From positions 7,558 through 71,557 of the forward strand of contig PLYM01000217.1 in the NCBI GenBank assembly GCA_003153375.1: DNA of 64,000 bases. Direction: 5' to 3'. This document shows, in pieces, positions 1 through 64,000 of the stretch. The position numbers and the translations under genes are program-made. Position 1 is the stretch's first letter, and every line of letters starts with the position of its first letter. Below the pieces are notes generated by a model. That model did no database searches and was not told the origin of the DNA. It saw nothing but the letters and a program-made list of their open reading frames with translations. The stretch comes from Planctomycetaceae bacterium. GTDB lineage: Bacteria > Planctomycetota > Planctomycetia > Pirellulales > PALSA-1355.

Positions 1-1346
1 GCGTCCGGATCGGGTGCGTCCCCCTCGATCACTTTGACGTTGACCCGCTGCTGATTCGGTTCGCTGGTCACGAACGTCCGCGAGACCTCGACCGGCAACT
101 TGCTATTGCGCGGAATCATCACGTGGTTGACCGTCTTGCCGGTCTTGGGGTTTCGGGCCGCGACGCCCAACCCATGCGAGTTGACGTCCTCTTGCTTGAC
201 GTTGCGCAGCAACTTGCGAATTCGTTCGGCCAACTCGCTCGATTCGCCGCGAAACTTGGCCTCGAGAATCGCGGCATGAATGGCGGCGCCCTGGGCCACG
301 GCCGTGTGTGGCGAGAGTCCGGCGAACGGCTCCTTGCCGGAGAGTTCTTTGAGCATTTGCGGCACCTTGGGCATCAACGTCGAGCCGCCTACCAGCACCA
401 GCGCATCGAGCTGCTTGGACGTCACCGAGGCTTGCTCGAGCACCAGTTGCACGGTGTCGCAAGTGCGTTGCAACAGATCGGCGGTCATGATCTCGAACTG
501 ATCACGCGTTACCGGCACCGACAGCGTTTTGCCCGCGTGACGGCAGGAGATCGTGGTTGAGTTCGTCTGCGAGAGTACGATCTTGGCCTGGTCGGCATCG
601 TGCCGCAGCATCTGCAACGTGGCGGCCGACTGGCGTGGATCGGAACCGTGACGGGAAATGAATTGCTCGGCCACGTGATCGACCAGCCGGTCGTTCCAGT
701 CGATGCCACCGAGATGCACGTCGCCGTCGGTGGCCAACACCTGGAAGTGGCTGGGCGTATAGCGCACGACCGTGGCGTCGAACGTGCCGCCTCCCAGGTC
801 GTAGACCAGCGCCAAGTGCGGCCGGTGTTCGCCGCCGGTGGCGCCCAGTTCGCCTCGCGCCCAGGCATAGGTCAGCGTGGCCGCCGTGGGCTCGTTGATG
901 ATGTCGATGATGTTGATGCCCGCGATGCGCCCGGCGTCTTCGGTAGCCTTTCGCCGGGCGTCGTTGAAGTAATAGGGCACCGTGATCACGGCATTGCCGA
1001 TCTTGCCGATCCGTTTCTCGGCGTCCTGCCGCAGCTTCTTCAGAATCAGCCCTGAAAGGAACTCGGGCGTGATCTCGCGGCCGTCGAAGGTGCGCTTGTA
1101 GTCGGTGTTGCCCATATACCGCTTGACACGGTCGACCACGTGATCGGGGTCTTCCATCGCCGCTCGGGTGCGGCTGGGACCGACCACCACGTGGCCGCTC
1201 TCGGCCAGCAGGATCAGGCTGGGCGTCTCGACCTCATCGTCCTCATTGGCTACCGGAACCGGATTGCCCTCTTGATCCAGCACCGCGAGCGTCGAGAACG
1301 TGGTGCCGAGATCGATTCCTACCGTCAGACCTGGCTTGAATTCCAT
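1..1346 (-). CDS. Hsp70 family protein (DnaK-like paralog), 3' end runs off window
   Basis: Manual translation from ATG at 1346: MEFKPGLTVGIDLGTTFS...AVITVPYYFNDARRKATEDAGRIAG...IINEPTAA...VYDLGGGTFD...LVGGSTLMP. These are Hsp70 signature motifs. Absent from the ORF track because there is no stop in the window. Confidence 0.93.
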   Translation of the reverse strand, partial: MEFKPGLTVGIDLGTTFSTLAVLDQEGNPVPVANEDDEVETPSLILLAESGHVVVGPSRTRAAMEDPDHVVDRVKRYMGNTDYKRTFDGREITPEFLSGLILKKLRQDAEKRIGKIGNAVITVPYYFNDARRKATEDAGRIAGINIIDIINEPTAATLTYAWARGELGATGGEHRPHLALVYDLGGGTFDATVVRYTPSHFQVLATDGDVHLGGIDWNDRLVDHVAEQFISRHGSDPRQSAATLQMLRHDADQAKIVLSQTNSTTISCRHAGKTLSVPVTRDQFEIMTADLLQRTCDTVQLVLEQASVTSKQLDALVLVGGSTLMPKVPQMLKELSGKEPFAGLSPHTAVAQGAAIHAAILEAKFRGESSELAERIRKLLRNVKQEDVNSHGLGVAARNPKTGKTVNHVMIPRNSKLPVEVSRTFVTSEPNQQRVNVKVIEGDAPDPD

Positions 1347-1698
1347 GAATGCTGCTTCTCAGGGTGAAAGCGTCGAATGAGGCCCGCGAAAACCCCTGGC
1401 AAGCGATCTCACGGACCCTGCGCCGGAGCGGTTCGCGGAGGCTGGGCGGCGCTGAAATGGCTCGCGGAACGGGGCCGCGACCACTCAACAATTTTCGATT
1501 CTCAACTGTCGCGAGTCAAGCAATGCCGCGCGAGACGGGTGGGGTGCTTGCCGGTCCGAGCGCGGCGCGGTGAGGTTTTGGAGCGGTGCGAAGCGGGCCA
1601 AAACACGGCCGATGGGCCCGCTGCCAGTTGGGGCCAACCAAAGGTTACGCAGGCGCGCGAGTGCCGTACGTCAGGCCCATAGGCGCGGAATCGAGGCA

Positions 1699-2022
1699 CT
1701 ATTCCTCGATCACTTCCTTGACCGGCTGAATGAAATGGGGCGATTTGGCCGAAGTGGTCAGCTCGGCCGCCTTCTTCTCGGCCTGTTTTCGCTGACTATA
1801 GTCGAACAGCGCCACGCGTTTCATGGACTGATTGAAGACGCCCCAGAAGGCCTTGAGACGCACTTCCTTGGCGGTTTTCGCCCGGCTCTTACGTTTAACC
1901 GGCTTCTTCTTGACGGCCTCATCCCCCTTGGGGGCTTTTTCCTTCTTCTTCGGTTTGGCCTCGCGCTCCGCGGCGTCGTTTTCTTCACGCAACTCTTTGC
2001 GGTTCAGTACTTTGCGGGCCAT
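1699..2022 (-). CDS. Small Lys-rich conserved hypothetical protein
   Basis: 107 aa, ATG start, protein-like composition (MARKVLNRKELREE...RLKAFWGVFNQ...HFIQPVKE). Confidence 0.8.
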   Translation of the reverse strand: MARKVLNRKELREENDAAEREAKPKKKEKAPKGDEAVKKKPVKRKSRAKTAKEVRLKAFWGVFNQSMKRVALFDYSQRKQAEKKAAELTTSAKSPHFIQPVKEVIEE

Positions 2023-2174
2023 ATTCTAGCGTTTCCCGAAGGGTCAGGGCGAAAGCGCCTCGCGGCGAACGGCCACCATCATAACCCATTTACGCCCAGC
2101 CCGCTAGTTTCGCTTTTCAAGCGTTTGTCCGGAGCCTGACGCATGGGCAGCCCTCGATTGCGTCCGCGTGGCCT

Positions 2175-2465
2175 CTAGTCGATCGGCGTCGCCCCGGCCG
2201 GCGGAGTGCCTCCCCCCTCGCGAACGTACTGGGCACGTCCTTGAGCGTGCTCCTGGGCTGTCGGATCGGCTTCCGTTTCAGCCGATATGCCCCGCTGCTG
2301 GTCGAACAGCCGCCGCAGATAACCCCGGCACCAGCCGCAGCCCGTGCCGGCCCCAAAGCAATCGCTCAACTGCCCGGGCCGGGCGGGCTTTTCCACGCGG
2401 ATGTAGTTGATGACTTTGCGCTTCGTGACGTGGAAGCAGAGGCAAAGTTCGTCGTCGAGTTCCAT
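2175..2465 (-). CDS. BFD-like [2Fe-2S]-binding protein
   Basis: CLCFHV...GAGTGCGWC four-Cys BFD pattern. Confidence 0.88.
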   Translation of the reverse strand: MELDDELCLCFHVTKRKVINYIRVEKPARPGQLSDCFGAGTGCGWCRGYLRRLFDQQRGISAETEADPTAQEHAQGRAQYVREGGGTPPAGATPID

Positions 2466-2501
2466 CGGTCGCTCCGGCTGCGCCGCCTGGCCCGCGTGGG
2501 G

Positions 2502-3761
2502 CTATTCTATCTGAGTGGCCAGATCGAGCGCGATCGAGCAGGCTTTTTCGAAGGCGGCGATATCCAGATATTCGCTCGTGGTGTGGATTTGCGACTGCCC
2601 GCAGCCGAGGGTGACGGTTGGAATGCCGTGGGCCGTCATCCAATTGGCGTCCAGGCCCCCGTTGCTCACGGCCCGCTGCGGCTCAAGCCCGGCGGCCCTC
2701 ACGGCCTGCTCGGCCGCCACGACCGCGGGCTCGTCCGCGGCCAGGCGAAAGGCCTCGTAGTCCTGCCGCCCATGAAATTGTACCTTGCCGTGGGCGCCGG
2801 AGGCATTGCGCACTTCCTTGGCCGCCTTCGCGAAGGCCTGTTCGATCGTGGCTACGATTTTCTTGCGGAAGTCCTTGTCGTGGCTGCGGGCCTCGGCTTT
2901 CAGCTCGACGCGATCCGTCACCACGTTGGTTGCTTCGCCGCCATGGATGAAGCCCACGTTGCTCGTACCGGTCGCCGATCCCTTTTGGATCAGGCCGTGC
3001 CAACCGTCGCGCACCAGGTCGGCGATCGCCAGCGAGGCGATGGCAATGGCGCTGATTCCCTGTTCGGGCGCGGCGCCTGCGTGGGCGGCGAGTCCGTCGA
3101 TTTCGATTTGCAATCGATATCCGCCGGTAGCGGCGACCGTCACTTTCTCGGCTGCTCCGCCGTCCCAGTTGAAGGCCAGCTGCGGCTTGCCCAACAGCGG
3201 CAACTGCACGTGGTGTGCGCCGTGCAAGCCGACCTCCTCCTGAATCGGCCAAAAGAACGTCAACGGTGGGTGCGGCAGCTTGTGCTCCAGAATCTCGAGC
3301 GCCGTGTTGAGCACGACGGCCACGCCCGAGCGGTCGTCGGCGCCCAGTCCGGTGCTCGGGTCGGCCGAGCGCACGACATGGCCACGGCGCACGGGCTTGG
3401 CGCCGACGCAAATCGGCACCGTATCCATGTGGGCCATTAGCAGCCGCCGAGGCGCGCGGACGGTGCCGGGAAGTTGAAAAATCAAATTCCCGACCTCGCC
3501 GGCCAGCGGCGTTCGCTTGTGGGCGTTGTCGTGGCGAATGGCCGCTGCCGGGGCGCCGGCGGCCCGCAGTTTCTTGGTGATGTAATCGGCAACGCCCTTC
3601 TCGTGCCCGCTGGTGCCTCGGATGGCCATCAGCTCCATGACCATCTGAAAGGCCCGCTTTTGGTTTGCGCGGGGCCGGACCACGGCGGCCCCGTTGGTGG
3701 CCGTGCGCGCGGTGCGTGAGGAAGCGGAGCGGGTTTTCTTTGCTTTGATTTGGGTAGCCAT
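2502..3761 (-). CDS. M20/M25/M40 family metallopeptidase (peptidase T-like)
   Basis: AHMDTV, LGADDRSG, EEVGLHG, IHTTSE metal-binding motifs; start taken at MATQIK. Confidence 0.9.
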   Translation of the reverse strand: MATQIKAKKTRSASSRTARTATNGAAVVRPRANQKRAFQMVMELMAIRGTSGHEKGVADYITKKLRAAGAPAAAIRHDNAHKRTPLAGEVGNLIFQLPGTVRAPRRLLMAHMDTVPICVGAKPVRRGHVVRSADPSTGLGADDRSGVAVVLNTALEILEHKLPHPPLTFFWPIQEEVGLHGAHHVQLPLLGKPQLAFNWDGGAAEKVTVAATGGYRLQIEIDGLAAHAGAAPEQGISAIAIASLAIADLVRDGWHGLIQKGSATGTSNVGFIHGGEATNVVTDRVELKAEARSHDKDFRKKIVATIEQAFAKAAKEVRNASGAHGKVQFHGRQDYEAFRLAADEPAVVAAEQAVRAAGLEPQRAVSNGGLDANWMTAHGIPTVTLGCGQSQIHTTSEYLDIAAFEKACSIALDLATQIE

Positions 3762-3898
3762 GATGCGTTGAATGGGCCTTTTGGCAAGCTGCCTTGTCGT
3801 CAGGGGGGACCGCACTTTATCCTAGTCGATGAGGCATACCAGCGACAGGACGACCGTGCGGGGCAGCCGGCCGCCTGTCGAATTGGGCGGAGGATCGC

Positions 3899-4342
3899 AT
3901 GCGATTTTTTTTGGCCGGAATCATGCAGGGCTCGCACCGCGGGGCCGACCTGCACGACCAGGACTATCGCACGCATATCAAACGCTTGCTCGAAGACCAT
4001 TTGCCGGGGGCCGACGTCTACGATCCGATGGCCGATCATGCCGGGTCGTTGAGCTACGACGACGAACAAGGGCGGCGCGTCTTTTTCCATCACAGCCACA
4101 TGTGCCGCGAGGTGGACGTCGTTTTGGCCTTCGTGCCCGAGGCCTCGATGGGCACGGCGGTCGAAATGTGGGAAGCCTATCAAAGCGGCCGCGCCGTGAT
4201 CGTGGTCAGCCCCATGAAGCACAACTGGGCCGTCAAGTTTCTGAGCCACGAAATCTATGCCGATGTCGGCGAACTGGAGCAGGCCCTGGTAAGCGGCCGG
4301 TTGGCCGAGCGGCTGCGCGAGATCTTGTGCGCCGACGCCTGA
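3899..4342 (+). CDS. Nucleoside 2-deoxyribosyltransferase-like protein
   Basis: FFLAG...VYDP...DVVLAFVPEASMGTAVEMWEA is an NDT-fold signature. Confidence 0.7.
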   Translation: MRFFLAGIMQGSHRGADLHDQDYRTHIKRLLEDHLPGADVYDPMADHAGSLSYDDEQGRRVFFHHSHMCREVDVVLAFVPEASMGTAVEMWEAYQSGRAVIVVSPMKHNWAVKFLSHEIYADVGELEQALVSGRLAERLREILCADA

Positions 4343-4356
4343 CTTGCTCGAAAAGT

Positions 4357-5004
4357 CTACTTCATTGAGTCCAGCATCTTCAGCAGATCCTCCTTGCTGA
4401 GGTCATCCTGGTTCATCTGCAAGAAGATCATCGCCGAGCCTCCCTTGCCGTTGAACGTGCCAATCACCCGCCAGACCTTGCGGTTGGTCTTGTTTCCCTG
4501 CCCGCTGGCGATCCGGAATTTGGCCGGCCGGCCGTTGATCTCGAGATCGCGCGTTTCGCTCTGCTCGATGTCCACCTCTTCCATGTCGCGGCGGCCACTG
4601 GTGCGCATCTGGTTGCGCCATTGGATGTTCATCTGCTGCTCGTCCATCTGCCAGCCAAATTCCATCAAGGCCATCATGTTCTTCTCGCCCTCGTCGCCAT
4701 ACATGGCCATGGTCATGAAATTCTTGCCGGTTAGCGGAATTGGAATGCTCATGCACATCATCGGCGGCAATGCCTCGGGCACTTCGATCGTCACGATCTC
4801 GGCCGTCACCTCGCGAATGCGGTTCGGATCCTTGCTGACCGAATCTTTCACATTTTGAAAGTACAAGTAGCTGCTCAGGCCGCCGCCGCCACAGCAGAGC
4901 ACGACCAGCAATCCGCACCCGATTCCGAACCCCAGCAGCAACTTGCTCGAGCCGCTCATACCCGCGGGACGAGACTCGGGGCTGTCGTAGGGATTGGTCG
5001 ACAT
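4357..5004 (-). CDS. Single-pass membrane hypothetical protein (paralog 1)
   Basis: NPYDSP...LLLGFGIGCGLLVVLCCGG TM segment followed by a soluble domain. Confidence 0.85.
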   Translation of the reverse strand: MSTNPYDSPESRPAGMSGSSKLLLGFGIGCGLLVVLCCGGGGLSSYLYFQNVKDSVSKDPNRIREVTAEIVTIEVPEALPPMMCMSIPIPLTGKNFMTMAMYGDEGEKNMMALMEFGWQMDEQQMNIQWRNQMRTSGRRDMEEVDIEQSETRDLEINGRPAKFRIASGQGNKTNRKVWRVIGTFNGKGGSAMIFLQMNQDDLSKEDLLKMLDSMK

Positions 5005-5074
5005 AAGGACGCCTCTCGCGTGGATGTTCCGCTGCCGCCGCCTGTCGAACTGCCGCCACCAGCCCGCTCAGGCC

Positions 5075-5719
5075 TTACTTCATCGACTTCAACAGATCCA
5101 ACACCTGGTCTTGGGGGAAGGCGCTTCGCTTCACTTCGAATTCCAGGTGAGCCGGCCCACCCTTGCCGTGGAAAGGGCCCGCAACGTGCCAGAACTCCTC
5201 GCCGCCTTCGCCGCGCGTGCCTTGCTCGATCACGAATTCGGCCTGTTCACCATTGACCTTGGTGTCGAAGTCTTCCGACTTGGTGACCGTCAGTGGTTCC
5301 CGGTGCAACTCCGCATCGAACGTATCGTCCATCGTTGCCAGGCCCGGGTTCGTTGCCGCCTCGCCTGAAGACTGATCCAGCTTCAGCCAGCCACTCGAAG
5401 CGGTGTCTCGATACAGGGCAATTTTCTTGGTTCCTTGCCCAAAGGGCACGACGAAGTCCATGGCCCTGTTAGGCTCGAAGCCAGGCGGAATGGAAATCGT
5501 CACGATCTCGTCGGTCACGCGGCGAATTCCCGCCGGATCGGTCAGATTAGCATTTTTGGCCAGGTTGGCGCCCCAATAGGTCAGCGCGCCAAATCCGCCG
5601 CAGCAGATCAACAGCACCACCCCGCAACCGATTCCCAAGCCCAACAGCAGCTTTTTCGTGCCACTCATGCCTTGAGGGCGATATTCGGGGTTGTCGTATG
5701 GATTCGTGGGCTGTGACAT
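5075..5719 (-). CDS. Single-pass membrane hypothetical protein (paralog 2)
   Basis: NPYDNP...LLLGLGIGCGVVLLICCGG; RBS AAGGAG upstream; co-linear with 4357-5004. Confidence 0.85.
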   Translation of the reverse strand: MSQPTNPYDNPEYRPQGMSGTKKLLLGLGIGCGVVLLICCGGFGALTYWGANLAKNANLTDPAGIRRVTDEIVTISIPPGFEPNRAMDFVVPFGQGTKKIALYRDTASSGWLKLDQSSGEAATNPGLATMDDTFDAELHREPLTVTKSEDFDTKVNGEQAEFVIEQGTRGEGGEEFWHVAGPFHGKGGPAHLEFEVKRSAFPQDQVLDLLKSMK

Positions 5720-5850
5720 GGGCACTCCTTCACCAATGCGAATGGGGGTGGCAAACCGAGCGGGCCACCTACCAGCCGGCCGCGCCGCCGACCATTGTGG
5801 TCCTAGACCGCCGGACTGTCAATTTCTAGCGGATGAGCTGACGTGACCCG

Positions 5851-7227
5851 CTACAACAAGTGCCGGGCCTTGATCTCCAGGTATCGATTCACCAGCCCGG
5901 CGGTCATTTGCTCTGGAAAGACGTCGAGTGACAACACGCCTTTGCGCTCCAAGTCGGTCAGCACGCCGCGGCGCCAACTCACGATCTCATCGGCCGCGGC
6001 GGCCTGATACAGCGAGGCGTCATCCTGCGGGGGCGTTGCCACCGCGTCGAAGATACCGTGGTCGCGCAGCAAGACGGCCAACGGCAAATGCCGCCCGACT
6101 AGTCGCGTCAGATACTGCTCGATCTGGTGCGAGTTCACCTCGTCGATGACGTTCGTGATCAGCACCACGAGCGACCGCTTGCGGCAGCGAGAATTCAGAT
6201 AGACGAAGGCCTCGTCATAGCGCGACTCGACCAGCCGTGGGAAGCGGTCAAATGAGGCGTGCAGCAGTTGATTCATCTGGTTCATGCCGCCCCGTGGCGG
6301 GACGAACCGCTGGATTTCATCGGCAAAGCACAGCAGTCCCACCGAATCGCCCTGAGCCAGGGCCACGTAACTGAGCATCAAGGCCGCGTTGAGCGCGTGG
6401 TCCAACAGGCTGATGCCGCCGGCCGTATTGGTCATCATCCGCCCGCAGTCGAGCAAAAACAGCACCCGCTGACTTTGATTGACCTGAAAGTCCTTGACGG
6501 TCAGCTTGCCGCGACGGGCCGTGCTGCGCCAATCGATGTGCTTGTAGTTGTCGTCGAGCGTATAGTCGCGCAAGCGCTCGAACTCGTTGTCCTGGCCGAT
6601 CCGCCGCGCGCGGCGCACGCCCAACATGCTCAGCCGATTGGTGCGGGCCAGCAGCGCGTATTCGCTCAGCTGCAACATGTCGGGATAGACGTGCAGTGAG
6701 TTCTGCGCCTCAAAGGTCAGATAACGCTGCCACAGACCCAATCGACTCACGACCCGCAGGTAGATGGCTTCCATTTGGAACGCGCCCCGTCGCCCGGCGG
6801 CCAGCTGGTAGTGGTGCGTGGCGCGGCTCTGCGGCGGCAGCCGCAGGCCGATTTCCTCGGGCGTGGCGGCACAGTCGCGTGGCACGTCGTCGCGCACCCA
6901 GACCTCGAGCGCGTGCGGCGAACGGTTGCTGATTGTCAGCTCGACCGGGTGGGGCTTCTTGAGCGAGGCGATGCGCCCCATTTCGCGCTGGCAGACGAAC
7001 CACTTCCGCCGCGGCAGGCTGGCCAAATCGACCAGCATCACGAGCACCATCAGGAAGTCGAATCCGAGCAGCCAGGGCAGAACGCTCGCGCTGAAGATCA
7101 GGCCAAACGACATCAGCGCCGGCAGCAGAGCCCAGACGACGAGCATCCGGCGTGGATAGATGCTCCAGATCCAGGCCAGACCGGCCAACAGCAACGGAGC
7201 CAGAACCGACAGCGCCAGCGGGTTCAA
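5851..7227 (-). CDS. DUF58 / vWA-domain membrane protein
   Basis: EFERLRDYTLDDNYKHIDWRSTAR DUF58 motif, LLDCGRMM; overlaps the MoxR stop. Confidence 0.92.
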   Translation of the reverse strand: MNPLALSVLAPLLLAGLAWIWSIYPRRMLVVWALLPALMSFGLIFSASVLPWLLGFDFLMVLVMLVDLASLPRRKWFVCQREMGRIASLKKPHPVELTISNRSPHALEVWVRDDVPRDCAATPEEIGLRLPPQSRATHHYQLAAGRRGAFQMEAIYLRVVSRLGLWQRYLTFEAQNSLHVYPDMLQLSEYALLARTNRLSMLGVRRARRIGQDNEFERLRDYTLDDNYKHIDWRSTARRGKLTVKDFQVNQSQRVLFLLDCGRMMTNTAGGISLLDHALNAALMLSYVALAQGDSVGLLCFADEIQRFVPPRGGMNQMNQLLHASFDRFPRLVESRYDEAFVYLNSRCRKRSLVVLITNVIDEVNSHQIEQYLTRLVGRHLPLAVLLRDHGIFDAVATPPQDDASLYQAAAADEIVSWRRGVLTDLERKGVLSLDVFPEQMTAGLVNRYLEIKARHLL

Positions 7228-8273
7228 AGCCGGGGTACCTCAACCGATCGAATCAAGTCGCCCAGCAGGTCGTCGACCCGATGCCCCTCGACCTCGGCTT
7301 CGGCAGTCAGGATCACCCGATGTCGCAGTGCCGGCACCGCGATGTCGACGATATCGTCGGGCACCACGTAGTCGCGGCCCCGAAACGCCGCCAGCGTGCG
7401 CCCTCCTTGCACCAGCGCGATGCCGGCGCGCGGCGAAGCCCCCAGATGAAATTGAGGCCATTCGCGGGTCGTGCGGACCAGCGTGTTGATGTACTGAAAC
7501 AGCTTGTCCTCGACGTGTACCGCCCCACAGCGGGTCGTCACTTCGACGATCTCTTCGGGCGAGGTGACCGTTTGCAGCGTCTCGGCCAGTCGCTGATCGA
7601 GATCCACCTGTTGGCCGTGCTGCTTGAGAATCGCTACTTCCTCGGCGGCCGAGGGATAGTTGGCCACGATCTTGAACATGAAGCGGTCGAGCTGCGCCTC
7701 GGGCAGATTGTAGGTTCCTTCCGATTCCAGCGGGTTCTGCGTGGCCAGCACCAAAAACGGCCGCTTTAGCTTGTGGCTCGTGCGTTCGACCGTGACTCGA
7801 TACTCCTGCATAATCTCCAGCAAGGCCGCGTGCGTCTTGGCCGGCGAGCGATTGATCTCGTCGGCCAACAAGAACTGGGTGAAGACCGGCCCGGGCCGAA
7901 AGCGAAATTCCTGCTGTTTCATATCGAAGATCGGCGCGCCGGTGATGTCCGAGGGCATCAGGTCGGCCGTGAACTGAATGCGACCGCACTGGCAGCCCAG
8001 CACCTTGCCCAGCGCGCGGACGAACAGGGTCTTGCCCAGCCCCGGCACGCTCTCGATCAAGACGTGGCCGCTGGAGAACAGCGCTACCAACGTGCCCAGC
8101 ACCAGCTCGTCTTGCCCGACGTAGATCTTGGCGATCTCGGCCGTAATGCGATCGAACAAGGATCGCGCCCGCGAGGCCGATTCGCTGGGCAGCGGTGGGG
8201 CAACATTCGGCGGAGCCAGTGGGGCGACGGGCGGCGGAGGAGGCGGTGGGATTTCGGAAGGAAGCTCAGACAT
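7224..8273 (-). CDS. MoxR family AAA+ ATPase
   Basis: HVLIESVPGLGKT, RIQFTADLMPSDITG, LLADEINR, ATQNPLESEGTYNLPEAQLDRF, GASPR. Confidence 0.95.
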   Translation of the reverse strand: MSELPSEIPPPPPPPVAPLAPPNVAPPLPSESASRARSLFDRITAEIAKIYVGQDELVLGTLVALFSSGHVLIESVPGLGKTLFVRALGKVLGCQCGRIQFTADLMPSDITGAPIFDMKQQEFRFRPGPVFTQFLLADEINRSPAKTHAALLEIMQEYRVTVERTSHKLKRPFLVLATQNPLESEGTYNLPEAQLDRFMFKIVANYPSAAEEVAILKQHGQQVDLDQRLAETLQTVTSPEEIVEVTTRCGAVHVEDKLFQYINTLVRTTREWPQFHLGASPRAGIALVQGGRTLAAFRGRDYVVPDDIVDIAVPALRHRVILTAEAEVEGHRVDDLLGDLIRSVEVPRL

Positions 8274-8343
8274 ATACGGCCGCGTGCCTTTGAGGGTGAG
8301 AGCGATGCAAGTCAGTGGTGCCAGCCTGGGAGTATGAAAGGTC

Positions 8344-9480
8344 CTATTGTACGGATTTGCCAGCCGCGATGTCGCCTTCGGCCAATTTTGCCTCGGCGTA
8401 GGCCCGGTCTTTCGTACGGCGTAGCAATTCGCCCATCGCCTCCACGTGCTTGGCGAAGTCAGATGCCGAGGCCTCGTCCGGCACCCGCGGACGGCCAAAG
8501 ATCGGCCAGCGGGCGAAACAGAAAATCAGCCCCAGCACGGCCAGGTGCAACAGCACGCCGTTGAGCGGCCAAGCGCCAAAGACTTTCCACATGGAGTTAT
8601 CAGCTTGCGGTGGATCGACCGCCGGGCCGCCGGGCCCACTTTCGATGAAAATCACCCTGCCCGGCGCCGCCGCGCGCACCAGCCGGCCGGCCAGTTTGCG
8701 ATGTTCCGAATTCACCAGCGGCAGATTCAGCAGGAATGAGCCGTTGGCCACGAAAATGATTTGGCCATCGTCCCAATGCGACTCGCGCGCCGTGGCCACC
8801 AGCACGTCGTCGTCGGCAGTGAGCTCCCGTTCGACTTTGAGGGACGGCAGCAGTTTGTTTCCCAGCTCGATCTCACAGCGCGCTGCGTCGATGCCGGCGC
8901 TCCACGGACCATCCAGTTTGCGCACGTTGCGCGATTTCGCCGGTTCGATGCGGAACCAATCGCACGTCAGTTCCTCGTCGTCGCGATCTTTCTCGGCTTG
9001 AACGCGAGCTCGCACGGTCGCCTGGGTTTCGTTGGCCCGGTATTCGTCCTGGAACTCGGCCGGCGCCCGAGGAGCCATTTTTCGCCAATACTGCGGCGTC
9101 GCGTCGAAGGCACGTCCCACGTAGATCAGCGTGCGGTTCGGTCCGCTGGCCAGCCATTCCTCGAACCAATCGCAAACGCCCTGAGATGGAGCCTCGAAAT
9201 CATCGGGAAACCACACGATTGTTTCGACCGACTGCATCGCTTGGGTGAGCAGCACGCGCCGCGAATCGACTTCGTGGCCGGCTGCCTCGAACATGCCGAC
9301 GAAAATGTCGGTGCCGTTGACGCTGGCGTCGTCGCCCCAGCCCCGTTGCCGGCCGTACTCGGTTTCGATTCCCGACTGCGCGCAGCCGCCGGCCAAAAGG
9401 CAGCCGGCCAGGATGGCCAACAGCCAGCCGCGCGCTCGACCGCGATTGAATAGCATGGCGTGCCGTCGTTGGCTCATCAT
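8344..9480 (-). CDS. DUF4350-like exported/membrane protein of the MoxR operon
   Basis: Lipoprotein-like signal (LLAGGC), C-terminal TM followed by RWPIFGRP; canonical operon position. Confidence 0.72.
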   Translation of the reverse strand: MMSQRRHAMLFNRGRARGWLLAILAGCLLAGGCAQSGIETEYGRQRGWGDDASVNGTDIFVGMFEAAGHEVDSRRVLLTQAMQSVETIVWFPDDFEAPSQGVCDWFEEWLASGPNRTLIYVGRAFDATPQYWRKMAPRAPAEFQDEYRANETQATVRARVQAEKDRDDEELTCDWFRIEPAKSRNVRKLDGPWSAGIDAARCEIELGNKLLPSLKVERELTADDDVLVATARESHWDDGQIIFVANGSFLLNLPLVNSEHRKLAGRLVRAAAPGRVIFIESGPGGPAVDPPQADNSMWKVFGAWPLNGVLLHLAVLGLIFCFARWPIFGRPRVPDEASASDFAKHVEAMGELLRRTKDRAYAEAKLAEGDIAAGKSVQ

Positions 9481-10229
9481 AGCGCGGCTCGCGTGACCAG
9501 GTTCTCGAACTCAGGCAATTGCTCCCAGCAGGCTTCGAAGCCGGAGCGATCCAACTGCCGCCCGCCGAAGAAAACCCCTTCGAACGTCGTGACTGTCAAT
9601 TCGAGCAGTGTCCGCAACGGCTGCACGCGGGACGTCTCGCGCAGATATTGCCGATTCGTCTTGCCGCCCGCCAATTGAATCAAGGCGTTCTTGTCCAGCT
9701 CGACGAGCTCGTAACTGAAAAGGTAAATGATCGCCTCGCTGTAATTGCCCAACTGATAGTGCCGCCTGGCCTCGCCCAACAAATCGCCCCGCGGCCGTTC
9801 GCCCATGAAAGGCAGGGCCTCGATCCGTTCGGGCTCGAGCACGCCGGCTGGCTGCGTCTTTGGGTGCGGCGTGCGCTTGAAACCGCCCATCCAAGCGATC
9901 CGCACCAGAAAATAGATCGATGCCACCAGCAGCACGGCCACGATGCCCCAGACCAGCCAATCGAGCCGAAAGCGGGGCAGCTTCCAGGGTTTCCAGGGCC
10001 GGCGGAACACAATCGGCCGCAAATCCTCCTGAGCCGCGTCGTACCACGGAAAATTCCTGCCGCTGCCGAAGGCCTGGCGCGCATCCCGGATCGATTGCTG
10101 CGACTCTTCGCCGGCCGCGGGACCATCGGCTGCCCGCACCGGCGCCATGGAAACACAGAGCGCTGCCAGCAGCAGCGCGCCCGGCACGCCCCAGGCCAAC
10201 GTTCGCACGATCATTGCCCGGCAGGTCAT
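9477..10229 (-). CDS. DUF4129-domain membrane protein
   Basis: Signal plus TM, then YSEAIIYLF...KTNRQYLRE...FEGVFFGG (DUF4129-like); ATGA overlaps with neighbours. Confidence 0.8.
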   Translation of the reverse strand: MTCRAMIVRTLAWGVPGALLLAALCVSMAPVRAADGPAAGEESQQSIRDARQAFGSGRNFPWYDAAQEDLRPIVFRRPWKPWKLPRFRLDWLVWGIVAVLLVASIYFLVRIAWMGGFKRTPHPKTQPAGVLEPERIEALPFMGERPRGDLLGEARRHYQLGNYSEAIIYLFSYELVELDKNALIQLAGGKTNRQYLRETSRVQPLRTLLELTVTTFEGVFFGGRQLDRSGFEACWEQLPEFENLVTRAAL

Positions 10230-11035
10230 GCGATGCGCCTCGCGATGCGGTCGCCTTCGGCGCGCAGATACAGCTCGACTTCCCAACCCTCGGTGCGGAT
10301 GCGTTGATCGAGATAACAGAGAAAACGAGCCACGGTGAAATAGACCACGACCAGCCACAGCACGGCCTGAAAGGCGATCACCTGTCCACCCCAAGGCGGC
10401 TGAAAGTTGAACAAGGTCTCGAGCAGAATGCGTTGCGTTGACCATAGGGCCACGATCAACAACGGCGCCAGGCAGCCCGCGCCGATGGCCGAAAGCAGGA
10501 ACTCGCCGTTGTTGTTGCGGTGCAGGTTCGTGTTGCGCTTCAACGTCGAGATGTGTCCCTGGCGGCTGAACAGCGGGTTGCGTTCGAGCAGAATCACTTC
10601 GTTCAAATAGGGCCAGATGCCATAGGGCACGATCCACGTCATGATCGGCAAGATCAGCAGCGAACGCAGCAGCACTTGCAGCACGAAAAGTTGCGGCAGG
10701 CAGGTCCAAAACTCGCGGGCGATCTGCCTGGGCCGTGGCTTGTTGACGAACATTGCCTGGCCCAGATACAAGGTCAAGGGCGCCGTGGCCAAGGGAGCTT
10801 CGAGCATGACGAGAAACGTCGAGACCAAGATCGCGCCGGAGGTCATGTCATCGGAGAACCGGCGGCTATGGGCCAAGGACAGCAGCAGATAGTTAAGCGC
10901 GGCCAGGGGCACGATGCCCGCCAAGGCGCTGGCAGTAATGCCGGCGGCCCGGCTGCGCAGGACGTGCAGGGCCAAGTCGAGGTTGTCGAGCCACGAGCGC
11001 TCGCAGATCGCGATTTGTGCTTGATCCAATTGCAT
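10226..11035 (-). CDS. Multi-pass membrane protein of the MoxR operon
   Basis: Several hydrophobic helices, YLDQRIRTEGWEVEL conserved-type C-terminal motif. Confidence 0.82.
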   Translation of the reverse strand: MQLDQAQIAICERSWLDNLDLALHVLRSRAAGITASALAGIVPLAALNYLLLSLAHSRRFSDDMTSGAILVSTFLVMLEAPLATAPLTLYLGQAMFVNKPRPRQIAREFWTCLPQLFVLQVLLRSLLILPIMTWIVPYGIWPYLNEVILLERNPLFSRQGHISTLKRNTNLHRNNNGEFLLSAIGAGCLAPLLIVALWSTQRILLETLFNFQPPWGGQVIAFQAVLWLVVVYFTVARFLCYLDQRIRTEGWEVELYLRAEGDRIARRIA

Positions 11036-11038
11036 CGG

Positions 11039-11998
11039 TCAATCTCGGCGGAGCAGACCCAGGCCAATCACGTAGAACGCCAGGATCACGGTCGACAGCA
11101 CGGCGACGCCCGCCTTGACGGCATAGGGCAGCGCCGAGGGGGAGATAAAACCTTCGATCATCGCGGCCAGGCAGAACAGAATCACGGCCGCGCCCATCAT
11201 GGGCGAAGCTTCGATGGCAGCTTGGCGCAGTGACGCCGCGCGTGACAGTCCCCCTGTAGTCACCAGCGAAAACCCCAACCGCATGCCAGCGCCGGCCGAG
11301 AAGACGATCGCCGTCAATTCGAACGGGCCGTGCGCGGTGACAAACTGCAAAAAGTTCACCCGCTCCTCGAGCGTCAGCATGTAGCCGAACGTGGCCCCCA
11401 ATTGCATGGCGTTGAAAACGACCGTAAATAAACCGCCAATTCCGAACAACAGCCCTCCCGCGAAGCACCGCAGGCCAATGCCGGCATTGTGTTGAACATA
11501 GAAGCCCGTCATCGCCGAATCCATGCCCCCAGGGCGACCGCGGATGGGCCGAGAAAAGTTTTCGCGGTACGACTCCATCGCGGCCTGGCCGATCGCCTTG
11601 TCGGCGTACTCGCGCGAGGTATAAGCCAGGTACAGTGACAGCGCGAAGATGCCCCAGAAAATCGCGAATGCCAGCCACAACGCCCGGTCGCGCACCAACT
11701 TCCGCGGCAACTCGACGAACATCGTGCGGCCCCACTGCCGCCAGCGGAAAGTCTGGCTGCGATAGAGTTGATTGTGCGCGCGACCCACGAGTTGATGGAG
11801 ATACTCGACCGTGTCGAGCGGCAGTTGATAGGCATCGGCCAGCGCCAGGTCGGCACAGGCGCCCCGATAGAGACTGGCAAATCGCGAGACCTTGGCCCCG
11901 CCCAACGGCCGCGGGCCGCGCCTCTCCATCAGCCGGCACAAGCTTTCCAACTCGTGCCATTGCTCGCGCCGTCGTTCCAACAGCAGGGCGACTTTCAT
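11039..11998 (-). CDS. Stage II sporulation protein M (SpoIIM/DUF95) family membrane protein
   Basis: YRGACADLA, HNAGIGL, AHGPFELTAI, AAMIEGFISP. Confidence 0.9.
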   Translation of the reverse strand: MKVALLLERRREQWHELESLCRLMERRGPRPLGGAKVSRFASLYRGACADLALADAYQLPLDTVEYLHQLVGRAHNQLYRSQTFRWRQWGRTMFVELPRKLVRDRALWLAFAIFWGIFALSLYLAYTSREYADKAIGQAAMESYRENFSRPIRGRPGGMDSAMTGFYVQHNAGIGLRCFAGGLLFGIGGLFTVVFNAMQLGATFGYMLTLEERVNFLQFVTAHGPFELTAIVFSAGAGMRLGFSLVTTGGLSRAASLRQAAIEASPMMGAAVILFCLAAMIEGFISPSALPYAVKAGVAVLSTVILAFYVIGLGLLRRD

Positions 11999-12828
11999 GG
12001 GCTGGCGACCTCCACCGGCACGGCCACGGGGGCGCGCAAGGTCGGCTCGTGACCCGGGCGATCGGCGATGAAGGTCCGATAGTAGAGCGCTGAGAGCAGC
12101 AAGTCAGGGTTCGTGTCGATCGGCAGCCCCCACCGCAGGCACAATGGCTCCGCCAGGTTGCGGGCGATCTCGAAACGGCGCGGCGCCGAAAACAGCTCGC
12201 GCCGCGCGACGTAGGTCGACAGCGCATGGCTCATCGCCCGGCTGGCCACGAAGCCGACCGGCAACGTCTGGGCAAAGGCGACCACCTCGGGGCGATTCAT
12301 CATCACCAGGCCGCGGAGCTTGCTGCGTTTCTCGACGACCACGATCGTGCCGCTGGCCAGGTCGCCCAGCCGCTGGAACCGATTGTTCGCGGTCATCGTG
12401 GCCAGGGCCAACATGTAAAGCGGCACGACGCTCAATGCCAACGGCAGCGCGTCGACGTCGCGCAGCACGTTGCGCAGCACGGCTTGCAGCGCGTTGATCG
12501 GCTGGCCATCGATCGACAGCACGCGCAACCCCAGCAGCCGCTTGCCGGGCGTCTGCCCGTTCCAGAAGGTTTCGAACAACCCACCGTAGAACCACGACAG
12601 CACGAACCAGACGACCAGGAACACGCCCAGCCCGATGCCCGACAGGGAGGCCACGGACAGCACCAGGCAGCCCATGGCCAACAGGAACAGCACCGCCGCA
12701 CGGATCGCAAAATCGATCAAAAAGGCCGGCAGCCGCCGAAACGGCCCCGCCAGCACATAGGCGAACGCGATATTCTCCGGCGTGACAATCTCGATCCGCG
12801 AATCCAGTTGTCTCGGCAGTTTCGACAT
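11995..12828 (-). CDS. RDD family protein
   Basis: TPENI...AGPFRRLPAFLID...GQTPGKRLLGLRV...QRLGDLASGT. Confidence 0.92.
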   Translation of the reverse strand: MSKLPRQLDSRIEIVTPENIAFAYVLAGPFRRLPAFLIDFAIRAAVLFLLAMGCLVLSVASLSGIGLGVFLVVWFVLSWFYGGLFETFWNGQTPGKRLLGLRVLSIDGQPINALQAVLRNVLRDVDALPLALSVVPLYMLALATMTANNRFQRLGDLASGTIVVVEKRSKLRGLVMMNRPEVVAFAQTLPVGFVASRAMSHALSTYVARRELFSAPRRFEIARNLAEPLCLRWGLPIDTNPDLLLSALYYRTFIADRPGHEPTLRAPVAVPVEVASP

Positions 12829-12884
12829 GCGACCATTATTCGCGCGCGAAACAAGACCCGCAAGGCGGAGCCAACAAAGTAACA

Positions 12885-13028
12885 GGCTGAAGACTGAAGG
12901 CCGAAGGCTGAAGGCTGAAGGTCGGACCGGGGGGAGTAAGCCCTTCGCCCCGGCGACACTTAGGTGGCGAATTTGCGTTTTCTTGCTTTCGTTTTCATCC
13001 TTCATACTTCCGCCTTCATCCTTTCCCC
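12885..13028. repeat. Two opposed arrays of degenerate 7-bp tandem repeats
   Basis: GGCTGAA-type unit x6 at 12885-12926 and TTCATCC-type unit x5 at 12994-13028. Confidence 0.85.
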
Positions 13029-13090
13029 CGCCTTCCGCTCTCGGTACAGTGACGACTTCACCGACGACTTCACCCTGAATGAGGTTTCCC

Positions 13091-13822
13091 ATGCGTTTGG
13101 CGGGCAAGACGGCGGTCATCACGGGCGGGGCGACGGGCATCGGGCTGGGCATTGCCGTGGCCTTTGCCAAGGAAGGTTGCCTGGTGGCAGTCGCGGGTCG
13201 CAGTGAGGAAAAGCTCAAGGCGGCGGCCGAATCGTGGAGCGGCGAGCCCAAGCTGTTGACCCATGCGGTCGACGTGGCCGATCGAGCCAGCGTCGGGCGG
13301 CTGTTCGACTGGGCCAACAAGAGCCTGGGGCACGTTGACATTCTGGTCAACAGCGCCGGTACCAACACGGTCAAACGCTCGATGGCCGACATGCCGGGCG
13401 AAAGCTGGGATCTGGTGATGCAAGTCAACGCCACGGGGCCTTACAACTGCATCGCCGCCGTGCTACCCCAAATGCGCAGCCGCCGGGACGGCCTGATCAT
13501 CAACATCGATTCGATCGCCGGCGTGCGGGCGAGCCTGTTGGGCGGTGTTGCCTACAGCGCCTCGAAATTCGCCCTCACCGCGCTCAGCACGTCGGTCGCG
13601 CTGGAAGAAGGCAAGAACGGAATTCGCGTCACGAACATCTGTCCGGGCGAAGTCGACACGCCGCTGCTGCGGGCCCGACCCGTGCCGGTCACGGCCGAGC
13701 ACCTGGGCCGAATCTTGCAGCCCTCGGACGTCGCCGAGGCCGCGCTGATGGTCGCCTGTCTGCCGCCCCGGGCCCACGTACACGAATTGATCATCAAGCC
13801 CACGCTGCAGGATTTTTCGTAG
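13091..13822 (+). CDS. SDR family oxidoreductase
   Basis: TGGATGIG, NSAG, YSASK; RBS GAGG. Confidence 0.93.
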   Translation: MRLAGKTAVITGGATGIGLGIAVAFAKEGCLVAVAGRSEEKLKAAAESWSGEPKLLTHAVDVADRASVGRLFDWANKSLGHVDILVNSAGTNTVKRSMADMPGESWDLVMQVNATGPYNCIAAVLPQMRSRRDGLIINIDSIAGVRASLLGGVAYSASKFALTALSTSVALEEGKNGIRVTNICPGEVDTPLLRARPVPVTAEHLGRILQPSDVAEAALMVACLPPRAHVHELIIKPTLQDFS

Positions 13823-13841
13823 TCACGACCCGATTGAGGCG

Positions 13842-14177
13842 CTACGGCAGCCAACCCCGCAGGGCGTGATGCACCCCTGCGACAAAGTCCAGCAGGGCCC
13901 GTTCTTGCGCATGCGCGAGGGCCGTGAAGTTGGCATAGATCAGCAGCCCGTCGTAGCCGGCCAGCGTGTCGGGATTGAGCGATTCGAGCCGGTCGGAGTA
14001 CGTCAGCTCGATGCCGCGCTTGGTCAGCACGGGCTCGATCTGTCGGAAGCGGTCGGCGGGCCGATGGTGGCCGTTGTCGCCCAGGAATAGCACCCGAATG
14101 GGCTTGGCATCAGCGGCCGTCACCGTGGTCGCCAGAGACACCGCCAAGGCCACCGCCAGAGCAACGTACCGAAACAT
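13842..14177 (-). pseudogene. Truncated exported ThuA-like domain protein (5' fragment)
   Basis: Signal peptide plus IRVLFLGDNGHHRP...YDGLLIYAN...ALLDFVAG, then an abrupt unrelated tail and stop. Confidence 0.65.
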
Positions 14178-14205
14178 GGAGACACTTCAAAAGTTGTCAA
14201 ATTGT

Positions 14206-14221
14206 TTAGTTGCCAAACTAA
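14206..14221. promoter_or_regulatory. Palindromic operator-like site TTAGTT-N4-AACTAA
   Basis: Perfect 6-bp inverted repeat in an AT-rich patch about 30 nt upstream of the ThuA-like start. Confidence 0.45.
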
Positions 14222-14437
14222 GCCCAGCTATGGCACACTACAAGGGCCCGGCGGCTCTCCCGAGGGCGTTTCGCCCCCGCCTTTCGTCGGCGCCGAGTTC
14301 GACCAGCGTGCATATTTTCCCACGCGGAGCGATCAGGCATGCAATAAGCGGTTCACCATGGTCACCTGGGCAGTGGCGCCGCCGCAGCCGGAACTCGGCA
14401 CGCCAGCCCTTCATCCCTTTGGCAGAGGAGATTGGCG

Positions 14438-15490
14438 ATGCTTGCTTTCCTAGCGAACCGTGTTCTTCGGCTTTCGTTCCCTTCGTGTTTCGCCATGGCC
14501 GCAATGGCCACGGCTCTCGCGCTCTCGCTTTGTCGAGCCCAAGAGGAGGATCCCTTTGGTCCGGCACAGCCGTCGGCTGCCGCTAAGGAAAAGCCTGCCG
14601 ATGAATCGAAGACGATGGAGGCCGTTCCCGAGGAGGCGGGCAAGTCCGCCGAATCCCAAGGGGCGGCGGCCCGTTCGGGTTTGAAGGACGCGCCGATCGA
14701 GATCCTCTCGAACAGCGAGCGCAATATTCTGCTGGAACTCGACAAGCCGACCTCGATCGAGTTCGTCGAAGAACCCTTGGCTGACGTCGTTAATGATCTG
14801 AAGGACCAGCATGGTATCGAGATACAGCTGGATGACAGAGCCTTGGATGACGCGGGAATTCCTCGTGATACGCCGATCACGCTGCCGCGCATGAACAACC
14901 TTCCCTTGCGGTCGGTGCTCGGGTTGCTCCGTCGCAAGTACGGGGTGCATTACCTGGTTCAAGCAGACATGCTGTTGATCACGTCCAAGGATGTGGCCGA
15001 GTCCGAGGAGAACCTGGTGCGGATGGTCTATCCCGTGGGCGATCTGGTCACCGACGCAGATGACGACACGGACTACGGCAGCGTCGTCAAAGCGATTGTC
15101 ACGACGATCGACGCCAGCACTTGGCGAACCTATCCACGGCCCTCGCACATGGCGCGACCGCAGGCTAACCCAGTGGCGCCCGCGGCGCCCCAGGCAGCTC
15201 CATCCGTTGGTCCGCAAACAGAAGTGCCGCATAGCGGCACGCTGCATCAGGTTACGGGCGGTTTTGGCGGGATGGGTGGCGGAATGATGGGCACGGGAAC
15301 GGGCGGCATCGGATTGATCGCCGATTCCCCTGGGGGCGCCGCTGGCGGTCCGGGCACCGTGGTGGTCGTGGAAAGCTCCCAGAGTCTGGTCATCGCCCAA
15401 ACGCGCGAGGTCCACGAAAAGGTGCGCGATCTGCTGAAATCGCTGCGCGTCGCTCGCAAAATCGCCGACGACGCGGCCGATGACGAATAG
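14438..15490 (+). CDS. Exported STN/secretin-N-like domain protein (paralog 1)
   Basis: RBS GAGGAG, signal peptide, LDKPTSIEFVEEPLADVV...IQLD..AL..AG, RMVYPVGDL, LVIAQTREVH. Confidence 0.8.
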   Translation: MLAFLANRVLRLSFPSCFAMAAMATALALSLCRAQEEDPFGPAQPSAAAKEKPADESKTMEAVPEEAGKSAESQGAAARSGLKDAPIEILSNSERNILLELDKPTSIEFVEEPLADVVNDLKDQHGIEIQLDDRALDDAGIPRDTPITLPRMNNLPLRSVLGLLRRKYGVHYLVQADMLLITSKDVAESEENLVRMVYPVGDLVTDADDDTDYGSVVKAIVTTIDASTWRTYPRPSHMARPQANPVAPAAPQAAPSVGPQTEVPHSGTLHQVTGGFGGMGGGMMGTGTGGIGLIADSPGGAAGGPGTVVVVESSQSLVIAQTREVHEKVRDLLKSLRVARKIADDAADDE

Positions 15491-15529
15491 CAGCCTTTTC
15501 CAAGCCACCTCGGACCACGGAGACTCGCC

Positions 15530-16300
15530 ATGGATTCCCAATAGCTCTGCACGGCTGCGTCGCGCGCCAATCGCATTGCTGGTTTCTCAAGGTTGTCGGG
15601 TGCCTTGAGCTTAATTGTTGCCTTGAGTTGTCTGTTGCCGATTGGGTGGGCCCGTGCGGCCGAGCCAGACCCGCGGAGCCCCGATTCATCAATCGAGTGC
15701 TTGCCCGTTGTTTCGCCACGCGAGCAGCGAGTCTTGACGGTCCTCGATCGGAAAGTTGAATTTGATTTTCAAGAGACCCCCTTGGTTGAGTTCGTCGACG
15801 AGCTTGACGGACGGTGCGGTGTCGCTGTGAAACTCGACCGTAGGGGCATCGGCGACGCGGGTGTGGCCTCTGACACGCCAATAAACTGCCGCGTCAGGGG
15901 CACTTCTCTGCGCGTCGCCCTGAAGCAATCGCTAACCGAGATTGGTTTGCATTACTTCCTCAAGGATGGGGCCGTGGTGATCAGCAGCAAGGACGTTGCT
16001 GAGTCTGAAGACAATTTGTCGATACGCGTGTACTCAATTGGCGACATCGACGCTAATAACTACACTGGTCTCATCAATTGCATCACCGAGACCGTGTCCA
16101 AGAATTCTTGGGACGAGAACGGAGGGCCCGGAAAAATCGAGCCGGCAACCGGTTCGAAGTGTCTGATCATTGCCCAGACCGATGAAGTACATGCCAAGAT
16201 CCTGGACCTGTTGCGAGCGTTGCGCACCGCCCATAAACTGTGGCCGAGAGATGCGCGTCGTGGCGAGATGGGCAGCGCGGTGGGTCAGGGAATGATGTAG
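15530..16300 (+). CDS. Exported STN/secretin-N-like domain protein (paralog 2); in-frame TAG at codon 5 from the RBS-preceded ATG, or alternative TTG start at 15593
   Basis: LDRKVEFDFQETPLVEFV, IRVYSIGDI, SWDENGGPG, LIIAQTDEVH match paralog 1. Confidence 0.7.
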
Positions 16301-16372
16301 GCATGTTTTGTGGTCGCGCAGGGAAGGTTCACGGCTTTGTGTTCCCATTTCAGAAGTTGATCGAACCAGAAT

Positions 16373-17308
16373 ATGGCCCACGATCTGGACATCCACCCCG
16401 CGTCGCCGGATGAGTTGGTCGCCGCGCATCGCAACGTGTTCGACATCTGGAGCAAGGGACTGCCGCTCGAGGAGCACCTTCGCTATCGGCTCCATTCTCC
16501 TTCGCACTGCCGGGCGAACTGGTTCGTCGGCACGATCGACGGCCAGGTCGTCGTCTCGTTGGGTTGTTATCCCCTCGGCTTTCGTCTGCGGGGCGAAACG
16601 GTCAGCGGCATCGCCATCGGTTCGGTGTACTCGCTGCGTGAGTTTCGCGGCCGAGGATTCGCGCCTCGGCTTCTGGCGGGCGTCGAAGAGCACGCCCGGC
16701 GGACGCGGACCGCGCTCGGCGTGTTGTACTCCGACATTGGCGCCGACTATTACGCCGCGCTCGGCTATCAAGCCTGCCCTTCGTTCGAAGGCTGGTGTGC
16801 CCCCTCGGATTTGCCGCGGCCGGCAACGGCGAGCCGGCTGATGCGATTTGCCCCTGCCGAGAATCTGCCGGCCATCGCGAAGCTCTATGCCGACTATCAC
16901 GGCGCGATGCCACTATCCGTGGCGCGCGACGGGGACTATTGGCAGTCGATCCTCGAAAAGAACGCGACCGACGAGTTTTATGCGCTCTGCGAGCCGCAGG
17001 GTATCTGGCAGGGCTATGTGCGGATCGGTCGCAAGGGTGACGATTGGCGAATCACCGACCTGGCCCTGGCCAACCAGTCTGACGAGCTTGGCGAGCAGCT
17101 TTATGCGGCGCTCGGCGAGCTTGCTCGCTCAAACGGCGCGGCTCGCGTGGGCGGCTGGCTGAGCGATACCGGCGCCACCCGGAAGCTCTTCACGCTCACC
17201 CCGAGGGCAACCGAGATCACGATGATCAAGCCGCTGGCGGACGTTGGGCCGCTTGACCAGAGCCTGATCGCTGGCACCAGCCGATTTTGCGAAATCGACC
17301 ACGTGTAG
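16373..17308 (+). CDS. GNAT family N-acetyltransferase
   Basis: IGSVYSLREFRGRGFA motif A, LYSDIGADYYAALGY. Confidence 0.9.
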   Translation: MAHDLDIHPASPDELVAAHRNVFDIWSKGLPLEEHLRYRLHSPSHCRANWFVGTIDGQVVVSLGCYPLGFRLRGETVSGIAIGSVYSLREFRGRGFAPRLLAGVEEHARRTRTALGVLYSDIGADYYAALGYQACPSFEGWCAPSDLPRPATASRLMRFAPAENLPAIAKLYADYHGAMPLSVARDGDYWQSILEKNATDEFYALCEPQGIWQGYVRIGRKGDDWRITDLALANQSDELGEQLYAALGELARSNGAARVGGWLSDTGATRKLFTLTPRATEITMIKPLADVGPLDQSLIAGTSRFCEIDHV

Positions 17309-17322
17309 CGAGCTGCGCGGCC

Positions 17323-18249
17323 TCACCCAGGTTCGCCGTCGCCGAGCGGCACGGGACGGACGTCGACCGATACATCCATGCTGTGCTGGCCGCCGCCGAT
17401 GAAGATGCCTTGGATGGGACAGATGTCGCCGTAGTCGCGGCCCCAACCGATCGTCACGTGGCCCAGCGATGGAACCAGATTGTTCGTGGGGTCGAACTCG
17501 ATCCAGCCCAGCCCTGGACAATAGGCCGACAACCAGGCGTGCGAGGCATCGGCCCCCTGCATGCGCGGCTGGCCATCGGGCGGAGCGGTGACCAAATAAC
17601 CGCTCATGTAACGGGCGGGCAGACCCAACAGCCGCAGGCAGCCAATCTGCAAATGGGCAAAGTCCTGGCAGACACCGCGACGAATGTCCAACACCGTGGC
17701 CAGCGGCGTACTGATGTTCGTGGCCGTCGGATCGTAGACGAAATGCCGGTTGATGCGCGCCGTCAGGTCGAGCACCGCCACCAGCCAGGGACGTTCTGGC
17801 GGGAACGACTCGGCGGCGAATTCGGCCAATCCGGGGCAGGCCGCCACGTGCGGCGAATCGAAGAGAAACTGACGCGTGTCCAGGGCTTCGCTCGTGTTCG
17901 ATGATTTGGCGAACTCGCGCACTTGCTCCCAGGGCGGTGTGGCTTCCGGAGGAATGTACTGAGCCGATAGCACGCGCACTTCGCTTTCGGCCGTCACCAG
18001 CATCTCGTGATGGGCGTCGGGAATCGAAAAGAAGTGCACCTGATTGCCGAAGTAATCGAAGTAGTTTTCCAGCTTCGCCGGTGTCGGCTGAATGGTCAGC
18101 CGGTGCTCAAGGCACGTCTGTCGGGCCGTATTGCGCGGCGTGAGGTGGATTTCGTTCTGGCACAACGAAACCGGCTCGCCGTAGAAATAGGTGGTGGTGT
18201 GGACGACGTGATACCGCATCACGGTGCCAAGATCGAAGTTTTGCAGCAT
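17323..18249 (-). CDS. Transglutaminase-like protein (Bact_transglu_N plus core)
   Basis: RYHVVHTTTYFY, GVCQDFAH, SHAWL, EFDPTN, GRDYGD Cys-His-Asp triad; start could be 18219. Confidence 0.94.
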   Translation of the reverse strand: MLQNFDLGTVMRYHVVHTTTYFYGEPVSLCQNEIHLTPRNTARQTCLEHRLTIQPTPAKLENYFDYFGNQVHFFSIPDAHHEMLVTAESEVRVLSAQYIPPEATPPWEQVREFAKSSNTSEALDTRQFLFDSPHVAACPGLAEFAAESFPPERPWLVAVLDLTARINRHFVYDPTATNISTPLATVLDIRRGVCQDFAHLQIGCLRLLGLPARYMSGYLVTAPPDGQPRMQGADASHAWLSAYCPGLGWIEFDPTNNLVPSLGHVTIGWGRDYGDICPIQGIFIGGGQHSMDVSVDVRPVPLGDGEPG

Positions 18250-18270
18250 AGGATTTCACGGCAGGCCAGG

Positions 18271-20820
18271 CTACGCGCGATGGATCTCCGTCAACTGATG
18301 GCTCGCGCCGGAGTGAACCAGATATTTTCGCGAAATGTTGCTGGCGAGTTCGCAAAGCTGCGTCGCCAGTTGCAGCAGGCTACCTTCGAGCCGCTGACGG
18401 ATACCGTTTTCGTCCACCTCGGCCAGCGCCCCCAGGTCGGACAGCCGCACGCTCGAAAGCATCGCGATCACCAGCCGCTGCTCGTCGCTCAACAGCGCTT
18501 CCGACTGGTGACGTGGTAGCCGCTCGACGTGGCTTGCCAGCGCGGCCAATTGATAGGCGATCGATCGTGGGTTCGTTTCGTCGGTGATCAACAAATCCAG
18601 CAGCGGCGCAAGCTGCAAGTTCGTGGCATATCGATTGCGATAGGTCATCGAGCTATCGGCGATCTCCAAAATCGCCTCCAGGACCGCATGTTCATTGCCG
18701 GCCGGAATGAACAGCGTCGTGCGGAGCAGCCCGATCATGTTCATGGCTCGCTCGGTCCGCCGGCCCAAGTCCAAAAACTGCCAACCCGGCCCGCGTGTCA
18801 TGTTTTCCATGGCCACGCCGCTGAACGCCGAAAGATTGAGCACCATCTGATTGAGCATGGTCAACACGTCGGACAGCGAGACCACGCCCAGCGGATAGCC
18901 GGGATGGAAGTCGTCGTCAATTCGCTTCAGGATGCGCCAGGTGTCGAGCGAGATGCGGTCGCGCACCACCGTGGCGCCGCGCACCATCGAGGCCAGCACC
19001 GACAGCAGGCTGCCGGCCCGCTGCTGGTCGTAGAGATAGGCCAATACTTGCAGTTCCATCGCTGAGGCGGCCGAGCCGGTCCCACTTTCTTGCGGCGCGG
19101 GCGGCGAGCCAGTCAGGGCGCGAAACAAAATATCCAGCTCGCTCGCGTCGCCCGGCGAGTTTTCGCTGATCAGTCGGGTGAAGATGCTGCGCAGCAGTCG
19201 CACCAGGTCCTCGGCCCGCTCGACGTGGCGGCCAAGCCAGAACAGGTTGTCGGCCACGCGGCTGGGCAGATCGTGACCGCTGCGCCGCGGCGCCAGGGGC
19301 GTGCCCGGCGGCTGCAACAAGGTAACCGGTGCGACCGGCCCATCGGCCAACACCCACACGTCCTTGCTCCCCTGCCCCACGAACATCGACTCGCCGAGGG
19401 CTTCCGGCGACGCGCTCACGTGGGCCAGGGCCCCGGGCAGCACGCGGTACGAATCGCCCGCGGCCACCGAAAAGGTTCGCACCGCGATGTGGCCAGCCAC
19501 CAGCGAGCCATCGCTCCACACCGGAGCGCTCGAGCGGACCACCAGTTCCTGAGCGACGAACTTGGCTCCCGCCGTGCGAATGCGAGCAACGAGCTGTTCC
19601 TTTTCCGTGCTGCTCAGCGAGCCGCCATGCACGCTCTTGCTGGCCGTGTCACCCAAGGCCGAGCGAATGATCAACCGATCGAGGTTTTCGAGCACGAAGG
19701 GCAGTGACTTTTCGTCGCCGCACCACCAGGTGCGAACCGAAGGAAGCTCCAGCGGTTCGGACAGCAGCCGCTGGCAAAGCGCGGGCAGGAAGGCCATCAG
19801 CGCCGGCGATTCCACCAGCCCGCTGCCCAGGGCATTGGCCAGCACCACGTTTCCTTGCCGTGCCGCGTGGGTCAACCCGGGCACGCCCTGGCGCGACCGA
19901 CCGCCCAGTTCCAGCGGATCGCAAAACTCCTGTCGCACACGGCGCATCACCACGTCGACGTTGATCAGCCCACCGAGCGTCTTGAGATAGACGCGATTGT
20001 CGCGCACGGTCAGGTCTTCACCCTCGACCAGCGTATAGCCCAAATAGCGCGCCAGGTACGAATCCTCGAAATAGGTGGGGCTCGCCGGACCGGGGCTCAG
20101 CAGCACGGTTTGTGGGTTTTCGCGGTGCCGCAACGCGAGATCGGCCAGCGTGTCGCGCAGGGTCATGAAGAACCCGGCCAACCGCTCGACCCGGCAATGA
20201 TGAAACACGTGCGGAATCATCCGCGAGATCACGATTCGGTTTTCCACCGCATAGCCGGCTCCGACCGGAGCTTCGCTGCGGTCGGCCACGACCCACCAGG
20301 CGCCCTCGGGCGAGCGCGCCAGGTGCGCGGCGTGCAAGTGCAGATAGCGATCGCCCGGCACGCTCCAGCCGTGGCAGGGACGCAGAAAGCCTGGATGGCC
20401 GAGGATCAGCTCACTCGGCAACAGGCCCTCGCGCAGCAGGTGCTGCGGACCGTAGACATCCTGCAAGATGGCATTGAGCAGTCGCGCCCGTTGCGTCAGT
20501 CCGGCCGATAGCCGCGACCATTCGCCCGATTCCATCACCAGCGGCAGCGCGTCGAGCTCCCAACGGCGGTCGCGTCCTTGCGGATCGCTGTGTACGTTAT
20601 ACGTCACGCCGTTTTCGTCGATCAACCGCCGCGCTTGCTGCCAACGACGCGTCAGCTCGAGCGGCCCCAGGCCGTCAACCAGCGAGGCGAACTCGCCCCA
20701 ATGGCCGCGCAGGCGACCATCGCCGGCGAACATTTCGTCGTACACGGCCCCCGGCGGCTCATAGCGTGCGAAGACGCTTTTGTCCGCCAAAGGGTTCAGG
20801 GCGATATGGGCAGAATTCAT
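18271..20820 (-). CDS. Circularly permuted type 2 ATP-grasp protein fused to an alpha-E (DUF403) domain
   Basis: GVTYNV, SKDVWV, then PSRVADNLFWLGRHVERAE and LDLGRRTERA, DETNPRSIAYQ. Confidence 0.93.
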   Translation of the reverse strand: MNSAHIALNPLADKSVFARYEPPGAVYDEMFAGDGRLRGHWGEFASLVDGLGPLELTRRWQQARRLIDENGVTYNVHSDPQGRDRRWELDALPLVMESGEWSRLSAGLTQRARLLNAILQDVYGPQHLLREGLLPSELILGHPGFLRPCHGWSVPGDRYLHLHAAHLARSPEGAWWVVADRSEAPVGAGYAVENRIVISRMIPHVFHHCRVERLAGFFMTLRDTLADLALRHRENPQTVLLSPGPASPTYFEDSYLARYLGYTLVEGEDLTVRDNRVYLKTLGGLINVDVVMRRVRQEFCDPLELGGRSRQGVPGLTHAARQGNVVLANALGSGLVESPALMAFLPALCQRLLSEPLELPSVRTWWCGDEKSLPFVLENLDRLIIRSALGDTASKSVHGGSLSSTEKEQLVARIRTAGAKFVAQELVVRSSAPVWSDGSLVAGHIAVRTFSVAAGDSYRVLPGALAHVSASPEALGESMFVGQGSKDVWVLADGPVAPVTLLQPPGTPLAPRRSGHDLPSRVADNLFWLGRHVERAEDLVRLLRSIFTRLISENSPGDASELDILFRALTGSPPAPQESGTGSAASAMELQVLAYLYDQQRAGSLLSVLASMVRGATVVRDRISLDTWRILKRIDDDFHPGYPLGVVSLSDVLTMLNQMVLNLSAFSGVAMENMTRGPGWQFLDLGRRTERAMNMIGLLRTTLFIPAGNEHAVLEAILEIADSSMTYRNRYATNLQLAPLLDLLITDETNPRSIAYQLAALASHVERLPRHQSEALLSDEQRLVIAMLSSVRLSDLGALAEVDENGIRQRLEGSLLQLATQLCELASNISRKYLVHSGASHQLTEIHRA

Positions 20821-20962
20821 CCGATTCCTGGAGCGGGGGCAAGCAAGTCGGGACTACGCGCCCAGGGCGGATTGACCGCCGGCACGTTGATGGATGTCGG
20901 CGTTCCTTGCCGACTCGTCTCTCTCACTAAAATAATACGCCTACTTGGGCGGCTCAACGCGA

Positions 20963-21949
20963 CTACTGTTGGCTGGCCCGCTGGGCCAATTCCAGCGGCC
21001 GGAGCGCGAAGAAGGTCTCGTAAATTGCCTCGCCCACTTTGTTCAGTTGAATCTGGAAGGCGTCAATGAATTCGTGGAGCCCCTGGTCAATGATCTCACT
21101 AACCTGCGTGTAATCGAGCTCCGATCGCAAGCGGCCCAGCCGCTTTTCGGCCAGCGTGCGAAATCGCCCGCGCTCGCCGCCAGTAATCGCCAGCAACGAC
21201 TCTTCGCTCTTGATCAGGCAGAAGTGGATCGCACGGGGAAACTCGCTGTCCAGAATCAGGAAATCGGCAACGTCCGTCGGTCGAATCCGCCCAAACCGCT
21301 TGCGATACATTTCCAAGGCGCTAGCCGACTCCAACAAGGCCGACCATTGCACCGTATCCACGGGCGTGCCCACCTCCGCGATCGACGGGAGCAACACGTA
21401 ATACTTGACATCCAAGATGCGCGAGGTCTTGTCGGCTCGTTCCAGCAACCGTCCCAAGCGGGCAAAGTGCCAGGCCTCGCCGTGCGACATCGTGGCCATC
21501 GTGATGCCTTCCAATAGGTGGCTGGCCAGCTTGACCTGCTTGAAGAACTCGTACGATGAGTCGAGCATCGTGCCCGACCCCTTGGCCGACAGCACCATGA
21601 GATAGAACTTATTGAGCTCCTCCCACATCGACGACGAAATCATCTCCCGCACGGTGCGGGCGTTTTCGCGCGCTAATCGCAGGCAGGTGAGGATCGAGTT
21701 CGGGTTGCGGTCGTCGAACGTCAGAAAGGCGATCGCCTTGTGCTGGTCCGGCTCGCCGTACAACTCGCGAAACAGGTCGTAGTCGCCGGTGGTGATGACC
21801 AGCGGGGCCCATTGTTCGGCCGCATGCACGTCAGTATGGCCCTCGTCCATGGCCAGGTGCATGTTGACGTCGATGAAACGCGCGACGTTCTCAGCGCGTT
21901 CGATATAACGGCTCATCCAAAAGATCGAATCCGCCACCCGGCTCAGCAT
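20963..21949 (-). CDS. Alpha-E domain protein (DUF403)
   Basis: MLSRVADSIFWMSRYIERAENVAR, GRLLERADKTSRILD, FPRAI. Confidence 0.94.
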   Translation of the reverse strand: MLSRVADSIFWMSRYIERAENVARFIDVNMHLAMDEGHTDVHAAEQWAPLVITTGDYDLFRELYGEPDQHKAIAFLTFDDRNPNSILTCLRLARENARTVREMISSSMWEELNKFYLMVLSAKGSGTMLDSSYEFFKQVKLASHLLEGITMATMSHGEAWHFARLGRLLERADKTSRILDVKYYVLLPSIAEVGTPVDTVQWSALLESASALEMYRKRFGRIRPTDVADFLILDSEFPRAIHFCLIKSEESLLAITGGERGRFRTLAEKRLGRLRSELDYTQVSEIIDQGLHEFIDAFQIQLNKVGEAIYETFFALRPLELAQRASQQ

Positions 21950-21963
21950 GTTCGACACCGTTT

Positions 21964-23409
21964 TCAATGCGATGCGCCGTTGCGAACGACCCAGGTGTCT
22001 TTGCTGCCGCCGCCTTGCGAGGAGTTGACCACCAACGAGCCGGCCTGCAAGGCCACGCGCGTCAGTCCGCCTGGCAGGACATAGATATCCTGGCCATAGA
22101 GGATGTAGGGACGTAAGTCGACATGCCGGCCCTCGAGCTGGTCTTGCACCACGGTTGGCACGCGCGACAGCGACAACATCGGTTGCGCCACGTAGTTCCG
22201 CGGATTGGCGCGAATCCGGTCGCGGCACTCCTGGTGTTCGGCGCTCGAACTTTTGGGGCCGAGCATGATCCCATATCCGCCCGACTCGTTCGTCGGCTTA
22301 ACCACCAGCTTGTCGACATTGACCAACACGTGCTCGCATTGCGCCTCGTCGCCACAGACGAAGGTGGGCACATTCGACAACAGCGTATCCTCGCCCAGAT
22401 AGTACTTGATCATCTGCGGCACGTACGCATAGACGGCTTTGTCGTCGGCGATACCGGTGCCTGGCGCATTGGCCAGGGCCACGCGGCCCGCGCGATACAC
22501 GTCGATCAGGCCCGGCACGCCCAGGGTCGAGTCGGAGCGGAAGGTCTTCGGATCGAGAAAGTCGTCGTCGATCCGCCGATAGATCACATCAACCCGCTCG
22601 AAACCGTGCGTGGTCCGCATGAACACGTAACCGTCGTTGACCACCAGGTCGGAGCCCTGCACCAGCTCGATACCCATCTGTTGGGCCAGGAAGCAGTGCT
22701 CGAAATAAGCCGAATTGTAGATGCCGGGCGTCAGCAGCACGACGTTCGGATCGTCGACCCCCGGGGGAGCGATGTGTTGGAGTGTTTGCAGGAGCTGCTC
22801 GGGGTAGTCCTCGACCGGCGAGATCGACAACCCGCCGAAGACCTGCGGAAAAGTCCTCTTCATGACTTCGCGGTTTTCCAGCACATAGGAGACACCCGAA
22901 GGACAACGCAGGTTGTCTTCGAGCACATAAAACTCACCATCGGCGTCGCGCACCAGGTCGGTGCCCGTGATGTGGCACCAAATGCCGTGCGGCGGACGCA
23001 GGCCGGCGCACTTTTCCAGCAGGCACTTGCCGGACGAAATCAGCCATTCGGGCACGACACCATCGCGAATGATTTGCCGCTTGTTGTAGACGTCGGCGAT
23101 AAAGGAGTTGAGCGCGCGGATGCGTTGCTTGAGCCCGCGCTCAATGCGGTCCCATTCGCTGGCCTCAAGAATGCGTGGGACGATGTCGAACGGCCAGACT
23201 TTTTCGGTGCCGGCCTCGTGACCATAGACGTTGAACGTGATGCCCATGTTCAACAAGGCCAGGTCGGCCGCTTTCTGACGGCGCTGCAATTCGCCGTCGG
23301 ACAGGGCCGCCAGATTTCGCGCGAGCAGTTGGGCCCGCGGCCGCGGCTGGCCGTCCTGTTCGAACATTTCGTCGTAAAAACCGCCGGTTTGATAAGCATT
23401 GAATTTCAT
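21964..23409 (-). CDS. Circularly permuted type 2 ATP-grasp protein (DUF404/407)
   Basis: [53 protein letters not shown]. Confidence 0.95.
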
Positions 23410-23539
23410 GGTTCGTACCGGTGGGTTGGTTGGCGCAAGCACCATCCGGCCGGGGCTTGCCTAGCAATAGAGCAAACCCGGTCGAACATTTAAGCAATTT
23501 GAGCAGAATCGGCCGCTTTTTGTATCCGCCCCACTAGGA

Positions 23540-23556
23540 AGCAAAGCGTATGCCCA
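23540..23556 (-). promoter_or_regulatory. Putative sigma54 (-24/-12) promoter of the ATP-grasp operon
   Basis: Minus strand TGGGCATACGCTTTGCT = GG-N10-GC with GGCA and TTGCT consensus bases. Confidence 0.6.
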
Positions 23557-23691
23557 ATCCACGGCATCGAGCATTCGACACCACGAGGCTCGCGTCCTGA
23601 GAAGAAATCGGTTTCACCGGCGGGGCTAGCGCCCGACGCCCGAGAAGAACCAAGTCGCGCGGCACGCAGCCGTGCGGCGAGGAGCGGACTG

Positions 23692-24060
23692 CTAGGCCAT
23701 GGCTCGACGACGGCCGAACAGCAGAAAGTAGACCAGCGCCCCGACCGCCAATGCCACGGCCGACGGCTCCGGCACCAGGCTCATGCTTTCGGTGTCCTCG
23801 CCCTGATGGTTGACGGCCGACGTAGAGGGCAGCACCTTGTTCTCGGCCACGGACGCCGCGATTGCCGCGTGGAGGTCGTGAGGATCCGAGTAGTTCGATG
23901 GCTTGGCCAACTGCGCGTCGCTGATACCCGCGCCACCACTTTCCATGACGGGCGAGACATCAACAGTCGAACGACCACCCAGCAGATCGTCGAGATCGTC
24001 TGCCTTGCCAACCACGGCAAGCAGCAGCGAGATGCAAATTACCGCACCCAACGTTTTCAT
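23692..24060 (-). CDS. Short PEP-CTERM sorting-domain protein
   Basis: Signal peptide; C-terminal VPEPS, TM helix and RRR. Confidence 0.88.
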   Translation of the reverse strand: MKTLGAVICISLLLAVVGKADDLDDLLGGRSTVDVSPVMESGGAGISDAQLAKPSNYSDPHDLHAAIAASVAENKVLPSTSAVNHQGEDTESMSLVPEPSAVALAVGALVYFLLFGRRRAMA

Positions 24061-24387
24061 AGGGATCGATCGCAATCATCCGACGGCGACTTGAGCACCG
24101 CCCGCCAAGAACCTTGCCTCCAATAACCGGCACTCCAGTGCAAGTTAAGGGGCAGCGATTATTATGACAACGGACGGGAGGATTGGCAAGGAAAAAGAAT
24201 CGAATTCTGGTTTTTCTGCCGCGATCGACCGGACGAACGGCAATCCTTTTTCGACAAGTCAAAAGGCGCCCTGCGGTTCCAAACTCGCGCGTGGTCTCCG
24301 TCCGCGATGCAAGTCGGCGACATTTTTCGGACGAGCCGCCGGGAGCCGCTGCGATCGACGAGAAGAGCGAAATCCCGAGCCTGGCCG

Positions 24388-25392
24388 CTATTTCTGGGCC
24401 GCCGCCGGTTTCGGCAGCGTGTCGCCGAACCGTTCTTCCCAGCGCTTCATGATCTCTTTCCAGTTCGTGAACTGGATGCCTTCGCGCTCGAAGAACGCTA
24501 GCATCGCCGGGTCGGCGAACATCTGCGATTCCCAAGTCCGCTGCTGCCAACTGCCGGTGATCGCCTTCAGCGTGTCGGTCATCACCGAGGGATGGAAGAT
24601 GATCTCGTTGAGGCCTGGTTGCAGCGAACGGACCAGCACCATGAACTTCTCTTTCTTGTCCTCATAGTTCTTGCCGTCCGGCGCCGCGTTAAAGTCATCG
24701 AGCTTGGGCAGCTTATAGGCCGCCATCACTTTTTTCGACTCCTCGGTGATCGGATAGCCCTGCTTCTTGAACTTCTCGGTCACCGCCGGGGTGTCTTCAA
24801 CGACCATCGCCGGAATGCGATATTCCTGGGCGACCTTCAAATAGGCCTTGGTGAATTCGATCCGCGCATAGAGCGTGCCCATGTGCGTGTCGATGTGGCC
24901 GGGGCGCGTGCCCTTGGCGAGTGCCCGATCGACCTGAGCGCGAATTTCCGTCTCGATATCCTCGGGCTTGCCCTTGGTGGCCGTTTCGAGCACGTTGCGG
25001 TAAAGGAATCCTTCGCTATCGCACATGCTGGGCACTTTCAACTTGCCAGCCACAGGTCCCCAGCGATACCACTTCCACTCGCTGTTCATCGCCAGGTGCA
25101 GGCCCAGATCGTACTCGGGATGTTCCTTGTACCAATCGGCCATCTCGTTGTACCAAGGGCAGGGAACCATCAGCGCGGCCGACTGAATCTGGCCGGCGGT
25201 CAAATAGGCTTTGCCGGCCAGGTTGGCTTCATAGCACATGCCGATGTCGTCGGCGTGCAGCATCAGGACTTTCTTGCCGGCCGGATAACCGAGTTTCTCG
25301 CCCCAGGTCTCGCCATGGGCCAGGCCAGCCACAAGAACCACGCCGGCAAACAACGCGACGACGCGCACGACACCGAAACATCGAATGAGCAT
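24388..25392 (-). CDS. YdjC/ChbG-family carbohydrate deacetylase, exported
   Basis: LMLHADDIGMC, GLHL, HIDTHMG, EIIFHP; signal peptide. Confidence 0.88.
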   Translation of the reverse strand: MLIRCFGVVRVVALFAGVVLVAGLAHGETWGEKLGYPAGKKVLMLHADDIGMCYEANLAGKAYLTAGQIQSAALMVPCPWYNEMADWYKEHPEYDLGLHLAMNSEWKWYRWGPVAGKLKVPSMCDSEGFLYRNVLETATKGKPEDIETEIRAQVDRALAKGTRPGHIDTHMGTLYARIEFTKAYLKVAQEYRIPAMVVEDTPAVTEKFKKQGYPITEESKKVMAAYKLPKLDDFNAAPDGKNYEDKKEKFMVLVRSLQPGLNEIIFHPSVMTDTLKAITGSWQQRTWESQMFADPAMLAFFEREGIQFTNWKEIMKRWEERFGDTLPKPAAAQK

Positions 25393-25553
25393 GATGATGA
25401 CAATCCTCAGGTGAGATACGAGATGGTTGGTCCGCAGGGGCTGCTAGGTTTCTGGTCGCTATGATTCTGGATTCGCCCGATTGCCCAGTCAAGCAGACGC
25501 ACGGGCGTTTCGGCCGAAAGCCCGGCCGGCCGCCTGCTCTGGAAAATGGCCGG

Positions 25554-26630
25554 CTATTTCGCCTTCGCGGCGCTGGCCGTGATCGCCGACTCGTCGAACA
25601 CCGCGTGGTTGATCACGCTGCGATGTTCCGAGGTGTAGACGATGTGAATCTTGCCGTCGCGGCCTTGGATGGCATAGGGATAGGCATAGTCGTGGTTGCC
25701 CACCGCAATGTCGCGGCGCGCCGGCCAGGTCTTGTCGCCGTCGCTTGAGATCGCCACGGTCAGCGGCGTGCGGTCCAAGGGACTGTCGTTGTAGACCAAC
25801 AGCAAGTGGCCGTTGTGCAGCTTGAGAAAGTCGATCGCGGCGTTGGGATTGGGGAACTTCGTATCCTGCCCTTCGCCCCAAGTTTTACCGCCATCGTGCG
25901 ATTCGCTTCGCACGACGAACCCCTCGCTGCCCGGTCCATAGCCGCCGCCGCGACGGCAATAGGCGACGAGATCGTCGTTGCCCAATTGGACGACCGACGG
26001 TTGGATGTTGCCCTTGGCTGAGCGAATGCGGCTCGACTCGCTCCACTTCTTTTTCTTCGCATCGAAGCGCAGGAACAGCGACGTGCTGTCGGCGCCGACG
26101 ACCTCGGGATCGTGCCCCGTCTCGCGATACACTGGCAACAGATAATCGCCATCGGCCAGCAACAGCGGCCGGCTGCGGACCATCATCCCCTCTTCCATGG
26201 CCACCATGAACGAGTCGCTCCAGGTCTGGGCGTCATCGCGCGAGATCTTAGCCTTGATGCGCGACGTGCTCCAGGTGTCGCCAAAGCGGCAGACATAGAA
26301 CAGCCACACCAGTCCATCGGGCGCTTGCCAGACGACGGCGTTGCCATCGGAATAGAACGGCGTGTCGGCGATGATTTTGGGCGCCGACCATTGGCTCTCG
26401 CCCTTCTTTTTGCGCATGCCATAAACGGCCGTCACGTCGGCGTACTCACCGTCGCCGCCATAGTAAGCGATATAGAGGTCGCCGCTGGCCAACTCCTCGA
26501 TCGAGGCCGGGTGCTTGTACTTGCCCGGAAACTCGGGGCCGATAACGCGCTCGAACACGATATCATCGGCCGCAACCGCCAGGGAGCCGGACACCAGAAC
26601 ACTCATTGCCAGCAGGAACACTTTGATCAC
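25554..26630 (-). CDS. BNR/Asp-box sialidase-like glycoside hydrolase, exported
   Basis: Asp-boxes SRDDAQTW, SHDGGKTW, SSDGDKTW; AYPY; GTG start with GGAGAG RBS. Confidence 0.88.
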   Translation of the reverse strand: MIKVFLLAMSVLVSGSLAVAADDIVFERVIGPEFPGKYKHPASIEELASGDLYIAYYGGDGEYADVTAVYGMRKKKGESQWSAPKIIADTPFYSDGNAVVWQAPDGLVWLFYVCRFGDTWSTSRIKAKISRDDAQTWSDSFMVAMEEGMMVRSRPLLLADGDYLLPVYRETGHDPEVVGADSTSLFLRFDAKKKKWSESSRIRSAKGNIQPSVVQLGNDDLVAYCRRGGGYGPGSEGFVVRSESHDGGKTWGEGQDTKFPNPNAAIDFLKLHNGHLLLVYNDSPLDRTPLTVAISSDGDKTWPARRDIAVGNHDYAYPYAIQGRDGKIHIVYTSEHRSVINHAVFDESAITASAAKAK

Positions 26631-26866
26631 GTGGTAGCTCTCCGAAAAGTAGAAACGAAATCGGTCATGCGTCGCGATGGCTGTGCTAGCCGGCCCTATT
26701 CTAGCCTCGCCCGCCGGCCACCGCAGCGCTCCAGCAGACCCCACTTAGCCCCGTGCAACTTGCACACTGGCCGCATTTTCCTATGGATTCAGAGCCCGCC
26801 AGCAGTTAGATTCGCAAGCAGCACGCCTGACTCCCCCCGAATTTCCCACCCCGAATGCGAGAAGCC

Positions 26867-28102
26867 ATGAAGAACATGGCATGTCACTGCGCGGCCGCGC
26901 TGCTTCTGGCGGCGCTCGCAATTCCGGCGCGGGCCGAAGAGACCGGCTCGCTGGTCATCATCGGCGGCGCGGCTCGCTATTCGGACGGCGACATTTGGAA
27001 CCGCGTGGTCCAATTGGCCGGCGGGCAGGGAGCCAAGATTGCCGTCTTTCCGACGGCGTCGAGCGATCCCTTGAAAAACGGCAGCCGCTCGGTCGACGCC
27101 CTGTGCAAGGCCGGAGCCGACGCGTTCCTGATCCCGCTGTGGGTGAATCAGGCCGAGGTCGACTACAAGCAACTGGTTGCCGATCCGGCGCTGGTCGACC
27201 GCGTGAAGCAGTGTCGCGGCGTCTACTTCATCGGCGGCTCGCAGGAACGCATCACCCAGGCGCTGGGCTCGAGCCTGAGCGATCGCACGCCGCTTTTGGA
27301 AGCGATCTGGCAAGTTTATCGCAATGGCGGGGTCGTGGCCGGCAGCTCGGCCGGAGCCGCCGTGATGAGTCGCATGATGTTCCGCGACGCGCGGAGCGTG
27401 CTAGGCACGTTGCAACACGGGGTCGAGCTGGGCAAGGAAGTTGGTCCCGGCTTGGGATTCTTGGACCCCCGTTGGTTCGTGGAACAACATTGCCTGGTGC
27501 GCGGACGGTTCGGTCGTTCGCTCGTGGCGATGCACACGCTGGGCATCCAATACGGCGTCGGCGTCGACGAGAACACGGCGGTCGTGGTCGAACGAGGCCA
27601 CACGATGAGCGTGATCGGCTACAAAGGCGCGATCGTGATGGACCTCTCGCAAGCCACGGCCGATCCGGCCATCAAGGGCTTCAATCTGAAGAATGCCCGG
27701 CTGACGTACCTGGACAAGGGCGACGCCTACGATTTGCAGACGCTGCAACTGACCCCGGCTGCTGAAAAACGCTCGGACCAGACGATCGATCCCAACAGCG
27801 AATCGTTTAAGCCATCGCGAGATGACTCGCTGGTGACCAGCGACATCCTGGGCAATGAGACCCTGCCCGATCTGATGAGCAAGCTGATCGACAACAAGCG
27901 GCCGGAAGCGATCGGACTGGCCTTCGACGCGGCCGAGGCCCGCAACGGACCGACGACCGGCTTCGAATTCCGCTTCTATCGCGCGGCCGACAGCATGGGC
28001 TGGTACACGCCCGTCAGCGGCGCCAGTGCCTACACCGTGGCCAACATCCACCTCGACATCCGGCCGATTCAGATTGCCGGACCGCTGTACAACTACAAGT
28101 AG
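26867..28102 (+). CDS. Cyanophycinase (peptidase S51), with signal peptide
   Basis: LVIIGGA, FPTAS, YFIGGSQ, AGSSAGA (Ser), EQH (His), GVDE (Glu). Confidence 0.88.
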   Translation: MKNMACHCAAALLLAALAIPARAEETGSLVIIGGAARYSDGDIWNRVVQLAGGQGAKIAVFPTASSDPLKNGSRSVDALCKAGADAFLIPLWVNQAEVDYKQLVADPALVDRVKQCRGVYFIGGSQERITQALGSSLSDRTPLLEAIWQVYRNGGVVAGSSAGAAVMSRMMFRDARSVLGTLQHGVELGKEVGPGLGFLDPRWFVEQHCLVRGRFGRSLVAMHTLGIQYGVGVDENTAVVVERGHTMSVIGYKGAIVMDLSQATADPAIKGFNLKNARLTYLDKGDAYDLQTLQLTPAAEKRSDQTIDPNSESFKPSRDDSLVTSDILGNETLPDLMSKLIDNKRPEAIGLAFDAAEARNGPTTGFEFRFYRAADSMGWYTPVSGASAYTVANIHLDIRPIQIAGPLYNYK

Positions 28103-28140
28103 CCAGTCGCGGTTGGTACGCGGCTCCTGCTCGCACGGAA

Positions 28141-29169
28141 TCACTGCTCATAGAGTGCCACGTGCGTCTTGCCGTCGCGGGTCACATAGCCGCGATACAA
28201 ACCCTCGCTGTTGAACGAGGCGGCATAGTTGCCTTTGGCGTCGAGCACGATCACCCCCCCTTCGCCTTCGATCGGCTTGAGTTTTTTCTGCACGACCTCA
28301 TCGGCCGCCTGGGCGACGTTCAGCCCCTTGTATTTCACCAGCGAAGCGATGTCGTGGGCCACGGCAAAGCGAATGAAGTACTCGCCGTGGCCGGTGCACG
28401 AGACGGCGCAGGCTCCGTTATCGGCATAGGTGCCGGCCCCGATGATGGGTGAGTCACCGACGCGGCCGAACATCTTGTTGGTCATGCCGCCGGTCGAGGT
28501 GCCAGCCGCCAGATTGCCGTCGTGGTCGAGCGCCACGGCACCCACCGTGCCCCAACTGTGGGGGGGCGCGGCTTCGACTTCAGCCTGGGGATCTTTGTTG
28601 TCGTGCGGCTTGGCCTCGCGCTTCCAGACCTTTTGGATGTCCTTCCAGCGCCGTTCGGTCCAAAAATAGGCCGGATCGACAATCTCCAAACCCGCCTTGG
28701 TCGCAAACACTTCGGCTCCGCGTCCCATTAACAGCACGTGCTTCGATTTTTCCATCACCGCGCGGGCCGCGCTGATCGGATTCTTGACCACGGTCACGCC
28801 GGCCACGGCCCCGGCTCGCAGGGTCTTGCCCTCCATGATCGAGGCGTCCAACTCGTTGCGCCCCTCGTGCGTGAAAACGGCGCCCTTGCCGGCATTGAAG
28901 TTCGGCGAGTCCTCCAGGACACGAATCGCCGCTTCCACTGCATCCAGGCCGCTCCCCCCTTTTTGCAGACTCTCATAGCCGGCCTTCAAGGCCCGTTCCA
29001 TGTCGGCCCGCAGCACCTTTTCCAACTCGGGGGTCATCTCTTTTTTCGCGTCTCCCGTGCCGCCGTGAATGGCTAACACGACCTGCGGCACCGGAATCTC
29101 GGCGGCCAGGGCCGGCAGACTGGGCAACGCAGCCAACAGCGCCATCGAGGGAATCAAATGGTTTGCCAT
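28141..29169 (-). CDS. iaaA: Isoaspartyl peptidase / L-asparaginase (Ntn-hydrolase, IaaA type), with signal peptide
   Basis: AIHGG, FNAGKGA, ELDASIM, GTVGAVA (Thr nucleophile), GRVGDSPIIGAG, CTGHGE. Confidence 0.92.
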   Translation of the reverse strand: MANHLIPSMALLAALPSLPALAAEIPVPQVVLAIHGGTGDAKKEMTPELEKVLRADMERALKAGYESLQKGGSGLDAVEAAIRVLEDSPNFNAGKGAVFTHEGRNELDASIMEGKTLRAGAVAGVTVVKNPISAARAVMEKSKHVLLMGRGAEVFATKAGLEIVDPAYFWTERRWKDIQKVWKREAKPHDNKDPQAEVEAAPPHSWGTVGAVALDHDGNLAAGTSTGGMTNKMFGRVGDSPIIGAGTYADNGACAVSCTGHGEYFIRFAVAHDIASLVKYKGLNVAQAADEVVQKKLKPIEGEGGVIVLDAKGNYAASFNSEGLYRGYVTRDGKTHVALYEQ

Positions 29170-29411
29170 GCCAAGAACCCCCGAGTTTTCAATCTGCTGC
29201 CGAGATAATTAGTATCCGCGCCAACCCAAAAGCCCAGAATAGGGCAGCCCGCTCAAGCACGCAACTTCAGACGACTTGCATCAACGCGCCGCCGGGAGGA
29301 TGATGCGTGTTCCGCCGATTCGCCCACTCTCCAGGGCCACGGGCGCGAGGGCGCCTTTTCGCGCCGGCGCGGCGTGCCACTTGCCCGACTCTCGATGACA
29401 AGCAGACGACT

Positions 29412-30668
29412 ATGGACGACCTCGTTTCCGATCTCTCTCCGCCGGCCGAAGCCTCGGGCCTGCAAACCGCGCCGGGCTTTGCCGTGGCTCGCGTGATCCT
29501 CAAGCCGCGCAAGGCACGTCCATTTTTTGGCCGTCATCCGTGGGTATTGGATTCGGCCATCGCCCGCGTCGAGGGCACGGCGGCTGATGGCGACGTCGTG
29601 GACCTGATTTCCGACACGGGCAAATTCGTCGCCCGCGGTTTGTACAACAGCCGCAGCCGCATTCGCGTGCGGCTCTATTCGTGGGACAACACCGAAGCCC
29701 TCGAGACGGAGTTTTGGCGCCGGCGCTTGACCGCGGCCGTCGAGTTGCGCACTCGGTTGGGCCTAGACGATGTGCAAGGAGCGGCCCGCCTCGTGTTCAG
29801 CGAGGCCGACGGCTTGAGCGGCCTGATCGTCGACCGCTACGGACCGTGGCTGTCGGTGCAGGTCACCGCGCTGGGCATGGCCCGGCGTTTGGACGAGCTG
29901 GTGCCCATGCTCGTCGAACAGACCCGTCCGCGCGGTATCTTCATCCGCACGGAAAAAGGGGTCGCGGCGGCCGAGGGCATCGATCTGCGCGACGGGCTCT
30001 ATTGGGGCCAATCGCCCGAGGGCCCCGTGTTCATTGTCGAAAACCAGTTGCGCTACGGCATCGATCTGGCCGAAGGGCAAAAGACCGGGTTCTATGTCGA
30101 TCAACGCGAGAATCGCCTGGCGGCCGCGGCCTACATGCGTGACCGGCGGGTGCTCGACATGTTTTGCTACAGCGGCGGCTTCAGCCTCAATGCGGCCGTG
30201 CACGGGCAGGCCCGCGAGGTGATCGGCTACGACTCGAGCCACAAGGCCGTCCTGCTCGCTCGGGCGAACGCCGAGCTCAACAACGTGAAGAACGTGCGTT
30301 TCGAGGAGGGTGACGGCTTCAAGTCACTCGACGCGCTCGCGGCCAGTCATCAGCGGTTTGGCGCCGTGGTGCTCGATCCGCCCAAGTTCGCGCGCAGCCG
30401 CTCGAGTGTCGACGATGCCTTGCGGGCGTACCATCGGCTTAATCGGCTGGCGGTCGACGTGCTCGAGCCGTTGGGCATTCTCGTGACTTGCAGTTGCTCG
30501 GGTCACGTCGGGAGCGAGGACTTTCTCTACATGCTGCGCGGCGTCGCCGAGCAAACCGGCCGCGACATTCAGGTGCTGGCCATGCGCGGCGCCGGCCCCG
30601 ATCATCCGCTGAGCGTCACCTGCCTTGAGAGCGAATATCTCAAGTGCTTCATTTGCCGGGTGAACTAA
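29412..30668 (+). CDS. RlmI/RlmK-type class I SAM-dependent rRNA methyltransferase
   Basis: RHPWV PUA domain, SEADGLSGL, GQKTGFYVDQR, LDPPKF, TCSCS, YLK. Confidence 0.92.
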   Translation: MDDLVSDLSPPAEASGLQTAPGFAVARVILKPRKARPFFGRHPWVLDSAIARVEGTAADGDVVDLISDTGKFVARGLYNSRSRIRVRLYSWDNTEALETEFWRRRLTAAVELRTRLGLDDVQGAARLVFSEADGLSGLIVDRYGPWLSVQVTALGMARRLDELVPMLVEQTRPRGIFIRTEKGVAAAEGIDLRDGLYWGQSPEGPVFIVENQLRYGIDLAEGQKTGFYVDQRENRLAAAAYMRDRRVLDMFCYSGGFSLNAAVHGQAREVIGYDSSHKAVLLARANAELNNVKNVRFEEGDGFKSLDALAASHQRFGAVVLDPPKFARSRSSVDDALRAYHRLNRLAVDVLEPLGILVTCSCSGHVGSEDFLYMLRGVAEQTGRDIQVLAMRGAGPDHPLSVTCLESEYLKCFICRVN

Positions 30669-30787
30669 GACGATCGAATCGGCCCGGTAATGGTCGCCCC
30701 TTCCGCCTGGCAGGGCTTGATCCTACACTGGGAAATTCGCCTGGCAGCACCGCCAAAACGCCTGGAATTTCGGCCGTGGTCAACAAC

Positions 30788-31615
30788 ATGCCCGTCAAGA
30801 CGCTGGTCCACAAGGACCTGACGATCGAGGGCTACTCCCGCGCCGCGGTGCAAACCTATTGGCGAATTCCCGAGTTGAAGATTGGCTTCGATCTGGGCGG
30901 GCAGCCCTGGTCGTTCATGGGCACCAGCACCTGGTTCGTATCGCATTCGCATCTCGACCACCTGGCCGCGCTGCCGGTTTACGTGGCACGGCGGCGAATG
31001 ATGAAGATGGAACCGCCGACCATCTATCTGCCGGCCGGGGCGATCGAGCACGTCGAAAAAATCCTCAAGCTGTTCACGCGGCTCGACCGCGGGCGGATGC
31101 CCTGTCACTTGCTGCCGATCGAACCAGGACAGGAAATCGAGTTGTCGCGCGAGCACGTGGTTTCGATCTCGGCCACGCAGCACACGATTCCCTCAATGGG
31201 CTTCGTCGTTTGGGAGCGCCGGCGGAAGCTGAAAACCGAATATCAATCGCTCACCGGGCCGCAAATTCGTGACTTGCGCATGGGCGGCACTGACGTGACC
31301 GAAGAACGTCGCGTGGCCCGCTTTGCCTATCTGGGCGACAGCGCCCCGCCCGGGCTGGATGCGTGCGCCGCGATGTATGAAGCCCACGTCCTGATCATGG
31401 AAATGACCTTCGTGGCCCCCTCGCATCGCAAGGACAAGATCCACAAATTTGGTCACATGCACCTGGACGACGTTATCGAGCGCCGCGCCAAATTCAAGAA
31501 TGAGCTGATTATCGCCTCGCATTTCAGCACCCGCTACAACAGCAAACGCATCCGCGACGTCGTCGAGAAGAAGATTCCCGACATGCTCGACGGACGACTG
31601 CACTTGTGGCTGTAG
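30788..31615 (+). CDS. MBL-fold metallohydrolase, RNase Z (TM-type)-like
   Basis: SHSHLDH, HTIPSMG, YLGDS, EMTF, GHMH, SHFSTRY. Confidence 0.85.
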   Translation: MPVKTLVHKDLTIEGYSRAAVQTYWRIPELKIGFDLGGQPWSFMGTSTWFVSHSHLDHLAALPVYVARRRMMKMEPPTIYLPAGAIEHVEKILKLFTRLDRGRMPCHLLPIEPGQEIELSREHVVSISATQHTIPSMGFVVWERRRKLKTEYQSLTGPQIRDLRMGGTDVTEERRVARFAYLGDSAPPGLDACAAMYEAHVLIMEMTFVAPSHRKDKIHKFGHMHLDDVIERRAKFKNELIIASHFSTRYNSKRIRDVVEKKIPDMLDGRLHLWL

Positions 31616-31706
31616 CTCGACGCCGCGGATGCGCTCGGCACCCGGGCAGTCTGCCAGGAGCCTGAAAATCGGGCGATCAGTTGTTCGCGGGCGTACAATA
31701 GGAGCA

Positions 31707-32849
31707 ATGATCGACGCTTTTCCCGTTCCTCGTGCCGCTTATGTCCACGTGCCGTTCTGCAGGCACCGTTGCGGCTATTGCAACTTCACCCTGATCGCCG
31801 GCCGCGACGACCTGATCGACGCCTACCTGCAGGCGATTGGGTTGGAGCTTGCGACTCTGCGCTCCCCGCACGAGGTCGACACGCTTTTCTTTGGCGGCGG
31901 CACGCCCACCCATCTTCCGCCCGATGAGCTGCGGCGACTGATCGACACGGTGCGCCATTGGTTTCCACTGGCCGACGGTTATGAGTTTAGCGTCGAGGCC
32001 AACCCCGCGGATCTTTCCGACGAGGTGGTTGCGGTCTTGACCGCTGGTGGCGTGAACCGCATTAGCTTGGGAGGTCAATCGTTCGACGCGCGCAAGCTGG
32101 GAGTGTTGGAGCGCGACCACACGCCCCACGATTTGTGCCGCGCGGTCGAGCAGGCGAAACGTGCCTTCGCGTCGGTTTCACTCGATCTGATCTTCGGCGC
32201 GCCCGGCGAAATGCTCGCAGCGTGGCAAGCCGACCTCGCGGAAGCGATTCGCCTGCGGCCCCATCATCTTTCAACCTATGGCCTGACGTTCGAGCGCGGC
32301 ACACCGTACTGGAGCCGGCTGTTGTCCGGCGAGCTGGGCCGGCTGGACGAGGAACTCGAACGGGCCATGTATGCCGCGGCGATCGACACGCTCGCCGCCG
32401 CCGGATTCGACCACTACGAGGTATCGAACTTCGCCCAGCCTGGGCACCGTTGCCGGCACAACGAAACGTATTGGGCCGGCGATGGCTACTGGGCGGTCGG
32501 CCCCGGCGCGGCCCGCTACGTCGAGGGCCGCCGCGAAATGAACCATCGGAGCACGACGACCTGGCTCAAACGCGTGCTGGCCGGCGAGTCGCCCATCGCC
32601 GAATCCGAATCGCTCGATGCGGCCGACCGGGCTCGCGAGATGCTGGTCTTCGGATTGCGCCGGCTCTCGGGCGTCGATCGTTGTGAATTCGCGGCGCGGA
32701 CCGGTTTCGAGGTCGAGGCGTTGGTCGGAAAGCCTTTGGACCGCATGCTCTCACTGGGGTTGCTGGCGGCCGAGGGGACGCGCGTGCGTCTGACGCGCGA
32801 GGGTTTGTTTGTCAGCGACGCGATCTGGCCACACTTTCTCAGCCCATAG
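31707..32849 (+). CDS. hemW: Radical SAM heme chaperone HemW (HemN-like)
   Basis: YVHVPFCRHRCGYCNF, FGGGTP, YEVSNF, HNETYW. Confidence 0.9.
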   Translation: MIDAFPVPRAAYVHVPFCRHRCGYCNFTLIAGRDDLIDAYLQAIGLELATLRSPHEVDTLFFGGGTPTHLPPDELRRLIDTVRHWFPLADGYEFSVEANPADLSDEVVAVLTAGGVNRISLGGQSFDARKLGVLERDHTPHDLCRAVEQAKRAFASVSLDLIFGAPGEMLAAWQADLAEAIRLRPHHLSTYGLTFERGTPYWSRLLSGELGRLDEELERAMYAAAIDTLAAAGFDHYEVSNFAQPGHRCRHNETYWAGDGYWAVGPGAARYVEGRREMNHRSTTTWLKRVLAGESPIAESESLDAADRAREMLVFGLRRLSGVDRCEFAARTGFEVEALVGKPLDRMLSLGLLAAEGTRVRLTREGLFVSDAIWPHFLSP

Positions 32850-32861
32850 CGAGACCCGCGT

Positions 32862-34547
32862 CTATTCCGAGCGACCGGCCGCTGCCGACTTCAAGTCGCC
32901 GACTCGGGCTTGCAGGATCTCGACCTGGCGTTCCAGCGAATTGCGCGACTTGCGCACGCGCTCGAGCACTTTCTCAGCGCCGGACTTGATGGTCTCGGCC
33001 GAGCGGGTGACCTCGGAAAGCGATTGCGACTGCTTGTCGATCTCCAAAATCGCCTCGGTGATGGCCGCGAAATCGGCCGCCTGGGCCTCGCTCTGCTGCT
33101 CGACGCGAATGCACAAGGCCCGGGCCAGCGTCAGGGCGATTTTCAGGTGCAGATTGGTTTGCGAATCTTCCGGATCCCAGACGACGAACACATCGTTGCC
33201 CGAGCGGAACACGTCGTCGAACCCACAGGCGGCCGTCTTTTTGGAGAACACGAACAACCCCACCTGTGCCCCGCGATTCTCGCGAGCGGTTTCGATCTCG
33301 GCCCTCGCCTCGTTGAGCGTGTAGCCGCTCTTTTCCTTGGCTTCGATCACCACTTTGGCGCCCGGCGCCGCGCTGTCGGGGTTCAGCTCGATGACACAAT
33401 CGCCCTTCTTGCAGTTTTTGATCAATCCCGTGGCCGCGCCCGTGCGGGTGGCGATGTCGCCCGTCTGGTGTGAATGAAATTCCAGGTAGGCGCAGACGGC
33501 ATCCTCGAACACCAGGCCGTGCTGCGTGGATCGCTCCGATTCCTCGCGGCGCGCGACCATCTTGCCCAGCGCCACCTTCACTTCTTCTTGAAAGGCGTGG
33601 TTCGTGTCGGTGTGCGATTGCAGAATCGACAGCAGTTCGCGCCGCAAACGGGCCAGCGACGAGCTCTCGCCGTCCAGGGTCAAGTTGCCGTCGATCGCGG
33701 TCCGGGTGTCGGTGAGCATGGCCGCCAAGCGCGACAGCGCCGAGTTATTGTCATCGAGCGAAAACTCACGTGTGATCGTGCGCTGCGCTCGATCGACGTT
33801 GTTGACCAGGCGGCTCAAGGCCGAGTCGTCCTTATCCAGCGAAAACTCCGCGACCACGGTATCGATTTTCTTTTGCAAGGCCTCGGTCAATTGGCCGTGG
33901 TTCGTGGTCAGCTCGCAGATCATGCGCGACATCGCTCCCTGCTTGTTATCGAGCGAGAACTCGCGCAGGACGTGATTTCGCTGCGACTCGAGCTGGCTTT
34001 GCAAGGTCTGCCCCAAGGCCGCCAACAGGCCTTCCGATTCCTTGGGGTTGAGCATCTTCATCAACGGGCTCTGCTGGCCGAAGTGTGCCAGCAGCGTCTT
34101 GCACAATTGCGAGTCATCGCCGCCGATCTGCCGTCGCAGCAATTGCTCCAACTCGCCGTCGGCCTTGACCAATTGCTGCACGCGCTCGGGAAATCGCCCA
34201 CTCTCGGGATCAAAATACTCCTTCAACGAGCCGGTCAGCTTCTCTTGCGTTTGCAACGCATGGGCTGAGAGCTGGCGCTCCAACCCGGCCAGCATGCGTT
34301 GCGTCTCACGCTGGATCAGGTCGACATCGATCCGCCCGCGGGCCTGCTTCAAGGCCAGGACGCCAATCCGCAGCGCGTTGAGCGCGACCAGTTCGCGTCC
34401 CTGGCCGCAGGGATAGGCAAGCAGCTCCTCGATCGTATCGCGATCGACGACCGTCAATTGCAAGTCGAGCGTCTCGGGCAGCTCGGCCCCCTCCTCCGAG
34501 AAGAGACGCGCCGTCGGAACGGCTCTGGGATCAGCTAAACCTGCCAT
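32862..34547 (-). CDS. Coiled-coil protein with a PD-(D/E)xK-like nuclease domain (RmuC/DUF2130-like)
   Basis: Helical N-region with repeated EFSLDxxxSALSRL; HGLVFE...KGDCVI...IEAKEK motif; C-terminal coiled coil; RBS GGGAG. Confidence 0.7.
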   Translation of the reverse strand: MAGLADPRAVPTARLFSEEGAELPETLDLQLTVVDRDTIEELLAYPCGQGRELVALNALRIGVLALKQARGRIDVDLIQRETQRMLAGLERQLSAHALQTQEKLTGSLKEYFDPESGRFPERVQQLVKADGELEQLLRRQIGGDDSQLCKTLLAHFGQQSPLMKMLNPKESEGLLAALGQTLQSQLESQRNHVLREFSLDNKQGAMSRMICELTTNHGQLTEALQKKIDTVVAEFSLDKDDSALSRLVNNVDRAQRTITREFSLDDNNSALSRLAAMLTDTRTAIDGNLTLDGESSSLARLRRELLSILQSHTDTNHAFQEEVKVALGKMVARREESERSTQHGLVFEDAVCAYLEFHSHQTGDIATRTGAATGLIKNCKKGDCVIELNPDSAAPGAKVVIEAKEKSGYTLNEARAEIETARENRGAQVGLFVFSKKTAACGFDDVFRSGNDVFVVWDPEDSQTNLHLKIALTLARALCIRVEQQSEAQAADFAAITEAILEIDKQSQSLSEVTRSAETIKSGAEKVLERVRKSRNSLERQVEILQARVGDLKSAAAGRSE

Positions 34548-34638
34548 GATGACTCCCTTGTTCGGCAGGGGCACGATGGTGCGCCCGGCGAGTTGGATCC
34601 AACCTGTTCACGACCCGTGGCCGGCCTTGAGGCAGCCA

Positions 34639-34654
34639 CTAGATGGATGTACAG
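34639..34654. promoter_or_regulatory. SOS-box-like site upstream of the RmuC-like gene
   Basis: Minus strand CTGT-ACATCCAT-CTAG, near CTGT-N8-ACAG (two mismatches in one half-site). Confidence 0.4.
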
Positions 34655-34733
34655 TTAATATGACGATCCACGCAGGGCGAATCAAGAGAGTGACAGCAGT
34701 GCGGAGCCGTGGAGGCCGCACAGTTTAACATCC

Positions 34734-36161
34734 CTAACGTTGGGGCGCGGCAGAGCCCCGATTGGGACGAAGAGGCATGGTGCCCGAGGCCTGACGAACG
34801 GGCTTCTCTTCCTCCGGAGGAGCGAATGCAACTCGTGGGCGGTCGCGGAAGGCCTGTTCGCGCTGATAGAGGGCCAGGCGTTTTTCGGCCGTGACGACTT
34901 CGCTGCGTGGCGCCTTGGCGATGGCCTTTTCTTGTGTCTCCTTGGCCTGCGCGAACAGTTCGGCATTGGCCTGGGCCGCGGCCAGCGTTTCCAGCGCGCG
35001 GTAATCCGCTCCGCCGCTCAGTTCGACGGCCTTGGTGGCCGCTTCGACCGCCAGCTTCGCGTTACGGTAATGGTCGTCGGGGCATGTTGCCATCAACCAG
35101 GCCGCGCTTTGATAGGCGCGTGCCAGTTTGGGGTTGGCCTCCACCGCGGCGCGATAATCGTTGGCGGCTTCGTTGTACTGACCCAGGTCGCTGTGCGTGT
35201 CGCCACGATTGACCAGCGCGGCGGCGAACTTGGGATCGGCAATGATGGCTTCGCTGTAATCGCGCAAGGCATCGCCAAACCGCTCCAGACGATAGAAGGC
35301 GTGGCCGCGGCCATTGAGAATTGCCGGATCGCGCGGAGCCGACTGCAACGCGCCGGTGTAGTCGTGGATAGCGCCGGCAAAATCGCCCTGGCTGTAGCGC
35401 AGTTCGGCCCGATTGAACCAGGCGTTGCCGTGCTTGGGGTTGAGCTCGATCGTGCGATCGAAATCGGCCAGGGCTTCTTGCGTGCGACCTTGCGTGGCAT
35501 AGCTCACACCCCGGTTGTGCAGCGCGCGCCACGAGTTGCCATTGCACTTCACGGCAGCTTCGAAATCGGCCAGCGCCTCGGCCTTCTGGCCCCCGCGTTC
35601 GCGCAGTTCGCCGCGTCGGTTATAAGTCCAGCTCAACAAGCGCCGCGCATAATCCTCATAGCTCCGCGTGAGCCCGGCCTTCGCGCCGCGCTGGCAGAGC
35701 TCGATCACCGCCGTGTACTCGGCGTCGGACCTGGCCTGCTTGCTCTTGGCAAAGGCGTCATCGACGTAGAACCGTCCCGCCGAATCGTTCGGCCCGGCCG
35801 GCATCGGCACCGGCTCCAGCCGTGGGCCCGACGCCGCGTCGCCTTGTTTCGGATGGCTGCTTTCCGTCGGCGTCGGTTGTTCGGTTTCGGCCGGCTCGGC
35901 GTGCTGCGCCCCGCGCACCGCCGGCGTCTTGAAGCGCGGCTTGAAGTTCGAGTCCTTGGGGGGCGTCACGCGCCGCGGAGCGGGCTTCGGCGCCGGGGTG
36001 TCGACCGCATCCTCCGGAAATGGCAGCAGCTTGGGCGCTGACTGGCCAGTCGGCGCCAACGTGGGAGTGCCATCCTCGGCGGCGACCAAGGTCGGCATGC
36101 TGATGCCGACCGCGACGCCAACGGCGAGGGTGCGCAAGAAAATCGTGAAGTTGCCGCCCAT
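34734..36161 (-). CDS. Exported tetratricopeptide repeat protein
   Basis: Signal peptide, Pro-rich linker, multiple NRG..Y...G...A..D TPR units. Confidence 0.9.
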   Translation of the reverse strand: MGGNFTIFLRTLAVGVAVGISMPTLVAAEDGTPTLAPTGQSAPKLLPFPEDAVDTPAPKPAPRRVTPPKDSNFKPRFKTPAVRGAQHAEPAETEQPTPTESSHPKQGDAASGPRLEPVPMPAGPNDSAGRFYVDDAFAKSKQARSDAEYTAVIELCQRGAKAGLTRSYEDYARRLLSWTYNRRGELRERGGQKAEALADFEAAVKCNGNSWRALHNRGVSYATQGRTQEALADFDRTIELNPKHGNAWFNRAELRYSQGDFAGAIHDYTGALQSAPRDPAILNGRGHAFYRLERFGDALRDYSEAIIADPKFAAALVNRGDTHSDLGQYNEAANDYRAAVEANPKLARAYQSAAWLMATCPDDHYRNAKLAVEAATKAVELSGGADYRALETLAAAQANAELFAQAKETQEKAIAKAPRSEVVTAEKRLALYQREQAFRDRPRVAFAPPEEEKPVRQASGTMPLRPNRGSAAPQR

Positions 36162-36216
36162 GATCGTGAACCTCCATGTTCGCGAAAAACGACGTGATCT
36201 GTAGATCGTATGGGGA

Positions 36217-37638
36217 TTAGTGCGGTTCGGTCATGCTCCGCGGGTCGAGGGCTTTGTCGAGCACCTCGTCGCTGAGAATTTTTTGCTCGCGACACAATTC
36301 TCGAATCGTCTTGCCCGTTTTGAAAGCTTCCTTCGCGAGCGCTGCGGCCCGCTCATAGCCGATGTGTGGATTCAGGCTGGTCACCATCGCCAGGCTCTTT
36401 TCGACCATCGACTCACAGCCTTCAGCGTTGACCTCCATCTCGAGCGCGCAGAACTCGACAAACGCTCGCGCCGAACTGGCCAACAGCTCGATGCTCTCCA
36501 GCGTCGCGTGGCCCATGATCGGCATCATGATGTTCAACTCGAAGTTGCCGCCAGTCGCGCCCGAGAAAGCCACGGTCTGGTCGTTGCCCATCACGCGGGC
36601 GCAAACCTGCATCATGCTCTCGCACATCACCGGGTTCACCTTGCCCGGCATGATCGACGAGCCGGGCTGCCGATCAGGCAGCATGACTTCATAGAAACCG
36701 CACCGAGGGCCGCTGCCCAGCCAGCGAATGTTGTTGGCGATCGAAAACAGGGTCACCGCGATCGCCCGCAAGTCGCCGCTGCACTCGACCAGGCCGTCGC
36801 GATTGGCGTTGCCCTCGAAATGATTCGTGGCCTCGATGAACGCGATGCCGGTTTCGCTCGCGAGCACCTCGGCCACCTTGGCGCCAAACTTGGGATGCGT
36901 GTTGATTCCCGTGCCGACCGCAGTGCCGCCAGCCGGCAATTCGCGCACCGCCTTGAGCGCCAGCTCGGCTCGATCGATCGACATTTCAAGCTGCCGGGCA
37001 TAGCCGCTGAATTCCTGACCGAGGCGAATCGGCGTGGCGTCGGCCAGGTGGGTCCGGCCGATCTTGATGATCGAATCCCACTGCTGGGCCTTGTCATTCA
37101 GCACGCCGTGAAATAAACGCAGCGCCGGAATCAGGTCGCTCTTCAACGCCTGACCCACGGCCACGTGGATCGCCGTGGGAAACATGTCGTTGGTGCTTTG
37201 CCCCATGTTCACATGGTCGTTGGGATGCACCGACTTATCGGCGTGAAAGCGATCGGCCTTGGTCAATTCAATGGCCCGGTTGGCGATCACCTCATTGGCG
37301 TTCATGTTGCTCGACGTGCCCGAACCGGTCTGAAAGACGTCGATCGGAAACTCGTCGTCGAATCTGCCGGCGGCCACTTCCTGCGCGGCAGCCAGCAATG
37401 CCTCGACCTGCGCGGGCGCCAGGGGATATTTGCCCGTCCCCGTCAGTTTTCCCAGATCGCGATTGGCCATCGCGGCGGCATATTTGCACAAGCCCATCGC
37501 ATGGATCAATTGCGGCCGGAGCGGCCAGCCCGAGATTGGAAAGTTGTCTTTCGCCCGCTGGGTCTGCGCGCCGTAGTAGGCCTGGGCGGGAACACGGACT
37601 TCGCCCATGGAATCACGCTCGATACGAAACTCGCTCAT
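36217..37638 (-). CDS. fumC: Class II fumarate hydratase
   Basis: FQTGSGTSSNMNANEV, GRTHLADA, PGSSIMPGKVNP. Confidence 0.95.
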   Translation of the reverse strand: MSEFRIERDSMGEVRVPAQAYYGAQTQRAKDNFPISGWPLRPQLIHAMGLCKYAAAMANRDLGKLTGTGKYPLAPAQVEALLAAAQEVAAGRFDDEFPIDVFQTGSGTSSNMNANEVIANRAIELTKADRFHADKSVHPNDHVNMGQSTNDMFPTAIHVAVGQALKSDLIPALRLFHGVLNDKAQQWDSIIKIGRTHLADATPIRLGQEFSGYARQLEMSIDRAELALKAVRELPAGGTAVGTGINTHPKFGAKVAEVLASETGIAFIEATNHFEGNANRDGLVECSGDLRAIAVTLFSIANNIRWLGSGPRCGFYEVMLPDRQPGSSIMPGKVNPVMCESMMQVCARVMGNDQTVAFSGATGGNFELNIMMPIMGHATLESIELLASSARAFVEFCALEMEVNAEGCESMVEKSLAMVTSLNPHIGYERAAALAKEAFKTGKTIRELCREQKILSDEVLDKALDPRSMTEPH

Positions 37639-38070
37639 GGTGTCTTTCTAGAGGTGTGAGATGCCGGCTAGTGACGCACGGAACCTGCCGCGCCCGCAGG
37701 GATGTGTTGCAATTGCACCCCTGGCGTCTGATTCGCTTCTGGCAACCTGGCGCGAGGCCCGATTTTTCCACCCGCGATAGAGTCTCAGACAGCCCATAGC
37801 ATAGCGGTTTTGCCCGTATTCACAAAGGCCGACGGGGCCGGCGATAACCGCGTAAAACGTGCCCGATTTGCGTGTCCGCACCGTCGTGCGGGCGTGCGAT
37901 GTCGCGAAGCTGTGCACCGGCGTGTTCGGCCCCGCGTGGCCTCCAAATCGCGATTGCCCGAGCCCTGACACCCCTCTACAATTGCGCGCTCGCGATGATT
38001 TTTGCGTTTCCAAACAGCTTGCCAGCACGACGCGTCGCAACCCGATGACGAAATCCGCTGCCTTGTCGAT

Positions 38071-38907
38071 ATGACTCAGTTCGCAAGCGATCCCGAGTTC
38101 AGCAAGCTGGTGGCCGGACGTTGCGATATTAACCTCGTCCACTTCATGCTCGAGGTGGCTGCCGACGCCTATCCGCAACTCGATCCGATGGAGAGCCTGG
38201 TCGAAATCGATCGGCTCGCCGTGGCCTGTTGCGATCACAACGCCTGCCGGGCCTCGCGCGATGTGCGCGAACGATTGGTGGCCATGAGCCGGCTGCTGTA
38301 TGAAGTCGAGGGCTTTCACGGCAATCGCGACGCCTATTACGAGCCGCAGAACAGCTATCTCAACGAAGTATTGCGGCGCCGCTGCGGCATCCCGATCTCG
38401 TTGGGCATCCTTTATATGTCAATCGCCGCGCGCAACGGCGTAAAAATGTTCGGCGTCAACACGCCTGGCAATTTCGTGATCGGCTGTTGCACGGGCACCG
38501 ACGTCGTGTTCGTCGATCCGTTCACCAATGGCGACGTTCTGGATCAATCCGGCTGTCGCTGCCGCATCGAGCAGAGCATGGGAAAGAAAGGCGAAATCGG
38601 CGACGAACATTTCCGTGCCGCCGCCCCGTTGGACATCGCGGCCCGCGTGTTGCGCAACCTGAAGGCGGCCCATGCCATCGAGCAGCGCTGGGACGCCGTG
38701 CTGTGCGTGCAAAAGCGGCTGGCCGCGCTGCTGCCGCACGTGCCGCAAGAGCGCCGCGACTTGGGTCTGGTCTATTTGCGGCTGGGCCAGCCGACGCAGG
38801 CGCTTCCGGTCCTGGAACAATACACGAACACCTGCGGCCACGAACAGGCGGCCGCCTTGCAGCCTTCCATTCAAGCCGCCCGCCGGATGATCGCCGAGTT
38901 GAACTGA
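38071..38907 (+). CDS. SirB1-family protein (transglutaminase-like core2 plus TPR)
   Basis: FHGNRDAYYEPQNSYLNEVL, GIPISLGILY, VDPF, RVLRNLK, ERRDLG. Confidence 0.88.
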   Translation: MTQFASDPEFSKLVAGRCDINLVHFMLEVAADAYPQLDPMESLVEIDRLAVACCDHNACRASRDVRERLVAMSRLLYEVEGFHGNRDAYYEPQNSYLNEVLRRRCGIPISLGILYMSIAARNGVKMFGVNTPGNFVIGCCTGTDVVFVDPFTNGDVLDQSGCRCRIEQSMGKKGEIGDEHFRAAAPLDIAARVLRNLKAAHAIEQRWDAVLCVQKRLAALLPHVPQERRDLGLVYLRLGQPTQALPVLEQYTNTCGHEQAAALQPSIQAARRMIAELN

Positions 38908-38989
38908 CCCGCGGCGGCGACATGGGTTTCCGTATGGCATCGTGCCTTCCGCGCGGAAGGATCCAAGCTTTGTGGTCCGGAGGCGTGCC

Positions 38990-40312
38990 ATGGCGAGCAT
39001 CGATTGGACGGCTCGCCGCGTGACGATCATGGGCCTCGGAAGTCATGGCGGCGCCTTAGGCGCGGCGCGCTATCTGGCGCGGCAGGGCGCGCGGGTCACG
39101 ATCAGCGACACCGCTCCCTCGGAGGCGCTCGGCGAATCGCTCGGGCTCTTGGCCGATGTGCCGATCGCCCGGCTGGCATTCGGTGGCCACGACGAGGCCG
39201 ACTTTCGGACCGCCGAGTTCGTGGTCGTCAACCCGGCCGTGCGGCCCGGTCATCCCTGTTTGCAAATTGCCCAGGCCAGCGGAGCGAAGCTGACCTCGGA
39301 GATCGAGCTATTTCTTCAACGCTGCCTGGTCCGCGTGGTGGGCGTGACGGGCTCGAACGGAAAATCGACCACCTGCGCCATGCTGGCCGCCATGTTTACC
39401 ACGGCGGGCCGTCGTGTTTGGCTGGGCGGCAATTTTGGCGGTTCGCTGCTCGACGATGTGGAAACGATGACGCCCGACGATTGGGTGATCCTCGAACTGA
39501 GCAGTTTTCAATTGGCCCGCTTGAGCGAGGGGACGCCGCTGCCTGCGATCGCCGTGGTCACCAACTGTGCCCCCAATCACCTGGACTGGCACGGCAGCTT
39601 CGCCGCGTATCGAATGGCTAAACAGCGCCTGATCAGTGGGCAATCGGCAGCAGGCATTGGGGTGCTCAACCAGCACGACGGCTCATTGGATGGCTGGAAC
39701 TCGGTGGCCGGCGGATCCGTGCGCGATGCCTGGCCGCTCGAGAGATTGCCGTCGTTAGCGGTGCCGGGCCAGCACAACCGACAGAATGCCGCCTGCGCGG
39801 CGGCAGCTGCCTCGGCCGCTGGAGTGAGTGACGGGGCGATCGTCACCGCGCTGGCTGAGTTTCGCGGGCTCGAGCATCGATTGCAGTTCGTGGCCGAGAT
39901 CGCTGGGCGCCACTACTACAACGATTCGAAATCGACGACGCCCGAGGCCACGCTGGCGGCATTGGCTGCCGTGGACCGGCCGGTTTGGTTGCTCGCCGGC
40001 GGGCAATCGAAAGGCGTCGCCTTCGAACCGTTGGCACGCGCGATCGTCGCGCGGGCGCAAGGTGCCGCCTTGTTTGGCGCCGCGCGACAAGAACTGCACG
40101 CCTGCCTTAAAGCATACGCGCCAAATTTCAATGCCCGCATGAGCGAGCGACTCGACAAGGCGCTGGCCTGGTGCGCGGGCCGTGCGCGCGAGGGCGACGC
40201 GATCCTGCTCTCGCCGGCGTGCGCGAGCCTTGATCAATTCCGCGACTTCACGGCGCGCGGTGAAATGTTTTGCAACCTGGTGCGCGGCCTTGCGCCGCGC
40301 GCCGCGCGTTGA
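38990..40312 (+). CDS. murD: UDP-N-acetylmuramoyl-L-alanine--D-glutamate ligase
   Basis: GVTGSNGKSTT, LELSSFQL, NHLDWH, EHRL, NDSKST, LLSPACASLDQF. Confidence 0.93.
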   Translation: MASIDWTARRVTIMGLGSHGGALGAARYLARQGARVTISDTAPSEALGESLGLLADVPIARLAFGGHDEADFRTAEFVVVNPAVRPGHPCLQIAQASGAKLTSEIELFLQRCLVRVVGVTGSNGKSTTCAMLAAMFTTAGRRVWLGGNFGGSLLDDVETMTPDDWVILELSSFQLARLSEGTPLPAIAVVTNCAPNHLDWHGSFAAYRMAKQRLISGQSAAGIGVLNQHDGSLDGWNSVAGGSVRDAWPLERLPSLAVPGQHNRQNAACAAAAASAAGVSDGAIVTALAEFRGLEHRLQFVAEIAGRHYYNDSKSTTPEATLAALAAVDRPVWLLAGGQSKGVAFEPLARAIVARAQGAALFGAARQELHACLKAYAPNFNARMSERLDKALAWCAGRAREGDAILLSPACASLDQFRDFTARGEMFCNLVRGLAPRAAR

Positions 40313-40351
40313 TGGCGCGCCGCTTTTGCCGTCCCAGAACGCGCGCAGTGC

Positions 40352-40380
40352 TTGCATCGCGCGGCAACTTGCGTTAGGAT
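40352..40380 (+). promoter_or_regulatory. Sigma70-type promoter
   Basis: TTGCAT-N17-TAGGAT. Confidence 0.6.
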
Positions 40381-40386
40381 AAGCGG

Positions 40387-40498
40387 CAGTTGCTTCCGGC
40401 TCGTTGAGTCGAAAGCAACGGACCTCGAGGTCGACGGCTGTGAGGTCTCCTTGGCGGAGACCGAAGCGGCGCTGGGAGTCGTCCCTCGAGGTTTTTTT
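40387..40498 (+). ncRNA. Candidate structured small RNA or attenuating leader
   Basis: Follows the promoter; hairpin 40389-40419, then a branched stem closed by ACCTCGAGG/CCTCGAGGT and ending in T7. Confidence 0.5.
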
Positions 40499-40542
40499 CG
40501 TCACCTCGCTAACTGCATCTCGGCACGCGTGAGACCGCTCGG

Positions 40543-40872
40543 GTGGGCAAGGTTAAAGAGCCGACCAATCCGTTCTACGTTTTGGTGGTCATTCTGGGCG
40601 TGGTGTTTCTGATCACGGCCTGCGGCTACGGCACGATGACCTATCGGGCCATCGCGCCCAACGCACCGCGCGACGGAGCTCCCCACCCTTGGATGGACTT
40701 TCTCGACCGCAACGGCATGCAATTGCTGGGCGGTGAATTGGCCGCTCTGGCCGCCGTCACTTTTGGCGCCATGTGGCTTGATCGCTATCGGTCGCTGGCG
40801 GACCAACGCCGGGAGCGAGGGTCGGGCGACCACGAATTTCGCACGGATGCCCGGGATGACGAGAGGAATTAA
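40543..40872 (+). CDS. Small two-TM membrane protein
   Basis: NPFYVLVVILGVVFLITACGYG and ELAALAAVTFGAMWLD hydrophobic helices. Confidence 0.8.
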   Translation: MGKVKEPTNPFYVLVVILGVVFLITACGYGTMTYRAIAPNAPRDGAPHPWMDFLDRNGMQLLGGELAALAAVTFGAMWLDRYRSLADQRRERGSGDHEFRTDARDDERN

Positions 40873-40965
40873 CTGGTCCGCTAGGACTGGCTACAATTCA
40901 CTCAGCGTTCAGTCCATTTCCAGATGGGATCACAGACGGAATCATTGTCGAATGGGATCATTGTC

Positions 40966-41352
40966 ATGAAAGTGAATCACTACGAGCAGGTTTCCAAGGC
41001 CCCCGTCACGATGGAGGGAGCCATCGGCTGCGAGGTTCGCTGGCTGGTTGACGAGGCCCAGGGAGCGCCTAATTTTGCCATGCGGCAATTCGAGGTCGCT
41101 CCTGGCGGCCACACTCCCAAGCACAGCCATCCCTACGAACACGAGATTTTCGTCCTCGAAGGCTCGGGCGTCGTGCTCGAAGGCGACGCGGAGCACCTCC
41201 TTTCGGCCGGCGATTTCGTGCTGGTCACGCCTGGCGAGGTCCACCAGTTTCGCAATACCGGCGCCACGCCGTTAAAATTCCTCTGCCTGGTCCCCAATTC
41301 CTCCGTCGGCCAAAAGGTGACGCCGGCCGAGTGCAGCCGGCCCGTCAGCTAG
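40966..41352 (+). CDS. Cupin domain protein
   Basis: PGGHTPKHSHPYEHEIFVLEG, GEVHQFRN. Confidence 0.92.
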   Translation: MKVNHYEQVSKAPVTMEGAIGCEVRWLVDEAQGAPNFAMRQFEVAPGGHTPKHSHPYEHEIFVLEGSGVVLEGDAEHLLSAGDFVLVTPGEVHQFRNTGATPLKFLCLVPNSSVGQKVTPAECSRPVS

Positions 41353-43365
<2,013 letters not shown>

Positions 43366-43411
43366 GACATTGAGCAAACTCCGCGAGCCAACCAGGAATT
43401 CAGGGCAGGCA

Positions 43412-44533
43412 ATGACCGAAATACCGTACGATCAGCAATTCTTCGCATCGCATGAGGCCGGCGCACGCAGCAGCGCCCGGGCCGCTATTCCCTTGGTTTT
43501 AGAGCTCGTCAAGCCACGAAGCATCTTGGACGTCGGTTGTGGCATTGGCACCTGGCTGGCCGAATTTCAGGCTGCCGGCATTACGGACTATGTGGGCGTC
43601 GACGGTGACTATGTGAACCGCGAATCGCTGGTGATCGAGCCCGAGCGTTTTGTCGCGCACGACCTGGATGAGCCGCTTGATTTGGGCCGGCGTTTTGACC
43701 TGGCCATCAGCCTCGAGGTTGCCGAACACTTGCCCGACGAATCGGCCGCTGCGTTCGTCGCCTCGCTCACGGCGCTAGCTCCGGTGGTGATGTTCTCAGC
43801 AGCCATCCCGCACCAAGGCGGCGACGGCCACGTCAACGAGCAGTGGCCCGAGTATTGGCAGGCCAAATTTGCCGAACAGAATTACGTGGTCGTCGACTGC
43901 CTCCGCGAGCTGCTTTGGCGCGACAAGGACGTGGAACCCTGGTACGCGCAGAACATGCTGCTGTTTGTCGACCGCCAGCGACTGTCGGATTATCCACGGC
44001 TGGCCGCCCATTTTGCGCAAGCCGGCGAACACCCGCGCTTGTCGATCGTGCATCCCGATCATTACCTGCGGCTGCACGAGCGCGTACTCGACGAGTTGGC
44101 CGAAGCGCGCCGCACGGCGTTGCAGGCCTCGGTCAACTTGCGTGAGTTCAATCTGCTCGCGGTTCCCGACTGGACGCAGCCCCAGGATCAGTTGGTCGAC
44201 CAATTGCGTGCGCTATTTGGCGCCGTGCTGACGCATCCGCAGGGATCACGTATCGCGCTGCTAATTCATTACGCAGGCGACCAGGCGGGCAATCTACTGG
44301 CGCTGATCGCCCGGGAGATTCTCGCCCCCGGTGGTGTACCGATTGCCGGCGGACCGGCCATCAGCGGTGTTGGCCCCACGTTCGGTCAACAGTGGAGGAT
44401 CCTGTTGCCCCTGCTGAAAGCTCGCGTTGCGATCGGCAAAGAAGACGAGCGGGCAGTCGCCGCGACCGGTGCTGAGCGTTTGCCTGTTTTGCCACTATCG
44501 GTGCTCCAGCGAAAGCAAGCCCTGCAGTTCTAA
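43412..44533 (+). CDS. Class I SAM-dependent methyltransferase with a C-terminal extension
   Basis: ILDVGCGIG, DLAISLEVAEH, FSAAIPHQGG..HVNEQW. Confidence 0.88.
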   Translation: MTEIPYDQQFFASHEAGARSSARAAIPLVLELVKPRSILDVGCGIGTWLAEFQAAGITDYVGVDGDYVNRESLVIEPERFVAHDLDEPLDLGRRFDLAISLEVAEHLPDESAAAFVASLTALAPVVMFSAAIPHQGGDGHVNEQWPEYWQAKFAEQNYVVVDCLRELLWRDKDVEPWYAQNMLLFVDRQRLSDYPRLAAHFAQAGEHPRLSIVHPDHYLRLHERVLDELAEARRTALQASVNLREFNLLAVPDWTQPQDQLVDQLRALFGAVLTHPQGSRIALLIHYAGDQAGNLLALIAREILAPGGVPIAGGPAISGVGPTFGQQWRILLPLLKARVAIGKEDERAVAATGAERLPVLPLSVLQRKQALQF

Positions 44534-44621
44534 TGGGTTACGGCGAGGGTGCGATCTGGTAATTTCTGCGGGGGATCAAGAAACTTCGAACTTTTCTGCC
44601 CCCGCTGCGTAGAATGCCGCT

Positions 44622-45002
44622 ATGCGAGGCTTGCGGTCACTTCTGGTGTTGATGAGCGTGGCGCTGGTCATTTTACCAGCCGCCCCCTGCGTGCTGTTTA
44701 GTGCCTGCCCGGCCCTGGTCCGCGCGGAGCCAACAGCCCCGATCCATTCTTGTTGTGACCGGCACAAGGCGGAACCCCCTCATGCCACCTCTGGGCCGGT
44801 TGCGCCCTGCAAAATGGCCTGCTGTCAGGCGAAGACCGTCCCGCCGCTGGTGAAGAAGACCGCGGCTCCCGACGTGTCGGCTACCGTGGCGACTCTATCG
44901 CCGCAGCCAATCCCGACTTTCGTCGCCGGCGTCGTGCTTCCAAGCGTGGCACCGCCCGCGTCTCGATCGCTGCAGATTCTCCATTGCCTGTGGCGCTGTT
45001 GA
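44622..45002 (+). CDS. Cys-rich leader-like protein (DUF2946/CutF-like architecture)
   Basis: Signal-like N-terminus, HSCCDRH and CKMACC clusters, Pro-rich linker, C-terminal LQILHCLWRC; TAGAAT 6 nt before the ATG (leaderless). Confidence 0.7.
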   Translation: MRGLRSLLVLMSVALVILPAAPCVLFSACPALVRAEPTAPIHSCCDRHKAEPPHATSGPVAPCKMACCQAKTVPPLVKKTAAPDVSATVATLSPQPIPTFVAGVVLPSVAPPASRSLQILHCLWRC

Positions 45003-45128
45003 ATGCTGCGCGCTTGCCTGTCGCAACCCTCAGGGTCGCGGCATTGCCGGCAGTCCGTTTTGGCGGACACGGTGCGCTCATTTCAGTTCCACGAAGCTAT
45101 TTCTTTTCAGGCATGAGGAGTTCATTTT

Positions 45129-45518
45129 ATGATTACGCGTCTCCAAATTTCGATCGCAGTATTACTCGTCGCCGTGGCCTCGGTTGCCGTGGCCACTGCT
45201 TGGGCGGTTGAGCCCGAGGCCAAGTCGTGTTGCCAGCAAAAGCTGGCTTGCTGCTCGGCCGACAAAGCCTGCTGCCAGGCAACCGCCAAGAACGGTTGCT
45301 GCGAGCAGGGCCTGGCTTGCTGCAAGGAAGACCGGGAGTGCTGCGCCGCGGTCCAGCGCTGCTGCGTCGAGGGCAAGAGCTGCTGCAACGAGGCTCGCGC
45401 CTGCTGCGGCCAGCCCGCGGGTGGCAAGTCGGCCGATGCCAAGTCGGCAAGTGGCAAGTCGGCCAAGAGCTGCTGCGCCAAGCCGACTTCGGAAAGCCCG
45501 GCGCCAACCCGGTCTTAA
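45129..45518 (+). CDS. Exported Cys-rich metallothionein-like protein
   Basis: RBS GAGGAG, signal peptide ending AWA, ten CC pairs mostly spaced by 5 residues. Confidence 0.8.
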   Translation: MITRLQISIAVLLVAVASVAVATAWAVEPEAKSCCQQKLACCSADKACCQATAKNGCCEQGLACCKEDRECCAAVQRCCVEGKSCCNEARACCGQPAGGKSADAKSASGKSAKSCCAKPTSESPAPTRS

Positions 45519-45617
45519 GGTCTGGTTTTGCCCCAGCGCGATGATCGCAATCGCACGGGCACGCGGTAGCCACTATGGCCGCCGCGTGCCCGATTTTTTT
45601 GCCGCGTGGTTTGGCGG

Positions 45618-46382
45618 TTAGTTCGCCGTGGCGCCACCGTCGATGACGACGACCTGGCCGGTCACGTACGACGCTTCGTCCGAAGCGAGGTAGAGAGCGG
45701 CGAAGCCGATTTCGTCGGGCATGCCGATGTGGCCGATCGGCTGCGTGGCTTCGAGCTTGGCCCGATATTTCTCGTTCTTCCAGAAAAACTCGCTGAAATC
45801 GGTCTGAATCAAGCCCGGGGCGATCGCATTGACGCGAACGCCCTTCTGGCCGAATTCGCAGGCCCAGGTGCGCGTCATCATGATCAGGCCCGCCTTGGTG
45901 AAGCTATACAGCAGCCCGCCCGGCTGGGGGCGCAAGCCGGCAATCGAGGCGATGTTGATGATCGACCCCGCCTTCTTTTCGATCATCTTGGGCACGGTCA
46001 GACGAATCAGCCGCATCGCGGCCTTGATGTTCACGTCGACCATTTTGTCGACCATATCATCGGTCACCTCGAGCGAGGGCCCCTGCCCGATGTTCGTGGC
46101 GCTGTTGTTCACCAGGATGTCGACCGGGCCCAGTTGCTTCTCGATGGCTTGCACCAGCCCTTCGAGCTGTTCCTTACGGCCCACGTGACATTCCATGGGA
46201 ACTACCTTGCCGGGGAGCGAGGCCAGTTCGTCAGCCGTGGCCTGGAGGTTTTCCATCTTGCGGCTGGCAATGACGACGCTGGCCCCCGCTTCGGCAAACT
46301 TCTTCGTGATCGCCTTGCCAATCCCTCGTCCGCCGCCGGTGATCAGAGCCACTTTGCCCTTCAGACTGATCGCTGCGCTCAT
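45618..46382 (-). CDS. SDR family oxidoreductase
   Basis: [26 protein letters not shown]. Confidence 0.94.
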
Positions 46383-46421
46383 TGCTGTCTCGCTCGCTTG
46401 AGGTAATGAAATGGAAATGGT

Positions 46422-46895
46422 TCAAGGATGTTTTTCGAACCGGCCAATACCCTGTCTGATGGACTCGGGCAAGGAGGCCTTTTGATTCTGGCGGTAGTCG
46501 TAAATCACGACGCGCTGCTGTCCCTGGGCCGCGACGTGGCGCATGGCATGACTGACGATCACCGATTCCATCTCGAACCGATCGTGTTGCACGTCGCGGA
46601 TGCGGGTGCCGATCGAAACCGTGTCGGGATAGGTCAATGCGCGGCGAAAGCGGCAATCCGTCCAGGATAGGATCGGGCCCACCCCGGTCTCGGCCTGCAC
46701 TTTCATGAAGCCCATCTCGGTGAAGCACTGCAGCCGTGCGTGTTCGAGGTAACGGAAATAGACCGTGTTGTTCACGTGGCCGTTGGCATCCATGTCGCCC
46801 CAGGCGACCATCGTCGTGACGACGACGGGATAGTCGACCAACAGCTCGGCCACGGCCGATTCCAATGCAGCACGGTCCACACGCGCGTCCCCCAT
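46422..46895 (-). CDS. Acyl-CoA thioesterase (4HBT/YbgC family)
   Basis: WGDMDANGHVNNTVYFRYLE. Confidence 0.92.
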   Translation of the reverse strand: MGDARVDRAALESAVAELLVDYPVVVTTMVAWGDMDANGHVNNTVYFRYLEHARLQCFTEMGFMKVQAETGVGPILSWTDCRFRRALTYPDTVSIGTRIRDVQHDRFEMESVIVSHAMRHVAAQGQQRVVIYDYRQNQKASLPESIRQGIGRFEKHP

Positions 46896-47167
46896 CCAAC
46901 CTACCGTCCGTTCGGTAAGCTAGCACGTCGCGGGGCGCCTGGATAGGGGCCGGGACGTGACCGGACTGTGCCCTGGGAACGGCTGTCGAAATGAGCCAGG
47001 CAGGCCGATCGTGGTGGGATTGTCGGGCTTGTGCGGGCTGTTGGGTGTCAGGGTTTTTGGCGCGGCGGAGAGTCCGAGCTAGGTTTGCCTTCAGCAGCCT
47101 GGGCCGATTTCGTGCACTGCCTTGGCCTGGGCCGCGCTTAACCAATCTCCGTTTTGGGGCAACGTGC

Positions 47168-47539
47168 ATGCGCACCGCGATCATCTGTTTGCTGCTCTTT
47201 ATCCTGCCGCCGCTGGCCGTGCTCGGCTGGCAGCGCTATGAGGAATTCCAGGCAGAAGCGAGATTGCGTCCCCAGTTGCACTGGGCCGATGAGGTCTTGT
47301 TCTTCAATGCTTCGTGGTGCGGACCCTGTCGTCACATGAAGCCCATCGTGGCCGATTTGCGTCGCCAGGGCTATCGATTGCGCGACATCGACATCGACAA
47401 GAACCATTCCCTGGCCGCGAAGTACGGCGTCCGCTCGATCCCGACCTTCGTTTTTCTCAGCGGCGGCAGTGAGGTCAGCCGGTTCTCCGGAGGTACATCG
47501 CCCGAGAACCTTCGCGAACTTTGCGCCAACTACCGCTAA
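47168..47539 (+). CDS. Membrane-anchored thioredoxin
   Basis: N-terminal hydrophobic segment, WCGPC, VRSIPT. Confidence 0.9.
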   Translation: MRTAIICLLLFILPPLAVLGWQRYEEFQAEARLRPQLHWADEVLFFNASWCGPCRHMKPIVADLRRQGYRLRDIDIDKNHSLAAKYGVRSIPTFVFLSGGSEVSRFSGGTSPENLRELCANYR

Positions 47540-47648
47540 GCCCGCCGGCGGTGCTAGCAGAGCCACTGCCCCACCGGCAACTGCTCTGGAATGTCACCGC
47601 GCGATTTGGGAGACTTCCGCTCCCATGTCTCCACAAGCTTTTCAGAAT

Positions 47649-47879
47649 ATGAGTTCAAAGCCGGGCTCTGCGTCTCGCCTCATGACCTGGGGGCTGGCGG
47701 CAGCGACCTGCGTCGGCCTGCTTGGCGCGGGCTGCCAACGCTGGAATTGGCGCGGCGATGGGTTTGGCGACAACATGGGTCGATTTGCCGAGAAGCTGCG
47801 CCCGCCGGCCGACGAACGAGGTTTCTCAGGCCTCGACTCCCGGGCTCGCGAAGTGGAGCGCGACCTGGGCGTCCGCTGA
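47649..47879 (+). CDS. Small putative lipoprotein
   Basis: Lipobox LGAGC; C-terminal AREVERDLGV. Confidence 0.65.
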   Translation: MSSKPGSASRLMTWGLAAATCVGLLGAGCQRWNWRGDGFGDNMGRFAEKLRPPADERGFSGLDSRAREVERDLGVR

Positions 47880-47956
47880 GTTTTGCTGGCAATTCGCGGT
47901 CCGCATCCCATAATGGATTCGGTAGCCGCGTATCCGCGAACTTTGGGGAGGCAACC

Positions 47957-48226
47957 ATGCAGAAGGTTGGCCAGACTTTTGCCAGCACGACCGAATTCCT
48001 CGACGGCAACGAATACTTGGACTGTACGTTCAGTGACTGCCAGATCGTTTTCGGTGGCGGCGACTTGCCGGGGATTGTCAACTGTCAGTTCAACAACTGC
48101 CGCTGGCAATTTGCCAACGCGGCCGAGCGGACGCTGAACTTCATGCGGCAGGTTTATCACGGCATGGGCGCCGGCGGCGCTGACATTGTCGAGGCCACTC
48201 TGAACGCGATTCGACAGCCCCTCTGA
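47957..48226 (+). CDS. 89-aa hypothetical protein with short beta-helix-like repeats
   Basis: RBS GGAGG; LDGNEYLDCTFSDCQIVFGG...NCQFNNCRW. Confidence 0.75.
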   Translation: MQKVGQTFASTTEFLDGNEYLDCTFSDCQIVFGGGDLPGIVNCQFNNCRWQFANAAERTLNFMRQVYHGMGAGGADIVEATLNAIRQPL

Positions 48227-48499
48227 CGATCTCGTTCGATGGCGTCGTCGGCCTCCGGATCGCACCAACTGGCGCGATTTGTCGCAATTTCCCGGGACGA
48301 TCTCCGACGGTTCCGATCGTAGGGGTTGCGCGGCGCGACGCCATCGTGACTCCCGGCCCTGTTGACTTTCGTGCGCCAGGAGTTTTTTGCACTCGATGGC
48401 AGTTTTTTGACTTACCGCAAGTAAAGCCTAGCCTTGCTGAGCGAAACGCGACGGTCTGATTGAACCTTGATGTCGCGTGGCCGATAGGCGGAGAACGGA

Positions 48500-49546
48500 A
48501 TGCAAGTCCTGATCGTTGACGATAACCCGATCGCTCTGGATTTGCTGGAGCACACCCTGAAGCGGAGCGGCTACGACGTGATCGCCACCGACAACGGTCG
48601 CGATGCGCTCGACATTCTGTGGCAGGGAAGTTGCCAATTGGTGGTTGCCGATTGGGAGATGCCCGAGATGTCGGGTATCGAGCTATGCCGCGGCATTCGC
48701 AGCTCGGGGTTCATGAATTACATCTATGTCATTCTGCTCACCACGCGGCGCGATGCCTCCGACTCGATCGAAGGCATGACCGCCGGAGCGGACGACCTGA
48801 TGCTCAAGCCGTTTCAGCCCAGCGAGCTGACGCTCCGCGTGCGCACCGGCGAGCGACTGCTGGGACTCGAGACGCGCGACCTGTTGATCTTCGTGCTGGC
48901 CAAGCTGGCCGAGTCGCGCGACAACGACTCGGGCACGCACCTGGAACGGGTACGAATGTACTCGCGCGTGATCGCCGAGCATCTGGCCCGGCAACCGAAG
49001 TTCAGCGACCAGGTCAACGCGGATTTCGTGCGGTTGATTTATCTCACCAGTCCGTTGCACGACATCGGCAAGGTGGCCGTGCCCGACTCGGTGCTGCTCA
49101 AGCCGAGCGCTTTGACGCGCGAAGAGTTCGAGCTGATGAAATCGCACACGACCCACGGCGCAGAGACGCTCGACGCCGCGCTGCACGAGTTTCCGGCCGC
49201 CCGCTACTTGCAGATGGCCCGCGACATCGCCGCCAGCCATCACGAATGGTACGACGGTTCCGGTTATCCAGCCGGCCTGTCAGGCAATGACATTCCGCTC
49301 TGCGGTCGCATCGTGGCCTTGGCCGACGTGTACGACGCGCTGACCTCGAAGCGGGTCTATAAAGACATCCTGACGCACGAGAAAGCCCGCAGCATCGTGA
49401 TCAAGGCCCGGGGCACTCATTTCGACCCCGACGTCGTCGATGCTTTTACGGCCAACGAGGATCGGTTCCTGGCCATCAAGCGGGCTCTGGCCGCCGCCGC
49501 ACCCCCGGCCAAGCAGCAGGACCATCACGAAATCGTCAACGTCTGA
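48500..49546 (+). CDS. Response regulator with HD-GYP c-di-GMP phosphodiesterase domain (RpfG family)
   Basis: Receiver (VDD, DWEMP, KPF) plus LHDIGK and HHEWYDGSGYP. Confidence 0.93.
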   Translation: MQVLIVDDNPIALDLLEHTLKRSGYDVIATDNGRDALDILWQGSCQLVVADWEMPEMSGIELCRGIRSSGFMNYIYVILLTTRRDASDSIEGMTAGADDLMLKPFQPSELTLRVRTGERLLGLETRDLLIFVLAKLAESRDNDSGTHLERVRMYSRVIAEHLARQPKFSDQVNADFVRLIYLTSPLHDIGKVAVPDSVLLKPSALTREEFELMKSHTTHGAETLDAALHEFPAARYLQMARDIAASHHEWYDGSGYPAGLSGNDIPLCGRIVALADVYDALTSKRVYKDILTHEKARSIVIKARGTHFDPDVVDAFTANEDRFLAIKRALAAAAPPAKQQDHHEIVNV

Positions 49547-49573
49547 CGGGCCACCGGACGTCCCGATCAGCCC

Positions 49574-52500
49574 TCAGGGCTCCGCGGCGCGCTGCGGCTC
49601 GGCGGCACTTGTCGGTGCGAAACCGCGGCGCATGGTGTTCTCGGTCAGCGTGCGCGGCAGCACGAATTGCAGCAAGTAGTCCGCTCCACCGGCCTTGGTG
49701 CCGATGCCCGACATGCGAAATCCGCCAAACGGCTGCCTCCCCACCAGGGCGCCGGTGATCGAGCGGTTCAAGTAGAAGTTGCCCACTAGCATTCCGCGCT
49801 GCGCCTGGCGCAGGTTGTCGGGGCTCCGCGAAAAGATGCCCCCGGTCAGCGCATAGTCGGTGTTATTGGCGATGTGTATGGCCTCGTCCAGGTCGCTGGC
49901 CCGCATCACCGCGAGCACCGGGCCAAAGATTTCCTCCTGGGCCAAGGGGCTATCCGGCTGCACGTCGGTGTAGATGTGGGGGCCGACATAGAACCCCTCG
50001 GCCGCCAACTCGCCGACCTCGACCGCCAGCGCCTCGCGACTCGTTTGCCGGCCGATTTCGACGTAACGCCGCACACGGTCGAAAGACTCCTGGTCGATGA
50101 CCGCTGACATGCTGCTCGCGGGCTCTTCGGCAGGTCCGATCTGCAAGCTTCGCGTCGCCTCGACCAGCCGCGACAAAAACACGTCATAGACGCCAGCCAG
50201 CACGATCACGCGCGAGCAGGCCGAACATTTCTGACCTTGATAGCCGAAAGCGCTCTTTACGACACCCAGCACCGCTTCATCCAGATCGGCGTCATCGTCG
50301 ACAATGATCGCGTTCTTGCCTCCCATTTCGGCAATCACGTGCTTGACCGTCCGCATCCCGCAGCCAGTGGCCAGTTGCGCCGCCCGCGCGTTGATGGTCA
50401 GGCCCACGTTGCGCGAGCCGGTGAAAGCGATCAGGGCCACGTCCGGATGGTCGACCAGGGCCGCGCCGACCGTTTCGCCGCGCCCTGGCAGATAATTGAG
50501 CACGCCGCGGGGCAACTCGAGTTCACTGAAGATCTCCATCAGTTTCGCCGCCACAATGCTCGATTGCTCGGCCGGCTTCATGACGACCGTATTGCCTGTT
50601 GCCAGCGCGGCCGTCGTCATGCCGGTGAGAATCGCCAGCGGGAAATTCCAGGGCGCAATCACCGCCGCGACGCCGCGGGGAATGGTTTCGAAGCGATTCT
50701 CCTCGCCCGGAACGTCGACGCCGTGCGGTTGAGCGAGCGCCACAGCGCCGGTCGCGTAGTACTCGCAAAAATCGATCGCTTCGGCCACGTCGGCGTCGGC
50801 CTCGCGCCACGGCTTGGCACACTCGTGTACTTCCCAAGCTGCCAGCTCAAAGCGCCGCTCGCGCATCCGCTGTGCGGCCCGGCGCAAATACTCGGCTCGC
50901 CGCGTCGCGCCCAAGCCCCACCAGCCAGGCAATGCGCGTTTCGCCGCTGCCACCGCTGCCTGAGCGTCCTCAGCCGAAGCCTGGGCCACCTGCCCCAGAA
51001 TTCGCACCTTGTGCGACGGATTGATCGCCGCGGCCCATGTCCTGGTGGCAACCTCCTGGCCATCGATGACCAGTGGATAACGCGAGTTCCATTGGCGCTC
51101 GGTGTCACGCAGGGCGTCTTGCATCGCCTGGCGGTTGGCGTCGCGACCAAAGTCGACCGGCGGCTCATTGTGAAAAGCGGGCGCGAATCGGGTCGCTCCC
51201 ACGCGGTGTTCCTCGGCCCGACCGTCGCCAAGGGACTTTTGATCCAAGGGGTTCATAAGCAGTTTCTCCACCGAGACGTGCTCGGCAAAACTGGCCCGCA
51301 GAAACGATTCATTCGAAGTATTCTCCAGCAGCCGCCGCACCAGGTAGGCCATGCCGGGGATCAGCTCGCCATAGGGCATGTAGATGCGGAGCCGATAACC
51401 GAGATCGACGATCGCCTGCTTCTCGGCGTCGGCCATGCCATAGAGCATCTGCAGCTCGAAGCCATGCGCCGGAATGCCCAAGTTTCGTGCCACGGCCATG
51501 CCGTGAGCCAGCGAGCGCAAGTTATGGCTGCCTAGCGCCGGCCGGATGTGCTCGTGGTTTTGCATGGCAAACCGCGTGAGCCGCTCGTAACTGGCATCGG
51601 TTTCCCACTTGTCTCGAAACACCGGTATGGGCCAGCCGGTGGCCTCGGCGAACACGGTCTCATAGTCCCAATAGGCCCCTTTGACCAGTCGCACCCAAAC
51701 CGGGCGGCCGCGTCGCACGGCCCAGTCCCGCAGCCGTCGCAGATCGTCGGCCGCATCGCACAGGTAGCACTGAATCACGATGCCGACGTCCGAGGTATCA
51801 CGAAACTCGTCCTCCATCAGCACCTGCTCAAAAATCGCCAGCGTGAGATCCTTGGTGCGGTACGATTCCATGTCGATATTGACGAACGTGCGTTGGGCGT
51901 GCGCCGCCCGCAGCAGCAATCGCAGCCGTTGGCCCACGCGGCGCGCGGTGCCGGCCGGGTCGATGGGGTCGAATTGGCTATCCAGGGCCGATAGTTTGAC
52001 CGAGACATTCGCTCTCGGCAGTTCGACCAACGACGCGCGGTCGATCTGCGGCACTTCGGGCCAAGAGTTAACGACCGGCGCAACCCCGTCGATCAAATCC
52101 AGGTAGGTCCGCAAGTAATGCTCGGCCTCGATTTCGCTAGTCACGGCCTCGCCCAGCACGTCGAGCGTAAAGGCTCGCCGCAGCATGCGCTCGCGCATCG
52201 CCGCCGCCAGGACTTCGTTTTGCGTCGTGCCGGCGATGAACCGTCGGGCGTGTCCCATGGCGTTGCGGCGGGCCGCGATGGCCAACGCACGGCCAGCGAT
52301 CGAACGCGGCGTGGCCACGGCCAGGCCCAATCGCACGGCCGAAGGCAGAAACTGCCGCACGTCGTGGAAGTACTCGTGCAGGTGCCGCGTCACTGCCTCG
52401 CTCGTCGAAAGCATCGGCAGCACGTCGATGAAGCGGAACATCTGCACCTTGACCGACTCATCTTGCATGGCCCAGGCCATGATTCGATCGTCCCACCAGC

Positions 52501-52615
52501 GACGATCCAGCACGTTCCGCTCGCCGCCGCTCAGGTGATCGAAGAGATAATGGCCGATCTCCTGCGTCGTGCGCTCGATGTCTGACAGGCGGCGGTCGTT
52601 GAGTTCGCTGGGCAC
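49574..52615 (-). CDS. putA: Bifunctional proline dehydrogenase / P5C dehydrogenase
   Basis: RLVKGAYWD, QMLYGM, YLVRRLLEN, EMGGKN, GQKCSAC; start approximate (GTG 52615). Confidence 0.94.
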   Translation of the reverse strand: MPSELNDRRLSDIERTTQEIGHYLFDHLSGGERNVLDRRWWDDRIMAWAMQDESVKVQMFRFIDVLPMLSTSEAVTRHLHEYFHDVRQFLPSAVRLGLAVATPRSIAGRALAIAARRNAMGHARRFIAGTTQNEVLAAAMRERMLRRAFTLDVLGEAVTSEIEAEHYLRTYLDLIDGVAPVVNSWPEVPQIDRASLVELPRANVSVKLSALDSQFDPIDPAGTARRVGQRLRLLLRAAHAQRTFVNIDMESYRTKDLTLAIFEQVLMEDEFRDTSDVGIVIQCYLCDAADDLRRLRDWAVRRGRPVWVRLVKGAYWDYETVFAEATGWPIPVFRDKWETDASYERLTRFAMQNHEHIRPALGSHNLRSLAHGMAVARNLGIPAHGFELQMLYGMADAEKQAIVDLGYRLRIYMPYGELIPGMAYLVRRLLENTSNESFLRASFAEHVSVEKLLMNPLDQKSLGDGRAEEHRVGATRFAPAFHNEPPVDFGRDANRQAMQDALRDTERQWNSRYPLVIDGQEVATRTWAAAINPSHKVRILGQVAQASAEDAQAAVAAAKRALPGWWGLGATRRAEYLRRAAQRMRERRFELAAWEVHECAKPWREADADVAEAIDFCEYYATGAVALAQPHGVDVPGEENRFETIPRGVAAVIAPWNFPLAILTGMTTAALATGNTVVMKPAEQSSIVAAKLMEIFSELELPRGVLNYLPGRGETVGAALVDHPDVALIAFTGSRNVGLTINARAAQLATGCGMRTVKHVIAEMGGKNAIIVDDDADLDEAVLGVVKSAFGYQGQKCSACSRVIVLAGVYDVFLSRLVEATRSLQIGPAEEPASSMSAVIDQESFDRVRRYVEIGRQTSREALAVEVGELAAEGFYVGPHIYTDVQPDSPLAQEEIFGPVLAVMRASDLDEAIHIANNTDYALTGGIFSRSPDNLRQAQRGMLVGNFYLNRSITGALVGRQPFGGFRMSGIGTKAGGADYLLQFVLPRTLTENTMRRGFAPTSAAEPQRAAEP

Positions 52616-52795
52616 GGTAAACGTCTTCGGCGAGAGGGCAGCGGGTTGCTGACGGTATCCGCGGTAGCGCGGGCTAGACAATTCTATGCCCCTGCCCCCG
52701 ATTTGGCGAAAGCGGCCCCAAACCCCCGGGCACCTGCGGCATGCGGACCGTATAATGAGCCGATTCGCACCCTGCAAACTTTGTTTTTCCGACTC

Positions 52796-53860
52796 ATGAC
52801 GAATTTGCTCGAACCGGCGAACGACCACTTACGTGCCTGGCTGGCCGAGCGCGGTATGCCAGGATTTCGCTTCGCGCAGATTCGGCACTGGCTCTTTGCC
52901 GGCCGCGCCCGCGGGTTTGAGGACATGACCAATCTGCCCAAGGCCTTGCGCGAAGCCCTGGCGGCCGAGTTTCAACTCTGGACTTCGCGGGTCGTGGCAC
53001 ACAAGGTGACGGACGATGGCACGGAGAAGCTGCTCGTTCAGTGGTCCGATGGCCAGCAGATCGAATGCGTGCTGTTGCTCGACGGCGGCCGCCGCACGAT
53101 CTGCATTAGTACCCAAGTGGGCTGCGCGATGGGCTGCGTGTTCTGCGCCAGTGGGTTGGAAGGCGTGACGCGCAATCTGACGGCCGGCGAGATCCTGGAG
53201 CAGATGCTGCTGCTCGATCGGCTGCTGCCGGAGGGCGAGCGACTGAGCCACATTGTCGTCATGGGCATGGGCGAACCACTGGCCAACGTCGACGCCCTGT
53301 TGCCGGCCTTGCACGAAGCCAGTTCTCCGACAGGCCTGGCGATCAGCGCCCGACGGATCACGATTTCAACCGTCGGCCTGCCTCCGGCCATTCATCGCCT
53401 GGCCGAGGCCAACTGCCGCTACAACCTGGCCGTGTCGCTGCACGCGGCCGACGACGATTTGCGGAATCAACTCGTGAAGGTCAACAAGAACATCGGCCTC
53501 GACGAGATTCTTCGAGCCGCCGATCATTATTTTGAGGCCTCGGGACGTCGGCTGACCTTCGAATATGTGCTGCTGGCGGGGCTAAATGACGGTCCGGACC
53601 ACGCTCGACGTTTGGTGACATTGCTGCGCGGTCGCACCGCGTTGCTGAATGTGATTCCCTACAACCCCGTGACCGGCTTGCCCTACCGCACGCCGTCAGC
53701 CACGGCCGTCAATCGCTTCCTGGAAATCGTCCGCAGCGGCGGCATCAACGTGTTTGTCCGGGAGCGCAAAGGGGACAAGATCGACGCGGCCTGTGGGCAA
53801 CTGCGTCGAGGTGCTCTCGAAGTGCTACCGCTGGCCACGGAGCCCGCGGCCGGTTGCTAG
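52796..53860 (+). CDS. rlmN: 23S rRNA/tRNA A2503/A37 C2-methyltransferase
   Basis: CISTQVGCAMGCVFC, MGMGEPL, AVSLHA, IDAACGQL. Confidence 0.95.
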   Translation: MTNLLEPANDHLRAWLAERGMPGFRFAQIRHWLFAGRARGFEDMTNLPKALREALAAEFQLWTSRVVAHKVTDDGTEKLLVQWSDGQQIECVLLLDGGRRTICISTQVGCAMGCVFCASGLEGVTRNLTAGEILEQMLLLDRLLPEGERLSHIVVMGMGEPLANVDALLPALHEASSPTGLAISARRITISTVGLPPAIHRLAEANCRYNLAVSLHAADDDLRNQLVKVNKNIGLDEILRAADHYFEASGRRLTFEYVLLAGLNDGPDHARRLVTLLRGRTALLNVIPYNPVTGLPYRTPSATAVNRFLEIVRSGGINVFVRERKGDKIDAACGQLRRGALEVLPLATEPAAGC

Positions 53861-54627
53861 CCGCCGGGTAATTTCAGGGTCCACAGCGTGGCTTGGAAGA
53901 TGAGCTTCCGATAGGCCGCCTGCTTCCAGTTGTCGTGGAAGTGCAAACCCGTGAAGCCGAAGGAGCGGCCGCCATCGGGACGCTCCCAGGACCAGGCGAC
54001 GGTTTCCGAGCGACCGTCGATCGTGGCTTGCAAAATCGGCCGGATCTGGCCGCGCGGCTCGACGAACTTGAGCTGATAATAAAACTCGTCGCGGGCGCGA
54101 AAATTCGTCAGGCCCGCGGTGATCGGATGACCTGGGTCGGCAATACGCAGTTCGGTCTCGACGACCTGATACTTGCGGTCCGGACCGCCGTGGCAGCCGC
54201 CTAACAGCTTCAGGAACGGTTCGATCGGTTCGGCGGCTTTGGTGCCCAACGCCCAGTGCAGAGCGACCAGTCCGCCGCCGCGGGCCGCCAGTCGGGCTAA
54301 GGCCTCTTGACGGCGCGGATCGGCTTGCGTCCAACGGGCGCCCTCGGAGAGGAACATCACGACGCCGTCGGCTTCGCCCAGCAGCGCCGGCCCCTCGCTC
54401 CAGGGCTCGTCGGCCGTCACCACGCGAACCTTGAGCCCCGCCGTCGGCTCGAGCAGCTTCGCAAGTTGCTCGAGACCAGCTAAGTACTCGTGCGTCCCAG
54501 CAGGGTGGTTGTCAGGCCCTTGGGCCAGCAGGAGCAACGTCTTGGGCGGTGCGGCGGAGGCGGTGCCGCCCAAACTGGCAAGCGCCAGGAGGACGAACAG
54601 GGAATCAACAAGCGTCGCAAGCCGCAT
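53857..54627 (-). CDS. Exported ThuA-like domain protein
   Basis: Signal peptide, HPAGTHEY, GGGLVALHW, DEFYY, RSFGFTGLH. Confidence 0.85.
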   Translation of the reverse strand: MRLATLVDSLFVLLALASLGGTASAAPPKTLLLLAQGPDNHPAGTHEYLAGLEQLAKLLEPTAGLKVRVVTADEPWSEGPALLGEADGVVMFLSEGARWTQADPRRQEALARLAARGGGLVALHWALGTKAAEPIEPFLKLLGGCHGGPDRKYQVVETELRIADPGHPITAGLTNFRARDEFYYQLKFVEPRGQIRPILQATIDGRSETVAWSWERPDGGRSFGFTGLHFHDNWKQAAYRKLIFQATLWTLKLPGG

Positions 54628-54653
54628 GATCTCCGTCCTCTGCATCAGCGCAC

Positions 54654-54690
54654 AAAAAAAGCCGCCACGGCGCTGTTGGCCGTGGCGGCT
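54654..54690 (-). terminator. Intrinsic terminator after the SHD1 gene
   Basis: 12-bp stem AGCCGCCACGGC/GCCGTGGCGGCT followed by a T-run on the minus strand. Confidence 0.85.
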
Positions 54691-54738
54691 ATTGTAGTCC
54701 AAGTTCTCGTCGCGCTCGAAGTTTCGAGATCGGCGAAA

Positions 54739-55728
54739 TTAGAATTTTCCAGCGAAGCTGGTCGTGTTCTGGCGACGAACGAATTCCAGGTCGTCCTCGC
54801 TCAGGCGATCCAACGACACGGTCGTGTACTTGCCCGTGTCCTTCAGCAGTCGCACGCTCGATTCGCCAATCGTCACGAGGCGGGCATTAATCTGATACTT
54901 GCCGGTGTTGTCGGTCCAAACACGCAAGGCGTTGGCCGTCTCAGCCGGAGCGGTGACATGCGCTGCAGGCAGGACTTCCAACTGACGCGGTTCGGCCTGC
55001 GTGATCACGGCCGGCTTGACGACCTGTTGCGGAGCCACGGCGACCGGCTCGACAAACAGGTCTTCCAACTCGGCGCTGGTGGCCACGGGCGGCACGATGG
55101 CGGCCGGTTGAGCGGCCGACTTATTGTCGTCGTTTTCCTTGAACAGATCGTCGACGTCGTCCGACTTCTTTTCGTCTCCTTCGGGAGCCGCGTTGGTCGT
55201 CGGCGCCGTGGCCGATTTCTTATCGCTGGCGTCGGTGTCTTTGAACAAGTCATCGACGTCGTCGCTGGGCTTGGCCGGCGTGGTTTCTTCGGGCATCTCT
55301 TCCGGCGGGGCGGCCGGCGGAGTCTCTTCGGGCATTTCCTCAAGTGCCGGCTCAGGCGCGGGCACTTCCGCTGCCGGGGCCGGAGCGGGCGCCTTGGGCT
55401 GCGTCAATTCAGGAGCCGGCGCGGGAGGAGGAGCCAGCGCAGGAGTGGGCGCGGGAGCTGGGGTCGGAGAATTTTGCGAGGGCATCGCGGGCGTTGGGCC
55501 GTTGCTGGGAGTGGTCGAACCATCGGAGCAGCCGCCCGAGCAACCGTCCGATACGACGGTCGAACAGCCATCACAGCACGGCGTCGGGGCACACGTCGTC
55601 ACGCATTGCACCGGGTAGCAACGTCGCGGTGCGCAGCAGCGGCTGCGCCAACGGCAGGCTGCCGCGGGATCGACCGCCGTCAAAAGAACCGCAGTCCAAA
55701 CGATGACTGTTTTGCCAATCCGCAGCAT
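54739..55728 (-). CDS. Exported Cys/Pro-rich protein with a C-terminal SHD1 domain
   Basis: Signal peptide, Cys cluster, Pro-rich linker, DDVDDLFK repeats, RVWTDNTGKYQINARL...LSEDDLEFV. Confidence 0.85.
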   Translation of the reverse strand: MLRIGKTVIVWTAVLLTAVDPAAACRWRSRCCAPRRCYPVQCVTTCAPTPCCDGCSTVVSDGCSGGCSDGSTTPSNGPTPAMPSQNSPTPAPAPTPALAPPPAPAPELTQPKAPAPAPAAEVPAPEPALEEMPEETPPAAPPEEMPEETTPAKPSDDVDDLFKDTDASDKKSATAPTTNAAPEGDEKKSDDVDDLFKENDDNKSAAQPAAIVPPVATSAELEDLFVEPVAVAPQQVVKPAVITQAEPRQLEVLPAAHVTAPAETANALRVWTDNTGKYQINARLVTIGESSVRLLKDTGKYTTVSLDRLSEDDLEFVRRQNTTSFAGKF

Positions 55729-55927
55729 CCGAAATCCTCCCTCACCGGAAAAGAGACCGCCGTCAATGTACTTTGACCATTTATGCTAGCTTCACAGAAT
55801 CGGCTCGGCAACCGATGGAAAATCAGTTTTCGGGCCAAATTTGGGTCTGGCCCATCTTCCGCGGGGGCAGATTGACGATAATTCCGCCGGCACCGGTTAG
55901 TCCGGGCGCGCATGCGGCACCCCGCGC

Positions 55928-55965
55928 AAAAAAGAAACCGGCCGAAGCAAGCCTCGGCCGGTTCC
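55928..55965 (-). terminator. Intrinsic terminator
   Basis: GAACCGGCCGAG...TTCGGCCGGTTTC followed by TTTTTT. Confidence 0.85.
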
Positions 55966-56051
55966 ACCATTTCAGGTTCTAAAGGATGTTTGGCTGACTG
56001 ACGTCGCAAAAGACCGCTCTTTCGCGAAGCGTGCAGCCCGTCGGCTGCTCG

Positions 56052-56084
56052 TCAGACGAGCCACCTCTGGTTACCACTACACAT
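56052..56084 (-). CDS. 10-aa small ORF MCSGNQRWLV
   Basis: ATG 4 nt after GAAAGGAGGTGA (56089-56100); TGA at 56052-56054. Confidence 0.4.
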   Translation of the reverse strand: MCSGNQRWLV

Positions 56085-56194
56085 GCAGTCACCTCCTTTC
56101 CAATAATGACCACCCCGTTGGCCACCAGTCCAGCCTGGCTCGCCGCTTGGGCTATCGGTCCCGCCAGTGCCACGTTCGCACCGGCACTAACCGT

Positions 56195-56224
56195 ATGCTA
56201 TTCAGCCTGTGCGCCGATGGTCAA
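56195..56224 (-). promoter_or_regulatory. Sigma70-type promoter
   Basis: TTGACC-N18-TAGCAT. Confidence 0.65.
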
Positions 56225-56329
56225 GTGGATTTGTTGGCCGGGGCCTTGGGGGCGAGCCCCGGGCGAGGCCAGCGGCGGGTTTTCTCGAGAAAATCGCCCC
56301 TGGTTGAGCGGTTCCAGGGGGGCTGCCCG

Positions 56330-58045
56330 CTAGGCAGTTTCCTGCTCTTCGAGCTGGTACTCTTCGATCATCAGCTCGCGGATCTTGAACTTTTGAATCT
56401 TGCCCGTGACGGTCTGCGGAAAGGTCTCGACGAATTTGACGTAGCGCGGCACCTTGTAGCGGGCTAGCCGATCACGGCAAAACGCTCGGATCGCTTCCTC
56501 GTCACACGTGCAGCCCGTCTTCAATTTGATCCAGGCGCACAGCTCCTCGCCATATTTGTGGTCGGGCACGCCCACCACGGCGGCCTGCTCGATCGTCGGA
56601 TGCGTGAACAGGAACTCTTCGATCTCACGCGGGTAGATGTTCTCGCCGCCCCGGATCACCATGTCCTTGATGCGTCCGGTAATGCGGTAGTAGCCGTTGG
56701 GCAGACGGATGGCCAGATCGCCTGAGTGAAGCCAGCCATCCGGATCGATCGCGGCTTGCGTGGCTTCCTGGTTGTGATAGTAGCCGATCATGATCCCATG
56801 TCCGCGGGCGCAGAGCTCGCCCTGTTCGTTGTCGCCCAAAGTCTTGCCGGTTGCCGGATCGACGATCTTCACCTCGACGCCGGGCAATGCGCGGCCGACG
56901 GTCTCGACGCGAATCTCGAGCGGATCGGTGTTACGGCTCTGGGTGATGATGGGCGAGGCCTCGGTCAGACCGTAGCCGATCGTGACCTCGCGCGCCCCCA
57001 GGCGATCGATGACTTGCCGCATGACCTCGATCGGGCAGGGGCTGCCGGCCATGATGCCGGTTCGCAGCGAACTCAGGTCGCGGCCCGGCAGCGTGGGATC
57101 TTGCAACTGGGCGATGAACATCGTCGGGACGCCGTACAACGACGTGGCCCGTTCTTTCTCGATGGCATCGAGCGTGGCTTCGGCATTGAAGCTCTCGGCG
57201 GGGATGACCATGGCCGCGCCGTGAACCACCGAGGTAATCGTGCCCAACACGCAGCCGAAGCAGTGATAGAGCGGCACGGGAATGCACACGCGATCGTCGG
57301 CCGTCAGTGCCTGGCACATCCCGGTGTAGTAGCCGTTGAAGAGCAGGTTGCGATGGCTGAGCGTGGCCGCCTTGGGAAAGCCGGTGGTGCCGGAAGTGTA
57401 TTGGATATTGATCGGTTGGTGGGGTTCCAGAAGCTTGTTCGCCACATCGAGTTTGTCAGCCGACACGCTTTCGGCGCGCTGCTGCATTTCGCGCCAGGTG
57501 ATTCCGCCCACGGGGGCTGCGTCTTCCAGCGCCACGACCCACCGCAGCTTGGGAAAGTCCTTCGATGCAAGCTCGCCGGGCGTGGCAGCCGCCAGTTCCG
57601 GGCAGACTTCGGCCAACATGGCGAAGTAGTCCGACGTCTTGAATTGTCGGACCAGGAACAGCGCGACCGAATCGCTCTGGTTGAGCACGTATTTCAATTC
57701 GAAGGGACGGTAGGCCGGGTTGATGTTCACCAGCACCGCGCCGACGCGTGCGGCGGCGAATTGCAGCACGACCCACTCGGGTACGTTCGTGGCCCAGATC
57801 GCCACGTGCTCGCCGTGACGAATGCCAAGAGCCAACAACCCGCGGGCCGCCAGGTCGACCTGCTCGCAGAACTCCCGATAGCTCAGTCGCAGGCCCAAGG
57901 CCGGAAAGACGAGCGCGTCGTGTTCGGGAAAGCGGCCAGCCGTCTCACGCAAGACCTCGGGCATCGTGAGCCCGTCGACCCAGGGCATCGCATTCTCGTC
58001 GAGGTTCGTTTGCGCCGGGTTCTTCATCGCCTGAACTCTCTCCAT
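56330..58045 (-). CDS. AMP-binding acyl-CoA synthetase
   Basis: YTSGTTGFPKA, YGLTEASP, HSGD, GRIKDMVIRGGENI, TGKIQK. Confidence 0.95.
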   Translation of the reverse strand: MERVQAMKNPAQTNLDENAMPWVDGLTMPEVLRETAGRFPEHDALVFPALGLRLSYREFCEQVDLAARGLLALGIRHGEHVAIWATNVPEWVVLQFAAARVGAVLVNINPAYRPFELKYVLNQSDSVALFLVRQFKTSDYFAMLAEVCPELAAATPGELASKDFPKLRWVVALEDAAPVGGITWREMQQRAESVSADKLDVANKLLEPHQPINIQYTSGTTGFPKAATLSHRNLLFNGYYTGMCQALTADDRVCIPVPLYHCFGCVLGTITSVVHGAAMVIPAESFNAEATLDAIEKERATSLYGVPTMFIAQLQDPTLPGRDLSSLRTGIMAGSPCPIEVMRQVIDRLGAREVTIGYGLTEASPIITQSRNTDPLEIRVETVGRALPGVEVKIVDPATGKTLGDNEQGELCARGHGIMIGYYHNQEATQAAIDPDGWLHSGDLAIRLPNGYYRITGRIKDMVIRGGENIYPREIEEFLFTHPTIEQAAVVGVPDHKYGEELCAWIKLKTGCTCDEEAIRAFCRDRLARYKVPRYVKFVETFPQTVTGKIQKFKIRELMIEEYQLEEQETA

Positions 58046-58047
58046 TG

Positions 58048-59196
58048 CTACTCACGAAGTGGACCCGCCAACGCCACGGCGCACGGGATGAAAATCATCA
58101 ACGGCATCCAGGCCGCCAACGCCGGCTCGAGCCAATAAGTCGAGCCCAGGTACTTGCAGCCAATCACCACCAGCATAAAGGCCGTGACCAGTCCCAGGCA
58201 AAGGCCGATCGCCAAAAAGACGTTACGATTCGTCCGCGACAGCACCAACGGCAGCCCCAGAAACAGCAGCGTCATGTCCAGCAGCGGCTGAATCAGCCGG
58301 GCGTGGATCGCCAATCGCTCGCCGGCGCCGAAATCGAGGCTTTGATTCTGCAAGTCGCGGATCAGCTCCGGCGTGCTCATCAATTGACGCCCCGTCCCGG
58401 CGCTTTCCAGGTGCTCGAAGCTGACGTTGCTTACGACGAAGCACTCGCCCGGCTTGAGCCAAGGATAGTCGCGCGGGGTCAGTAGCACCGGCCGTTTGCC
58501 CAGCGATAGCGACGCCTCGCGGTCCAGGCCTTTCGGCTGTTCCAGTCTGCGAAACAGATAGCCGCCCGGCCTGCTGTCTTGCGGCTTTTGATAGTAGGCA
58601 CTTTCGGCCAATATGCGGGGGCCATAGCGATCCAGTCCCTGCGGCAAGTAAAAGTCGGGGCGCGAGATGCGCTGCTGGTCGGCAAACATTTGCGACCCGG
58701 GGCCGCCCAGCAGAATTTGCGTCTCATTGTCATAGCGGGGCCGCGCGGGCTGGCCGCTCGAGCCGCCCAGGTCTTGGGCGTTGTGACTCAAATGTTCGCG
58801 CACCGAGGGGATCATCAGCTCGCGATTCACTACGGCGAGCAGGCAAATGATCAGCGACGCTCCGATGACGGGACGGATGATGCGTGCCTTGGGGATGCCG
58901 GCGGCCTCGAGCGCGGTCAACTCGTTGTGCCGTTGAATCCAGGTCAATGTGAACATCGCCGCGATCAGGCACAGTAGCGCGCTCATGCTGTCGAAAAACG
59001 ACAGCGAACGATATCCGTAGTATTCGCCCATCACCTTCAGCAGCCCGTCGTGATCGCGTGCATAGGTGACGAACTCGTCGAGGTTGCCCATGCCGTCGAT
59101 GACGATATAGAGCCCCGTGAGGCTGCAGAAGCAAATCAGGAAGGTCTGCAAGAACTGCCGCAACAGATAGCGGTCGACAATTAGCAGCCGCACCAT
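58048..59196 (-). CDS. LptF/LptG family permease
   Basis: DRYLLRQFL, RHNELTALEAAGI, C-terminal TMs, LAAWMP. Confidence 0.9.
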   Translation of the reverse strand: MVRLLIVDRYLLRQFLQTFLICFCSLTGLYIVIDGMGNLDEFVTYARDHDGLLKVMGEYYGYRSLSFFDSMSALLCLIAAMFTLTWIQRHNELTALEAAGIPKARIIRPVIGASLIICLLAVVNRELMIPSVREHLSHNAQDLGGSSGQPARPRYDNETQILLGGPGSQMFADQQRISRPDFYLPQGLDRYGPRILAESAYYQKPQDSRPGGYLFRRLEQPKGLDREASLSLGKRPVLLTPRDYPWLKPGECFVVSNVSFEHLESAGTGRQLMSTPELIRDLQNQSLDFGAGERLAIHARLIQPLLDMTLLFLGLPLVLSRTNRNVFLAIGLCLGLVTAFMLVVIGCKYLGSTYWLEPALAAWMPLMIFIPCAVALAGPLRE

Positions 59197-59312
59197 GCCG
59201 CCGCCGGCCACGGTCGCGCGCGCGTTCTTTCCCGGCCGGCCGGCCTTGGCCGACGCGACATCGGCGGAGTCAACTCCTGGGTTGCGCCGTACTGGCTTTC
59301 GTTCCTGTACTT

Positions 59313-60578
59313 TCATGCTGCGCGGATCGCTTTGCCCAAGGCTGCGATTCCTCGGCGGATGTTCTCGGGCGATTGGACGCCAAAGCTGAGTCGAATCGTA
59401 TTGACGCGACGCGGCTCGCCTTCGGCCGGATAGCAATACTCACCCGGCACATAGATCACGCCCTCGTCCATGGCATGCTGAATGAGCGTGCCGCTGGGAC
59501 CAGCGTCCAGGCCGTCTGGCAATTCGAGCCACACGTACAAGCCGCCGGTTGGCCGGCGCCAGCGGACCCCGGGAATGCCCGCGAGGTACTCGTCCAGTGC
59601 ATCGAGCATTGCGGCCAGCTTTTTGGCGTAGCTCTTTTGCAGCGCGGCCACGTGCGGCTCGAACAGCCCGCGCTCGAGCACGGCGGCCATCAGGTGCTGA
59701 TTGAGGTGCGGCGAGCCGAAGTCGATATTGCCCTTCAGGGCCGCCACCGGCCCAACCAACTCCGTGGGCAGAATTCCCCAGCCCACGCGCACGCCCGGCG
59801 AAAACGATTTGGAAAACGTTTCGGCGACGATCACCGTGTCGCCCGTGGTGTCAAAGCTGCGCAAGCTCGGCAGATCGGGTCCCGTGTAACGAAGGGGCCG
59901 ATAGGCTGCGTCGTCGATGACATAGATGGTTGCCTGGCGAGACCAGCGCTTGGCAATTTCGACCAACTCCGCGCGTCGCTCGAGCGACAGGGTCACGGTG
60001 CTCGGGTTCTCGAAATAGCTGGTTACATAAATGGCTTTGACACGCGCCAGCTCCCCTGCCTCGTGTCGCCGCGCGAGTTCCTCATCCAAGGCCTCGCCGA
60101 TCATGCCTTGCTCGTCGATGGCCACGCCGACCGATCGAGCGCCTACGCTGGCAAGCATGCCCAAGAAAACAAAGTAGGTCGGTGCCGCGCAGATCACCAA
60201 ATCACCCGGATCGAGCAGCACATCTCCCAGCAAATGCAGCAGTTGGTTGCTGCCGGCCGTAAGAATCACCTGGTCGACTGACGGCAAGGGGCCGGCCTGG
60301 TCGCCATCGGCAGCTAGAAATCGCGCCAGCACGGCTTCGCGCAAGGGAGCATAGCCGGCGTTGGTGCCATATTGCAGGGCCGCGCGGCCCCGGGGAATGT
60401 CGGCCAGGACGCTTTGCAGGGCCTCCCGCGTGGCCTCGACCGGGAGCGTCTCCTGGTCGACGAATCCCGCGGCCAGCGAGATCAATTCCGGACGCACGAG
60501 CGCCAATCGCATCAACTCACTAATGGGTTGTGGCCCTGAGAAGTGAGCGCGTTGACTGAGTTGGTGCGAAACGGGCAT
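59313..60578 (-). CDS. PLP-dependent aminotransferase class I/II (LysN-like)
   Basis: ISLAAG, LQYG, DDAAY, TFSKSFSPGVRVGW, IRLSF. Confidence 0.92.
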   Translation of the reverse strand: MPVSHQLSQRAHFSGPQPISELMRLALVRPELISLAAGFVDQETLPVEATREALQSVLADIPRGRAALQYGTNAGYAPLREAVLARFLAADGDQAGPLPSVDQVILTAGSNQLLHLLGDVLLDPGDLVICAAPTYFVFLGMLASVGARSVGVAIDEQGMIGEALDEELARRHEAGELARVKAIYVTSYFENPSTVTLSLERRAELVEIAKRWSRQATIYVIDDAAYRPLRYTGPDLPSLRSFDTTGDTVIVAETFSKSFSPGVRVGWGILPTELVGPVAALKGNIDFGSPHLNQHLMAAVLERGLFEPHVAALQKSYAKKLAAMLDALDEYLAGIPGVRWRRPTGGLYVWLELPDGLDAGPSGTLIQHAMDEGVIYVPGEYCYPAEGEPRRVNTIRLSFGVQSPENIRRGIAALGKAIRAA

Positions 60579-60616
60579 GGCGGAGATTCCCAAAACGGTC
60601 GCGAGAAAGCGCGGGA

Positions 60617-60645
60617 ACAATATGTAAGTTATTACCAACAGTCAA
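60617..60645 (-). promoter_or_regulatory. Sigma70 promoter with an internal palindromic operator
   Basis: TTGACT-N17-TATTGT; GTAA-N4-TTAC at 60624-60635 in the spacer. Confidence 0.55.
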
Positions 60646-60744
60646 GATCGGTCAACGTTCCCCGGCCTCATCAAGGGCGGGCCGTGGCCCGGTGTCGTCA
60701 GGATAAAGCTCAATCCAGGCCGCTTTGGCCTGCACCGTGCGGTG

Positions 60745-60893
60745 CTAGCTGCCATGGGGCCGAATGCGATTGAGGATCGCCAGCAGCACCTTCTGATTGA
60801 CCGGTTTGACAGAATGAGCGTTAGAGCCGTGGCCGGCGAGCGCCTGTGATCTTCGGACTGGCCATAACCAGACACTGGCAGCAGGGCTACCCG
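60745..60893 (-). pseudogene. Frameshifted remnant of a CheY-like receiver domain C-terminus
   Basis: RVALLPVSGYGQSEDHRRS, then in another frame NAHSVKPVNQKVLLAILNR..*. Confidence 0.6.
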
Positions 60894-61042
60894 GTTGAAT
60901 GGCCGTTAGGAGTCGTCCATAATTCGCGGCATGAGACCTTGCGGCCAGGCCGGAGTTGGCGTTCGCTTACCTTGTTATCGCCATTGCTTCGCCGGCAAGC
61001 AGTCATCTTCATTTCGACAGGCAAATCGGGAATTTCTCTAGC

Positions 61043-62980
61043 ATGATCGCACGGCACACGGCGGAGTGTTATCGAGTCGCGCTTCTGGTCACGATCTTAG
61101 CAATCGGCTCGGCGGCACACGTGCCAGCGCAGCAGCCGGCCAAGCCGGGCGAATGGCGCTCCTACGGCAGCGACAACGCCAGCACGAAGTATTCTCCACT
61201 GGATCAGATCAACCGCGACAACGCCAACAAGCTCGCCGTCGCGTGGTCGTGGGATTCGCCCGACCTGAAGCTGCAGAAGGAACAGAGTGGCCTCACTTCG
61301 TTCGCCTATGAGTCGACGCCGCTGATGGTCGGCGGCGTGCTCTATACGAGCACTTCGGTTTCGCAGGTCGCGGCCATTAATCCGCAAACCGGAGAGACGA
61401 TCTGGGTTTTCAATCCCGAAGCGTACAAGGCCGGCCGCCCCACGAATCTGGGCTATGTGCACCGCGGCGTGGCCTATTGGACCGATGGGACGCAGGAACG
61501 CATTTACCTGGCGGCTCACAATGCGTTTCTATACGCCATCGATGCCAAAACCGGAAACCTGGTGAGCGAATTTGGCAATGACGGCAAGGTCGACCTGACC
61601 AAGGCGATCCCGCTGGCGATCAACGCGCGGAACTACACGATGACCTCACCGCCGCTGGTGTGCCGCGACGTGGTGGTGGTGGGTTCCTCGATCAGCGACG
61701 GGCCGCAGAATAAGGAAGGCCCCCGTGGGGACGTGCAGGCTTTCGACGCGCGAACCGGCAAGCCGGCCTGGATTTTCCACGTCGTTCCCCAGGCCGGCGA
61801 ATTCGGCAACGACACTTGGGAAGGTGATTCGTGGAAGTATACCGGCAACGCCAACGTCTGGACGCTGATGAGCGCCGACGATGCGTTGGGCTATGTCTAC
61901 CTGCCCTTCAGCACGCCCACCAACGATTGGTACGGCGGCCACCGTCTGGGCAACGGACTATTCGCCGAGTCGCTCGTTTGCGTCGAAGCCGCGACCGGCA
62001 AGCGCGTTTGGCACTTTCAGACCGTGCATCACGGGCTGTGGGATTATGACCTGCCGGGCGCGCCGGTCTTGTGCGACATCACGGTCGACGGCCAGCCGAT
62101 CAAGGCCGTGGCGCAAATCACGAAGACCGGGTTCACCTTCGTCTTTGACCGCACCAACGGGAAGCCGGTGTGGCCGATCGAGGAGCGTCCCGTGCCGCCG
62201 TCGAATGTGCCCGGCGAGCGCGCCGCGCCGACGCAGCCGTTCCCGACTCGGCCGGCTCCCTATGAGACGCAAGGCTCGACCGAAGAGAACCTGATCGACT
62301 TTTCGCCCGAGCTGCGCGCGGATGCCAAGAAGATCCTGGATCAATACGATCACGGTCCGCTGTTTACGCCCCCTTCGGAGAAGGGGACCTTGAATCTGCC
62401 CGGCTGGGCCGGCGGCGCCAACTGGTGGGGCGCGGCCTTCGATCCCGATACGCACTTGTTCTACGTGCCGTCGATGTCGATGCCGATCTCCGTCAAGTTG
62501 ACGAAGCCCGACGCGGCCCGCTCGAACCTGAATTTCATTCGTGGCGGCGGAGCCTTCGGCACGCCGGTGCAAGGGCCCCAGGGTTTGCCGCTGTTCAAGC
62601 CGCCGTATGGACGCATCACGGCCATCAATTTGAATACAGGCGATCACGCCTGGATGATTCCGCACGGCGACGGTCCGCGACAACGAGTCCAGGAGCTCAC
62701 GGGCAAGGATCCCGGCCCGCTCGGCGGTGGCGGCGGTGGACCCTTGTTGACCAAAACATTGTTGTTTGTCGGACAGGGTGCTGCCGGCCGCGGCGGCCGA
62801 GCCAAGGGAGGGGCCAATGTGATTCGGGCTTTCGACAAAGCCGACGGCCATGTCGTGGCAGAAGTTGTGCTGCCAGCTTCGCCGAGCGGAACGCCCATGA
62901 CCTATCTGGCGGGCGGCAAACAGTACATCGTCGTGGCCACGAACGACAGCAAGTTGGTGGCCTTGCGACTTCCGGATTGA
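61043..62980 (+). CDS. PQQ-dependent dehydrogenase (quinoprotein glucose dehydrogenase-like), soluble/exported
   Basis: [59 protein letters not shown]. Confidence 0.92.
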
Positions 62981-63020
62981 AGTTCTTGAATCCTCTTTTG
63001 CGACCGAAAGCAAACTACTC

Positions 63021-63584
63021 ATGGCTTCCCGACGACTCGTCCTCGCACTCGGCCTGCTGCTCTCGTTTGCTGTTCGTGCCAGCGCCCAATTGCCGGCCGA
63101 CGCCGTGATGTTGGACAAGGTGAAGATTCCCGAGAAGCAGAAGGCCGTGGATCTTTGTCCTGTGTATTTGGAGCCGTCCGATCCCAAACTGCCAACGTGG
63201 AAATTCAAAGGTGTTGCCTACCGCGGCAGTCAGCCGGACGCCGAGAAGAAATTTCGCGAGAATCCCGATCGCTATGTCAAAGCCGCCGAAAAGCAGCGGT
63301 TCGTGAACAACTTCATGCAGGCCATGAGCACGGTGTGGTGCCCGGTGACGGACGAAATTACTCCCGGCGGCATGACCCAATGGCAGCGATTGGGATTCAC
63401 GTTCGAGAGTTGTTGCGCGTTTTGCGACGAGAGTTTCGAGGAAGAGCAATTCGCGGTCGCGCTGAAAAAGCTCAAAGCGCGGGCCGAAAAGACTTACGAT
63501 CTGATTGGCGCCAAGTACACCGAGGGGGCCAAGAGCCCGGTCGAGGGGGCGATCAAGAAGCCTGAGCCGAAGACCGAGCCCTAA
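63021..63584 (+). CDS. Exported protein with two YHS/TRASH-like motifs
   Basis: Signal peptide; DLCPV...FKGVAY...KFRENPDRY and WCPVT...ESCCAFC. Confidence 0.7.
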   Translation: MASRRLVLALGLLLSFAVRASAQLPADAVMLDKVKIPEKQKAVDLCPVYLEPSDPKLPTWKFKGVAYRGSQPDAEKKFRENPDRYVKAAEKQRFVNNFMQAMSTVWCPVTDEITPGGMTQWQRLGFTFESCCAFCDESFEEEQFAVALKKLKARAEKTYDLIGAKYTEGAKSPVEGAIKKPEPKTEP

Positions 63585-63595
63585 GTCGACCGCTC

Positions 63596-64000
63596 TCAGA
63601 TTCCTTCGACGTTTTCGCCGCCGTTGCGCGTGGCCAGGCCTCGCCACAGCGGCAGGTCGATCGCGTCGATGACAAATCTCACGCTGCCGTCGCAGAACAA
63701 CACTTCCACTCCACCGGGGTGATAACTGCGAGACGTCATCAGGCCTTTCTGCTGCGTCTGGTCCATGCAGTCCCACTGCGGAGCGTTCGGCGCGAGATAG
63801 TGGTTGTAAACCGTATTGCCGTAATTGCCCAGGATCCATTTAGCGCTGCGTTGTCCGTACCAGGTGCCCGATGACGCCGACTGACAATTCGAGGCCGTGA
63901 CGTCGACGCCGCTGTTGAGTTGGAGAACAGTCAATTGCGCAGCGGGCATGGTCGTGGTCGCCGGCGCGCCGTCGCCCAGCATCCGCTCGGCAAAGGCGGC
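63596..64000 (-). CDS. DUF1559 (SBP_bac_10) protein, C-terminal part; 5' end outside window
   Basis: YNHYLAPN, SYHPGGVEVLFCDGSVRF (H-X9-DG motif), TRNGGE. Confidence 0.92.
   Translation of the reverse strand, partial: AAFAERMLGDGAPATTTMPAAQLTVLQLNSGVDVTASNCQSASSGTWYGQRSAKWILGNYGNTVYNHYLAPNAPQWDCMDQTQQKGLMTSRSYHPGGVEVLFCDGSVRFVIDAIDLPLWRGLATRNGGENVEGI

Follow-up and report, generated by a model that had tools for sequence, protein, structure and literature searches.

A single-copy small RNA of Planctomycetia with an extended Shine-Dalgarno sequence and a short reading frame that ends inside a covarying helix

A stretch of 64,000 nucleotides from a Planctomycetaceae genome, referred to here as the window, carries on its minus strand the gene of a small RNA that has a promoter and a terminator of its own, is present as one copy in nearly every genome of the window's class, and appears to be undescribed. 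The RNA displays a Shine-Dalgarno (SD) sequence with a 12-nt match to the 16S tail of its own genome, followed by a start codon and a frame of ten codons that ends in one strand of a long-range helix. We consider the best reading, to which we give a probability of about 0.5, to be that of a translated, ribosome-actuated regulatory RNA, which would be read by ribosomes, would change its fold as they pass and would thereby act on something downstream.

The transcription unit and its expression

The RNA lies in a 600-nt gap on the minus strand, with an acyl-CoA-synthetase-like ORF upstream (56330-58045) and an ORF with an SHD1 domain (Pfam SHD1) downstream (54739-55728). Its features, in the direction of transcription, are as follows.

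56219..56224, minus strand: -35 box TTGACC, from a promoter scan; TTGAC is kept among 20 aligned relatives
56195..56200, minus strand: -10 box TAGCAT, from the promoter scan; TAnnAT is kept among the relatives
55928..56188, minus strand: predicted transcript of ~260 nt, its ends placed from the promoter and terminator rather than mapped
56163..56185, minus strand: hairpin P1, GCCGGUGC-GAACGUG-GCACUGGC, whose loop is conserved and includes ACG; 96.2% paired, 5/8 pairs changed on both sides
56108..56160, minus strand: long hairpin P2 of the minimum free energy (MFE) fold, with apical stem CCAG-GCUGGA-CUGG (56125-56138); its base adjoins the SD
56089..56100, minus strand: extended Shine-Dalgarno sequence GAAAGGAGGUGA, 12 nt in Watson-Crick match to the genome's own 16S tail
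56052..56084, minus strand: mini-ORF, ATG to TGA, MCSGNQRWLV*, with the ATG 7 nt after GGAGG
56061..56068, minus strand: SD-like motif AGAGGUGG within the ORF, also the 5' end of P3; kept as nucleotides, not as frame
56050..56063, minus strand: 5' strand of helix P3, UGGCUCGUCUGACG, which holds the stop codon; 98.8% paired in 20 relatives
56034..56047, minus strand: hairpin P4, CAGCC-GACG-GGCUG; 97.5% paired
56006..56034, minus strand: variable hairpin (core 56015-56031), differing in length and sequence among relatives, with compensated changes at its base
55991..56003, minus strand: 3' strand of P3, CGUCAGUCAGCCA, partner of 56050-56063
55981..55990, minus strand: AACAUCCUUU, a proposed anti-SD with two possible partners, AAAGGA in the SD and AGAGG in the ORF
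55966..55977, minus strand: small hairpin ACC-UGAAAU-GGU of the MFE fold; by eye, relatives also have a small hairpin here, formed by other stems
55928..55965, minus strand: intrinsic terminator from a terminator scan, a 14-bp stem followed by a U tract

The first-pass annotation, made from the letters of the window alone, had described most of this unit, and every feature that it listed was located at the coordinates given; three of these features could not be confirmed beyond chance. Among those that stood, the promoter TTGACC-N18-TAGCAT (56224-56195) was found with the same boxes by the promoter scan, which returned 3 promoter-like sites around the small RNA against 0.1 expected, and the boxes are kept in relatives. 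The strong terminator at 55928-55965 was likewise returned by the terminator scan, and in an alignment of 20 relatives its stem is 97.1% paired, with 8/14 pairs changed on both sides. In that alignment both promoter boxes and the terminator are conserved, as are the SD, ATG and frame, and its RNAalifold structure has 95.8% of cells paired and 20/47 pairs changed on both sides; 0/500 shuffles reached any of five structure measures and all slid controls were far lower. A 268-nt stretch of the window folds with a z-score of -5.3 (0/200 shuffles as good). The locus is a stand-alone gene with a conserved promoter and terminator of its own.

Parts of the stretch occur in 20 of the 22 public sequencing runs listed, of which 20 runs 16 are recorded as RNA libraries; in these 16 RNA runs, which come from many studies and include some very small libraries, 0.2-0.5 of the small RNA's sampled words were present. 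The runs derive from soil, rhizosphere, peat, permafrost, wetland and freshwater studies. Contigs from four RNA runs, belonging to four metatranscriptome studies, were compared with positions 55600-56500. These contigs, which are uninformative as to transcript ends, strand and translation, span 55929-56170, 55974-56180, 55972-56085, 56056-56179 and 55988-56181, and several shorter contigs from related strains lie over the conserved core; in the four runs no RNA contig lay over the flanks at 55600-55909 and 56189-56374. Contigs of four studies that end inside the promoter-to-terminator interval are the pattern expected of a discrete, abundant RNA, and on the evidence of these contigs the transcript is both, in agreement with the discrete transcript proposed at first pass (RNA contigs confined to 55929-56181). 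The sole match in the flanks was an unrelated 34-base piece at 56375-56408.

Distribution of the family and comparison with known RNAs

Members of the family are of two types, distinguished below by the frame in which a shared motif is read: type A, to which the window belongs together with much of its order and with members from records titled Gemmataceae, and type B. By BLASTN against 40 relatives and the window genome, one strong match (E ~1e-6 or better) was found in 22/41 genomes. Two models were then used, R1, built from close relatives, and R2, built from 38 more distant type-B members, and the prevalence figures that they give are lower bounds, the searches having used genome samples, strict filters and roughly calibrated models: R1 placed the small RNA in 70/151 genomes sampled from the order, essentially one each, and R2 in 130/151 genomes of the window's class (at least 90% complete), with a single match in each except one genome. 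The genomes of the class that R2 missed were concentrated in a few families (f19, 0/5; f22, 0/3; f113, 0/2). In a sample from the whole phylum R2 matched 31/151 genomes, 24 of these among the 144 outside the class; matches in the other classes of the phylum were weaker. Twenty-eight of the phylum-sample loci were inspected, and 28/29 passed a filter for an SD, a start codon, a short frame and a CGRCGG loop. Within the window's class the family is thus almost universal, with one copy to a genome, and it has relatives in other parts of the phylum. The first-pass annotation had put forward a search for homologues and covariation as a check of its proposal, and both were found, the homologues across the class and the covariation in P1, P3 and the terminator.

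Within the window's own family, R1 gave weak matches of 14-17 bits in three complete genomes (G010, G016, G024) and none in two others (G007, G020). Among the 80 loci listed from a pattern scan, which had many GC-rich chance matches, 19 fit the covariance model, and the records with members include ones titled Pirellulales, Pirellulaceae, Mariniblastus, Planctomycetaceae, Gemmataceae and Planctomycetia. Two loci with other titles were set aside: one of the 19, in a record titled Parafrankia (L107, 13.4 bits), is probably a chance match, and one in a record titled Kuenenia (L157) is near-identical to Planctomycetaceae members and probably mis-binned.

The annotation had recognised no named RNA family, and an Rfam 15 scan of 54500-57500 in permissive E-value mode gave no meaningful match, with no family near its gathering score. 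On the strand of the RNA the top score was that of Pseudomon-groES, 17.9 bits where the cutoff is 50 (E = 4); a match to DnaX (24.2 bits, cutoff 35) overlaps the terminator on the other strand. The RNAs with which such a locus might be confused were each rejected. There is no RF00013 (6S RNA) match at the locus, and in the consensus fold the 5' and 3' ends are not joined by a helix, as they are in the rod-like fold of 6S RNA with its central bubble; a 6S-like full-length match lies elsewhere, at C274:21572-21772, with 40 bits, below the cutoff of 46.4. A single tmRNA was located in the genome by ARAGORN; it lies on contig C273, and the contig of the window has none. SRP RNA (RF00169) was located at C138:54391-54489 (61.1 bits) and RNase P RNA (RF00010) at C268:39028-39438 (273.4 bits).

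Literature searches found no description of this small RNA family, which appears to be undescribed. These searches turned up one published candidate structured RNA assigned to Planctomycetes, the Rhodopirellula-1 motif (PMC2864571, Weinberg et al. 2010), classed there as cis-regulatory and as occurring in Planctomycetes and Proteobacteria. The motif, with its AACAA..GAU..GAAC... stem, is unrelated in sequence and structure. A term search of the main text of Weinberg 2017 gave no mention of Planctomycetes; the supplements of that paper could bear on novelty.

The short frame and the helices around it

At the 5' end, the hairpin AGUGCC/GGCACU proposed at first pass is present in the window, but the register that covaries is GCCGGUGC-GAACGUG-GCACUGGC (56185-56163). 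The same P1 hairpin occurs in type-B relatives, where it is 96.5% paired and 7/7 pairs are changed on both sides. The apical stem of P2 is 92% paired (3/5 pairs changed on both sides), and its lower stem was assessed by eye only. A CsrA-type sponge was considered on account of the GGA in the P2 loop and rejected, as type B does not retain this GGA.

The extended SD that follows, which the annotation had matched to the usual 16S tail, was checked against the 16S gene of the window genome itself: GAAAGGAGGTGA (56089-56100) complements the 3' end ...GGAUCACCUCCUUUCU on contig C140, the gene terminating in ...CUGGAUCACCUCCUUUCUAAAGGA. The 12-mer GAAAGGAGGTGA occurs twice in 6.7 Mb, once in the small RNA and once as the antisense of the 16S end, and the ribosome-binding site of the small RNA is the strongest in the genome. 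The 16S tail was located in 3/5 genomes searched and was identical in all three, and the idea that the SD covaries with the 16S tail was dropped, as the RNA of one genome (G103) has GGAGGCG yet the usual 16S tail. Thermodynamic folding predicts no unusual accessibility of the SD: the mean unpaired probability is 0.31 for its core and 0.34 for the RNA as a whole, and across members the SD has no recurrent pairing partner.

The 10-codon frame MCSGNQRWLV* (56084-56052) noticed at first pass is present, and its ATG, frame and SD are kept in relatives. The features of this module were tallied over 136 members, 125 of them distinct. GGAGG is kept in all 125 distinct members, and the complementarity of the SD to the 16S tail is 7-16 nt, most often 11-12. 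Start codons are ATG in 51, GTG in 51 and TTG in 23, at 5-11 nt from GGAGG (7 nt in 67/125); stop codons are TGA in 59, TAA in 38 and TAG in 28. In 125/125 the frame has 10-17 codons and the stop lies 3-15 nt before the invariant P4 loop CGRCGG, figures that, like those for the SD and the start, are partly built in, the members having been gathered with filters that demand an SD, a start codon and an ORF. Independent support for the conservation of these three features comes from covariance-model matches collected without such filters, which nevertheless show them in all the matches from the order and in 28/29 phylum-sample loci. Stops are also common before P4 in the other frames (frame +2 in 109/125, frame +1 in 56/125), so that an in-frame stop alone is weak evidence. 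Insertions of codon size preserve the frame in three members (L012, L083 and L108), the first of which has an in-frame insertion of one codon in the mini-ORF.

The second half of the frame runs into P3. The long-range stem of 56050-56063 with 55991-56003, one of two stems in which the annotation had placed the stop codon, is upheld by its 98.8% pairing in the 20 relatives, and a change at the middle position of the stop codon is matched by one in the paired base, with UGA/CGUCAG (G-C) in 16/20 and UAA/CGUUAG (A-U) in 4/20. The stop codon is therefore subject to two simultaneous constraints. The hairpin GCAGCC-gacg-GGCUGC (56033-56048), described at first pass and recovered here as P4 (CAGCC-GACG-GGCUG), holds in relatives as well. 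The other stem proposed for the stop codon, the local GCUCG/CGAGC, is broken in six relatives (L011, L015, L040, L041, L044 and L070) and was given up. Two distant members (L224 and L225) carry the loop CGACGG three times.

In type B, four segments (GGCUGC, CAGCC, GGCUGCC and GGCAGCC, numbered 1 to 4) allow two pairings. Fold X joins 1 with 4 and 2 with 3 and corresponds to P3 and P4; fold Y forms a hairpin of 3 with 4 and leaves segment 1 to pair with the P4 loop. Both exceed the shuffle and slide controls, and the 3:4 helix is 97.7% paired, with 4/7 pairs changed on both sides. In one type-B clade (L088, L140, L174 and L196) the same columns covary with both partners, and the support for fold Y comes largely from this clade and from invariant bases. 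These data suggest a switch between two folds in type B, for which the covariation counts as a single event. For type A, including the window, fold X alone is predicted. When the window RNA was folded with a ribosome masked at the stop codon, P3 and P4 were predicted to open and the 3' arm of P4 to pair with the 3' strand of P3.

The annotation had further seen an anti-SD in AACAUCCUUU, by which the 3' end would sequester the SD. In the MFE fold of the window its UCCUUU does pair with AAAGGA of the SD, and under a ribosome mask at the start site the AACAUCCUUU segment pairs with AGAGG instead. The segment is missing from 19/19 other close relatives, which have UUCUG in its place; among 58 type-A members the complementarity of the 3' part to the SD is 4.83 nt, against 4.94 nt for shuffled sequence, and in the window shuffles attain the longest SD-complementary run in 0.185 of trials. 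The pairing is thus possible in the window, but it is not conserved and is no better than in shuffles, and the anti-SD was not retained. In 19/53 type-B relatives a 3' hairpin contains GAUCACC, a copy of the 16S tail, which is predicted to pair with the SD; in both such members among those listed (L051 and L057) the pairing probability is >0.9.

The peptide varies in a manner that follows the RNA. Type A has M-C-S-G-N-Q-R-W-L-V, and type B resembles M-L-S-E-C-T-S-Q-R-G-G-C-G. The motif GAGGUGG(C) is kept in both types and begins 13-14 nt before the stop in 112/125 distinct members, with the frames differing: AGG UGG CUC in type A and cGA GGU GGC in type B. With the frame, the C-terminal half of the peptide switches wholly (QRWLV or QRGGCG). 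Residues 2-5 are freely variable, conservation is confined to residues with codons that take part in P3, members of other classes have unrelated peptides (MGSPNRRPSS and MKFRELRGSPT, for example), and the peptide has neither a signal sequence nor a hydrophobic stretch. The peptide is not conserved, and the keeping of start, stop and position is the pattern to be expected of a frame whose translation matters. As the motif is kept and read in two frames, ribosome transit rather than the product seems to be important, and taken together the mini-ORF bears signs, from comparison of its relatives, of being translated. A +1 frameshift at GUC-UGA-C into a 64-codon frame was considered and set aside, that frame crossing the variable hairpin, which differs in length.

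Candidate functions

The ribosome-engaging regulatory RNA that the first-pass annotation had offered among its explanations fits best: the transcript is discrete and abundant, the family near-universal and single-copy, and conservation extends to SD, start and stop but not to the peptide. In the RNA, a 5' domain of P1, with its ACG-containing loop, and the long hairpin P2 precedes a loading module made of the SD with its 12-nt 16S match, an optimally spaced start codon and about 15 unstructured bases; in the 3' domain, the second half of the 10-codon frame and the stop form one strand of P3, enclosing the invariant P4. In the mechanism that we propose, ribosomes would load on the free SD and start codon, and in translating the frame would unwind P3; a ribosome at the stop would also cover P4, such that the 3' domain would fold anew after every passage. 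The alternative hairpin could then form from the four strands in type-B relatives. The RNA would serve as a switch actuated by ribosomes, its conformation reflecting how frequently it is translated, and the peptide would be a by-product. Its output may be a freed 3' strand or a copy of the 16S tail, with mRNAs or a protein as the target, or it may be the stability of the RNA itself.

The arrangement of a short ORF, alternative helices and a terminator, in that order, with the SD-led frame ending in or near the helices, is also that of a leader-peptide attenuator, and the annotation had suggested one acting in cis on read-through into the SHD1-domain gene. A same-strand SHD1-like gene does lie downstream in 15/39 loci examined with 1.5-kb flanks, but all 15 are in family f1, as are all 16/39 with an upstream PUA/SAM-methyltransferase gene (RlmI-like by Pfam domains); outside f1 the neighbours are unrelated and on either strand, the downstream genes including DDE transposase, SDR, arginine decarboxylase, GNAT, OYE, methyltransferase, ArsR, TPR and PMT_2 genes and often lying on the opposite strand, so that no one downstream gene is shared across relatives. 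(In the window the upstream neighbour is replaced relative to the f1 arrangement.) With a strong terminator ~200 nt from the SHD1 gene, RNA contigs that stop short of that gene, and no segment or antiterminator seen to compete with the terminator stem on inspection of alignments and ribosome-masked folds, we regard an attenuator of the SHD1 gene as very unlikely. A type I toxin-antitoxin-like mRNA, silenced by its 3' end folding back on the SD, was the annotation's other suggestion, together with a micropeptide mRNA sequestered in the same way. Type I toxins are hydrophobic, usually of ~18 or more residues, and come with an antisense RNA, and their loci have a patchy, multi-copy spread. MCSGNQRWLV has 10 residues and is polar, the peptides of the family are variable, and one conserved copy is found per genome across the class; although the MFE fold of the window pairs UCCUUU with AAAGGA, and some type-B members pair the SD with the 16S-tail copy, no anti-SD is conserved in the window's subgroup. 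SD sequestration by the 3' end is unsupported there, and a type I system is scarcely credible.

That the peptide of 10-17 residues is itself the functional product, with the RNA structure tuning its synthesis, is in keeping with the start, stop and frame kept in all members, with a core C-[ST]-x-[NS]-Q-R in types A and B that uses different Arg codons (AGG and CGA), and with the SGNQRWL common to members titled Pirellulales and Gemmataceae. Against this stand the variable residues 2-5, the coincidence of the conserved residues with P3-paired bases, the complete change of the C-terminal half with the frame, the unrelated peptides of other classes, and the want of a signal sequence or hydrophobic stretch, and such a micropeptide is distinctly improbable. 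More weight, though we still think it unlikely, attaches to an RNA that is not translated at all and serves as a decoy or sponge, either by docking 30S subunits through the 16S tail with its SD and start codon while the structured 3' domain blocks elongation, or by binding a protein through its repeated ACG/GCG hairpin loops and SD-like motifs. An SD complementarity of 7-16 nt far exceeds ordinary needs, the 12-mer being the sole one besides the 16S gene; the P1 and P4 loops have a common ACG/GCG core, the P4-type loop is tripled in L224 and L225, 19/53 type-B members have the 16S-tail copy, and abundance and distribution are housekeeping-like. Docking, however, would have no need of a stop at a fixed position, yet the stop is kept through TGA/TAA/TAG changes with a compensating partner, and the codon-sized insertions preserve the frame; a CsrA-type variant is further opposed by the P2-loop GGA, which type B has not kept.

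Comparison with known systems places the RNA beside several without matching any. Dual-function sRNAs such as SgrS/SgrT, RNAIII/hld and SR1/SR1P have conserved peptides, mostly of at least 26 residues, and base-pairing targets. The small RNA resembles them as an independent transcription unit, a stand-alone structured transcript with its own promoter, intrinsic terminator and an SD-led short frame, and differs in its 10-17 codons, its unconserved peptide and its class-wide family. tmRNA, too, is abundant, single-copy and widely conserved, has a frame of about ten codons with the stop in a helix, and engages ribosomes, whereas the small RNA has no tRNA-like domain and does have an SD and a start codon. 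Among attenuators, a comparison system is ermC-type translational attenuation, in which, as in leader-peptide attenuation at large, a short frame with a strong SD ends in alternative helices and ribosome position sets the fold, with a terminator following in the leader-peptide systems. rnTrpL of Sinorhizobium is described as a trans-acting attenuator RNA (PMC6614838). From all of these attenuators the small RNA differs in having no conserved downstream gene, antiterminator, regulatory codon run or released second SD.

To our knowledge few RNAs occur almost universally, and in one copy, throughout a bacterial class; tmRNA, RNase P RNA, SRP RNA and 6S RNA are the familiar cases. Tentatively, and as something conceivable rather than probable, the small RNA might in Planctomycetes be the fifth of these 'housekeeping' RNAs, a decoy mini-mRNA produced abundantly in every cell, which engages the cell's own ribosomes and serves as a global gauge or governor of the capacity of free ribosomes or as a test track for new 30S subunits. 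In that speculative form it might capture the 16S tail twice, through the extended SD at initiation and, at termination, through the internal GAGGUGG that lies 13-14 nt ahead of the stop, and each passage might flip a bistable 3' domain, which in type B would display the 16S-tail copy GGAUCACCU.

The small RNA unites traits that are normally separate, namely a maximal SD, a frame indifferent to its product and a covarying fold through which any translating ribosome has to break, and it is abundant in soil, peat and wetland metatranscriptomes. If translation sets its conformation, it would be a natural trans-acting, ribosome-actuated RNA switch and, if that is true, would offer direct access to the sensing or control of translation capacity in Planctomycetes; there are relatives amenable to genetics in which this is testable. 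At the least the family merits a covariance model, both for genome annotation and for the removal of its reads from the 'unknown' fraction of metatranscriptomes.

A possible contact between the loops of P1 and P4 (CG-Y with R-CG) was also noted. The raw count of complementary pairs is 103/118 (U/A 55, C/G 48); it tracks the split between types A and B, and the contact is kept only as a lead. The 15 non-complementary loop pairs comprise C/A (8), G/A (4) and U/G (3), and the U/G cases look like mis-called P4 loops.

Genes flanking the RNA

Upstream of the RNA, a PUA/SAM-methyltransferase gene (RlmI-like) was found in 16 of the 39 related loci. Comparison with the related loci L002-L018 revealed that in the window an acyl-CoA-synthetase-like gene (56330-58045) takes the place of the RlmI-like one, and this difference points to a local rearrangement. 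On the downstream side, the SHD1-domain gene stays adjacent to the RNA throughout f1, the family of genomes in which it follows the RNA (15 of the 39 loci). In the window, the gene and the element directly after its stop codon are as follows.

54739-55728, minus strand: gene for an SHD1-domain protein
54654-54732, minus strand: strong terminator-like hairpin, GCCGCCACGG...CCGUGGCGGC, with a U tract, directly after the SHD1 stop

The N terminus of the encoded protein is a hydrophobic segment, followed by a stretch rich in Cys, a long low-complexity region rich in Pro, Ala and Glu, and a C-terminal SHD1 domain. The hairpin at 54654-54732 also gave a match to the Burkholderia sRNA ncS54, weak and due to chance (19.6 bits versus a cutoff of 43).

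Type-B and more distant members

Type-B loci are those of the more distant relatives reading GAGGUGG in another frame. In L053, L056, L057, L059, L067, L068, L096, L116 and L125, which are of this type, the DNA upstream of the RNA is conserved and rich in T, (T)TTTCTCTTGCC, and continues into the -35 box. This stretch has the look of a strong promoter extended by an UP-element-like sequence.

In families outside the window's class, Planctomycetia, both the 5' hairpin P1 and the hairpin after the stop codon, P4, carry the hexaloop CGACGG in L224, L225 and L233; as the alternative 3:4 hairpin of L224 and L225 is also capped by CGACGG, these two RNAs each display three identical loops.

One member, L157, comes from a record titled as a Candidatus Kuenenia stuttgartiensis MAG, and is near-identical to L099, L184 and L188 of Planctomycetaceae MAGs; its contig looks like a binning contaminant.

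16S rRNA tail and 6S-like RNA on other contigs

The 16S rRNA tail of the window's genome, GGAUCACCUCCUUUCUAAAGGA, was located on contig C140.

C140, approximately 31500-31667, minus strand, outside the window: 3' end of the 16S rRNA gene, approximately 110 nt from the contig end

Several type-B members, for example L051, L054, L116 and L198, contain CGUAGGGAUCACCU(C) in their 3' domain. This resembles the 16S 3' end (CCGUAGGGGAACC...GGAUCACCUCC) minus the helix-45 tip, a likeness of sequence that may be due to chance.

A full-length 6S-like match, also outside the window (contig C274 of the same genome, 21572-21772), scored 40 bits, just below the Rfam cutoff of 46.4, and is probably the diverged 6S RNA of the window's lineage.
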